Shown piece by piece: positions 1-7,114 of a stretch of 7,114 bases of DNA. The stretch is from a virus (taxonomy: Duplodnaviria > Heunggongvirae > Uroviricota > Caudoviricetes). The DNA is taken from the IMG/VR virus record IMGVR_UViG_3300019374_000122, positions 1 to 7,114 of that record. One strand, written 5' to 3'. Under the pieces are notes generated by a model. That model saw only the letters and a list, made by a program, of their open reading frames with translations, did not search any database and was not told where the DNA came from. The translations under genes were made by a program, and so were the position numbers. Every line of letters begins with the position of its first letter. Within the stretch, counting starts at the first letter, position 1.

Positions 1-140
1 CCCCACCCCACCACCAATGGCAACAGAAAGCGATTTAGGCCATCCGACATACTCAAGCGCGGATGCAAAGGGCAAAGTCAGAGCGCCACATAGCAAAATC
101 TCGAGCGTTTTTTGCTTCCACCCCCCACCACCGACAATAA
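1..140. repeat. Direct repeat copy 1 (about 96% identical to 322..461, offset 321 bp); holin 3'-region sequence
   Basis: Base-by-base alignment of 1-130 with 322-451 shows 5 mismatches; identity decays over 131-140. The 321-bp offset is a multiple of 3. Confidence 0.9.
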
Positions 141-243
141 CATCATAACCGTGGTTACGTGTCGGTTGTCGCCCGTTATCCGTTCCTTCTGACCATGCAA
201 CCATATCCAGGAAAGCTTTACGCTGGGAATTTAGTACCTGCAT
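1..243 (-). CDS. Endolysin (lambda R-type lytic transglycosylase) 5' portion, fused in-frame after codon ~39 to a diverged copy of the holin 3' region; ORF runs off the window at position 1
   Basis: ATG at 243..241, with AAGGAG at 250-255 six nt upstream and directly after the holin stop. Translation MQVLNSQRKAFLDMVAWSEGTDNGRQPTRNHGYDVIVGG closely matches the N-terminus of phage lambda R as I recall it (MVEINNQRKAFLDMLAWSEGTDNGRQKTRNHGYDVIVGG...). It then continues GGWKQKTLEILLCGALTLPFASALEYVGWPKSLSVAIGGGVG, which is holin sequence. No stop codon before the window edge. Confidence 0.6.
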   Translation of the reverse strand, partial: MQVLNSQRKAFLDMVAWSEGTDNGRQPTRNHGYDVIVGGGGWKQKTLEILLCGALTLPFASALEYVGWPKSLSVAIGGGVG

Positions 244-246
244 AAA

Positions 247-582
247 TTACTCCTTCGAGCTACCAAACTTGTTACCGATTACTCTCATTGCAGCCCCACG
301 AATAGCATCGACACCGATCAGCCCCACCCCACCACCAATGGCAACAGAAAGCGATTTAGGCCATCCGACATACTCAAGCGCGGATGCAAAGGTCAACGTC
401 AGAGCGCCACATAGCAAAATCTCGAGCGTTTTTCGCTTCCAGCCACCACCACCGCCAAAATAGGCGATGCGCAAACCAGCCATAACAATCGACATAATCA
501 CTGCGCCCAGCGGCGTATCTCCACGCCACCAGCTCTGAAACAACTCCAGCCAGTCCGGCCAAGTATTTGGGTTATGAGGCAT
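247..582 (-). CDS. Holin, phage lambda S family (class I, three predicted TM segments)
   Basis: Translation from ATG 582..580 (MPHNPNTWPDWLELFQSWWRGDTPLGAVIMSIVMAGLRIAYFGGGGGWKRK...GVDAIRGAAMRVIGNKFGSSKE) aligns in pattern with lambda S (…AMAYLRGRYNGGAFTKTV…IGTDSIGSLIKRFAAKKAG). It sits immediately upstream of, and is translationally linked to, the endolysin start. The track's longer ORF begins at an in-frame GTG at 678, inside the methyltransferase C-terminus, which I consider unlikely as the start. Confidence 0.8.
   Translation of the reverse strand: MPHNPNTWPDWLELFQSWWRGDTPLGAVIMSIVMAGLRIAYFGGGGGWKRKTLEILLCGALTLTFASALEYVGWPKSLSVAIGGGVGLIGVDAIRGAAMRVIGNKFGSSKE
322..461. repeat. Direct repeat copy 2, lying inside the intact holin gene
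   Basis: Same alignment as copy 1; this copy is embedded in the complete holin ORF. Confidence 0.9.
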
Positions 583-658
583 TTCGTCATCTCTCACCTC
601 GCGATATTTGCGGGTGCTGTGTTGGAAATAAAAAGGCCACGCAACGTGGCCACCAGAA

Positions 659-1710
659 TTATTTCCCCACCAGTTCACTTACCTCTTTCACCGTCTGATT
701 AAATCGCTCTGACTCAAGTTCAACACCTAACGCCCGACGCCCCAGCGCCATTGCCGCTTTTATTGTGGAACCGGATCCCATAAGAAATCAGCAACCAGAT
801 CGCCTTGTCGACTACTGGCACTGATTATTTGCCGGAGCATATCCGCAGGCTTCTCACACGGATGTTTACCCGGGTAGAACTGAACGGGTTTATGCGTCCA
901 GACGTCGGTATAAGGCACGGAAACTGATACGGAGAAATAGCGCCGGAGAGTTTTAAACTCATCCAGCAATTCAGAATATTTGCGATTCAGTGAATCATAA
1001 GATGCCACCAGCTGGTGGTGTGGTTGTTCCAGTTGTTGTTCCTGAAATTTCTCTGCCGCTATACGGGAAAACAGTGCCTGCAACTTCCGGTAGTCAGCCT
1101 CATTCGGCAACTGCCACTGACTGGCACCAAACCAGTGGGAAACCATATTTTTCTTACCTGTGGCTTCGGCAATTTGTTTTGCCGTTATACCCAGTTCGGC
1201 ACGAGCATCCCTGAAATACGATATCAGCGGTGCCATTATGTGCTGTTTGAGTTCCCTTTCTTTTGCCGCATAGCCGTCACTTTTGCCGCGATATGGCCCC
1301 TGGTAATGTTCAGCAAACAGAACGCGCTCTGTGGCAGGAAAATATGCGCGCAGACTTTCTTTATTACACCCATTCCAACGTCCGGACGGCTTCGCCCAGA
1401 TGATATGGTTAAGCACGTTGAAACGTTCACGCATCATGATCTCAATATCAGATGCCAGGCGATGCCCACAGAACAGGTAAAGGCTTCCGGCAGGTTTCAA
1501 CACCCGCCAGAACTGGGCCAGACAGTGGTCCAGCCACTTAAGGTAATCTTCGTCCCCTTTCCACTGATTGTCCCAGCCGTTGGGTTTCACCTTGAAGTAC
1601 GGCGGATCGGTAACAATCAGGTCAATGGAATCATCAGGCAGGGACTGAATAAAATGCAGGCAATCAGCGTTGATTAAATCAACACTGTTTATTTTTACAG
1701 TATTTTTCAT
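659..1710 (-). pseudogene. Beta-class DNA methyltransferase (N6-adenine/N4-cytosine, DPPY motif), disrupted by a 1-nt frameshift just before the C-terminal FxGxG AdoMet-binding motif
   Basis: The ORF 760..1710 carries IVTDPPYF near the N-terminus and ends ...DLVADFLWDPVPQ*. A different frame from ATG 781..779 reads MGSGSTIKAAMALGRRALGVELESERFNQTVKEVSELVGK*, with stop at 661..659, which is the canonical motif I and C-terminus. A single missing base around 782-790 would restore one continuous ORF. Confidence 0.75.
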
Positions 1711-1860
1711 GGATCAGTAAGCGTAACTCTGGTAGGCTCACTCTGCTTTTGCGCTAAAGCAGTGGGCCGTGGTTCGCTTGTGACCAGTAGGCATGAGCGA
1801 ATGGCTGGCAGGTGCTACCAACACCCACCAGCCGCCCATTTTCACAGCAGGAAACCGCCA

Positions 1861-2064
1861 TTACTGGCAGCGTCTGAATTTATTCCCGTACCCGCCGTTA
1901 TCCTTCGCCAGACCCGCCAGAACTAACTGAGTCAGTATTAACTGGCACCGGGCTTCGCTTACTCCGGTAGTTCTCGTCATCATGCGTGGCGTTACCCACT
2001 TGTCAGCAGGTAAGAAATGAAGGACTGCGGCGGCGGTTTCTGTCATATCTTGCTGTTTTAGCAT
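1861..2064 (-). CDS. Small hypothetical protein (67 aa), possibly DNA-binding; function unknown
   Basis: ATG at 2064..2062 is preceded by AAGGGA about 7 nt upstream on the minus strand. Translation: MLKQQDMTETAAAVLHFLPADKWVTPRMMTRTTGVSEARCQLILTQLVLAGLAKDNGGYGNKFRRCQ. The track ORF extends to a GTG at 2148 with no RBS. Confidence 0.4.
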   Translation of the reverse strand: MLKQQDMTETAAAVLHFLPADKWVTPRMMTRTTGVSEARCQLILTQLVLAGLAKDNGGYGNKFRRCQ

Positions 2065-2185
2065 GTTTTTTCCCTTCTGGTTAACATGACATACCAATAA
2101 CTCTTGTCTAAAAAGCCAGCAAGATAAAAAGCCAGTATTCACGACCACCAGCGTGTTTACTGTACTGCACCAGGTTTACAGGTAC

Positions 2186-2207
2186 AAAAAAACCGCTCAG
2201 CGGCGGG
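2186..2207 (-). terminator. Candidate intrinsic terminator for minus-strand transcription (short GC hairpin followed by U7)
   Basis: Minus-strand RNA reads cccgccgcugagcgg followed by uuuuuuu (plus-strand A7 at 2186-2192). The stem is only 4-5 bp, so this is weak. Confidence 0.3.
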
Positions 2208-2287
2208 TTTAAGTTGTGTGGCGAAGTAACCACTCTTAACAGATTACAATGTTTTTTGCGGACCGCGCTAATGATTTCCTCTTTTTT

Positions 2288-2317
2288 TTGTTGTATTTTT
2301 CACACGGTTGCTAAAAT
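2288..2317 (+). promoter_or_regulatory. Candidate sigma70 promoter for the plus-strand island (-35 TTGTTG, 18-nt spacer, -10 TAAAAT), preceded by a T-rich tract
   Basis: TTGTTG at 2288-2293 and TAAAAT at 2312-2317, with a T-rich UP-like tract at 2281-2300. The implied leader before ATG 2333 is very short, so the exact start site is uncertain. Confidence 0.35.
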
Positions 2318-2332
2318 TATTTCGGATCGATA

Positions 2333-3274
2333 ATGAGTACAGAAAATAAGAATAAAACTAGGCGAGTGAGAGTTGGTTTTTTCACTGGTAATGGAAGCAA
2401 AAAAGATGGCACATCTGCTGCAAAACTAGCCTTTGAGCAAATGACCACAGCAGATACTGTAACTTTTCCAATAACTTACACAACAGACACCCCAAATCGA
2501 GGGTTAAAGTTAGTTATTCTTCAAAAAGATACCACACTGCAATGTTACTTTGGTTACGTATCGTGGAGAAGGGAATGCCTACTACCGTTCATCGAGGATG
2601 CTACAGGTAGTGAGAGAACAATTCCTTTAAATGATAAAGATTCTGTAGTTGAAAGAACATATTTTATCTATTACTACGAAACGGATTTATTAGCTATGAC
2701 CCTCAACCATATAGGGCCCAAAGTAAATGATCTGGCATTCATTTTGTATAACAAAACTGATTTAAAAAGCGTCACTTTTGAAGCCATTTGGAAACAAGAG
2801 AGCATGAAGGAACTGCTTGAGGACGGAAATATCCTACGTAGTTTCGATCTTATAGTTGCTGCTCCAAGAAACTTTAACAAAGCTAATTATAAGATTAAAA
2901 ACCCTTTAGCTAATGAAATTATTGACATGGTTGTTGGTATGGGCGGGTCGCATCTAAGATTAAATATGCGAGGTCGGATTCGCCCGAAAAAACAAGGTTT
3001 TAACTATCTAAAAACTTCTGTCACCGATGCTATTAAGGAACTACTTGAACTTTTTCCAAAAGGTTCTGGAGGTCTAAAAATTAAAAAAATTGATGTAACA
3101 GAGCCATCCAATAGAACGCCCAAAAGTCTACTTGACCAAGTATTGGTCAGTACAAAGACAATCATTGTCAAAAGCGGTTATCCATCCGATTCTGATATCA
3201 GAACGGCGATGATATCTGCTAAAATTGATAACGCGAACTATCTTGCACAGTATGAGCTCGCTAGCAGAGACTAA
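2333..3274 (+). CDS. Hypothetical soluble protein (313 aa), first gene of the AT-rich island; candidate sensor component of a phage-exclusion/abortive-infection module
   Basis: Long uninterrupted ORF in an AT-rich segment (about 38% GC in a 100-nt hand count at 2333-2432, against about 48% at 4201-4300 in the flank). No Walker A, DPPY, HNH or other motif that I recognise. Its stop is 22 nt from the RBS-led start of the membrane-protein gene. Confidence 0.8.
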   Translation: MSTENKNKTRRVRVGFFTGNGSKKDGTSAAKLAFEQMTTADTVTFPITYTTDTPNRGLKLVILQKDTTLQCYFGYVSWRRECLLPFIEDATGSERTIPLNDKDSVVERTYFIYYYETDLLAMTLNHIGPKVNDLAFILYNKTDLKSVTFEAIWKQESMKELLEDGNILRSFDLIVAAPRNFNKANYKIKNPLANEIIDMVVGMGGSHLRLNMRGRIRPKKQGFNYLKTSVTDAIKELLELFPKGSGGLKIKKIDVTEPSNRTPKSLLDQVLVSTKTIIVKSGYPSDSDIRTAMISAKIDNANYLAQYELASRD

Positions 3275-3295
3275 TAACCAAGCATGGAGGACACA

Positions 3296-3745
3296 ATGAG
3301 AGAATTAGCCACTTTTCTCTGGAAATGCGTCCTCTGGATTCTGTTGACCTATGCAGCGACAAAACTGTTTAAACCGATGAAGCATGCTGACGTACTCACA
3401 ACAGCGGGGGTGCTCTCGACTATATCAGGCATCCTGTTTGGTTTTGTTCTGGCTGCAATATCTATATTTAGTAGTGCAAACAGCGATAAGGAAGGAGCAA
3501 TTAATGCCCTTAAGCAAAACAACGTGTTACCAACTCTGGTAAATCGATTACTTTCAACAGGGTTAACTCTCATCGTCGCATGTATATTTCCATTGATAGC
3601 GATGTTTCTACCAGATGATGTTATTGTTGCGGGCAAACCTATTGATTTCCTATTCATACTGTTAGGCTTATCCTCCCTTATAATTTCGCTATATACCTTC
3701 GGAAGGTGTTGGTTAGTGTTACGAAAAATCTTCCCCCACTTGTGA
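3296..3745 (+). CDS. Small integral membrane protein (~149 aa, four predicted TM helices); candidate effector of the island
   Basis: GGAGG at 3286-3290 lies 5 nt upstream of ATG 3296; an alternative ATG at 3284 has no RBS. Four hydrophobic stretches: LATFLWKCVLWILLTYAATKLF, VLTTAGVLSTISGILFGFVLAAISIF, LPTLVNRLLSTGLTLIVACIFPLIAMFL, PIDFLFILLGLSSLIISLYTFGRCWLVL. Confidence 0.8.
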   Translation: MRELATFLWKCVLWILLTYAATKLFKPMKHADVLTTAGVLSTISGILFGFVLAAISIFSSANSDKEGAINALKQNNVLPTLVNRLLSTGLTLIVACIFPLIAMFLPDDVIVAGKPIDFLFILLGLSSLIISLYTFGRCWLVLRKIFPHL

Positions 3746-3774
3746 CAGGTTGGCCTCATATGGGGCCAACCTGT
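3745..3774. terminator. Perfect 11-bp inverted repeat (acaggttggcc / ggccaacctgt) with 8-nt loop, between the convergent island and Q; likely bidirectional stem-loop terminator or insulator
   Basis: Left arm 3745-3755, right arm 3764-3774, loop tcatatgg. It overlaps the stop codon of the membrane-protein gene and lies 7 bp from the Q stop. There is no adjacent U-run on either strand. Confidence 0.5.
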
Positions 3775-3780
3775 GCAACC

Positions 3781-4149
3781 CTAAGCGTCCATTTCAAGGT
3801 TAACATCCAACATTGAAAGGCAACCATCAATAAATCCTTCGGCTAGTTGTATTTCTATGCGTACCAATTTTTCATCCTTTCCACGCACCTTTGCAATCTT
3901 ACGCTTGGATATTCTGTATAAATAATGTGCCACAAGCAGCGAGTGCTCATCTGGCTTTTTTTGCTTTAGACGAGCAAGACAACCTTCAATAATTAATGCA
4001 TCACTATCTGAACAAGCCTGACGTGTTTTGCTTGTGTAGGGAAGAAGCCCCTTAAACCCAGCAGCTATAGGCGAATAGTCTACTCCAGAACTATCACTCG
4101 CCGCCCATGCTCCCCAACGCTCCAGAACCATCTGAATATCACGCATCAA
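3781..4149 (-). CDS. Late-gene antitermination protein Q (phage 82/21 QuuD-like family)
   Basis: Translation MMRDIQMVLERWGAWAA... matches the N-terminal signature of QuuD-type Q proteins as I recall it (MRDIQMVLERWGAWAA...). GGAG lies 7 nt upstream of ATG 4149. Position upstream of the lysis genes fits. Confidence 0.85.
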   Translation of the reverse strand: MMRDIQMVLERWGAWAASDSSGVDYSPIAAGFKGLLPYTSKTRQACSDSDALIIEGCLARLKQKKPDEHSLLVAHYLYRISKRKIAKVRGKDEKLVRIEIQLAEGFIDGCLSMLDVNLEMDA

Positions 4150-4163
4150 CTTTCTCCACCAAA

Positions 4164-5159
4164 TCAGGCCAACACACCAATCGCCAGCGCGCGATCGATA
4201 AAACGAAATATCAGCTCCAGTTGGGAGCCATACTTCTCTTCAAATGCCACGGTATCCGCATGCAGCTCGTCGTGATGCTTTCTGCACAAAGGCAACACAA
4301 AGAGGTCATGCGCTTTTGTACCCATTCCACCCTGACCGTGACCTATCAGGTGGTGGGGATCATCAGCAGGCTTTCCACAACATGCACACGGCTGTGTCTT
4401 AACCCAGCGCGTGTACTTTTCATTAACCCAGCGGCGGCGTTTTGGGCGTAACATAAAAGACTCCGGCGACTCCGGATCCACTTTCAGCGCCAGCACCTTT
4501 TTCGCCTTATCCTGGATGATGCTGGTGGCAGGAACCGAAGGCACAAGGTCACTTTCCCGGGTGACAGACGGCACAACAGGCTTCGGTAATCTCAGTGCCT
4601 TACGGGCTGCACTTTCCGGTAAGGCATCTGCCAGATCATTACGAATCAGCCACCAGCACAGTTCCGGCATTGTCACAACGTGACTATCATCAAAACCGAG
4701 ATCCCGACGCACAACAGACAACACCCAGCGGGCACAGTTATCCGTTGCCATTGATTCCAGCCGTTCCGTGAACTGATCGCGAAGCTGGTTATCGCAGTGC
4801 CAGCACAGACGGATTGCGCCCGGCGCGTGTCGCATTGTGGTCATGTTCTCGCTGTGCCAGTCGGAATGAGGCCACTGGCAGCCTTTTTCACGAAGTAACC
4901 AGCTTTCAAGACATTCCACCCCACCAGCACGACGAATCACTGCCTCATTACGGAACACGGCCAGAACGGCAGGATCATCCGCCAGCGGTTGTGATGCCGC
5001 AGGAACGGCACCACTGGCGAAAGATGAATAACGCTCCGGCTCAGGCTCCAGCAGAACACGGCCCTGCATAAACAGGGGCATCAGCTCTGAACCTGGCCTG
5101 AACAATACGATCCCCATACGCGGGGCAATTTCAGGGGTCAGTAGTGCTCTCACGGTCAC
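4164..5159 (-). CDS. DUF968-like prophage protein with C-terminal Cys/His-rich (HNH-like) motif; start codon uncertain
   Basis: 331-aa ORF; C-terminus PCACCGKPADDPHHLIGHGQGGMGTKAHDLFVLPLCRKHHDELH. The track start is a GTG at 5159, one nt after the KilA-N stop, with no clear RBS; internal ATGs are alternative starts. Confidence 0.65.
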   Translation of the reverse strand: MTVRALLTPEIAPRMGIVLFRPGSELMPLFMQGRVLLEPEPERYSSFASGAVPAASQPLADDPAVLAVFRNEAVIRRAGGVECLESWLLREKGCQWPHSDWHSENMTTMRHAPGAIRLCWHCDNQLRDQFTERLESMATDNCARWVLSVVRRDLGFDDSHVVTMPELCWWLIRNDLADALPESAARKALRLPKPVVPSVTRESDLVPSVPATSIIQDKAKKVLALKVDPESPESFMLRPKRRRWVNEKYTRWVKTQPCACCGKPADDPHHLIGHGQGGMGTKAHDLFVLPLCRKHHDELHADTVAFEEKYGSQLELIFRFIDRALAIGVLA

Positions 5160-5160
5160 C

Positions 5161-5970
5161 TCAATGAACGGTATCGAGCAGCTTTAACAGCTCAGTGAAT
5201 CGGGATTCGAAGAAATGCGGCTGCGTCTCGCGCGGATTTGCAGGACTGGTGATGTTCTTGCCGAACATGCAGCCTTTCGCCGTCAGCGACCAGAATTTTT
5301 TGATGTTGTTAATCGCTGTACGGCTGTATCGTTCGCGCTGTTCGACGATCCCCAGCTTCGCCATCTGGTGATATGCCTGATTAGCCGTCAGGCGGATACC
5401 ATACTGCTTCAGCAGTGCACTCAGTGACAGCGTGGGGCGGCTTGAGCCATCAGGCGCGTCAGCAGGAACATCAATGGCATAACGCGGTGCCAGATTCGGT
5501 AAGCCAACAGCCTCCTGGAGTTTCTGACAGGCCCCAAGCACAGATGAGTTAGACAGATTTAACTCCCGGCGCATAAAGTCCAGCAGAATCACGCCAGCCT
5601 GCATCTTGTCAGCAGCCTGTCCGGATAACTTTTCCGGCGCGCTGGTTACCATATCGAAAGTACGGATCACCTTCAGATGGAATGACGGGCTGATCCACAT
5701 TGCATAGGCATACACCAGTTCCTTACAGACATACGTTCCCCGTTCATTTCCCCCATGAATCACACTAACTGGGTCAACACCCAAATTCTGGGTGTTGATT
5801 AATTCATGAACAAGATCAACAGTTTGTTGGCTGGAAAGAAACTTTCCTGGCTCCTTGGTTCTGGCATTTGCACCAGATGCTACTGCTGCGCGATGCAGAT
5901 CGTTCAGGCTGTAACGCTCATAAGCATCACGACGAACTTCAATACCATCAATGACCATCAGATTATTCAT
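5161..5970 (-). CDS. KilA-N domain protein (Roi/antirepressor-like DNA-binding protein)
   Basis: N-terminus MNNLMVIDGIEVRRDAYERYSLNDLHRAAVASG... fits the KilA-N pattern. ATG 5970 is preceded by GAGGGG about 8 nt upstream. Confidence 0.7.
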   Translation of the reverse strand: MNNLMVIDGIEVRRDAYERYSLNDLHRAAVASGANARTKEPGKFLSSQQTVDLVHELINTQNLGVDPVSVIHGGNERGTYVCKELVYAYAMWISPSFHLKVIRTFDMVTSAPEKLSGQAADKMQAGVILLDFMRRELNLSNSSVLGACQKLQEAVGLPNLAPRYAIDVPADAPDGSSRPTLSLSALLKQYGIRLTANQAYHQMAKLGIVEQRERYSRTAINNIKKFWSLTAKGCMFGKNITSPANPRETQPHFFESRFTELLKLLDTVH

Positions 5971-5989
5971 ACTTCGTTTCCCCTCTTAA

Positions 5990-6379
5990 TCAGGCAGCTG
6001 CACCCGCCGTTTTCTCGTACTTACTGATAGTGATCTCGACCTTCCCTTCCGGGATAACCGGTCCCCACTCCACCAGCATTCTTTTCACCTGACTGTCGTC
6101 TTCCCACACCCCCGCGTGGGTCAGGGCGTCAAACAGCGCCTTGTTATAGTTGTCCAGATCGCGGATCCTGTTATCCGGAGGAAACAACACGATCTCCACT
6201 GAAGCAGGTGCCGACGTTGGTTTCGGCAGACGACGTAACTGCTCAACTATTGCTGCGCACGCCGCGCTCTGGAATTTTCGCCCCGCCGCGCTTATCAGGC
6301 TCTTACCAGCAAACGCCCCTTTGTTGGGGTGTCGCCAGTACGTGTTCACGCTGGGCGGAAAAGGCAGGATCAGCTTCAT
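5990..6379 (-). CDS. rusA: Holliday junction resolvase RusA
   Basis: MKLILPFPPSVNTYWRH...RIRDLDNYNKALFDALTHAGVWEDDSQV matches the E. coli RusA pattern (PWPPSxNxYYRH...[28 protein letters not shown]), including the catalytic Asp cluster. Its start overlaps the upstream stop as ATGA. Confidence 0.9.
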   Translation of the reverse strand: MKLILPFPPSVNTYWRHPNKGAFAGKSLISAAGRKFQSAACAAIVEQLRRLPKPTSAPASVEIVLFPPDNRIRDLDNYNKALFDALTHAGVWEDDSQVKRMLVEWGPVIPEGKVEITISKYEKTAGAAA

Positions 6380-6702
6380 ACTTTCAGGCCCCTCTCATGT
6401 AACCAGTGGGTTGCACGCAGCCTTGCGTTTTCCTCACCGGCAAGCAGTGAGCGGATAATCCCGACCGCCTCGCTGTCGTCGTCCTTCACCGCGGTATGAA
6501 GCGTGATGCCCCGGGCCACGCCACGCTTTATCGTGATGACGCCTTTTTTCTCCAGTGCGCGAAGATGCTCCACCGCTGCATTCACTGAACGGTATCCCAG
6601 CATGGTTGCCACCTCCTGATTGGTTGGCGGGAAGCCACGTTCTTTCTGATAAGAAATCAGCATATCCAGCACCTGCTGCTGGCATTGAGTTAACGTCGTC
6701 AT
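6376..6702 (-). CDS. LexA N-terminal DNA-binding-domain homolog lacking the S24 peptidase domain (108 aa)
   Basis: From ATG 6702..6700: MTTLTQCQQQVLDMLISYQKERGFPPTNQEVATMLGYRSVNAAVEHLRALEKKGVITIKRGVARGITL aligns with E. coli LexA residues ~4-68 ([65 protein letters not shown]). No Ser/Lys protease domain follows. The start overlaps the upstream stop as TAATG. Confidence 0.8.
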   Translation of the reverse strand: MTTLTQCQQQVLDMLISYQKERGFPPTNQEVATMLGYRSVNAAVEHLRALEKKGVITIKRGVARGITLHTAVKDDDSEAVGIIRSLLAGEENARLRATHWLHERGLKV

Positions 6703-7052
6703 TAAGCCCCCACGTAATTCCCTGACAGATACCACTCATCACCCGATGCAGCGCGCTTGCTGCTTTTCCGTAAGCACCGCTCACGACGCGCAAGAAAATT
6801 GTTTCGCTCTTGCTGGGAGTGGCTTTCACGGAATGCCGCCATCCACACCGTTGCAGCACGACGGTATAAGCCCCTGGACTCCAGTTCTTCCGCCTGGCGG
6901 GTCAGGCACAAAATCTCCCGCGGGTCGTTAGTGCCGACATAGAAATTGCGCACAGGTCTGGTTTCACGAACTGGTTGCGGTTCCGCCTCCTGCGCTCTCT
7001 CAGTCAGGCGCGGGAAATGTCTGCGTGTATCCCCTTCACAACGGTGAGCCAC
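6702..7052 (-). CDS. PerC-family-like regulator domain; true start uncertain because the frame stays open to the window edge
   Basis: AEELESRGLYRRAATVWMAAF...ERNNFLARRERCL resembles the PerC/Pch pattern (AExLExxGxWRRAAxxW...RRxxCL). The track start is a GTG at 7052, and the same frame has no stop between 7053 and 7114. Confidence 0.55.
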   Translation of the reverse strand: MAHRCEGDTRRHFPRLTERAQEAEPQPVRETRPVRNFYVGTNDPREILCLTRQAEELESRGLYRRAATVWMAAFRESHSQQERNNFLARRERCLRKSSKRAASGDEWYLSGNYVGA

Positions 7053-7114
7053 ACGACCACTCTGACGTAACTTGCTTGCTGACTGCAGAACGCGCTGCCG
7101 TGAGTAACCTGCAA

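Follow-up and report, generated by a model that had tools for sequence, protein, structure and literature searches.

A holin-like tail on a truncated endolysin frame at the end of an E. coli prophage record, probably a sequencing or assembly chimera

The lysis region of the prophage fragment

The stretch of DNA analysed here, referred to as the window, is a 7,114-nt fragment of an E. coli prophage in which the genes at the lysis end all lie on the minus strand. Positions 126-7114 align, as the reverse complement, with the prophage of E. coli CFS3313 (NZ_CP026939.2) over 6,990 columns with no substitutions and a single 1-nt gap (99.99% identity), and the two are collinear from 7114 down to 126 only. 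Phage SfV is 96.6% identical across the 700-nt lysis region. According to its annotation, the CFS3313 prophage encodes, in order, a PerC-like protein, a LexA-like protein, RusA, a KilA-N protein, a DUF968 protein, and antiterminator Q, followed by two hypothetical genes on the opposite strand, one hypothetical gene on the strand of the lysis genes, and finally the methyltransferase, holin, endolysin (158 aa), Rz-type lysis protein, and terminase genes. This comparison identifies the window as an ordinary lambdoid late region, from Q to the lysis genes, of an SfV/mEp460-like E. coli prophage.

Along the minus strand near the end of the window, the order is the 3' end of the methyltransferase, a hairpin, the holin, AAGGAG, the holin stop, and the endolysin ATG. 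The order of methyltransferase, terminator, holin, and endolysin is identical in the lysis cassettes (S holin, R endolysin, Rz/Rz1) of SfV, mEp460, and CFS3313. The terminator-like hairpin, GGCCACG-TTG-CGTGGCC with a T run, lies between methyltransferase and holin at 635-651 (minus strand); the same element is annotated in phage SfV as a putative rho-independent terminator, and it is presumably read through under Q antitermination.

The resident gene at 247-582 (minus strand) encodes a class I, three-TMD-type holin of 111 aa that starts MPHNPNTW. It belongs to the lambda family by full-length profile matches above the curated cut-offs, scoring 95.6 bits against Pfam model PF05106 (E = 2.6e-27, cut-off 23.8) and 125.9 bits against NCBIfam model TIGR01594 (cut-off 55.05), and its product is identical to CFS3313 protein WP_001120502.1, annotated 'phage holin, lambda family'. 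A longer open reading frame, delimited mechanically, extends to a GTG at 678, with the hairpin at 635-651 falling inside it. The ATG at 582 is supported as the true holin start because so strong a hairpin sits within the longer frame. A Chi sequence, GCTGGTGG, lies within the holin gene at 526-533 (minus strand); the holin's copy of the microhomology described below is about 75 nt downstream of it, and the Chi site is probably incidental.

Direct reading of the sequence places a Shine-Dalgarno motif for the endolysin, AAGGAG, at 250-255, the holin stop TAA downstream of it at 247-249, and the endolysin ATG at 241-243, all on the minus strand. From this ATG, the 5' part of a lambda-R-type endolysin gene (codons 1-39; 126-243, minus strand), with Glu19 in WSEGT, is 100% identical to the CFS3313 endolysin gene. 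The original prediction had described just such an arrangement, a ribosome binding site and ATG after the holin stop and 39 lambda-R-like residues, and direct reading confirms it, WSEGT included. The intact CFS3313 homologue has no match among Pfam or NCBIfam profiles; its identity was set through lambda lysozyme, PDB entry 1AM7, which it matches with E = 6e-101.

Upstream of the hairpin, the methyltransferase gene (N6_N4_Mtase, PF01555; 659-1710, minus strand) is missing a T in a TTT run at about 783 (GATTTC-TTATGGG). The resulting frameshift splits it into a 316-aa ORF (760-1710) and a 40-aa remnant (659-781). None of the 5,426 complete E. coli genomes searched has this 1-nt deletion, the best match reaching 99.0%, and an exact look-up of the frameshifted product gave no match. 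The choice lies between a genuine private pseudogene and a further sequence error in this record; as a private lesion, the deletion could mean that the prophage is decaying in its source strain.

A truncated endolysin frame that continues as holin sequence

The frame opened by the ATG at 243 translates as MQVLNSQRKAFLDMVAWSEGTDNGRQPTRNHGYDVIVGG and then as GGWKQKTLEILLCGALTLPFASALEYVGWPKSLSVAIGGGVG, running off the end of the window. It matches a PHROG endolysin family over residues 2-41 and PHROG and Pfam holin families over residues 36-81. Where the endolysins of SfV, mEp460, and CFS3313 run on ...VIVGGELFTDYSDHP... to 158 aa, the endolysin of the window changes to holin sequence after GG, and the record then ends. 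A lambda R lytic transglycosylase has a complete catalytic domain of about 158 aa that includes Glu19 (1AM7 is annotated GH24/GH104); the window holds endolysin residues 1-39 only, with residues 40-158 replaced by holin-like sequence, and its gene falls outside that class. The terminal holin-like part is likewise incomplete, matching holin profile positions 38-84 only, with a score that passes in Pfam (38.4 bits) and stays below the cut-off in NCBIfam (46.4 against 55.05).

The holin-like part is one copy of a direct repeat, 1-137 and 322-458, with 96% identity and a spacing of 321 nt (107 codons), the sole long repeat in the 7,114-nt window. Its source, identified by direct-repeat detection, is the resident holin segment at 322-458 (minus strand), which covers the TMD2-TMD3 region. 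When the fusion was aligned with both the resident holin and the CFS3313 endolysin, it followed the endolysin to 126 and the holin from 133 onward. The overlap is an 8-nt microhomology, CGGTGGTG, at 126-133 (minus strand), common to the endolysin, where it encodes V-G-G, and to the poly-Gly tract of the holin, whose copy lies at 447-454 (minus strand) in the tract encoding GGGGG. These are the only two sites of CGGTGGTG in the window, against 0.2 expected by chance. The alignment and the repeat detection bear out the description given beforehand, of an in-frame switch after codon 39, at a GGTGGTG microhomology, to a holin copy of about 96% identity at an offset of 321. The join is in frame because both sites consist of GGT-GGT glycine codons in frame, with a period of three, and not because of selection.

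Beyond the microhomology, the terminal segment at 1-125 (minus strand) is a copy of holin positions 322-446 with five private substitutions and runs off the end of the window; the sixth mismatch of the 137-nt repeat, at 134, is a base native to the endolysin. Positions 1-71, the final 71 nt, copy 322-392 exactly. The odd length of this terminal repeat might reflect the k-mer size of an assembler, but it is compatible both with a real duplication and with a chimeric path and carries no weight here. The window terminus follows a second G-rich motif, GGTGGTGGGGTGGGG (15-1).

Searches for the junction in other sequences

Forty-seven complete genomes match the 700-nt region at 99% identity or more. 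In the best 30 complete genomes listed, 12 of them from this group of 47, a single holin is followed by a full-length endolysin gene, and the tail of the query aligns back onto that one holin. In the set of 5,426 complete E. coli genomes, there was no match to a 43-mer over the junction as observed, to a clean 40-mer without the substitutions, or to the reciprocal deletion junction. These BLAST negatives are not due to a low-complexity filter, since a native 40-mer from the holin, containing the same G-rich tract and run as a positive control, matched 591 genomes. We also considered the CGGTGGTG pair as a natural recombination hotspot, an idea rejected since the reciprocal deletion junction is without a match. 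Among GTDB representative genomes, JGI metagenomes, and IMG/VR, neither the exact junction 42-mer nor a degenerate, allele-tolerant junction pattern found a match; the degenerate pattern does match the window.

At the protein level, a word-seeded search of a collection of about 15 billion proteins gave no endolysin-holin fusion at high identity over the whole query among the best 120 of 1,832 matches. Fourteen of the listed matches were inspected and proved to be ordinary holins, partial endolysins, or frameshifted endolysins. Matches with full query coverage were considered as possible fusions; those inspected were frameshifted endolysins.

These searches bear on the proposal that the frame is a selected, functional fusion, that is, a new lysis regulator built from an endolysin N-terminus and holin TMD2-3 and maintained by the phage. 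The frame is intact across the join and has its own ribosome binding site. Lambda S105 without TMD1 reportedly keeps antiholin, though not holin, function (White et al. 2010, J Bacteriol 192:725, cited in PMC10865782), and the holin part of the fusion, if real, would likewise comprise TMD2, TMD3, and the C-terminal tail without TMD1. It differs from that construct in that its N-terminus is 39 endolysin residues, its product is incomplete, and it carries two amino acid changes, R>Q and T>P, the second of which places a proline in the equivalent of TMD2. The in-frame join, moreover, is what the period-3 GGT repeat at both sites would give, the genomes and metagenomes searched and the proteins listed contain no second example, and there is no conservation of the kind that indicates selection. 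We regard a selected fusion as the least probable of the readings considered, and highly improbable.

Source of the copied segment

A donor allele for the copied segment was sought in complete E. coli genomes, INPHARED phages, and IMG/VR, and none closer than the resident holin was present in any of the three. Across the 5,426 complete genomes, nothing matches positions 1-125 better than the resident allele, at 96.7%. Among 125 natural copies representing 46 alleles, drawn from phage records and IMG/VR loci, the nearest is again the resident allele, with five differences. The 129 related loci include none with a second holin 3' segment. Where natural alleles are polymorphic, the copy retains the resident state, for example T in ACGTTG, where the other eight reference alleles have C. 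The 23-mers that contain the variant bases have no match in IMG/VR, where the native 23-mer is found in at least 119 contigs. From these allele comparisons, the copy is assigned to the resident holin allele as its source.

The original prediction had offered recombination between two related prophages, which would have joined the endolysin to a holin from another prophage resident in the host genome and left the prophage defective in lysis. Such an event has a ready context, as this holin family is often found in several lambdoid prophages of one E. coli genome, at up to three or four places per genome, and a diverged copy is what it would be expected to leave. The alleles speak against it: the resident allele is the closest of the 46 natural ones, the complete genomes give at most 96.7%, and the copy keeps the resident polymorphic states throughout, departing from them only at five sites where the variant bases are rare or absent in nature and where the variant 23-mers are missing from IMG/VR. 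Recombination with a second prophage is accordingly very unlikely.

Five substitutions beside the junction

The copy departs from the resident holin at positions 124, 121, 113, 76, and 72. The total of five had been predicted correctly. The statement that three of them are non-synonymous did not survive codon comparison, by which two are non-synonymous (R>Q and T>P) and three synonymous. At 124, GGT becomes GGG, a synonymous change within the tract GGTGGTGGTGGC, and G is found there in none of the 125 natural copies. At 121, GGC becomes GGG, also synonymous, with G in five of the 125. The change at 113 is CGA to CAA (R>Q), with A in 0 of 125 copies, at a site that the pattern used to fetch the copies holds fixed. 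At 76, ACG becomes ACT, synonymous, with T in 2 of 125, and at 72, ACC becomes CCC (T>P), with C in none.

Relative to CFS3313, the window thus has 5 substitutions in these 125 nt and none in the other ~6,990 nt (Fisher p = 1.5e-9). None of the five is more than 54 nt from the junction (p = 0.015), and transversions make up four of them. Among the motifs at which Illumina reads are systematically miscalled, GGT>GGG is the strongest known, and GGC/GGT motifs that precede it have been linked to phasing problems (Meacham et al. 2011, PMC3295828). The window resembles those errors in having a GGT>GGG change in a run of GGT and GGC and in the confinement of its changes to a short stretch; it differs in its other changes (G>A, G>T, A>C), which lie outside the motif. 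Only one, arguably two, of the five substitutions match it. A blend with endolysin bases, as in a read from a mixed cluster, was also considered as a source of the odd bases and set aside, since only two of the five coincide with the endolysin, about the chance level.

The five substitutions look like base-call error and not like time-dependent divergence, because 5 in 125 nt stand against 0 in ~6,990 nt in the same window and against the same reference. The mismatches had been put forward beforehand as an argument against an artefact. The concentration of 5 in 125 nt against 0 in ~6,990, the four transversions among the five, the rarity or absence of all five bases in natural alleles, and the GGT>GGG motif point the opposite way.

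Technical and biological explanations

We infer that the terminal 125 nt are probably a chimeric, error-rich stretch that arose in sequencing or assembly, and not part of a real gene fusion. A private junction at the end of the record is combined with a local excess of error-type substitutions, and the position of the junction, at a short G-rich microhomology and at the record end, is like that of PCR or MDA template-switch chimeras. If the stretch is such a chimera, a normal lambda-R-type endolysin gene would follow a normal holin gene in the underlying genome, the source sequence across position 126 would run ...GTCGGTGGTGAACTGTTTACTGAT..., and the last 125 nt would not be genomic. Synthesis would have jumped from ...GTCGGTGGTG in the endolysin back to ...GGCGGTGGTG in the holin, 321 nt upstream, by template switching at the 8-nt G-rich microhomology in library amplification or through an equivalent artefact, and a chimeric path backed by a few low-quality reads would have survived as a contig end. 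A chimeric molecule must have existed, whether in vitro or in vivo, because an 8-nt microhomology cannot mislead a k-mer assembler. Since assemblers usually prune chimeric paths that rest on single reads, the survival of this one suggests either low coverage or real support.

The main rival explanation is a real, strain-private tandem duplication of 321 bp, a reading that the original prediction had also offered, or an in vivo template switch between the two CGGTGGTG sites. The product would be a holin, an R(1-39)::holin(TMD2-TMD3-tail) fusion, and an intact endolysin, in that order, and the substitutions would have come from error-prone synthesis during the event. Microhomology junctions are typical of RecA-independent illegitimate recombination, and the junction here is of that kind. 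The clustering of the substitutions beside it is in keeping with such an event, and the methyltransferase frameshift, at a distance of 650 nt, is a further private lesion. A true 321-bp tandem duplication would make a short-read assembly break at its first long exact repeat, within the second copy, and the window ends after the 71-nt repeat, exactly as such a duplication would have it. A recent tandem duplication, however, should leave copies that are identical or no more diverged than the flanking sequence, and the copies here are more diverged than that (Fisher p = 1.5e-9); five substitutions in 54 nt, with none in ~6,990 nt, would need a special mutagenic event, and one of the changes is a known sequencing-error motif. 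Nor do the collections searched contain the junction, mutated or clean, or the reciprocal deletion product, and none of the 129 related loci has a duplicated holin segment. A real duplication is therefore a possible but unlikely explanation. The fuller proposal, in which a duplication with a burst of five substitutions has created an extra endolysin(1-39)::holin(TMD2-TMD3) protein upstream of an intact endolysin, acting as an antiholin-type modulator of lysis timing, is more doubtful still.

The original prediction is partly supported: its description of the sequence is correct, and its biological readings fare poorly. Should the terminal stretch prove to be the artefact that we favour, contig ends in lambdoid lysis cassettes that carry G-rich tracts of glycine codons can mimic a plausible in-frame fusion, and pseudogene or fusion calls at such ends need a read check before annotation. 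Should it prove real, it would amount to a structural variant, in one strain, of a very well-known lysis cassette and not to a new kind of system; its modest value would lie in offering a natural fragment of antiholin-like character and a case of mutation associated with a breakpoint.

Other observations

On a Logan contig from SRR34940167 (L010:2946-3206), a holin variant of 86 aa (P0003, from a cluster of 59 members) has the C-terminus ...AIGGGVGWG*. Its frameshift falls in the GGTGGTGGGGTGGGG tract, the one at which the window stops, and an intact 158-aa endolysin comes next. Because P0003 is frameshifted there, the G-rich GGTGGTGGGGTGGGG tract appears to be indel-prone, either biologically or technically. 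Dozens of singleton, variously frameshifted lambda R endolysins, P0090, P0100, P0091, and P0076 among them, are present on ENA contigs of about 3.5 kb. They look like products of error-rich assemblies of lambda DNA and not natural variants.

Between antiterminator Q and the methyltransferase, on the opposite strand, the window carries an AT-rich cassette of two genes, at 2333-3274 and 3284-3745 (plus strand), with a GC content of 37-43% against about 51-56% in the flanks. The first gene encodes a 313-aa protein (phrog_7651) and the second a 153-aa protein (phrog_8552) with sub-threshold matches to membrane families only; neither protein has a significant match in Pfam or PADLOC. The position of the cassette is that of the stx genes in Stx phages. 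The cassette looks like a moron and is perhaps a candidate for a role in defence or exclusion.

Follow-up and report, generated by a model that had tools for sequence, protein, structure and literature searches.

The window, a stretch of 7,114 nucleotides that is recognisable from its sequence as part of a lambdoid prophage of E. coli, carries a methyltransferase gene of the M.EcoGII family that has very probably been interrupted by an unprogrammed, one-off deletion of a single nucleotide. As written, this copy is a frameshifted member of the family, i.e. a pseudogene or an erroneous sequence, and in place of an uninterrupted ORF of about 350 aa it has a 1-nt deletion at 782-783. We give a base-calling or assembly error in a truly intact gene about an even chance and a real, very recent loss-of-function mutation a little short of an even chance, with a small remainder for all other explanations together; sequence alone cannot separate error from real mutation. 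The two ORFs at this locus are best annotated as one frameshifted M.EcoGII-family methyltransferase gene and not as two genes. The finding is an ordinary one, a known gene family with a one-off deletion, which brings no new mechanism, family or regulatory principle and has little significance beyond annotation.

One methyltransferase gene in two frames

Translation of the window gives two overlapping ORFs of 316 and 40 aa on the minus strand (Table 1), the shorter of which begins 22 nt ahead of the stop of the longer and lies in the -1 frame relative to it. The 316-aa ORF ends in ...DLVADFLWDPVPQ, its out-of-frame tail being 7 residues (LWDPVPQ) followed by TAA at 760-762; the product of the 40-aa ORF is MGSGSTIKAAMALGRRALGVELESERFNQTVKEVSELVGK, reading MGSGSTIKAAMALGRRALGVELE... 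from its start. The Pfam profile N6_N4_Mtase (PF01555) is matched by the 316-aa ORF over positions 1-188 of 221 (E 5e-27) and by the 40-aa ORF over positions 190-220 of 221 (E 5e-6), and the two ORFs are therefore successive pieces of one domain. Restoring a single T yields a 350-aa protein that reads ...DLVADFFMGSGSTIKAAMALG... and is identical to WP_021548833.1, so that we are dealing with a split gene and not with a chance resemblance. The first-pass annotation had proposed a phage DNA methyltransferase, broken immediately ahead of its AdoMet-binding motif, with the N-terminal part containing DPPY and the part containing motif I in different frames that overlap by about 20 nt. The domain match and the identity of the repaired protein agree with this description, the overlap measures 22 nt, and the 40-aa ORF starts at the Met of FxGxG.

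Table 1. Positions in the window of the methyltransferase gene, its motifs and its neighbours
Feature	Position	Strand	Details
Lambda-family holin, downstream neighbour	247..582	-	Pfam Phage_holin_3_1, E 3e-27; annotation
Terminator-like hairpin GGCCACGTTGCGTGGCC, then T-run	about 625..651	-	directly 3' of methyltransferase stop
Methyltransferase gene, 3' part	659..781	-	40-aa ORF from Met of FxGxG (MGSGST...) to natural stop
Methyltransferase gene, 5' part	760..1710	-	316-aa ORF: DPPY, central target-recognition region, motif X
Frameshift site	782..783	-	TT vs TTT in every relative; codons Phe308-Phe309 of DFFMGSG
DPPY catalytic motif (motif IV), residues 35-38	1597..1608	-	sequence and translation
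95-aa ORF, directly upstream of methyltransferase	1861..2148	-	phrog_331, unknown function; annotated hypothetical protein
Antiterminator Q	3781..4149	-	Pfam Phage_antitermQ, E 8e-52; upstream of methyltransferase

By comparison with its relatives the restored protein is a beta-class N6-adenine DNA methyltransferase of the M.EcoGII family, and near-identical annotated relatives settle the identity of the gene. The repaired protein has the beta-class order of motifs, with DPPY at residues 35-38 and FMGSG at 309-313, which in the window fall in different frames; the same order, an N-terminal DPPY and a C-terminal FxGxG, is described for M.EcoGII (PMC5778455). Its middle part is a helix-turn-helix target-recognition domain. 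The best relatives with solved structures are beta-class methyltransferases, M.RsrI, M1.MboII, CcrM and DpnA among them, and residues 281-333 of the restored protein align with the AdoMet-binding region of solved beta-class enzymes. Against M.EcoGII itself, whose sequence was taken from machine-read text of Table S1 of PMC11551740 and may contain small reading errors, 283 of 349 positions are identical (81%), with 2 gaps and residues 1-348 aligned. The methylase of phage 1720a-02, which has been named as a carrier of a very similar MTase (PMC5778455), is 81.4% identical to the repaired protein.

M.EcoGII is a characterised non-specific adenine methyltransferase from an E. coli O104:H4 prophage (PMC5778455), and the present gene resembles it in its length of 349-350 aa, in the beta-class motif order and in being an orphan gene on an E. 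coli prophage; it differs in that the window copy is broken by a 1-nt deletion ahead of FxGxG. With 97-99% identity, the SfV/mEp460/cdtI branch is also nearer to the window copy than M.EcoGII is. Phages SfV (orf48), mEp460, cdtI, Ayreon and vB_EcoM-720R4 have methyltransferases that are 98-99% identical to the window copy in protein and 97-98% in DNA, and their genes adjoin a holin gene and a terminator where the neighbourhood is annotated. Unlike the window copy, each of these is a single, unbroken ORF of 350 aa.

The 81% identity to M.EcoGII leads us to expect that the window methyltransferase would methylate adenine with little or no sequence specificity. M.EcoGII is silent in the lysogen, its constitutive expression is harmful, and its authors suggest that it is turned on at prophage excision (PMC5778455). 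By extension from M.EcoGII, the intact gene of the present prophage would stay silent in the lysogenic state and be expressed, downstream of Q, once the prophage is induced, and its product would then methylate the adenines of the phage DNA broadly, shielding the progeny from host restriction. With the deletion, translation would leave the frame just ahead of FxGxG and reach a stop 7 codons later, giving a product that consists of the residues up to 309 and 7 foreign ones and that would lack motif I together with the final 41 residues of the catalytic domain. The truncation removes part of the catalytic domain because in M.EcoGII the catalytic Rossmann domain is formed by residues 1-134 and 260-349, with the target-recognition domain at 160-237 (PMC11551740). 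The product as written should thus be unable to bind AdoMet and should be inactive. If the deletion is real, virions would be without protective m6A hypermethylation and would be more exposed to restriction in new hosts.

A single missing T

The first-pass annotation had placed the loss of one base in the stretch 'ttcttatggg', and alignment to the prophage of E. coli CFS3313 (locus L001) recovers the loss of the same T. Over window positions 126..7114 this alignment of 6,990 columns contains 0 mismatches and 1 gap, the gap being the change from GATTTCTTTATGGGA to GATTTCTTATGGGA at window 782-783. A base-by-base comparison with the closest complete genome gives GATTTCTTTATGGGATCC for the reference and GATTTCTTATGGGATCC for the window, with one T of TTT lost. 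Identity across the whole window is 99.7-99.9% in fifteen complete genomes, whose sources are cattle, pig, human, lettuce and lake water, and in all 15 of these near-identical genomes the stretch matched in the gene region exceeds the query by one base.

Homologues are otherwise almost uniformly intact. Among the phage records listed, all 60 give one uninterrupted protein alignment, which in 56 of the 60 extends over residues 1 to 348-350, and 78 of the 79 full-length IMG/VR copies have an ORF of 350-354 aa. The two frames of the window, whose contiguity in intact homologues the first-pass annotation had put forward for comparison, are hence continuous in 60/60 listed phage homologues, in 78/79 IMG/VR copies and in 15/15 genomes. 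The median dN/dS across 926 pairs, drawn from 53 distinct close alleles, is 0.056, pointing to strong purifying selection on the gene family.

The deletion looks unique to this contig. The exact 316-aa product occurs once among ~15 billion proteins, in the JGI/IMG contig of this window, and the intact protein is found in at least 957 contigs and belongs to a cluster of 4,060 members. Deletion-bearing 26- to 36-mers gave 0 matches in IMG/VR, in JGI metagenomes, in GTDB species genomes and in 5,426 complete E. coli genomes, where this exact-word test detects only copies with flanks nearly identical to those of the window. The intact 31-mer is present in 118 IMG/VR contigs, and for a 70-mer covering the site the best matches have 98.6% identity over 71 record bases, i.e. 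the intact form.

The other broken copies that we encountered carry different lesions at different sites. One of them (L093) has CC changed to C at about nt 322, and in E. coli GPEC484-624 (NZ_CM142767.1; L130, 301..310) a run of A5 is shortened to A4 right after the start codon, this being the only 1-nt deletion reported when net length changes were taken from 60 records sampled across 1,272 E. coli matches. The copy in GPEC484-624 is annotated with an alternative upstream start and is not flagged as frameshifted. A third (L120 2293..3123; ENA ERZ16268083 scaffold_16301) has internal deletions of 112 and 107 nt, which reflect either a misassembly or a separate route by which the gene was broken. 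We had considered it as a second case of the lesion in the window and ruled it out, as TTT is kept and the internal deletions are different. Apart from these frame-disrupting lesions, a 353-aa allele found in 24 contigs (P0006) has DLPY instead of the catalytic DPPY and a different C-terminal tail, and may represent a variant with impaired catalysis that is distributed across several E. coli genomes.

A sequencing or assembly error, to which we give about an even chance, would agree with the observation that an indel is the only difference from 15 unrelated complete genomes, with zero substitutions, and with the nature of the contig, which is short and whose left end is anomalous, with no counterpart in any complete genome. 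Against it, a run of 3 bases is a weak context for homopolymer miscalls, and the 15 longer runs in the gene (4-5 bases) match the reference, as do all the runs in the 7 kb. A real and recent loss of function, for which our estimate stays somewhat below even, is made plausible by the target, a silent and potentially toxic prophage gene being a likely candidate for decay; the strong purifying selection on the family speaks against it, as does the occurrence of the allele in no second sample. A version of this reading in which the deletion is not only real but selected, as adaptive inactivation of a toxic prophage gene or through a truncated protein that poisons co-resident prophage methyltransferases, has in our view a slim chance. 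The lysogen may gain from a knock-out of the gene because methylation of the M.EcoGII type is harmful when expressed (PMC5778455).

Switching, recoding and functional fragments

Methyltransferases elsewhere can be phase variable. The first-pass annotation had raised the possibility of a slippage site that toggles methylation, i.e. of the T-run as a contingency tract at which slipped-strand mispairing turns the methyltransferase on and off. The sole support that the sequence offers is the lesion itself, a one-base change of length in a homopolymer. The tract, on the other hand, is only T3 (T2 here), one of 48 three-base runs in the gene, in which 15 further runs are longer, and Tandem Repeats Finder returned no tandem or simple-sequence repeat in window 600..1800. 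Tract-length polymorphism is likewise lacking in the four collections searched (IMG/VR, JGI metagenomes, GTDB and complete E. coli), in which the deleted form was seen in 0, and the truncated product was found once, the other broken copies being hit elsewhere. In the Type III mod genes of the phasevarions of Haemophilus, Neisseria and Helicobacter the frame of the ORF is likewise set by the length of a nucleotide run, but their simple-sequence tracts are long and variable, both among strains and within a strain, and the window gene with its T3 neither works like these genes nor belongs to their class. With a tract of T3, no repeat, no polymorphism and no other copy with a change of length at this point, the proposed switch did not hold up, and we reject phase variation as barely credible.

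The same layout, with a downstream ORF in the -1 frame and an overlap of 22 nt, might instead be read as recoding, in which programmed -1 ribosomal frameshifting or transcriptional slippage within the overlap yields full-length enzyme. The ORF contains a single slippery heptamer of the form X XXY YYZ, CCCGGGT, which lies about 90 nt upstream of the 22-nt overlap; the overlap itself has none, and there is no long run of A or T for transcriptional slippage. A -1 slip after TTA would moreover exchange the conserved Phe of FxGxG for Leu. Nor is the two-frame layout shared by homologues, the close and distant ones examined being all single-frame. We have therefore rejected both programmed frameshifting and transcriptional slippage, for want of a slippery site and of a conserved layout, and regard recoding as extremely improbable.

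A further reading holds that the fragments are themselves functional, either because an active two-piece enzyme is formed from the 316-aa and 40-aa products or because the truncated protein acts as a DNA-binding or dominant-negative factor; the dominant-negative variant supposes that the truncated protein might retain its DNA-binding (helix-turn-helix) domain and a dimer interface. The 40-aa ORF does open with ATG exactly at the Met of FMGSG, and E. coli genomes may hold several copies of the gene, in up to 8 places. Yet there is no recognisable ribosome-binding site ahead of the internal ATG, the break lies inside motif I and replaces its Phe, and the arrangement is seen once only, with nothing to suggest that it is conserved. 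The other exact copies of the 40-aa product also argue against this reading, as they are partial genes at contig edges or L120 with its different internal deletions. We accordingly allow functional fragments next to no probability.

The exact 40-aa product was found in 8 contigs in one index and in 16 in another, and among the matches listed 9 of 10 are contig-edge partial genes that start 0-2 nt from the ATG. That contig starts accumulate near the ATG of MGSGST is probably a consequence of using the exact 40-aa product as the query, since the same cluster contains many other partial lengths, among them products of 42-69 aa. The contig-edge cases (L121-L129) come from independent NCBI, ENA and Logan assemblies, and assemblies frequently break within this multi-copy prophage gene.

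Prophage neighbourhood and left end of the contig

In a lambdoid late region, the methyltransferase gene has antiterminator Q on one side and the holin on the other, and its neighbourhood further includes three ORFs of unknown function and the lysozyme. The position of Q upstream and of the hairpin and holin downstream fits late, Q-dependent expression, and a terminator is annotated in the homologous stretch of the SfV and Ayreon phage records. No nuclease-like neighbour that could be a partner restriction enzyme was detected by Pfam, and PADLOC flags the methyltransferase only; on this evidence a Type II restriction-modification context was ruled out. The gene is accordingly that of an orphan prophage methyltransferase that is not accompanied by a partner restriction enzyme, where the neighbouring ORFs of unknown function could in principle be nucleases.

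Between Q and the methyltransferase lies a two-gene cassette of low GC content (36-42%) on the plus strand, at 2333..3274 and 3284..3745. The first gene encodes a protein of 313 aa (phrog_7651) and the second one of 153 aa (phrog_8552) with a weak, sub-threshold Pfam match to DUF4064; neither protein has a significant Pfam match or a PADLOC match, and both are hypothetical proteins in RefSeq. Lambdoid phages often hold accessory or defence genes at this spot, and the pair may be a moron, an accessory cassette gained by horizontal transfer.

At its left end the contig repeats holin positions 322..458 in direct orientation: window 1..137 matches them at 95.6%, with 6 substitutions. At the junction, 126..137, this copy passes into the 5' part of the lysozyme gene over a brief stretch of CACCACCG(A)CAA that both have in common. 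The junction is present in none of the complete E. coli genomes, which have no match to the 1..137 allele above 95.6%. The reference prophage has lysozyme sequence where the window has 1..137, and the junction is either a chimera at the contig end or a real rearrangement.

Follow-up and report, generated by a model that had tools for sequence, protein, structure and literature searches.

A prophage-borne gene pair beside the Q gene as a candidate divergent member of the RexAB type of phage exclusion

RexAB of phage lambda was the first abortive-infection system to be described. Only five Rex-type systems have been described (2026 paper, PMC12894663), and RexA is also reported to have a non-defense role, in the lysis-lysogeny switch (PMC11077077). 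Here we analyze a pair of adjacent genes in a 7,114-nucleotide stretch of DNA from a tailed virus (IMG/VR record IMGVR_UViG_3300019374_000122, positions 1 to 7,114; the whole stretch is called the window below). An earlier note on this DNA had compared the layout of the pair to that of lambda RexA/RexB and had proposed an uncharacterized exclusion module. Taking sequence, structure models and genomic context together, we consider it fairly probable that the island is a two-gene, prophage-borne phage-exclusion (abortive-infection) cassette of the RexAB type.

Genes and signals of the cargo slot beside Q

The island contains the two plus-strand reading frames that had been described. Gene A (2333-3274) encodes a soluble, basic protein of 313 aa with a pI of 9.3. 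Gene B (3296-3745) encodes a protein of 149 aa with four transmembrane helices if it starts, as in RefSeq, at the ATG at 3296, which has a GGAGG Shine-Dalgarno sequence 5 nt before it (read from the sequence, 3286-3290); an alternative upstream ATG at 3284 gives the 153-aa version in the ORF listing (3284-3745). Judged by their relatives, A and B are genuine genes and not chance ORFs, because they match PHROG families (phrog_7651 with E = 5e-146 for A, and phrog_8552 with E = 1.7e-44 for B) and because homologs with 45-88% identity are carried by Enterobacterales. The GC contents of A (37.4%) and B (41.3%) are lower than those of the regions to the left (50.0%, 1-2148) and right (54.4%, 4150-7114), as expected of the AT-rich segment noted earlier, but low GC is not confined to the pair: it extends into the Q gene, which has a GC content of 43.4%.

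The Q antiterminator gene of this lambdoid prophage (3781-4149, minus strand; PF06530, E = 7.7e-52) is convergent with the pair, which lies between Q and the lysis side of the phage, with methylase and holin genes beyond it, in agreement with the initial description. In lambdoid prophages that carry the pair, it is likewise found immediately downstream of, and convergent with, a Q gene of the same type (loci L004, L006-L011 and L027). In strain 1283, about 5.6 kb separates the pair from a cI-like gene; Q flanks the pair on one side and the late leader on the other, both on the opposite strand. The interval that these two bound is a slot with variable cargo: PhiR40_1 and mEp460 have other cargo in it, and phage phiP27 has a homolog of a known defense system, PD-Lambda-1 (E = 2e-89). 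The phiP27 gene lends support to reading the island as an exclusion module, and the slot is marked as a place to seek more defense cargo in lambdoid phages.

The island had also been thought to be bracketed by stem-loops, which holds on its 3' side but not on its 5' side. Between the convergent stop codons of B and Q, at about 3745-3778, there is a strong stem-loop (core GGTTGGCC...GGCCAACC, 3748-3771) with a fold energy of -27.1 kcal/mol on the plus strand (z = -5.1) and -21.4 kcal/mol on the minus strand (z = -3.3). Because it lacks a U-run, it does not qualify as a canonical intrinsic terminator. On the 5' side, the hairpin at 2193-2203 is weak and has its T-run on the minus strand; it is part of a minus-strand block of phage backbone (2186-2266) that borders the cargo slot. 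This block consists of the palindrome GCGGACCGC at 2258-2266, the motif TGTTAAGAGTGG (the complement of 2231-2241), and, at 2203-2186, the short hairpin CCGCTGAGCGG with a T7 run behind it, which our scan scored as terminator-like. It is common to phages that have other cargo, or none, in the slot, and variants of its motifs are present in loci from Pectobacterium, Yersinia and Xenorhabdus. The block is a candidate for the late promoter, Q site and leader terminator. Being a conserved backbone element oriented to the minus strand, the left hairpin was rejected as marking the edge of the island.

The idea that the pair has its own promoter has a candidate in its favor and a negative scan against it. 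Reading the sequence upstream of gene A, we found an extended -10 element, TGCTAAAAT (2309-2317), preceded by a weak -35-like TTGTTG (2288-2293), together forming a plus-strand candidate promoter at 2288-2317. The TGCTAAAAT element ends 15 nt 5' of the gene A start codon and so would leave a very short leader. Motifs of the form TG(A/C)TA(A/T/G)ATT are present upstream of gene A in five variant loci (L002, L004, L006, L011 and L027), but a consensus promoter scan called no promoter for the pair, including at the 2288-2317 candidate. A second exact copy of TGCTAAAAT lies on the plus strand inside the 3' end of gene A (3217-3225), 70 nt before gene B, and is a candidate for an internal promoter that serves only B. 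This copy is letter-identical in five of the six variant loci that retain the SAKI peptide, although codon bias could be the reason for that conservation instead of a promoter.

Protein families, folds and co-inheritance

Protein A is a divergent member of the DUF6731 family (PF20505), an assignment made by sequence transitivity rather than by its own score. In our Pfam scan the window protein had no reported DUF6731 match, falling below the reporting threshold, but 19 of its 29 close homologs (45-62% identity) do match, the best with E = 1e-11. So does orf54 of the cdtI phage, with 41.4 bits where the cut-off is 27. A profile of the clade that includes window protein A retrieves DUF6731 proteins, and RefSeq names the E. 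coli variants of A 'DUF6731 family protein'. As modeled, A has a two-domain fold of the RexA/RdgC type. Its fold neighbors include RdgC (7.3; second hit), CHL4 (7.3), IML3 (7.2) and CENP-N (7.0), the last of which is the human counterpart of CHL4. RdgC, IML3 and CHL4 are also the structural neighbors reported for RexA (PMC11077077), and this agreement supports a RexA-type fold for A. Searches of PDB sequences with the single proteins and with an 89-sequence profile returned only chance matches to eIF2-alpha and phosphatases, and our literature search found no main-text mention of DUF6731, PF20505, the RefSeq and GenBank protein accessions or PDC-M67, a candidate system in PADLOC. If the function proposed here is correct, the Pfam family DUF6731 would gain a probable function.

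For protein B, the earlier description of a four-helix membrane protein of about 149 aa is upheld by an AF2 model with four long helices (pLDDT 80) and by a concordant hydropathy profile. It is similar in size to RexB (149 aa versus 144 aa), and its hydrophobic segments (4-22, 33-64, 80-114 and 108-138) correspond to those of RexB (3-30, 41-69, 80-122 and 112-137); the in/out topology assigned to B is a predicted one. The central loop is conserved, with L72 and K73 invariant. In a Foldseek search of BFVD with B, a 165-aa protein from mycobacteriophage Sbash ranked second; the RexB-like effector encoded by Sbash gene 31 is also 165 aa long. The best BFVD matches of both A and B come from a single uncultured virus, ctylc9, so that the B search also found the partner protein of the ctylc9 match to A. 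Lambda RexA and RexB were absent from the top 50 BFVD matches for A and B. Small four-helix membrane proteins are easily matched by chance.

By sequence, the links to Rex are weak but concordant in direction. As the earlier note had remarked, neither protein has a motif that can be assigned to a named defense family: Pfam, NCBIfam and PADLOC scans of both returned noise, consisting only of DUF4064, MusI and LIC_10202 far below the cut-offs, and neither protein matched the Rex profiles PF15969, PF15968, PDLC02339 or PDLC02340. All four profiles do pick up the lambda proteins. The RexA profiles (PF15969 and PDLC02339), which score lambda RexA itself at 1e-97 and 9e-110, also had no match at permissive E-values among the sets of 29 and 89 relatives of A. 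An hhalign comparison of the A family with lambda RexA was not significant (P = 0.018-0.12), nor were those of the A family with Sbash gp30, or of the B family with lambda RexB and Sbash gp31, some of which were consistent in register. The B and RexB families align in the same register with P = 0.007, but with a probability of only 5%, again short of significance. A B protein from Vibrio, which our own HMM finds with E = 1e-39, matches the PADLOC RexB profile at 1.6e-4 (residues 9-104 against profile positions 7-103), and a DUF6731 protein, UniRef50_W7QHW3, carries the DefenseFinder-derived label RexAB~RexA in Table S5 of PMC13092281. The pair was earlier thought to be possibly an undescribed system. 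In kind this does not hold: by fold and layout the pair looks like a very divergent, sequence-cryptic member of the known RexAB type, and its relatives carry the Pfam label DUF6731 and have weak links to PDC-M67 and to the RexA label. Since the PADLOC models for RexA and RexB are blind to this pair, the defense content of prophages would be undercounted.

The resemblance to lambda RexA/RexB extends beyond layout, because B is a four-helix protein the size of RexB and because A and B are inseparable. Whether the pair recurs elsewhere had been listed as a check, and it does: using HMMs that we built, we found a B-like ORF directly downstream of an A-like ORF in all 21 loci examined, with the two ORFs overlapping by up to 44 nt or separated by up to 25 nt, and with overlap of the genes in distant relatives of the pair. 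The loci span lambdoid, Mu-like and tectivirus-like elements. The Mu-like locus has GemA and Mor in its neighborhood, and the Vibrio locus is an integrated tectivirus-like element in which the pair adjoins the integrase. Metagenomic relatives of about 17-29% identity are also among the 21 loci. Among E. coli complete genomes the pair is present in about 115 of 5,426 (about 2%), as three variants, and the CDT-I toxin-converting phage carries it too. A scan of species-representative genomes found only two loci with the family, which is therefore sparse accessory cargo.

Candidate modes of action

If the island is a RexAB-type cassette, protein A, with its DNA-clamp fold of the RexA/RdgC type, would probably be dimeric and, by analogy, would bind DNA non-specifically. 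We infer that A would act as a sensor or activator that detects phage infection via a protein or via a replication or recombination intermediate, and that B, once activated by A, would compromise the inner membrane by depolarization or a leak. Damage of this kind would stop growth, so that the infection would be aborted and the incoming phage excluded. The pair would have a promoter of its own, on the strand opposite the early-right and late operons of the phage, which would let a lysogen express it. Once the prophage is induced, antiterminated transcription converging through Q would probably reduce this expression.

The RexA-like fold of A, with RdgC as the second hit, and its basic pI of 9.3 would also suit a DNA-binding protein that serves the phage's own life cycle, biasing the choice between lysis and lysogeny or modulating recombination, with B as its membrane tether or modulator and exclusion incidental or absent. 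RexA is reported to act on the bistable switch without RexB, with exclusion perhaps a by-product (PMC11077077), and RdgC homologs occur in some lambdoid phages (such as at locus L006; PMC12315714). We nevertheless judge this explanation unlikely. The pair is distant from the immunity region, the cassette moves into Mu-like and tectivirus-like elements whose regulatory circuits are different, the membrane partner is retained in every one of the 21 loci, and the slot holds defense cargo in other phages.

The logic of the pair could also be reversed, as in Butters gp30/gp31, with A as a toxic or antiviral effector that B sequesters and silences until infection. One of the five known Rex-like systems is arranged in this way (PMC12894663), the near-invariant polar residues of the wide DUF6731 family (R80, E94, E107 and N125) could mark an active site in A, and the candidate internal promoter would permit an excess of B over A. 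The chances of this arrangement here seem small, however, as the membrane protein is the effector in four of the five described systems (PMC12894663), family profile scans detected no nuclease or other catalytic domain in A, and the most conserved part of the pair is the second transmembrane helix of B, as would be expected of a channel-lining effector.

Least plausible, in our estimate, is a non-Rex accessory pair (a membrane protein that, with a helper, excludes superinfecting phage or blocks injection, or else a factor modulating the lysis cassette) whose likeness to the RexA fold is coincidental or ancestral, because although the pair has Q on one side and the holin and endolysin genes on the other, shows no significant similarity in sequence to the Rex proteins, and has single B-like members that weakly match KwaA and ZorA profiles, it is on the strand opposite the lysis genes, is also present in elements with other lysis systems or positions (for example, beside the integrase in the Vibrio element), and has concordant A and B matches that favor Rex or PDC-M67 over holin or Sie families. 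The variant in which the pair is an accessory of the lysis cassette was ruled out because of its opposite strand and its occurrence alongside unrelated lysis modules.

The preferred reading, that of a RexAB-type exclusion cassette, has a broader version that we offer tentatively and regard as doubtful: the DUF6731 and four-helix pair may form a large, unrecognized sister clade of lambda RexAB, a self-contained cassette found among unrelated elements, responding to triggers of its own that lambda Rex does not share and with its expression in lambdoid phages wired to the late switch. In that case the promoter of the pair may abut the conserved palindrome, possibly the site at which Q loads at the late promoter, and in lytic growth the internal promoter may let B be made in larger numbers than A, sparing the phage from aborting its own cycle. 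If this version were true, E. coli would have, in the pair, a second Rex system, one that occurs naturally and is amenable to genetics, with which to address the 70-year-old question of how infection is sensed. A second Rex-type family native to the lambdoid prophages of E. coli would make comparative genetics possible directly in the best-equipped host.

Comparison with named systems

Kiwa resembles the pair in having two genes, one for a small four-TM protein (KwaA) and one for a soluble partner of about 310 aa (KwaB, DUF4868), and one B-like member weakly matches the KwaA profile (0.0016). In Kiwa, the membrane gene precedes the soluble one. Profile scans of window protein A and its relatives gave no match to DUF4868 or KwaB, and we ruled out Kiwa because of its gene order, the soluble gene being first in our pair, and the absence of DUF4868. 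The PADLOC candidate system PDC-M67 is weakly matched by a few members of both families: six of the 89 A-like members match PDC-M67A (best E = 7e-4) and four of the 29 B-like members match PDC-M67B (best E = 1e-3), with no match for either window protein.

Lambda RexA/RexB (PDB 8TWQ) has the same layout as the pair, with both genes on the same strand and the soluble gene first, followed after a short gap by a four-TM gene of about 145 aa, and it too comes from a temperate lambdoid phage of E. coli. The candidate internal promoter of gene B recalls PLIT of lambda, the parallel in that phage for an internal promoter of the second gene. The two systems differ in the length of the soluble protein (279 aa in lambda RexA, 313 aa in A) and in their genomic position: in lambda, rexAB is in the immunity region, downstream of cI in the PRM transcript, whereas here the pair is beside Q and convergent with it, away from the immunity region and from cotranscription with cI. 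The cI arrangement is likewise absent from the Sbash, Butters and P. putida systems, and is therefore not a defining feature of the wider type.

Sbash gp30/gp31 shares with it a location displaced from the repressor and the gene order of soluble then membrane protein, but has no detectable sequence similarity to it. The Sbash, CarolAnn, Butters and P. putida systems come from other hosts and have experimental defense phenotypes, whereas the pair described here is known from sequence and models. Like our pair, Sbash gp30/gp31, CarolAnn gp44/gp43, Butters gp30/gp31 and P. putida RexABpp (PP_5643/5644) each consist of a soluble and a four-TM protein encoded in a prophage, and it is mainly their fold and architecture that make them recognizable.

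Genes A and B and their prophage setting

The window covers part of a lambdoid prophage, seen on its reverse strand, with a minus-strand backbone consisting of a lambda-family holin (247–678), an N6/N4 DNA methylase that is frameshifted in the window (760–1710), a small phrog_331 gene (1861–2148), the Q antiterminator (3781–4149; PF06530, E = 7.7e-52), a DUF968/HNH gene (4164–5159), a KilA-N gene (5161–5970) and RusA (5990–6379). The earlier note had recognized two adjacent plus-strand genes in this backbone, and database searches bear this out. Gene A (2333–3274) codes for 313 amino acids, and gene B, whose ATG at 3296 is the start used in RefSeq and has GGAGG 5 nt upstream, codes for 149. 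Both are genuine genes, because they match PHROG families (E = 5e-146 for A and 1.7e-44 for B) and have full-length homologs with 45–88% identity in Escherichia, Citrobacter, Serratia, Yersinia, Salmonella, Pectobacterium, Xenorhabdus, Proteus and other genera. An identical island is present in E. coli strain 1283, within a complete-looking prophage at tRNA-Thr beside proA, where RefSeq labels both products 'hypothetical protein'.

The remaining features that the earlier note had seen in the island are confirmed, with corrections to the stem-loops, the promoter and the extent of low GC content. The island is AT-rich relative to its surroundings (37.4% GC in A and 41.3% in B, against 50.0% and 54.4% in the flanks), and the low-GC stretch extends past it into the Q gene (43.4%). 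Of the two stem-loops said to bracket the island, the right-hand one, which separates the B and Q stop codons, folds strongly (-27.1 kcal/mol, z = -5.1) and has no U-run, but the left-hand one is weak, has its T-run on the minus strand, and belongs to a backbone block that is conserved in island-free phages. A consensus scan called no promoter, but TGCTAAAAT, an extended -10 motif, is found 15 nt ahead of the ATG of gene A, and five variant loci have similar motifs upstream of this gene. The motif TGCTAAAAT occurs again, without change, at 3217–3225, within the 3' end of gene A and 70 nt upstream of B. Of the six variants that retain the SAKI peptide, five preserve this internal copy exactly, although the Ser codon differs in one of them, and the A proteins of these variants are only ~45–48% identical to that of the window. 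It could be an internal promoter for the second gene, like the internal promoter PLIT of lambda, or it could equally reflect codon bias.

Two differences from strain 1283 concern the lysis side of the window. One A is missing from the A-run at ~781 in the methylase gene (659–1710, minus strand), splitting a 350-aa DNA methyltransferase into ORFs 760–1710 and 659–781; the gene is a frameshifted pseudogene, or else the sequence contains an error. [quoted passage not shown] This repeat at the lysis cassette is either a rearrangement or an assembly artefact.

A variable cargo slot beside Q

The insertion beside Q, convergent with it, recurs at the same place in every lambdoid locus that has the pair: A and B lie immediately after a PF06530-type Q. 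The other edge of the slot is a conserved non-coding block (window ~2186–2266, minus-strand sense) that comprises a palindrome (GCGGACCGC), a motif (TGTTAAGAGTGG) and, just ahead of a T7 run, a short hairpin. The loci of Pectobacterium, Yersinia and Xenorhabdus have variants of the GCGGACCGC/TGTTAAGAGTGG motifs, and the block is common to phages with other cargo or none (cdtI, PhiR40_1, phiP27 and mEp460). In the Stx2e phage phiP27 the slot holds L22 (3095–4324 of its locus), a 408-aa T5orf172/MUG113 protein that is annotated only as hypothetical and that matches the validated defense system PD-Lambda-1 in PADLOC (E = 2e-89). In PhiR40_1 it holds a lipoprotein-like gene, and in mEp460 an unrelated 308-aa gene. 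Variable cargo of this kind is the pattern expected of a defense or moron hotspot. We infer that the block is a candidate Q-dependent late promoter or Q site, together with its leader terminator. If it is the late promoter, the cargo lies between Q and that promoter, and the candidate promoter of A is divergent from it.

Linkage of the pair and relationship to RexA and RexB

With HMMs built from both families, the A-like ORF proved to be followed directly by a B-like ORF at all 21 loci, including several outside the set used to build the HMMs, which upholds the earlier treatment of the two genes as one module. The linked loci include lambdoid prophages of E. coli (three variants), Pectobacterium, Yersinia, Citrobacter and Xenorhabdus; metagenomic relatives with ~17–29% identity, in several of which A and B overlap; a Mu-like setting that includes GemA and Mor; and an integrated tectivirus-like element of Vibrio cyclitrophicus (10N.286.54.F4_PE001, Vinavirales), where the pair (1389–2896 of its locus) comes right after the integrase. 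The best BFVD matches of A (E = 1.4e-14, TM 0.63) and of B are both from virus ctylc9. A-like members weakly match PDC-M67A and B-like members weakly match PDC-M67B, the two components of a PADLOC candidate system. Such concordance is unlikely to arise by chance and suggests, from these profile matches, a distant sister relationship between PDC-M67 and the pair. The three variants together occur in approximately 2% of complete E. coli genomes (72, 18 and 25 of 5,426); further carriers are the CDT-I converting phage and two coliphages with sequenced genomes. In the GenBank records of these two coliphages, vB_EcoS-733R5 (2977–3918 of its locus) and vB_EcoS-716R3, the DUF6731/RexA-like gene is labeled 'portal (connector) protein', which is almost certainly a mis-annotation.

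Protein A of the window matches no Pfam, NCBIfam or PADLOC family, and 19 of 29 relatives (45–62% identity) score to Pfam DUF6731. In addition, orf54 of phage cdtI reaches 41.4 bits against a cut-off of 27, and 'DUF6731 family protein' is the RefSeq name of the E. coli variants. Among 1.84 billion representative proteins, a profile search retrieved only 171 clusters at E ≤ 1e-3, so the family is small and sparse. RexA was returned by only one structure-comparison method, from a model of A of moderate confidence; lower-ranked structural matches were RdgC (7.3), CHL4 (7.3), IML3 (7.2) and CENP-N (7.0). Comparison of A with RexA by hhalign was negative or marginal (P = 0.018–0.12), always pairing A 98–162 with RexA 81–147. 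In Table S5 of DefensePredictor, UniRef50_W7QHW3 from Halomonas has the defense-homolog label 'RexAB~RexA' and a listed Pfam match to DUF6731 with probability 99.8 (PMC13092281); as we read the table's columns, this would be an independent bridge between DUF6731 and RexA. In an alignment of 89 DUF6731 proteins, nearly invariant positions include the polar residues R80, E94, E107 and N125 (numbered by window protein A), which could mark ligand or DNA contacts or an unsuspected active site.

Protein B is predicted to form four long helices (pLDDT 80), and its hydrophobic segments lie at almost the same positions as those of RexB (149 and 144 aa, respectively), supporting the earlier description of a small four-helix membrane protein. 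The second helix (AGVLSTxSGILFGFVLAAISIFSS) is its most conserved part, and there are invariant residues in the next loop. Foldseek searches of BFVD gave only weak E-values, with a 172-aa protein of uncultured virus ctylc9 at the top (TM 0.60), followed by a mycobacteriophage Sbash protein of 165 aa (TM 0.53); the RexB-like effector of Sbash, gene 31, is also 165 aa and could be the same protein. The window's B does not match RexB profiles. The Vibrio B protein belongs to the same family (E = 1e-39 to the family HMM) and matches the PADLOC RexB profile (E = 1.6e-4) over nearly the first three helices, in register. Alignment of the B and RexB families by hhalign gave the same register (P = 0.007, with a probability of only 5%). 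Homology of B to RexB is thus suggested by architecture together with weak, register-consistent sequence signals. No family member other than the Vibrio B protein scores on the PADLOC RexB profile, which makes this protein useful as a bridging sequence.

Comparison with Rex-type systems

By analogy with the Rex-type systems of lambda, Sbash, CarolAnn and P. putida, A would be a dimeric, DNA-clamp-like sensor produced in the lysogen and activated by infection with another phage. Activated A would switch on the membrane effector B, membrane potential or integrity would collapse, growth would halt and the infection would be aborted. The pair and the early-right operon are convergent, so that antiterminated transcripts reading through Q once the prophage is induced would run antisense across A and B. 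This would be a simple means of keeping the system off while the prophage itself grows lytically.

The earlier note proposed a RexA/RexB-like layout. The pair resembles the RexAB type in the predicted fold of A, in B's architecture, in the order and linkage of the genes and in carriage by prophages, but it falls outside the RexA and RexB sequence families. Lambda RexAB lies beside cI whereas the pair is located elsewhere, as are several accepted Rex-type systems. The text of the literature searched does not name DUF6731, PDC-M67 or the protein accessions of the pair, and none of the five Rex-type systems described in a 2026 P. putida paper belongs to its family (PMC12894663). The system is undescribed in that sense, but its kind is known. 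We rate the pair as a probable RexAB-type system, new to the described set and cryptic at the sequence level.

Follow-up and report, generated by a model that had tools for sequence, protein, structure and literature searches.

A DUF6731 gene pair in an Escherichia coli lambdoid prophage as a probable distant relative of the lambda RexAB module

Introduction

The mechanism of the lambda RexAB system is still debated, after decades. The PADLOC models are understood to include RexAB, as well as Kiwa. Lambda RexA has an RdgC-like fold (PDB 8TWQ) and no enzymatic activity; it is a dimer and binds DNA without sequence specificity. Sucellos (SclA/SclB) is RexAB-like by predicted structure, and is unmatched by the Pfam models of RexA and RexB (Darracq et al., bioRxiv 10.1101/2024.07.02.601686). 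It consists of two genes, both required, of which sclB encodes a predicted membrane pore, and has a promoter of its own. Sucellos works by abortive infection, in which the infected cells die; its BLASTP homologues are mostly found in prophages, 'often in Salmonella' (bioRxiv 10.1101/2024.07.02.601686).

Here we describe a gene pair carried by a viral DNA stretch of 7,114 nucleotides (IMG/VR record IMGVR_UViG_3300019374_000122, positions 1 to 7,114), called the window below. A sequence-only reading of the window had singled out the first gene of the pair, which encodes a 313-aa protein, as an orphan devoid of recognisable catalytic or nucleotide-binding motifs, and had considered a remote relationship with RexA-like DNA-binding proteins as possible. 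We followed up this reading by homology and profile searches, structure prediction and comparison of the loci in which relatives of the pair are found.

Results

Gene content of the window

The window belongs to an E. coli lambdoid prophage, and its genes lie mostly on the minus strand. These include a holin gene (247-678, minus strand), an N6/N4 DNA methyltransferase gene (760-1710, minus strand), a 95-aa ORF (1861-2148, minus strand; phrog_331, E 2e-31), the gene of a Q antiterminator (3781-4149, minus strand; PF06530, E 7.7e-52) and DUF968, KilA-N, RusA and LexA-like genes, also on the minus strand. Two plus-strand ORFs, encoding the 313-aa protein and then a membrane protein, sit between the 95-aa ORF and Q, in a region with a GC content of 36-40% compared with 50-56% in the flanks, which defines a low-GC island. 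Prophages in 72 of 5,426 complete E. coli genomes carry the segment 2200-3800 with 100% identity; the one in strain 1283 has tRNA-Thr and proA next to its integration site. No RNA element was detected by an Rfam scan of the window, and an RNA-element reading was therefore dropped.

Compared with a ~99% identical prophage in NZ_CP023371, the methyltransferase gene (658-1710, minus strand) carries a frameshift, due to a 1-nt deletion at about 781/782 (ATAAAG to ATAAG). The 350-aa CDS is thereby broken into a 316-aa ORF (760-1710) and a 40-aa ORF (659-781), and the FMGSGST AdoMet-binding motif is on the latter; the frameshifted gene is either a pseudogene or the product of a sequencing error. [quoted passage not shown]

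Insertion site and boundaries of the gene pair

The pair sits between Q and a putative late promoter and is opposite in direction to the phage's own genes. Its left boundary, delimited by sequence inspection and a terminator scan (2185-2277, minus strand), comprises a late-promoter-like element (-35 TTAGCG at 2271-2266, 17-nt spacer, -10 TGTAAT at 2248-2243), a short leader and, about 50 nt downstream of the promoter-like element, a terminator (stem 2204-2192 followed by a T run). The 2185-2277 element, which contains a conserved GCGGACCGCG / ACCACTCTTAACA block, is conserved in the copies from E. coli, Pectobacterium, Yersinia and phage cdtI, and is also found in phages phiP27, cdtI and mEp460; it is a putative Q-dependent late promoter. 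The arrangement resembles lambda PR'/qut/tR', and the folding of the short leader is unremarkable (z -0.6). The first gene past the putative late terminator is the 95-aa ORF (1861-2148, minus strand), which shows weak winged-helix matches (MarR/TrmB, E about 0.1-0.3). A small ORF is also found at this position in Yersinia and cdtI prophages, and an Endonuclease_NS gene is found instead in Pectobacterium prophages.

An AT-rich region (2278-2332, plus strand) precedes the 313-aa ORF and was read from the sequence as the putative promoter region of the pair. A consensus scan of 2278-2332 detected no canonical sigma-70 site; TGCTAAAAT, at 2309-2317, is a candidate extended -10 that may perhaps serve the two genes. 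In the diverged copies, upstream regions are not conserved beyond the late-promoter block.

Q forms the right boundary of the island and is convergent with the pair. A strong hairpin with a 17-bp near-perfect stem (3740-3778) lies between the membrane gene and Q, with a folding energy of -27.1 kcal/mol (z -4.9) on the plus strand and -22.1 kcal/mol on the minus strand. It overlaps the stop codon of the membrane gene, stops 2 nt short of that of Q, and has no U tract on either strand. This hairpin might act as a buffer between the convergent transcription of Q and of the insert.

An empty site is present in NZ_AP019856, where the late region comes immediately after a homologous Q gene, without the insert. 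The related prophage with this empty site keeps the same Q / DUF968 / KilA-N / RusA module. In NZ_AP019856.1 (1-2329) four tRNA genes (Ile, Arg, Thr, Gly) follow Q, and an 'enterotoxin A family protein' gene is located past the holin genes; the region after Q therefore carries variable cargo.

The 313-aa protein belongs to a widespread family

The 313-aa protein is encoded by an ATG-to-TAA ORF at 2333-3274 on the plus strand, in agreement with the position and length first given for it, and RefSeq annotates the same 313-aa CDS in an identical prophage. The product is cytoplasmic, with a pI of 9.3. The two segments to which the sequence-only reading had drawn attention are located at residues 6-17 (the basic N-terminal segment KNKTRRVRVGFF) and 110-118 (the Tyr-rich YFIYYYETD). 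The same reading had found no catalytic or nucleotide-binding motif by eye, a conclusion with which regular-expression scans and Pfam agree for this protein: Walker A/B, HNH, PD-(D/E)xK, DPPY, HEPN, HD and CxxC signatures were all absent from the scans. As neither such motifs nor enzyme families were found, an enzymatic reading was rejected. The 313-aa protein itself has no match in Pfam, PADLOC or PDB sequences, and searches of Pfam, NCBIfam, PADLOC and PDB with a 30-sequence profile as well as with the single protein returned nothing usable.

The description of this protein as an orphan, by contrast, did not survive homology searches. PHROG 7651 (phrog_7651), a family without assigned function, covers it from end to end (E 5e-146). 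A word-indexed search retrieved 46 homologue clusters (clustered at 90% identity) that are 43-100% identical to it, in hosts that include Escherichia, Citrobacter, Salmonella, Serratia and Yersinia, as well as Atlantibacter, Rahnella, Xenorhabdus, Cronobacter and Pectobacterium, and an exhaustive profile search retrieved 171 clusters (clustered at 50% identity, E<=1e-3). About 55 positions are invariant among close relatives. Together with full-length conservation down to about 20% identity, these invariant positions indicate that the ORF is genuinely protein-coding; the readings as an orphan and as a non-coding ORF were rejected because full-length conservation extends that far.

Pfam PF20505 (DUF6731) is matched by 20 of 30 close relatives (44-62% identity, best E 1e-11) and by 63 of 71 broader relatives from the profile search (best E 8e-20), and a 70%-identical homologue is named 'DUF6731 family protein' by NCBI. 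The 313-aa protein itself does not match PF20505 at E<=10. Since its relatives match PF20505 though it does not, transitive homology makes it a divergent DUF6731 branch. No paper mentioning DUF6731 or PF20505 was found in a literature search. Escherichia phages vB_EcoS-733R5 (ON470608.1) and vB_EcoS-716R3 (ON470622.1) carry a DUF6731 homologue (45% identity) labelled 'portal (connector) protein', a label that is almost certainly wrong.

The DUF6731 gene is followed by a gene for a RexB-like membrane protein

The second gene of the pair (3296-3745, plus strand; phrog_8552, E 1.7e-44) encodes a 149-aa RexB-like membrane partner with four predicted helices. Its ORF is open from an ATG at 3284, and the ATG at 3296, which comes after GGAGG, is the RefSeq start. 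The hydropathy peaks of the partner (residues about 4-22, 39-57, 85-103 and 118-136) and those of RexB (144 aa; 8-26, 48-66, 84-102 and 116-134) show that the two proteins are alike in size and in helix spacing.

A homologous membrane gene, encoding about 144-160 aa, lies directly after the DUF6731 gene, often overlapping it, in 16 of 16 loci examined. Besides the window, these comprise seven loci from enterobacteria, phage cdtI, a PM2-like prophage of Vibrio and six distant loci (Halomonas, Vreelandella, Neptuniibacter, Amphritea, Magnetococcus and an Acidiferrobacterales genome); they span 20% to 100% identity to the 313-aa protein, and their hosts include Escherichia, Pectobacterium, Yersinia and Vibrio.

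Profiles of lambda-type RexA (24 sequences) and RexB (15 sequences) were derived from reference alignments built by database search. Aligned by hhalign with the RexB family, a 12-sequence partner profile gave a modest probability of 43% (P 2.5e-4) across helices one and two and the loop after them. The score was 30.4, which none of 40 shuffled decoys reached (maximum 24.1), and an H-x-D-x-L motif before the second helix is common to the two profiles. The partner encoded in the window has no match to Pfam RexB (PF15968), and one distant partner has a sub-threshold match (E 0.069). A single-sequence structure model of the partner was poor (pLDDT 59). The partner appears to be a distant analogue or homologue of RexB.

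Predicted fold of the 313-aa protein

An AlphaFold2 model of the 313-aa protein, computed from a 30-sequence alignment, was of moderate confidence (pLDDT 73, pTM 0.61). It predicts, in this order, an N-terminal beta-rich domain (residues 7-151), an inserted alpha/beta domain with four strands (155-280) and a C-terminal helix (286-307). This predicted order of elements agrees with that of RexA, in which a globular domain is split by an inserted alpha/beta dimerisation domain. Both segments quoted above, KNKTRRVRVGFF and YFIYYYETD, are beta-strands in the model and align with the RexA strands KNGFY and SFLFVEGD.

The neighbours of the RexA crystal structure reported by Adams et al. are RdgC, Iml3, Chl4, a C. 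glutamicum epimerase and Cas2 (PMC11077077). A Foldseek search with our model placed RdgC at the top (E 1.2e-3), followed by Chl4 and CENP-N. RexA was absent from the top 50 of this search, which counts against a relationship with RexA. Against viral predicted structures (BFVD), Foldseek matched the model to uncharacterised phage proteins comparable to it in length and to some that are RdgC-like, and lambda RexA was not named among the top 50 matches.

Family-to-family comparison with RexA and RdgC

Single lambda RexA and RexB sequences gave no informative hhalign comparison (probabilities 0.5% and 3.8%, respectively), and a family-to-family comparison was needed. The DUF6731 profile aligned with the RexA profile over 221 collinear columns, residues 13-276 of the 313-aa protein facing RexA residues 2-237, with a probability of 51%, below the usual confidence threshold, and a P-value of 1.6e-4. 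The score was 37.2, compared with at most 23.6 for the RexA decoys (one reversed and 30 block-shuffled), and the distant DUF6731 subgroup taken alone gave a P-value of 7.6e-4. The same DUF6731 profile compared by hhalign with E. coli RdgC gave a P-value of 0.44, and Pfam RdgC (PF04381) was not matched; the resemblance to RdgC was found at the fold level only.

Two conserved motifs coincide in DUF6731 and RexA, GPxxxDLxx[FY]L and a D-[IL]-[IL] near the C-terminus. The corresponding elements in the 313-aa protein and in lambda RexA are, respectively, RVGFF and KNGFY in the N-terminal strand, YFIYYYETDLLAMTLNHIGPKVNDLAFIL and SFLFVEGDTIGFARTVFGPTTSDLTDFL in the central motif, and D/S-L-L-D and D-I-L-T-E in the C-terminal motif. 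The DNA-binding residues R219 and K221 of RexA are not conserved in position: they are aligned with P258 and N260, and the nearest basic residues, R261 and K264, are one to three positions off. Conserved basic residues of the 313-aa protein include K59, R80, R108, K130, R179, R213, K252 and K264.

Pfam RexA (PF15969) was matched neither by the 313-aa protein at E<=10 nor by any of 71 family members at E<=0.01, in a search where lambda RexA itself, used as a positive control, scored 1e-97. The remote relationship with RexA suggested earlier is partly supported: the profile P-value, the failure of the decoys to reach the real score and the order of the fold speak for it, and the absence of a Pfam RexA match and the modest alignment probability of 51% speak against it.

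Locations of the pair in other elements

Every enterobacterial copy, down to 44% identity, is flanked by a Q gene of the PF06530 type on one side and by the conserved late-promoter block on the other. More distant members lie elsewhere. In one locus the pair directly follows, on the same strand, a repressor gene with HTH and S24-peptidase domains (cI-like), which is the lambda cI-rexA-rexB order; in another, the same-strand upstream gene encodes an HTH domain only. In two loci the pair is located among Mu-like head genes.

In Vibrio phage 10N.286.54.F4_PE001 (PQ189356.1), a 14.6-kb PM2-like (Vinavirales) temperate element, the pair (1389-2896) lies beside the integrase gene. Its DUF6731 homologue is 34% identical and carries, close to the N-terminus, an acidic insert of about 40 residues; the partner is a four-helix protein. 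The presence of the pair in this element indicates that it moves between tailed and non-tailed phage lineages. In conclusion, because of its varied locations, the existence of an empty site and its low GC content, the gene pair behaves as mobile accessory cargo and not as a core phage function.

Discussion

We propose that the 313-aa protein is probably a distant structural and evolutionary relative of RexA, in an accessory module ('moron') of the RexAB type that combines a sensor and a membrane effector. By analogy with the systems described so far, the function of this module would most likely be prophage-carried abortive infection or exclusion. Modelled on lambda RexAB, P. putida RexABpp and V. 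cholerae Sucellos, the process could run as follows. The lysogen would express both the 313-aa protein and its membrane partner; upon infection by another phage, the 313-aa protein would sense phage DNA or a DNA-protein intermediate and would then activate the partner. The latter would form a pore or channel, the membrane potential would collapse, and the infected cell would stop growing or die before the phage cycle is completed. DNA binding, dimerisation, activation of the partner and an anti-phage effect are properties that these analogues lead us to expect of the module.

Other explanations of the pair were considered. The 313-aa protein could be an RdgC-like DNA-binding modulator of recombination or replication working for the prophage, for example by restraining RecA, next to a functionally unrelated membrane protein. 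We regard this explanation as unlikely. RdgC (PDB 2OWL), a nucleoid-associated recombination protein of E. coli and the first Foldseek match of the model, is encoded by a stand-alone chromosomal gene without a membrane partner and has no profile similarity to the 313-aa protein. The module could also mainly serve the lysis-lysogeny or late-gene decision of the prophage itself, as in the second role of RexA, which would be compatible with defence. Lambda RexA is described as binding DNA and modulating the CI/Cro switch independently of RexB (PMC11077077). Its second role is to bias the switch toward lytic growth. The position beside Q and the late-promoter block of every enterobacterial copy, down to 44% identity, fits such a function. 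It is nevertheless a rather improbable main function, as prophages with the same Q / DUF968 / KilA-N / RusA module exist without the insert, other members are found among Mu-like head genes, beside a PM2-like integrase gene or beside a cI-like gene, and the low GC content is that of accessory cargo.

A membrane-level superinfection exclusion, in which the membrane protein would be the effector that blocks DNA entry and the 313-aa protein an accessory, with no abortive infection, would account for the presence of a small protein of the inner membrane in a prophage moron, since small membrane proteins are common among Sie-type systems. Neither protein resembles known Sie, Imm or Cor families in Pfam, PHROGs or PADLOC, the predicted RexA-like fold of the 313-aa protein suggests intracellular DNA sensing, and the analogues studied experimentally work through growth arrest or cell death, so that this mode of action appears very unlikely. 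A broader proposal would keep the RexAB-type module and extend it: DUF6731 and its partner would form a large unnamed third Rex-like branch, spread over lambdoid, Mu-like and PM2-like prophages of Gamma- and other Proteobacteria, which would also act as a RexA-style DNA-binding modulator of the prophage's own Q-dependent late switch. Its enterobacterial branch would have long been fixed between Q and the late promoter, antisense to early-right read-through; lytic transcription would run into the module and silence it, and the module would influence commitment to lysis in addition to defending the lysogen. Taken as a whole, this proposal is speculative and we give it little credence.

If the RexAB-type reading of the pair holds, DUF6731 / phrog_7651 would gain a probable role, as RexA-class sensors that bind DNA and have no enzymatic activity. 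On that reading, Rex-type modules escape the PADLOC models of 2023 in at least 72 of the 5,426 complete E. coli genomes, counting the window allele alone; other alleles of the pair are present in phage cdtI and in many Enterobacterales. A divergent family that keeps only the fold and the GPxxxDL, D-[IL]-[IL] and HxDxL motifs, the last before the second membrane helix, points to the essential features of Rex proteins, and the DUF6731 pair constitutes independent material for structural, genetic and comparative work on Rex.

Comparison with known systems

As in lambda, the first gene of the window pair has an adjacent downstream gene for a four-helix membrane protein of the 140-150-aa class. Identity between lambda RexA (PF15969) and the 313-aa protein is only about 12-15%; the latter begins with a basic extension of 11 residues and exceeds RexA in length by about 34 residues. 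Neither protein of the pair matches the Pfam models of RexA and RexB or any PADLOC model. The genomic context also differs, since the lambda rex genes are downstream of cI, in the immunity region, whereas the window pair is between Q and a putative late promoter. Kiwa, composed of the membrane protein KwaA and of KwaB (DUF4868), was considered and rejected, as there was no PADLOC or DUF4868 match and the gene order is reversed.

Sucellos, whose genes are likely to be VCA0367-0368, is a cassette of the V. cholerae superintegron, whereas the window pair is in a lambdoid prophage (bioRxiv 10.1101/2024.07.02.601686). Like the homologues of Sucellos, the DUF6731 family has Salmonella members, and it also has Vibrio members; in this comparison, made by description only, the window pair possibly belongs to the Sucellos family or to a sister clade of it. 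A tblastn search of plasmids returned no Vibrio record.

RexABpp (PP_5643 / PP_5644; PMC12894663), from P. putida prophage P1 and likewise compared by description, is near the cI-like repressor gene of its prophage, unlike the window pair. Primer-derived searches of viral and metagenome contig collections retrieved no PP_5643 locus, and no representative shares the PP_5643 termini. The Rex-like pairs of actinobacteriophages (Sbash gp30/31, CarolAnn gp44/43, Butters and Toast), likened to the window pair by description, consist of cytoplasmic and membrane proteins by which prophages keep out other phages, in hosts of another phylum; the RexA homologues among them form dimers and show non-specific DNA binding. 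The DUF6731 pair would be of a kind already known, as a very divergent member and not a new category of system, and its description is an incremental advance.

Follow-up and report, generated by a model that had tools for sequence, protein, structure and literature searches.

A four-helix membrane protein in a lambdoid Escherichia coli prophage is a likely component of a RexAB-type exclusion cassette

No abortive-infection system has been known for longer than RexAB, and a 149-residue membrane protein encoded in a lambdoid E. coli prophage raises the question of whether it is the membrane component of a similar system, as an initial annotation of the DNA had guessed from size and topology only. 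The window (the whole 7.1-kb stretch of DNA that was analysed) is the late-regulatory region of the prophage, encoded on the minus strand. The membrane protein gene (gene B) and the gene upstream of it (gene A) lie on the plus strand, opposite to the phage late and lysis genes, in a segment with a GC content of 37-42% compared with 50-57% in its flanks. The features of the window are:

247-678, minus strand: lambda-family holin (PF05106 match, E 6e-27)
760-1710, minus strand: N6/N4 DNA methyltransferase (Pfam/PHROG assignment)
1861-2148, minus strand: phrog_331 open reading frame (PHROG assignment)
about 2273-3787: replaceable low-GC cassette, flanked on one side by the late-gene leader and on the other by the end of the Q gene, comprising a promoter region, gene A, gene B and a hairpin
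2309-2317, plus strand: possible extended -10 element of the cassette, TGcTAAAAT (tentative, read by eye from the sequence)
2333-3274, plus strand: gene A (313 aa), soluble protein of predicted RexA fold (DUF6731/phrog_7651), presumed sensor and DNA-binding partner
3286-3290, plus strand: Shine-Dalgarno sequence of gene B, GGAGG, 5 nt before the ATG (read from the sequence)
3296-3745, plus strand: gene B (phrog_8552; 149 aa, ATG at 3296), RexB-like inner-membrane protein with four transmembrane (TM) helices
3745-3774: hairpin between the convergent genes B and Q, a near-perfect inverted repeat (arms 3745-3759 and 3760-3774, 93% complementary)
3781-4149, minus strand: Q antiterminator, convergent with gene B
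4164-5159, minus strand: DUF968/HNH protein
5161-5970, minus strand: KilA-N protein
5990-6379, minus strand: RusA
6376-6735, minus strand: LexA-DBD protein

Analysis of the sequence bears out the open reading frame as it had been described, with a start led by a ribosome-binding site 22 nt after the upstream stop codon: the TAA of gene A ends at 3274, which leaves a 21-nt spacer and makes the start of gene B the 22nd base after the stop. RefSeq annotates exactly this coding sequence (WP_001208502.1, "hypothetical protein"). An alternative ATG at 3284 lacks a ribosome-binding site, and homologues align from the start at 3296; a 136-aa antisense open reading frame (3349-3759) is a shadow of gene B. 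Homologues that are 29-99% identical, falling into 84 clusters at 90% identity, occur across the Enterobacterales, and 109 clusters at 50% identity, all of about 135-165 aa, are found among 1.84 billion proteins. Near-identical copies of gene B have synonymous differences only, and at 84% nucleotide identity dN/dS is 0.11. Purifying selection acts on gene B, which is a genuine gene and not a chance open reading frame.

Gene B travels with gene A. At 90 of 91 loci that have a homologue of gene A, gene B is directly downstream on the same strand, usually after a gap of 2-28 nt; at the sole unpaired locus, gene A is truncated. The pairing extends to the distant relatives of gene B that were sampled (profile E values of 1e-22 to 8e-4), in all five of which an open reading frame of the phrog_7651/DUF6731 family is directly upstream. 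The surroundings of the pair are variable, and the cassette has sharp borders. Phage cdtI is 95-97% identical to the window over 595-2272 and 3788-6702; the allele of the pair that it has between these shared flanks (gp54/gp53) is 45% identical. Phage PhiR40_1, which has 595-2242 and 4100-5658 in common with the window, carries an unrelated lipoprotein-like gene at the site of the cassette. The pair is also found in the tail module of Proteus prophages, adjoining RusA or integrase genes in other relatives, alongside the integrase gene of a non-tailed, PM2-like Vinavirales element of Vibrio, in phage vB_EcoS-733R5 and in 80 IMG/VR viral contigs; a scan of genome contigs yielded only three loci. 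Wherever the context of gene B is readable, it is a prophage or mobile element. The cassette behaves as a self-contained accessory module, either a moron or a defence module, and because it occupies unrelated positions and is replaced by other cargo in close phages, we regard it as independent of context and not as a core regulator.

The carrier of the cassette is an intact-looking lambdoid prophage, that is, a temperate element such as those that harbour RexAB-type systems. The segment 2200-3800 recurs unchanged in E. coli strain 1283, in a complete-looking prophage whose integrase gene adjoins a tRNA-Thr gene next to proA. Among 5426 complete E. coli genomes, the allele of the window occurs in 72, that of cdtI in 25 and lambda rexAB in 99; in one and the same database, homologues of gene B form 84 clusters at 90% identity and those of canonical RexB form 23. 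At the downstream end of the cassette, the hairpin at 3745-3774 is predicted to fold as RNA with -27.3 kcal/mol (z -4.5), which none of 200 shuffled sequences matched; it has no U-tract and is probably a bidirectional transcript end or an insulator. At the upstream end, a scan for consensus promoters reported none at 2309-2317, and a search of the window against Rfam found no RNA family. A direct repeat (2253-2292 and 3624-3663) is only 70% identical and probably due to chance.

Kyte-Doolittle hydropathy distinguishes four hydrophobic segments in gene B, and an AlphaFold2 model (pLDDT 78, pTM 0.70) places long helices at residues 2-24, 30-60, 77-104 and 116-145, with a short helix (67-74) in the central loop. 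The topology of the protein, together with the residues conserved in its family, is as follows:

residues 4-22 (3305-3361, plus strand): TM1, from hydropathy, model and alignment; the least hydrophobic and least conserved helix
residues 34-60 (3395-3475, plus strand): TM2; invariant T42, G45-I-L-F-G-F-V51 and A53
residues 61-84 (3476-3547, plus strand): central cytoplasmic loop; basic, with near-invariant G67 and A71-L72-K73
residues 85-105 (3548-3610, plus strand): TM3; invariant L85, T88, L92, C96 and F104
residues 118-140 (3647-3715, plus strand): TM4; invariant G124 and W139

TM4 is followed by a basic C-terminal tail that ends in a conserved (I/L)xPH(L/M/I) motif. Across the 131 members of the family, the C-terminus is positive, loops 1 and 3 are net negative, and the central loop contains on average 3.97 lysine and arginine residues with a mean net charge of +2.26. 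From this family-wide distribution of charge, we assign an N-in/C-in topology with the basic central loop in the cytoplasm; thus hydropathy, the structural model and the positive-inside count agree on four TM helices, with both termini and the loop between TM2 and TM3 on the cytoplasmic side. The four helices had been proposed in the initial annotation, along with short, charged loops; the loops are indeed charged, but the central one, at about 24 residues, is not short. Gene A may dock at this loop. Conservation in the protein is highest in TM2, where G49 is conserved in 100% and F50 in 95% of the 131 sequences; TM2 is also the core of the match to RexB.

This match emerged from alignment of profiles. 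The lambda proteins are represented by Pfam families PF15969 (RexA) and PF15968 (RexB) and by the RexA structure PDB 8TWQ; the gene B profile comprised 131 sequences, and the RexB profile 22 sequences, each with PF15968, which all 23 RexB homologues carry. Alignment of the two profiles by hhalign gave a probability of 78% (P 1.8e-5, score 34.3), with residues 16-82 of gene B collinear and in register with residues 20-85 of RexB, so that the match runs from the last part of TM1 through the whole of TM2 and the central loop, about 45% of the protein. As controls, reversed profiles scored 12.9 and 14.4, 60 local column shuffles had a mean of 12.9 (sd 2.8, maximum 22.4), and global shuffles did not exceed 16.7. 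The hydropathy profiles of the two proteins correlate at a similar offset (r 0.76). The signal appears only with broad profiles on both sides: the single-sequence alignment of gene B with lambda RexB has a probability of 0.1%. Thus, what the initial annotation guessed about a RexB-type protein is now backed by a profile match in register, by topology and by pairing.

By contrast with these profile alignments, searches of established families did not place the pair. Neither gene A nor gene B matched Pfam RexA or RexB at E <= 0.1, neither matched any family of PADLOC-DB v2.0.0 (which includes models for Rex and Kiwa) at E <= 1, and NCBIfam held nothing relevant for either protein; their PHROG families, phrog_7651 for gene A and phrog_8552 for gene B, are both of unknown function. 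Sub-threshold matches of gene B to DUF4064 (E 0.002) and MusI (E 0.0096) are far below the curated cut-offs, and the sole hit of gene B in a sequence search of the PDB, a segment of PgpB (E 0.005), is spurious. In the viral fold library BFVD, the second-best match of the gene B model is a 165-aa protein of phage Sbash (E 0.027, TM-score about 0.5); it has the same length as Sbash gene 31 and is very probably gp31.

Lambda RexA is a dimeric, non-specific DNA-binding protein. The initial annotation had called the gene upstream of gene B an orphan, which proves incorrect, as gene A belongs to the DUF6731/phrog_7651 family. The window copy of gene A has no hit to DUF6731 (PF20505) in Pfam at E <= 1, whereas 20 of 35 aligned relatives, 43-62% identical, match PF20505, and NCBI names relatives "DUF6731 family protein"; membership is therefore assigned by transitive homology. 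Its structural model is of moderate confidence (pLDDT 73.5, from 35 sequences only) and presents, in order, a seven-strand block with flanking helices, a strand-and-helix domain and C-terminal helices. This order mirrors the published layout of RexA, in which a split globular domain (1-139 and 248-279) encloses a dimerisation domain (143-234), and the next matches of gene A in the fold search were CHL4 (7.0), RdgC (6.7), IML3 (6.6) and CENP-N (6.6), of which RdgC, IML3 and CHL4 are listed as relatives of RexA in the paper on its structure (PMC11077077). [quoted passage not shown]

At the level of sequence, the resemblance of gene A to RexA is fainter. Alignment of the gene A profile (75 sequences) with RexA by hhalign gave a score of 26.9 and a probability of 5.6%, which is not significant alone, with residues 99-162 of gene A collinear with residues 82-147 of RexA around a common GP(K/T)xxDL motif; local column shuffles had a mean of 15.6 (sd 2.6, maximum 23.1). 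The RexA profile comprised just five sequences because a scan of viral contigs for RexA gave near-identical copies only. The single-sequence alignment of gene A with lambda RexA has a probability of 0.5%, and a search of PDB sequences with gene A returned nothing. Taken with the gene B match, these alignments suggest that the two genes may belong to a superfamily with RexA/RexB and not to the Pfam families themselves.

The pair resembles lambda RexA/RexB in several respects: a soluble gene precedes a four-TM gene on the same strand after a short spacer; the proteins are similar in size (313 and 149 aa here, 279 and 144 aa in lambda); the gene B and RexB profiles align, in register, through TM2 and the central loop, and topology and hydropathy agree; and both pairs belong to temperate lambdoid phages that infect enterobacteria, with similar prevalence in complete E. 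coli genomes. It differs in its sequence, which is about 13-14% identical, in the length of gene A, which exceeds that of RexA by about 35 residues, and in that the cassette is not co-transcribed with cI, being located on the opposite strand at the junction of Q and the late region, or at other prophage sites in relatives. An immunity repressor adjoins the systems of lambda, Pseudomonas putida and several actinophages, but not this cassette. RexABpp of P. putida prophage P1 (PP_5643/PP_5644; PMC12894663) differs both in lying near a CI-like repressor and in belonging to a different host clade. The actinophage systems (Sbash gp30/gp31, CarolAnn gp44/gp43 and Butters gp30/gp31) have the same architecture, with a four-TM membrane partner, and are likewise lysogenically placed accessory modules outside core functions; their A proteins are longer (337-372 aa), with a reported DUF4747 motif where gene A has DUF6731. 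Gene B shares with RexB and Sbash gp31 the N-in/C-in topology and central cytoplasmic loop described for both (PMC6426596), and Sbash gp31 is a validated RexB-like effector in which the central-loop mutants R70A and D73A lose defence (PMC6426596). Comparison of Sbash gp30/gp31 (sequence KP027201, from PMC4939774) with the gene A and gene B profiles detected no similarity, but the test has no discriminating power: the lambda RexA/RexB profiles also miss Sbash gp30/gp31, so that accepted Rex-like systems lie beyond mutual detection by it. Kiwa (four-TM KwaA and DUF4868 protein KwaB) is likewise a two-gene defence system with a four-TM protein and a soluble protein of about 310 aa; identity with Kiwa is rejected, as neither gene A nor gene B has a PADLOC match at E <= 1.

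Two adjacent co-oriented genes for a soluble protein of 280-370 aa and a membrane protein of 140-165 aa are characteristic of RexAB-type systems (PMC11077077, PMC12894663), and such is the arrangement of genes A and B. The pair has every structural and architectural property by which RexAB-type systems are defined in the literature and lacks the sequence-family ones; it is therefore classed as a new family of the Rex-like kind and not as a member of the RexA and RexB Pfam families. On our best reading, gene A is a distant structural homologue of RexA, and gene B corresponds to RexB as a distant homologue or an analogue. That the two genes form a homologous pair of the RexAB type we hold with good confidence, and gene B is almost certainly the RexB-like partner in a distant, unrecognised relative of the lambda RexA/RexB exclusion system, which travels as a swappable two-gene cassette.

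From this assignment, a function can be proposed: the cassette is likely to be a prophage-borne exclusion (abortive-infection) system of the RexAB type, in which gene B is the membrane component and gene A its RexA-like partner. On balance, and by analogy with characterised Rex-like systems, we lean towards gene B being the membrane-damaging effector. Even in lambda, the channel activity of RexB is a model of long standing and not a demonstrated structure. The cassette would be transcribed in the lysogen from its own, tentatively placed promoter, in the direction opposite to that of the late genes, and both proteins would be made together, given the 21-nt spacer and strong Shine-Dalgarno sequence; upon infection by another phage, RexA-like gene A, probably a DNA-binding dimer, would sense a phage product or an intermediate of replication or recombination and would then engage gene B on its cytoplasmic side, most probably at the central loop; gene B would oligomerise or open, with invariant TM2 (GILFGFV) at the core; and the membrane potential would be dissipated or the membrane permeabilised, ATP lowered and growth arrested, with the result that the infection aborts. 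Lysogenic expression, sensing, interaction of the two proteins, channel or pore activity and defence are all proposed here by analogy with lambda RexAB, Sbash gp30/gp31, CarolAnn gp44/gp43 and P. putida RexABpp, for which a comparable mechanism has been proposed or shown (PMC6426596, PMC12894663).

Other accounts of the pair were weighed against this proposal. The logic may be reversed, as documented for gp30/gp31 of mycobacteriophage Butters (PMC12894663): gene A would be the toxic or antiviral effector, and gene B an anchor that holds gene A at the membrane until it is freed by infection. Strict pairing and a conserved cytoplasmic loop are equally compatible with a binding partner and with a gated channel. 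We nevertheless judge the reversed arrangement unlikely, since the membrane protein is the effector in four of the five Rex-like systems described (PMC12894663), and since the conservation of gene B is strongest in TM2 (T42, G45-V51 and A53), as would be more expected of the core of a channel or oligomer than of a passive anchor.

Alternatively, the pair might serve mainly the life cycle of the prophage, with gene A binding DNA and biasing the choice between lysogeny and lysis or late transcription, and gene B modulating gene A or host proteolysis. Such activities, separate from exclusion, are reported in lambda, where RexA stabilises the lytic configuration without need of RexB, and proteolysis by ClpXP and ClpAP is inhibited by RexB (PMC11077077). 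The position of the cassette in the window, exactly at the junction of Q and the late promoter, is in keeping with such a role, but elsewhere the pair occupies unrelated sites (the tail module, beside integrase genes, the non-tailed PM2-like element), and the cassette site of closely related phages holds other cargo. As the main function of the pair, a life-cycle role is accordingly quite improbable; it is nonetheless compatible with defence, and the two are not mutually exclusive.

It is very unlikely that gene B is a holin- or antiholin-like lysis protein, or a superinfection-exclusion protein acting on DNA entry, linked to gene A only incidentally. Gene B is small and polytopic and about 2.6 kb from the holin-endolysin cassette, and one distant relative is directly upstream of a GH108 endolysin; yet even that relative has an open reading frame of the gene A family directly upstream, in keeping with the pairing at 90 of 91 loci. 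Moreover, gene B and the late/lysis operon are on opposite strands, and gene B has no Pfam or PHROG match to a holin, whereas the true holin of the window (247-678) matches strongly. Least credible of all, and effectively refuted by purifying selection, prophage or mobile contexts and pairing with gene A, is that gene B is a chance open reading frame or a housekeeping transporter subunit, as the weak matches to DUF4064, MusI and the PgpB segment might suggest; the two findings that the initial annotation had named as contrary to its guess, a lack of TM helices and homology to a housekeeping transporter, were looked for, and the protein has four such helices and no such homology.

Five Rex-like systems have been described so far, according to a paper of January 2026 (PMC12894663), and the literature library that was searched yielded no account of this family, either for DUF6731 and both RefSeq accessions or for RexAB in papers dated 2023 or later. 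The cassette would add a sixth, well-populated RexAB-type family, one that PADLOC, Pfam-Rex and NCBIfam all miss and whose members go under such names as "hypothetical", "DUF6731" or even "portal protein"; its recognition would improve the annotation of defence in enterobacterial prophages. The finding is useful and testable, though not conceptually surprising. The pair would be a Rex-like system native to E. coli and genetically tractable, with candidate gating residues in TM2 (G49 and F50) and in the central loop (G67 and K73); the gating of RexB, and its effect on the membrane, are a standing question of the field. A broader reading, to which we would give slightly less than an even chance, is that DUF6731 and phrog_8552 constitute a large and so far unrecognised branch of an ancient RexAB superfamily that extends from tailed lambdoid prophages to PM2-like elements, with the TM2 motif (T-x2-G-I-L-F-G-F-V) and the basic loop, in register with lambda RexB, as the conserved gating core of effectors of the RexB type. 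If this is true, the family would offer the first comparative handle on the 70-year-old Rex mechanism, and Rex-type abortive infection would be several-fold commoner in the Enterobacterales than defence-finders report.

The junction between the Q antiterminator gene and the late genes (window 2243-4099) is a cargo hotspot among phages that are otherwise 95-97% identical. At this junction PhiR40_1, whose Q allele differs from that of the window, carries a lipoprotein-like gene of 148 aa (MNKMTVLLLSATIISGC...; L121 2635-3081), and cdtI (L010 3580-4968) possesses the RexAB-like pair, consisting of the RexA-like gene A and the four-TM, RexB-like gene B, as an allele 45% identical to that of the window. 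Outside the cassette formed by the pair, the window contains, among other features, the following:

1861-2148, minus strand: phrog_331 ORF of 95 aa, after the hairpin at 2192-2204
2192-2204, minus strand: terminator-like hairpin that includes a T-run and, on the strand of the late genes, lies immediately downstream of the cassette
6376-6735, minus strand: 119-aa protein with a LexA DNA-binding domain only, adjoining RusA in the early region of the prophage

The hairpin is similar to a tR'-type terminator, and the phrog_331 ORF has a very weak Ren-like exclusion match (E 0.067). The S24 peptidase domain is absent from the LexA-like protein. A direct repeat of 40 nt with 70% identity, one copy of which (2253-2292) spans the left cassette boundary while the other (3624-3663) lies in the 3' part of gene B, is probably due to chance.

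At a variant locus adjoining a GH108 endolysin (L127 84-1259 / L128), the gene A homologue is cut down to a C-terminal ORF of 124 aa, preceded and overlapped by a zinc-ribbon ORF of 156 aa; this arrangement may reflect a frameshift, splitting of the gene or exchange of its N-terminal domain. Sodalis sp. TME1 (L116 1753-3001) encodes a RexB homologue 46% identical to lambda RexB, upstream of which there is no RexA gene among the called genes and a 1.2-kb stretch holds no called gene. Here rexA may have decayed, or the RexB may be an orphan.

The gene A homologue of Escherichia phage vB_EcoS-733R5 (ON470608.1; L011 3977-4918) is labelled 'portal (connector) protein', almost certainly a misannotation because the protein has the DUF6731/RexA fold and is followed by a four-TM partner. 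Several RexB homologues of the PF15968 family (P0240, P0245, P0247, P0258) are named 'biopolymer transporter ExbB' by NCBI, which looks like mere annotation transfer.

The cassette is also found, with 99.6% identity, at 78651-80063 of one E. coli plasmid (NZ_CP104632.1; 100.8 kb, non-mobilizable), which could be a phage-plasmid or else a prophage segment that was wrongly assigned. The pair is carried as well by PQ189356.1 (Vinavirales; L009 1389-2896), an integrated, non-tailed, PM2-like Vibrio element, in which proteins of 351 aa and 150 aa, the gene B homologue with an hhalign match of 99.5%, are encoded next to the integrase of the element. Thus, the module of gene A and gene B crosses viral realms.

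Follow-up and report, generated by a model that had tools for sequence, protein, structure and literature searches.

The near-perfect palindrome between a membrane-protein gene and the antiterminator gene Q in the analyzed stretch of viral DNA (7,114 nucleotides long, hereafter the window) is most likely an end-of-transcript RNA hairpin, present here in a copy without the usual U run. With respect to its genomic context, we consider it probable that the palindrome is the 3′-end hairpin of a moron-like cassette, consisting of genes A and B and the hairpin itself, which resides between the Q stop codon and the late promoter of Q in a QuuD-type lambdoid Escherichia coli prophage [Table 1]. The hairpin belongs to a known kind, i.e., the 3′ hairpins of morons and convergent genes, and alone it is an ordinary 3′-end element expected on a prophage cargo cassette. 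The slot itself is more interesting. Resolving the hairpin pointed to the probable location of the late promoter and revealed a slot for defense-like cassettes, including the uncharacterized unit of 313- and 153-aa proteins in the window.

The palindrome reads ACAGGTTGGCC-TCATATGG-GGCCAACCTGT. Its arms, at positions 3745-3755 and 3764-3774, are perfectly complementary over 11 bp, and a repeat finder lengthened them to 15+15 nt with one mismatch (14/15). Because the TGA of gene B occupies positions 3743-3745, the stem begins on the last base of this stop codon; on the other side, a gap of 6 nt (3775-3780) separates it from the Q stop codon (TAG, minus strand, 3781-3783). An earlier, sequence-only reading of this DNA had noted a perfect 11-bp inverted repeat that overlaps the stop codon of the membrane-protein gene and lies close to the Q stop, and the sequence, the repeat finder, and folding all confirm this. 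The same reading proposed folding of both strands as a check. As plus-strand RNA, the 30 nt form a 13-bp stem with one G·U pair and an AUAU loop at -23.9 kcal/mol (z -7.1), and the minus-strand RNA folds with -20.0 kcal/mol (z -5.9); on either strand, none of the 200 shuffles was equally stable. The sole mismatch in the stem is a G·U pair in the cargo-sense RNA and a C·A opposition in the Q-sense RNA. The better pairing on the plus strand favors the cargo-sense transcript, which is a small hint that the hairpin is under stronger selection in this orientation. A search of the window with the Rfam 15 covariance models gave no match at E ≤ 1. The hairpin loop also contains an ATG (within CATATG) that starts a 136-aa open reading frame antisense to gene B (3349-3759, minus strand); this frame, which diverged cassettes do not keep, is probably spurious.

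Table 1. Positions of the palindrome, the cassette, and the neighboring Q and late-promoter elements in the window.
Feature	Position	Strand	Remarks
Conserved Q-proximal block	2184-2277 (approx.)	-	Inferred late promoter PR′, Q-binding/pause region, short leader, and terminator
Inserted cargo cassette	2284-3780 (approx.)	+	Own promoter region, genes A and B, hairpin; extent from homology breaks and GC content
Candidate cassette promoter	2288-2317	+	TTGTTG-18-TAAAAT; 8/12 match, by eye; below scan threshold
Gene A	2333-3274	+	313 aa; phrog_7651; first cassette gene
Gene B	3284-3745	+	153 aa; hydrophobic; phrog_8552; TGA overlaps first stem base
Near-perfect 30-bp palindrome	3745-3774	.	3′-terminal element of the cassette; RNA from either strand can fold into a hairpin
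Antiterminator Q	3781-4149	-	PF06530 (E = 7.7e-52); convergent with cassette

The window is part of a lambdoid E. coli prophage, and the island together with its junction is present with at least 99% identity in 73 of 5426 complete E. coli genomes. In the complete prophage, an early-right operon of approximately 6 kb runs from a cro-like gene to Q, its last gene; the neighbors of Q on the minus strand are RusA, a KilA-N protein, and a DUF968/HNH protein. Beyond the cassette, genes are again on the minus strand (a small ORF, a DNA methyltransferase, and a holin). The window Q is 50% identical to QuuD of DLP12 and has only distant similarity to Q21. No annotated N-type antiterminator was found in the prophage.

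Between these minus-strand genes, the cassette stands out by its base composition, with a GC content of 36-42% compared with 49-57% in the flanks on both sides, as is typical of morons. Homology to relatives that carry other cargo is lost at two borders, the Q stop and a conserved late-promoter block. Homology with these relatives starts at window positions 3782-3788, i.e., at the Q stop codon, and the palindrome is hence in the variable cassette part, which shows that it is a part of the cassette and not of the Q module. The cassette is also polymorphic for presence at this gene boundary, another moron trait, as some relatives have the late-promoter block abutting the Q stop and others carry different cargo. 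Gene B is predicted to encode approximately four membrane helices (by eye), and its start in RefSeq is at position 3296. Neither A nor B has a confident Pfam or PADLOC match or a match to a DNA-binding domain, and comparison of gene A with the 312-aa PDC-S42 protein of another cassette revealed no relationship. The two-gene unit is a candidate for an uncharacterized defense or exclusion system.

The association of this unit with Q extends beyond E. coli. Relatives of gene A were identified at 82 loci, and every one with 44-100% identity has a convergent PF06530-type Q, itself 49-100% identical, right after gene B. Over this identity range, homologues of the A/B unit (L001 and L005-L075), including those of Citrobacter and Xenorhabdus, are always convergent to a PF06530 Q, and the unit nearly always resides at the Q-to-late-promoter junction. 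The farther gene A homologues (40-43% identity; L076-L086) are in a different context with no detectable Q.

Relatives with a Q that is approximately 77-95% identical were gathered from E. coli genomes and IMG/VR contigs. Approximately 20 Q-anchored viral contigs represent an empty site with nothing between Q and the conserved block. Here, the Q stop is immediately followed by CGCGGTCCGCAAAAAGTATGTCAGTATGTTAAGAGTGGTTACT...CTTAAACCCGCCG...GGCGGGTTTTTT, and the motif GTTAAGAGTGG is found at a distance of 28 or 39 nt from it. When 11 versions of the block (six cargo contexts and two empty sites) were aligned, two cores, GCGGTCCGCA and TGTTAAGAGTGGT, proved invariant, with a -35-like TTAnCG before them and a small hairpin and T-run approximately 35 nt after. 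In the window, 1541 nt separate the block from the Q stop and place it shortly past the gene A start; this copy has a terminator-like hairpin with a T7 run at approximately 2186-2207 (2204-2192, minus strand, in the terminator scan). The position directly after Q at empty sites together with this layout suggest that the block at 2184-2277 is probably the late promoter, the Q-loading/pause site, and the first terminator for the Q family of the window. Since the block is located on the far side of the cassette, approximately 2284-3780 would be an insertion between Q and its late promoter. A literature search with the strings of the conserved boxes returned nothing relevant. The comparison with island-lacking relatives, which the earlier reading had suggested for the Q-proximal region, thus identified the late-promoter block there and no palindrome. 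A second terminator-like hairpin is present at 2152-2131 (minus strand).

The module resembles the lambda PR′-qut-tR′ region in having a promoter-like region, invariant boxes, a short leader, and a terminator. It differs in that the cassette separates the module (approximately 2184-2277, minus strand) from Q and in that the palindrome is outside of it. Another comparison is offered by the quuD-nmpC region of DLP12 in E. coli K-12, where a Q of the same family (50% identity), a convergent cargo, and lysis genes follow each other and where the gap also holds GC-rich hairpins. That region differs, however, in having several hairpins in a gap of 190 bp and in carrying a porin instead of a two-gene unit as cargo. 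DLP12 quuD-nmpC is an old example of the Q/convergent-cargo layout. One hairpin in its gap (L087, 1840-2030) is GGGGCGTtgagACGCCCC, which is flanked by A-runs.

The Q-anchored survey (L003, L004, and L110-L184) revealed at least 10 unrelated cargo types in the slot between Q and the late promoter, all convergent to Q. Among these are a KAP NTPase (PADLOC PDC-S20; E about 1e-176), a TIR-TM protein (PADLOC; E about 1e-57), an HNH-like protein (PADLOC PDC-M68A), a three-gene unit with a PDC-S42 protein, a NYN protein, an SDH-protease-like protein, and several units of no known family. As judged from these comparisons, QuuD-type lambdoid prophages exchange defense-like cassettes at the junction between Q and the late promoter. 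The cargo hairpins begin -2 to 14 nt past the Q stop, and each cargo has its own hairpin sequence. The 50 nt past the Q stop are more stable than shuffled sequences (z < -2) in 19 of 20 lineages, with a median z of -4.25, compared with 0.0 and +1.1 at the two empty sites. The lack of a hairpin at empty sites suggests that the backbone needs no terminator at this position and that the element serves the cassette.

The A/B relatives (gene A identity 44-100%) have a stop-to-stop gap of 20-43 nt with one GC-rich hairpin, which exists in approximately 20 sequence versions. Phage cdtI carries a diverged A/B pair in the slot (45% and 50% amino acid identity), and the sequence AAAAAGGGCagaaatGCCCTTTTTT in its 23-nt gap represents a textbook bidirectional terminator with an AAAAAGGGC-N6-GCCCTTTTTT stem. 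For two other hairpins, AACATAGGCCT-TATATG-AGGCCTATGTT (L027) and TTGGCCCC-CAAGT-GGGGCCAA (L021), common ancestry with the window stem is recognizable, and changes in the stems of the closest relatives are matched on both arms. Matched changes in palindrome arms can stem from DNA-level template switching, and the arm changes are therefore not proof of selection on the RNA; the case rests on the recurrence of hairpins relative to shuffled sequences. No motif common to the slot hairpins was found. MAFFT and RNAalifold applied to 11 A/B-clade junctions gave only a 4-bp consensus stem; column-wise covariation is uninformative here, the hairpins being too divergent or nonhomologous. That the structure is kept while the sequence is not points to an RNA 3′-end or terminator hairpin carried by the cassette and speaks against a protein-binding site. 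Conservation of structure without sequence is the signature expected of an element acting at the RNA level (or single-strand level).

The individual steps by which the hairpin might act are less certain than its assignment to the cassette 3′ end. In the lysogen, the cassette would be transcribed from its own promoter, and the nascent RNA just past the gene B stop would fold into the 13-bp stem (-24 kcal/mol), thereby pausing or trapping RNA polymerase. The stem is followed by GCAACCCT on the plus strand and CACAAGTG on the minus strand. As no U-tract follows the stem, release is probably not achieved by classical intrinsic termination; it would more likely be finished by Rho on the untranslated, C-rich antisense-Q RNA downstream. 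The C/G ratio of the plus strand is 1.6-2.1 over the first 180 nt downstream of the stem, which is rut-like, although C-richness of the strand antisense to Q is general to the region and not a specific rut signal. Alternatively, release might result from head-on polymerases coming from the Q side in lytic growth; the Q side should be silent in the lysogen, and collisions can therefore not help there. Trimming by 3′-5′ exonucleases back to the stem would then give a stable mRNA 3′ end. On the Q-sense strand (-20 kcal/mol), the palindrome may form the terminus of the early-right operon behind Q and reduce the antisense transcription that enters the cassette; after induction, with both sides transcribed, head-on collisions would contribute to this effect. 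The net effect would be the insulation of two convergent transcription units within a 35-nt gap.

Another model, which we regard as unlikely, is that the U-less hairpin and the strictly convergent orientation together provide self-immunity in the manner of a one-way valve. In the lysogen, the hairpin would end and stabilize the cargo mRNA and shield Q, while early transcription after induction would pass the U-less stem and silence the cassette by antisense. In this scenario, heavy and possibly antitermination-modified early transcription through Q would run antisense through the defense-like cassette and collide with its transcription, which would keep the cassette from aborting the lytic cycle of its own prophage. 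The Q-to-late-promoter slot would be a previously undescribed hotspot for defense cassettes, each with such an insulator. A literature search did not find the slot described as a defense-cassette hotspot, which is not proof of novelty.

A further possibility is a classical bidirectional Rho-independent terminator, in which the hairpin and a U-tract free the polymerase unaided in both directions. The GC-rich stem (11-13 bp, -20 to -24 kcal/mol) is positioned at the 3′ end of the unit exactly between convergent stop codons, and sister cassettes, e.g., those of phage cdtI and L143, have terminators of the A-tract/stem/T-tract type in the same position. Most sister hairpins are accompanied by A/T tracts; in at least one of the two directions, the best 8-nt window beside the stem holds four to seven T's. 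In contrast, the window stem, which is among the most stable of the compared junctions, has no more than two T's per adjacent 8-nt window, whichever strand is read, which is the minimum among 23 junctions. It thus lacks the U-rich tract 3′ of the stem that intrinsic termination requires, as well as the A-tract 5′ and T-tract 3′ of a canonical bidirectional terminator, both of which the cdtI sister has. The terminator scan of the window is also silent at 3745-3774, where there is no T-run. Efficient termination by the hairpin alone is for this reason doubtful, and the classical mechanism appears quite improbable. The sequence-only reading had offered a bidirectional terminator or a stabilizing 3′ hairpin. 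Its RNA-level role is upheld by comparison, as 19 of the 20 cargo lineages have a hairpin and the two empty sites have none, whereas the canonical bidirectional version does not agree with the missing U-tract. A very stable U-less hairpin within 35 nt between convergent stops, alongside sister cassettes whose hairpins at this position are canonical bidirectional terminators, constitutes a comparative set for the contribution of the U-tract in vivo relative to Rho, collisions, and 3′-end protection.

The preferred reading, a cassette 3′-end hairpin, can be placed among known systems. In the classical description, lambdoid morons such as those of HK97 and HK022 have a factor-independent terminator [Cumby et al. 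2012, PMC3594210]. The window cassette resembles these morons in being a lower-GC inserted unit that is variably present and has a 3′ hairpin and candidate expression signals of its own, an arrangement that would allow expression from a repressed prophage without disturbing the neighbors. It differs from them in that its hairpin has no U-tract and its promoter is only a candidate. For convergent genes in E. coli, the work of Ju et al. 2019, as summarized by Wang et al. [10.1101/2022.10.23.513370], describes bidirectional terminators that are unlike intrinsic terminators: the hairpin pauses or traps the polymerase and collisions complete the termination. As far as that summary describes them, the likeness is one hairpin in a very short gap between convergent stops, and the window accordingly has a hairpin between convergent genes without the features of an intrinsic terminator. 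The difference, on the same summary, is that these terminators need simultaneous transcription from both sides; in the window, the Q side should be repressed in the lysogen, and such a mechanism would apply only after induction. REP hairpins provide a third comparison. The U-less REP325 is reported to be a partly Rho-dependent terminator and an mRNA stabilizer, and the presence of REPs between convergent genes is associated with higher expression of both [Harris et al. 2026, 10.64898/2026.03.23.713779]. The window hairpin shares with REP hairpins a stable GC-rich stem and no U-tract. However, the palindrome occurs in one place per genome, always in the A/B cassette context, both in E. coli genomes and in IMG/VR, and has no REP consensus; a REP or other dispersed repeat was rejected on these grounds.

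That the palindrome is without function, having arisen by chance or by hitch-hiking, is very unlikely. This explanation draws on the fact that E. coli has a single sequence version of the palindrome. It is unchanged in the 73 genomes and identical in 17 IMG/VR contigs as well. The earlier reading would have counted its absence from island-bearing relatives against a function, and no such absence was seen: each of the 73 island-bearing E. coli genomes retains the palindrome with an identity of at least 99%. These copies are near-clonal, and their conservation therefore says little. The arguments against chance come from elsewhere. The window contains a single perfect 11-bp inverted repeat with a loop of 0-12 nt, compared with 0.015 expected per shuffled window, and independent hairpins in 19 of 20 cargo lineages with none at empty sites are incompatible with chance.

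Highly improbable, in our judgment, is a palindromic operator, in which the duplex would be bound by a dimeric protein such as one of the LexA-family or HTH regulators, several of which are encoded by the prophage. The dimeric protein-binding site considered in the sequence-only reading is attractive in view of the 30-bp near-perfect dyad. However, lineages, even those of the A/B relatives, have the hairpin potential in common but not the sequence, and the element travels with the cargo and not with the backbone: prophage backbones that encode near-identical regulators have different cassettes, the hairpins of which are unrelated. Neither in the window nor in 12 kb of the prophage do additional half-sites occur beyond chance. 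Moreover, the palindrome is located at gene 3′ ends away from any promoter, and A and B themselves have no DNA-binding domain matches. The LexA box is CTGT-N8-ACAG; this candidate was rejected since the palindrome ends in ACAG...CTGT, which is the reverse order with the wrong spacing.

The same low probability applies to a DNA-level recombination signal or cassette boundary, such as an attC-like folded site, a cruciform, or a transposon end, that would mediate cassette exchange. Almost all cassettes at the slot end in an imperfect palindrome and are in this respect formally like integron cassettes, and the arms hold GTTGGCC/GGCCAAC with a faint likeness to attC core sites. This core matches in only 6/7 positions, is in the wrong order, and is absent from the other cassettes, and an attC-like site was consequently rejected. 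Against a recombination signal in general, the slot hairpins have no core motifs in common, many of them are ordinary T-tract terminators, the neighborhood of the slot encodes no integrase or transposase, and neither cassette arrays nor flanking direct repeats (by eye) are present; the long conserved flanks formed by Q and the late promoter suffice for homologous exchange.

In lambda, the late promoter is located right behind Q, which explains why the sequence-only reading expected a late promoter and a qut element at the palindrome. The probability that the palindrome is a portion of either is close to nil, given that the promoter-like block and its terminator adjoin the Q stop only in cargo-free relatives and are on the far side of the cassette in the window, that the palindrome is missing from all relatives with other cargo or none, and that the promoter scan reports nothing at 3745-3774, in agreement with the same reading, which saw no convincing sigma70 hexamers there.

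Further observations concern the remainder of the window. The DNA methyltransferase gene (659-1710, minus strand) is split into ORFs of 316 and 40 aa by a 1-nt deletion in an A-run around position 782; the intact 350-aa methyltransferase of E. coli AR435 (L002) served as reference. The split gene is either a frameshifted pseudogene or the result of a sequencing error. The AR435 prophage also has approximately 650 bp (L002, 9103-9750) with a phage N-6-adenine methyltransferase gene that is missing from the window at 6699-6702. At the other end, the first approximately 594 nt of the window, the holin region with a lambda S-type holin (PF05106), cannot be aligned to the essD-type holin region of AR435. 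The prophage backbone is mosaic.

Follow-up and report, generated by a model that had tools for sequence, protein, structure and literature searches.

The window, a stretch of 7,114 nucleotides from a Caudoviricetes record (IMGVR_UViG_3300019374_000122), contains on its minus strand a LexA-like gene at 6376..6702 (stop codon included), whose reading frame extends from an ATG at 6702 to a TGA at 6376-6378 and translates into a 108-aa protein, MTTLTQCQQQ...HERGLKV. This gene, which encodes a LexA-type DNA-binding domain (DBD) followed by a C-terminal hairpin, is delimited by the ORF, the PGAP CDS, the match to PHROG 362 and the pN/pS values, and an identical gene is annotated by PGAP as WP_000210170.1, ‘LexA family transcriptional regulator’. 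The ORF list also offers a longer reading from an alternative GTG start at 6735; the ATG is taken as the start since the homologues and the PGAP annotation both begin at MTTLT. The junction with the upstream PerC-like gene is a TAATG at 6700-6704, in which the PerC-like stop TAA (6702-6704) and the ATG (6700-6702) have one base in common, and a Shine-Dalgarno-like GGGGG is found at 6707-6711, 4 nt upstream of the ATG, with the coupling signals together covering 6702..6711 on the minus strand (direct reading and ORF table). At the other end, an ATGA (6376..6379, minus strand) joins the gene to rusA (5990-6379, RusA Pfam match), whose ATG (6377-6379) overlaps the TGA of the LexA-like gene. These two overlaps can be read directly from the sequence, and the first-pass annotation was right to place the gene in a nin-like operon.

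The same-strand order of genes is PerC/yfdN-like, LexA-like, rusA, KilA-N, DUF968 and Q antiterminator. The PerC-like gene (yfdN, 164 aa in PGAP) begins past the right end of the window, which holds only part of it. In the near-identical complete prophage L008 of E. coli CFS3313, this block comes after the cI-like repressor, cro-like, CII-like and replication genes, and is followed by lysis and morphogenesis genes. This gene order assigns the LexA-like gene to a delayed-early, nin-equivalent operon, and the synteny of the nin region is retained in prophages of E. coli, Cronobacter, Klebsiella, Citrobacter and Salmonella. A consensus scan of the window sequence that precedes the gene revealed nothing resembling a promoter, and hence an own promoter was rejected and the gene looks to be operon-driven. 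Membership in a defence system was also rejected, since PADLOC gave no meaningful defence-system match for the gene or its neighbours.

Residues 1-69 (6496..6702, minus strand) constitute a LexA-type winged helix-turn-helix DBD, as judged by Pfam, phmmer against the PDB, AF2 modelling, Foldseek and pN/pS. Pfam LexA_DNA_bind (PF01726) matches residues 1-65 over its entire profile (1-65 of 65, E=2.9e-19, 69 bits against a cut-off of 23.7), and PHROG 362 (‘transcriptional repressor’) covers residues 1-108 on positions 1-106 of 106 (E=1.1e-59), and hence the protein belongs to both families. With phmmer against the PDB only LexA entries were retrieved, residues 2-69 and 2-90 aligning to E. coli LexA with E~1e-15, which upholds the earlier assignment to the LexA winged-helix family. 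BLASTP against E. coli LexA yielded 39/90 identities (43% over residues 1-90), using a full-length LexA sequence that coincides with the PDB alignment over residues 2-86, and the alignments obtained with phmmer and BLASTP end at LexA residue 86. AF2, run on an alignment of 16 family sequences, gave a model (mean pLDDT 83.9) that comprises three helices and a two-strand wing within residues 6-68 (helices 6-22, 28-35 and 40-52; strands 56-58 and 66-68), a disordered linker at 71-75 and two further helices, 75-88 and 93-103. Foldseek superimposed this model on DNA-bound LexA (3jso) with an rmsd of 1.0 Å over 67-68 residues at 50-51% identity; together with the complete PF01726 match, this confirms that the 108-aa product spans the whole LexA DBD.

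In comparison with E. coli LexA (TIGR00498; 3jso, 1jhh), the phage protein shares the DBD, recognition-helix residues and a short flexible linker after the wing, but it has no S24 domain with Ser119/Lys156, no conserved cleavage site and no LexA-type dimer interface. It is not LexA, since the TIGR00498 equivalog profile is aligned over positions 1-91 of 203 only and its 70.8 bits fall below the cut-off of 110.95, no Peptidase_S24 match is obtained with Pfam in the 108-aa protein, which ends at residue 108, and a conserved cleavage site is missing. The protein is thus a stand-alone LexA-type winged-helix domain without the S24 protease and, as had been proposed, cannot autocleave; lacking both the catalytic Ser/Lys domain and a conserved Ala-Gly site, it cannot respond to RecA* and escapes RecA*-dependent inactivation. 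The DBD is followed by a flexible low-confidence linker at residues 70-75 (6478..6495, minus strand; pLDDT below 50 at 71-75), whose length and sequence vary in the family alignment.

The C-terminal 35-40 residues, initially described as a short unrelated tail, are in fact a family-specific conserved hairpin. This two-helix hairpin, proposed as a dimerisation module (residues 76-108, 6379..6477, minus strand; helices 75-88 and 93-103), is supported by the AF2 model (pLDDT ~89-90), by conservation and by pN/pS. The tail follows the family pattern EAVxxIRALLAxxxxAxxRAxxWLxxRG, with A97 and L101 invariant, which across genera reads E-A-V-x-x-(I/L)-R-A-L-L ... A-x-x-R-A-x-x-(W/F/Y)-L, and it is kept in prophages of seven enterobacterial genera (E. 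coli, Cronobacter, Klebsiella, Salmonella, Citrobacter, Enterobacter and Atlantibacter), down to ~40% identity. Among 78 distinct E. coli-type alleles, pN/pS amounts to 0.024 for residues 1-70 and 0.25 for residues 71-108; purifying selection acts on both modules and is strongest on the DBD. LexA dimerises through its C-terminal domain, and the absence of this domain makes the suggested heterodimerisation with host LexA unlikely. Most likely, by analogy, the hairpin replaces the S24 protease/dimerisation domain of LexA and itself supplies dimerisation, because a 30-residue helical hairpin with a conserved hydrophobic face is too small for stability by itself and because BlaI/MecI-like Rv1846c, YtrA-type GntR and MarR/MepR proteins similarly have a winged helix-turn-helix followed by C-terminal helices. 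Types such as BlaI/MecI, YtrA and MarR are the first full-length analogues to appear after LexA in Foldseek (ranks 13-47), but these matches are weak (E of at least 0.01, rmsd 8-12 Å) and, with no sequence relationship, provide an architectural analogy only. Other protease-less architectures of the LexA DBD were also found, among them proteins consisting of the DBD alone and single polypeptides in which two DBDs follow each other in tandem, and pairing of two DBDs is thus evidently achieved in several ways.

The recognition helix SVNAAVEHLRALEK (residues 39-52, 6547..6588, minus strand) was delineated from alignments to E. coli LexA and to the family. Residues S39, N41, A42, E44 and E45 are listed as DNA-binding in LexA (PMC13416735, citing Knegtel 1995), and a check of their conservation, recommended in the first-pass annotation, showed four of these five to be identical (S39, N41, A42 and E45), while E44 is replaced by V. 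Including A43 and H46, six positions of the helix are the same as in E. coli LexA, and this LexA-like character leads to the proposal that CTGT-type operators are bound; R28 and R7 differ from LexA too. In the family at large, S39 never changes and N41 only rarely, but positions 43-45 read AVE in the E. coli type, AAE in Salmonella, ATD in Cronobacter, VLL in Klebsiella and IAG in Citrobacter, whereas they are constant in host LexA, which suggests diverging operators. Canonical SOS-box specificity should hence not be assumed for every family member: judged from these helices, CTGT half-sites are plausibly still recognised by proteins of the E. coli and Salmonella types, but probably not by those of other lineages. 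The Citrobacter recognition helix, SVNTIAGHL, resembles that of Gram-positive LexA. An operator co-varying with the recognition helix was sought in a prophage carrying this variant (L170) and is unsupported, as neither Cheo-like GAAC-N4-GTTC boxes nor short palindromes and inverted repeats are enriched there; the Citrobacter prophage, whose recognition helix is the most divergent, also lacks an SOS box.

A search of the prophage for SOS-box-like sites, which had likewise been recommended, did reveal strong candidates. A perfect CTGT-N8-ACAG occurs once in the window, at 1685-1700, with ~0.1 expected by chance in 7.1 kb by our own arithmetic. The corresponding candidate box TACTGTAAAAATAAACAGTG (1683..1702), an uncertain target located at codons 3-9 of a late-region DNA methyltransferase gene, scores 22.4 bits with a position weight matrix (PWM) derived from 26 E. 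coli SOS boxes, as compared to a median training score of 20.0 bits, and base-shuffled copies of the window contain on average 0.06 matches. An even higher score of 26.7 bits is reached by TACTGTATATAAAAACAGTA at 27466-27485 of L008, in the linker-coding part of a gene for a cI-like repressor with HTH and S24 domains. A further phage SOS box, TACTGTATTTATGAACAGTG, lies at 10767-10786 of contig L064. In Cronobacter prophages, whose family member is 49% identical, a box of the same quality is found at the corresponding place in the cI-like gene, and Klebsiella prophages have one ahead of a dinI gene that lies two genes upstream. Among 80 viral contigs with the E. coli-type gene, the nearest relatives, three classes of boxes recur (cI linker, methylase start and the 150-bp gap between rusA and KilA-N); at least one box of at least 20 bits is present within 10 kb in 44 of the 80, and no such box is present in the flanks examined in about 36 of them. 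Lambda contains a single weak match of 15.5 bits. The LexA-like gene is found in 60 of the 67 contigs that have the box-bearing cI type and enough flank, which is not proof of a functional association, as the two loci are 3-6 kb apart and physical linkage confounds the count. Beside the methylase-start box and the cI-internal box no consensus promoter match was found. The numbers fit a phage group that would be heavily wired to LexA-type sites, and host LexA alone explains every box.

The main rival to a LexA mimic acting at SOS-type sites, possible although doubtful, is a regulator particular to the phage that recognises a non-SOS operator of its own, either a repressor or an activator, for which the LexA ancestry would be only historical and which would time a phage promoter in lytic growth or in the establishment of lysogeny. 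This explanation draws on gp6 of the Bacillus thuringiensis tectivirus GIL01, the sole characterised phage ‘truncated LexA’, which acts as an activator of the late promoter P3 and does so from a non-SOS site, away from LexA boxes (PMC6182141). Like the protein described here, gp6 is a stand-alone LexA winged helix without S24 encoded in an early-gene setting, and profile comparison by hhalign aligns the two over residues 3-67 with 96.4% probability and 33% identity. However, gp6 has 66 aa, ends at the wing and lacks the hairpin, whereas the LexA-like protein has 40 further conserved residues, and the recognition helix of gp6 is unlike that of LexA, with K38 being critical. With BLASTP no similarity between the two proteins is obtained; direct homology was hence rejected, the shared DBD being seen only by profile comparison, and gp6 and the present family were probably captured independently, each from its own host lineage. 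Such a regulator would also agree with the variable recognition helix, with the many gene-carrying loci that have no strong SOS box and with stand-alone LexA DBDs being common in unrelated phages. Against this speak the LexA-identical residues of the E. coli and Salmonella types, the strong constraint on the DBD, and the lack of an alternative conserved palindrome, including the Cheo-like boxes and inverted repeats that are not enriched in L170. The LexA-like family resides in lambdoid phages of Enterobacteriaceae that are controlled by Q, and late control in the present prophage is exerted by the Q antiterminator; that late genes are already served in this way likewise speaks against the rival.

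A second, improbable explanation is that the protein controls the phage DNA methyltransferases in the manner of a C protein, binding the box at the start of the late N6/N4 methylase gene together with or instead of host LexA, and thereby setting the timing or level of the methylase. The 20-mer found at codons 3-9 of the PF01555 methylase gene in the window is identical at the same place in Salmonella and in many E. coli prophages that carry the LexA-like gene, the L083 methylase allele retains a good box despite its changed sequence, and a gene for Dam, or for Dam and a C5 methylase, directly precedes the LexA-like gene in many phages. Yet this adjacency could merely mirror the gene order of the nin region, the window has no dam gene beside the LexA-like gene, its methylase gene is frameshifted and no promoter is recognisable next to the box, and contig L144 has the methylase box without a LexA-like gene.

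Highly improbable is an action through protein-protein contacts, in which the protein would be a decoy or inhibitor of RecA* or of host LexA, either as a heterodimer or with Ala-Gly at positions 88-89 serving as a pseudo-substrate. The incentive for it comes from HMMER and BLASTP alignments, in which residues 76-90 fall on the linker and cleavage region of LexA, with A88-G89-E90 on A84-G85-E86. However, other family members have AN, VG, ER, TR, DD or AE at the A88-G89 position, the segment is predicted by AF2 as helical and not as an extended strand, the dimerising C-terminal domain of LexA is absent from the phage protein and purifying selection is strongest on the DBD. A functional cleavage or pseudo-substrate site at A88-G89 was hence rejected, and the match is at most an evolutionary vestige of the LexA linker.

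The distribution of the family was addressed with HMMER over 1.84 billion cluster representatives and with a profile search of a set of 5.8 billion proteins, and the results matched. The proteins retrieved by both are 105-135 aa long, show 40-65% identity in alignments that include the tail as well as the DBD, and come from Citrobacter, Salmonella, Cronobacter, Klebsiella, Enterobacter, Atlantibacter, Kosakonia and Hafnia. Intact copies form clusters of 2527, 782 and 374 members and number thousands overall, and frameshifted or internally deleted alleles are scattered as single-member clusters. The surrounding 1.2-kb segment matches 2691 of 5426 complete E. coli genomes, about half. The notion of a functionless remnant of a captured lexA, suggested by the shorter length as compared to LexA and by the scattered defective alleles, is for practical purposes refuted by a pN/pS of 0.09 for the whole gene (78 distinct E. 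coli-type alleles), the abundance of intact copies and the full-length architecture conserved across genera; like the decoy model, it is poorly supported. The family is already annotated (PGAP, PHROG 362), and in the full-text literature no functional study of it was found; a survey of Stx phages has only the entry ‘pham 237, LexA family transcriptional regulator, pfam01726’, comprising 15 phages (PMC8136144).

The best explanation of the locus, preferred tentatively and with somewhat less than even confidence, is that the gene encodes a RecA-insensitive LexA mimic, expressed from the delayed-early operon and binding SOS-type operators. The product would be a small two-module transcription factor, with a LexA-type winged helix joined by a short flexible linker to the two-helix hairpin. 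From the order of the replication gene, PerC, LexA-like gene, rusA, KilA-N, DUF968 and Q, it would be made only after derepression or infection, and this operon position implies a timing at which host LexA would already be destroyed. The hairpin-mediated dimer would then stand in for LexA, as a damage-proof mimic bound to operators of the CTGT (SOS-box-like) type, and, acting as a repressor rather than as an activator, would re-impose repression on SOS-box sites of the phage, the host and co-resident prophages, presumably to the benefit of the phage. Candidate phage sites would be the methylase start, the box within the cI-like gene and, in relatives, the KilA-N promoter.

The principle of a protease-less mimic is supported by the free N-terminal domain of LexA, which is reported to keep some SOS-box binding and repression and is removed by the cell via ClpXP (PMC10584840). 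This fragment (residues 1-84) resembles the phage protein in being a DBD without the protease domain, but it exposes a ClpX degradation signal and gets removed, whereas the phage protein looks stable, ends in ...GLKV and adds the hairpin. A precedent for phage benefit is provided by GIL01 gp7, which keeps LexA-controlled genes repressed after damage, delaying or outcompeting a co-resident prophage (PMC9700832); the precedent is functional, as gp7 is a small LexA-binding protein and not a DNA-binding LexA homologue. Counting against the mimic are the E44V replacement, the changes at R28 and R7, the variable positions 43-45, the contigs without boxes and the behaviour of gp6. The uncleavable occupant of SOS boxes envisaged in the first-pass annotation is a plausible hypothesis, and the protein is probably a damage-proof LexA-like regulator and a widespread relative of the phage ‘truncated LexA’ gp6. 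A more far-reaching version, which we consider rather unlikely as a whole, is that induced lambdoid prophages deploy a RecA-proof, self-dimerising LexA mimic that would close the SOS regulon after the loss of LexA, shut off functions under LexA control in the host and in rival prophages, antirepressors and toxins among them, and act on the phage's own boxes in the cI linker, at the methylase start and at the KilA-N promoter.

If the protein is such a cleavage-proof mimic of LexA, it would represent a simple viral route to rewriting the host DNA-damage response after induction, as well as a second, independently evolved re-use of the LexA DBD by phages beside GIL01 gp6, and it would bear on prophage competition, toxin expression and SOS-driven mutagenesis under antibiotics. 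The gene is carried by medically relevant phages, namely Stx2c-converting and some Stx2a-converting phages, the Cdt-I phage and the Shigella serotype-converting phages SfII, SfIV and SfV. In the phage collection, every one of the 15 matching Stx2c-converting phage records contains the gene, and hence a mimic of this kind could modulate their induction and toxin output.

In most relatives (loci L005-L007 and L172-L173, and phage records), phage DNA methylase genes lie directly 5' of the LexA-DBD gene, with stop and start codons that overlap. These upstream methylases are Dam proteins (PF05869), with a Dam and a C5 methylase in Salmonella, and the window differs from most relatives in having PerC rather than a methylase directly upstream. 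In Klebsiella prophages that carry a family member (L002-L004), a dinI gene with an SOS box at 5385-5404 is located two genes upstream of it, scoring 27.1 bits on a weight matrix of 26 E. coli boxes, whose median training site scores 20.0, and hence a second SOS-related function is present in the same module.

Downstream, a gap of 150 bp separates rusA from the KilA-N gene in some relatives and holds a strong SOS box, TACTGTATTTATGAACAGTG (10767-10786 in L064; also L027, L051, L068 and L072), which suggests that the KilA-N gene is a LexA-controlled moron in these prophages. The equivalent gap in the window is 19 nt long and contains no SOS box. Further SOS boxes are located within coding sequences. 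A perfect box, TACTGTATATAAAAACAGTA (26.7 bits), occurs outside the window in the same prophage, at 27466-27485 of the near-identical complete prophage L008 from E. coli CFS3313; L005 also has a box, at 2190-2209. The L008 box lies in the linker-coding segment of a cI-like repressor gene with HTH and S24 domains; it is present in 80 of 80 contigs with the same cI type, and a Cronobacter prophage has one at the matching relative position in its cI-like gene. No promoter consensus was found adjoining this cI-linker box. Within the window, the DNA methyltransferase gene of the late region (760..1710, - strand) bears a consensus-grade box of 22.4 bits, TACTGTAAAAATAAACAGTG, over its codons 3-9 (1683-1702). 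Salmonella and many E. coli prophages have the identical 20-mer at the corresponding site; as with the cI-linker box, the scan found no promoter consensus next to it.

The same methyltransferase gene (659-1710, - strand) lacks one base at window position ~782 as compared to L008, with 99.99% identity elsewhere. Because this deletion shifts the frame at the C-terminus, two ORFs (760..1710 and 659..781) replace the single 350-aa product. At the left end, positions 1-137 are a 95.6% copy of 322-458, a segment of the more internal holin gene, and thus the window begins in a second, diverged holin fragment, which is missing from L008 and marks a junction formed by duplication or recombination. Two genes in opposite orientation (2333-3745, + strand) separate Q from the late genes; they encode a 313-aa protein with no assigned function (phrog_7651) and a membrane protein of 153 aa (phrog_8552). 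This slot, occupied by an 'ATP-dependent nuclease' in L001, appears to be an exchangeable site for moron or defence genes; PADLOC returned no match on it. A terminator-like hairpin followed by a T-run (GCCGCTGAGCGGT TTTTTTG; 2192-2204, - strand) is located downstream of the Q region and may serve as the late leader's terminator, of the tR' type.

Matches to the LexA-DBD gene in the phage collection include 15 'Stx2c-converting phage' records, with 97-100% identity in every one of these that was listed, and further carriers are some Stx2a phages, the Cdt-I phage, SfII, SfIV and SfV. In public data, six proteins (P0132, P0133, P0152, P0156, P0159 and P0163) contain two tandem LexA DNA-binding domains in one polypeptide without a protease domain, a further non-canonical architecture of this domain.

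Follow-up and report, generated by a model that had tools for sequence, protein, structure and literature searches.

The window, by which the whole analysed stretch of 7,114 nucleotides is meant, ends inside a minus-strand gene. What remains at this end is the 3' part of yfdN, cut off by the window edge; yfdN belongs to the SfV/mEp460/CPS-53-type lambdoid prophages of E. coli and Shigella. The features of the locus are the following:

6702..7114, minus strand: yfdN-type gene, 3' 84%, corresponding to residues 29-164 of the annotated 164-aa protein
7011..7112, minus strand: in-window part of the predicted N-terminal winged helix, with the H3 recognition helix (33-46) and the beta-hairpin wing (49-62)
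6924..7010, minus strand: variable linker, residues 63-91, predicted to be disordered (pLDDT <50 at 65-83)
6759..6923, minus strand: predicted PerC/ANR-type three-helix module, residues 92-146, with A102, L105, R113, A114, R138 and C141 invariant in the family
6708..6734, minus strand: C-terminal tail WYLSGNYVG, with the family pattern W-[YC]-L-[SA]-G-x-[YF]-x-G
6376..6702, minus strand: LexA DNA-binding-domain-only protein of 108 aa (Pfam LexA_DNA_bind, 69 bits over residues 1-65; also annotated in the matching locus L001)

Reading frame and distribution of yfdN

The minus-strand frame 7112..6705 was translated without a stop into 136 aa (AGYSRQ...AEELESRGLYRRAATVWMAAF...RRERCL...WYLSGNYVGA), and the feature 6702..7114 is open as far as the window edge. 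Both the open frame and the motif AEELESRGLYRRAATVWMAAF...RRERCL had been pointed out in an earlier note on this DNA, and both were found in the translation. The in-window part of the gene also holds two bases of codon 28 and the closing TAA at 6704..6702. The segment 6702..7114 is identical to 8001..8413 of the 16.8-kb locus L001, with window position 7114 corresponding to 8001. As this position lies within a yfdN CDS of 495 nt and 164 aa (162 aa if counted from the ATG), the annotated GTG start is located 82 nt outside the window edge. The alternative ATG start is 76 nt outside the window and 6 nt downstream of the annotated GTG; it is preceded at 5 nt by a good Shine-Dalgarno sequence, AGGGGG, and is the start (MSLL...) in many homologues. 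Thus, the frame leaves the window only because the gene begins 76-82 bases past the edge, and the open frame is a window-edge artefact. The suggestion that the feature is the C-terminal domain of a larger protein was right in so far as the identical L001 DNA carries the 164-aa CDS, but the full protein is just 26-28 residues longer than the in-window part.

The first in-frame start codon within the window is GTG 7052, as the earlier note had observed, yet it is not the true start. It encodes Val49, which belongs to the wing of the N-terminal domain. Across 59 distinct close copies, the 20 codons between it and the window edge carry 9 synonymous versus 2 amino-acid variants, therefore this segment is coding and not a leader; it also aligns with relatives of 25-47% identity. 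Because it lies within the wing of a conserved domain and the codons before it show purifying selection, GTG 7052 was rejected as the start. Assignment of the domain to a replication or nin protein, which the earlier note had named as the outcome that would speak against its proposal, was likewise discarded: the 313-aa HTH_36/DnaD_N gene upstream in L001 has its own stop, and yfdN is free-standing.

The segment 6300..7114 was 100% identical to many E. coli chromosomes, in which RefSeq labels the identical gene "yfdN: PerC family transcriptional regulator" (164 aa), and was matched in 2669 of 5426 complete E. coli genomes (about half), including K-12. The identity to phages SfV, SfIV, mEp460 and several Stx2c phages was 97-98%. 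The encoded protein shares 95% of all 164 residues with YfdN of the K-12 CPS-53 (KpLE1) prophage (b2357). The K-12 gene has an upstream neighbour of the same class (yfdO, a replication-protein remnant), but CPS-53 is decayed and continues from yfdN into yfdM, a methyltransferase remnant, and tail-fibre debris, whereas in the window yfdN stands in an intact-looking nin/Q/lysis region and directly abuts the LexA-DBD-only gene. In an exhaustive search with phmmer, 1.84 billion cluster representatives gave only 103 matches. About 25 of these were full-length two-domain relatives with 25-47% identity and about 10 more were proteins of about 140 aa with a more divergent N-domain; the other non-fragment matches include short PerC-only proteins of 80-95 aa. 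The related-locus search with alignment A2 retrieved only relatives of at least 95% identity.

The observation of a PerC-like protein is therefore correct but ordinary and already known: thousands of genomes carry the yfdN/PerC label and the window edge accounts for the open frame, so that the finding itself adds little. PerC-like proteins were reportedly tested by Porter et al. in 2005. In the literature, yfdN has been called "the K12 unique PerC homologue", and in a ler-lacZ reporter strain it was deleted merely by way of precaution (PMC5931665); otherwise it is mentioned in high-throughput work (PMC2853380, PMC6206680, PMC5320621) and was placed in a predicted interactome cluster of negative transcription regulation (bioRxiv 10.1101/2025.05.07.652715).

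Domain architecture and family relationships

The Pfam PerC profile (PF06069), the search with which had been proposed as a check, matched the window fragment with E 8.4e-10 and 39.2 bits and the full protein with 38.7 bits. The match spans residues 72-124 of the window translation, that is, window 6741..6899. The curated gathering threshold of this family is 22.6 bits, therefore the PerC resemblance is real and far beyond chance. The core motif LExxGLxRRAA...W...RRxxC of YfdN is common to PchE of EHEC; the two proteins aligned by BLASTP with 40% identity over 52 aa (E 3e-10) and by hhalign with a probability of 97.7%, which bears out the likeness to PerC/Pch proteins. In PerC and Pch proteins the shared core reads A-E-x-L-E-x-x-G-L-[YW]-R-R-A-A-x-x-W ... 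R-R-x-x-C. PerC of the EPEC plasmid pEAF and PchA/B/C of EHEC prophages, which belong to the same Pfam family and are mobile-element-borne, are activators or de-silencers of LEE1. With about 90-105 aa, PerC and PchA-E have a single domain, whereas YfdN has 162-164 aa and adds a predicted N-terminal winged helix, a linker and the WYLSGNYVG tail. Judged by its profile score and motif, and not by its architecture, YfdN is a member of the PerC family.

A second relationship was detected with the NCBIfam model NF033650 (ANR_neg_reg), which scored YfdN with 24.2 bits (E 2.2e-5), below its curated cut-off of 32 bits. The same model matched 21 of the 28 YfdN relatives at E<=0.01, the best with 4e-9. 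The sub-threshold values indicate a related family rather than ANR membership. According to their description, ANR proteins are 39-80 aa long, are encoded beside AraC-family activators and have three predicted helices, the last of which contains a highly conserved cysteine (PMC4038620). Like the ANRs, exemplified by Aar of EAEC 042, YfdN has a small three-helix module (predicted helices 92-107, 111-124 and 128-146) with the invariant C141 in the last helix, besides the consistent profile similarity. In contrast to the ANRs, it is 162-164 aa long, scores under the curated cut-off and has no AraC-family gene beside it, in the window or in L001.

The AlphaFold2 run on the YfdN family alignment resulted in a mean pLDDT of 78. 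In the model, the N-terminal domain forms helices 5-15, 21-27 and 33-46 and a hairpin 49-62 (pLDDT 83-89), which is the three-helix HTH followed by a beta-hairpin wing that defines a winged helix; helices 1 and 2 lie outside the window. The three C-terminal helices were predicted at pLDDT 90-95. The predicted fold of the PerC/ANR module is TPR-like and of the protein-interaction type, not any known DNA-binding fold; no PerC or ANR protein with a solved structure turned up in a PDB sequence search. The N-domain has a pI of 9.7 and the C-domain one of 10.7, both being basic. In the family alignment the N-terminal block NPG-TS--IA-AF ... V-R----L---GR is kept and is followed by the variable linker, the length and sequence of which differ across alignment A1, with 9 synonymous versus 10 amino-acid variants.

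No curated wHTH family of the MarR/BlaI/ArsR-like kind covers the N-domain, as residues 1-65 had no Pfam match at E<=1. Only weak matches of the MarR/BlaI type were obtained: BilQ with E 2e-4, far under its cut-off, and a MarR protein of the PDB with E 0.003. The Ren-like phrog_142 matched residues 3-68 with E 1.2e-3, and hhalign against the Ren homologue of Sakai Sp8 gave a probability of 14%. Foldseek against viral structures returned generic winged-helix matches only. Two-domain YfdN-type relatives keep the WYLSGNYVG tail even at about 25% identity, as do a few short relatives; it is missing from the short proteins of the PerC/Pch type. It was modelled with low AlphaFold2 confidence as disordered and is probably a short linear interaction motif.

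The product is thus predicted to consist of a basic winged helix, a disordered linker, a three-helix PerC/ANR-type module and the conserved tail. The identity of the gene and this two-domain architecture, taken jointly, are in our judgement virtually certain. Mildly new points, all of a descriptive kind, are that the predicted winged helix is uncatalogued, that the tail motif is conserved and that the gene invariably comes directly after the initiator.

Operon context and synteny

The gene upstream of yfdN encodes a 313-aa HTH_36/DnaD_N replication-initiator-like protein, and its stop overlaps the annotated GTG by 4 nt. At the other end, the yfdN stop overlaps the ATG (6700..6702) of the LexA-DBD-only gene as TAATG, and genes for RusA, KilA-N, DUF968/HNH and antiterminator Q follow. 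Since the replication gene, cII and cro precede yfdN, the gene is not at the upstream end of the operon as had been claimed; what ends here is the window. The scan of the sense strand found neither promoter-like nor terminator-like sites flanking yfdN above the shuffled expectation. Likewise, there was no Rfam match in the whole window and there were no direct or inverted repeats in 6300..7114. Given the tight packing without flanking promoter or terminator sites, yfdN would be transcribed with the early-right (pR-type) operon in lytic development and not as an autonomous lysogenic-conversion moron. Hence, yfdN is a fixed member of the early-right operon and not a moron with its own expression signals.

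The gene order was kept in Hafnia, Salmonella and metagenomic phages, also around homologues of 31-33% identity: cI(S24)...initiator (HTH_36/Phg_2220_C), YfdN-type gene, [Dam/MT-A70/DNA_methylase], [LexA-DBD], RusA, KilA-N, DUF968, Q. As the order is conserved to about 31% identity, yfdN looks like a phage-cycle regulator rather than a virulence moron.

Several further features of the module were recorded. A DNA methylase gene, of the Dam or MT-A70 type or a large DNA_methylase fusion, separates yfdN from the next gene in most related phages. Here the methylase is absent at 6700..6704 and the breakpoint lies exactly at the TAATG stop/start overlap; this junction cleanly illustrates how modules are exchanged at gene boundaries. 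The LexA-DBD-only protein (6376..6702) is without the S24 self-cleavage domain and is conserved in the same module of distant phages. A possible role for it would be to occupy LexA boxes, as a non-cleavable protein, in SOS induction. DUF968, with a weak HNH-nuclease signature, and KilA-N (4164..5159 and 5161..5970, both on the minus strand) occur together in all related loci as a conserved pair located between RusA and Q. Just past the window edge, L001 6981..7922 holds apparently the sole replication gene (HTH_36/DnaD_N or Phg_2220_C type). In the YfdN-carrying phages there is no lambda-P-like, DnaB-like or DnaC-like partner, and yfdN takes the position that P and ren have in lambda.

Possible mode of action

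Pch was reported to activate LEE1 solely by relieving the silencing by H-NS/StpA/Hha, with a fall in H-NS occupancy (PMC4764244), and for Aar, an ANR protein, direct binding to H-NS and modulation of silencing have been described (PMC5570504). The action of Pch and Aar on H-NS silencing, the ANR likeness and the protein-interaction fold together point to a DNA-tethered model. In this model the winged helix would bind DNA and so position YfdN, and the PerC/ANR module, probably with the conserved tail, would contact a nucleoid-silencing or regulatory protein in lytic growth. YfdN might thereby remodel silencing complexes of the H-NS/StpA/Hha type or sequester a regulator, at phage or host targets. 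The mechanism by itself, a DNA-tethered winged helix with a PerC/ANR module engaging a silencing protein or regulator, is given somewhat less than an even chance of being correct. The overall explanation, combining an early-operon yfdN, two domains and DNA-tethered PerC/ANR action, is the best available and a little likelier to be right than wrong.

The virulence role implied by the earlier note, in which YfdN would be a classical lysogenic-conversion activator of the PerC/Pch type switching on the host ler/LEE1 or another virulence island, has in its favour the membership in Pfam PerC, the 40% identity to PchE over the core and the prophage-borne state, as with pchA-C. It is nevertheless very improbable, as about half of the complete E. 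coli genomes contain yfdN, among them that of K-12, a strain without LEE. Moreover, yfdN lacks its own promoter and overlaps with the genes on either side in the lytic early operon, and its product carries a predicted winged helix which PerC and Pch lack. The family itself is heterogeneous in this respect: PchA-C activate ler more than 4-fold, while the divergent PchD and PchE barely do (PMC5931665). EcCIMP1_025 silences LEE1-lux in C. rodentium (PMC11773190); by its description it resembles YfdN as a PerC-family protein of a phage-related element with ANR similarity noted by the authors, but its element is a PICI and not a lambdoid phage. Several family members are thus without effect on LEE1 or repress it. 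PchE (ECs1588, Sakai Sp7) resembles YfdN in lying just after the replication module (primase, ssb) of its element, and reportedly represses curli as well as adhesins and also affects flagella (PMC7369912). It was, however, rejected as the EHEC orthologue of YfdN, being a 90-aa PerC-only protein of a PICI-like element.

Repression by protein contact alone, in which the three-helix module would inactivate a transcription factor (AraC/XylS or other) in the manner of an ANR anti-activator, is consistent with the ANR_neg_reg matches of YfdN and its relatives, with the three helices and conserved cysteine, and with the repression of LEE1 by EcCIMP1_025, for which an ANR-like action was suggested (PMC11773190). 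This is rather unlikely, considering that the ANR score remains under the curated cut-off, that YfdN is more than twice the size of ANRs with no AraC-family partner gene in the window or L001, and that PerC is the better-scoring family. An accessory role in replication is improbable. Such a protein, in the slot of lambda P/ren, would help the single initiator to recruit host replication factors or would protect against exclusion. The constant place of yfdN directly after the sole replication gene with the 4-nt overlap, seen in relatives down to 31% identity, agrees with it, as do the lack of a P-like or DnaB/DnaC-like gene in these modules, the correspondence to the position of ren in Sakai Sp8, the weak Ren-like PHROG match on the N-domain and the similar place of pchE after primase and ssb. 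On the other hand, no Pfam family of replication proteins, lambda P and helicase loaders included, matched YfdN at E<=1 (HTH_36 and DnaD_N belong to the separate upstream gene), the hhalign probability for Ren was just 14%, and all the characterised relatives of the C-domain act on transcription.

A single aspect may have modest value: the widespread YfdN branch of the PerC family comprises two-domain proteins with a predicted winged helix and a PerC/ANR module, and in divergent lambdoid phages YfdN has its fixed place in the early lytic operon, directly after the replication initiator. This suggests that the PerC/ANR module in phages serves the phage's own development rather than virulence, and K-12 b2357 offers a tractable model for how such modules act. 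A further reading, which we consider unlikely, takes the YfdN type as the DNA-targeted representative of the PerC/ANR superfamily: a phage early protein would dock on DNA by its winged helix and, through the PerC module together with the WYLSGNYVG tail, would locally dismantle H-NS/StpA/Hha silencing or act on another host regulator in the lytic phase. If true, PerC, Pch and Aar, which are small regulators of virulence, would be free-standing relatives of the YfdN module, and a family known solely from virulence regulation would gain a rationale in phage biology. One possible target of YfdN in this case would be AT-rich phage cargo, for example the cassette at window 2000-4000, with a GC content of 37-41%. 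The following genes lie in this part:

2333..3274 and 3284..3745, plus strand (opposite to yfdN): two-gene cassette encoding a 313-aa protein and a 153-aa hydrophobic protein

The cassette has a GC content of 37-43%, compared with about 51-56% over most of the remaining window, and sits between antiterminator Q and a DNA methyltransferase. Its proteins had no Pfam or PADLOC match, DUF4064 being found sub-threshold only, and PADLOC detected nothing relevant among the genes neighbouring yfdN. The otherwise related L001 carries an 'ATP-dependent nuclease' in the same slot. A complete copy of the cassette is present in 72 E. coli genomes, with both genes annotated as hypothetical. It resembles a moron or a defence cassette, as yet uncharacterised, placed in the hotspot between Q and lysis.
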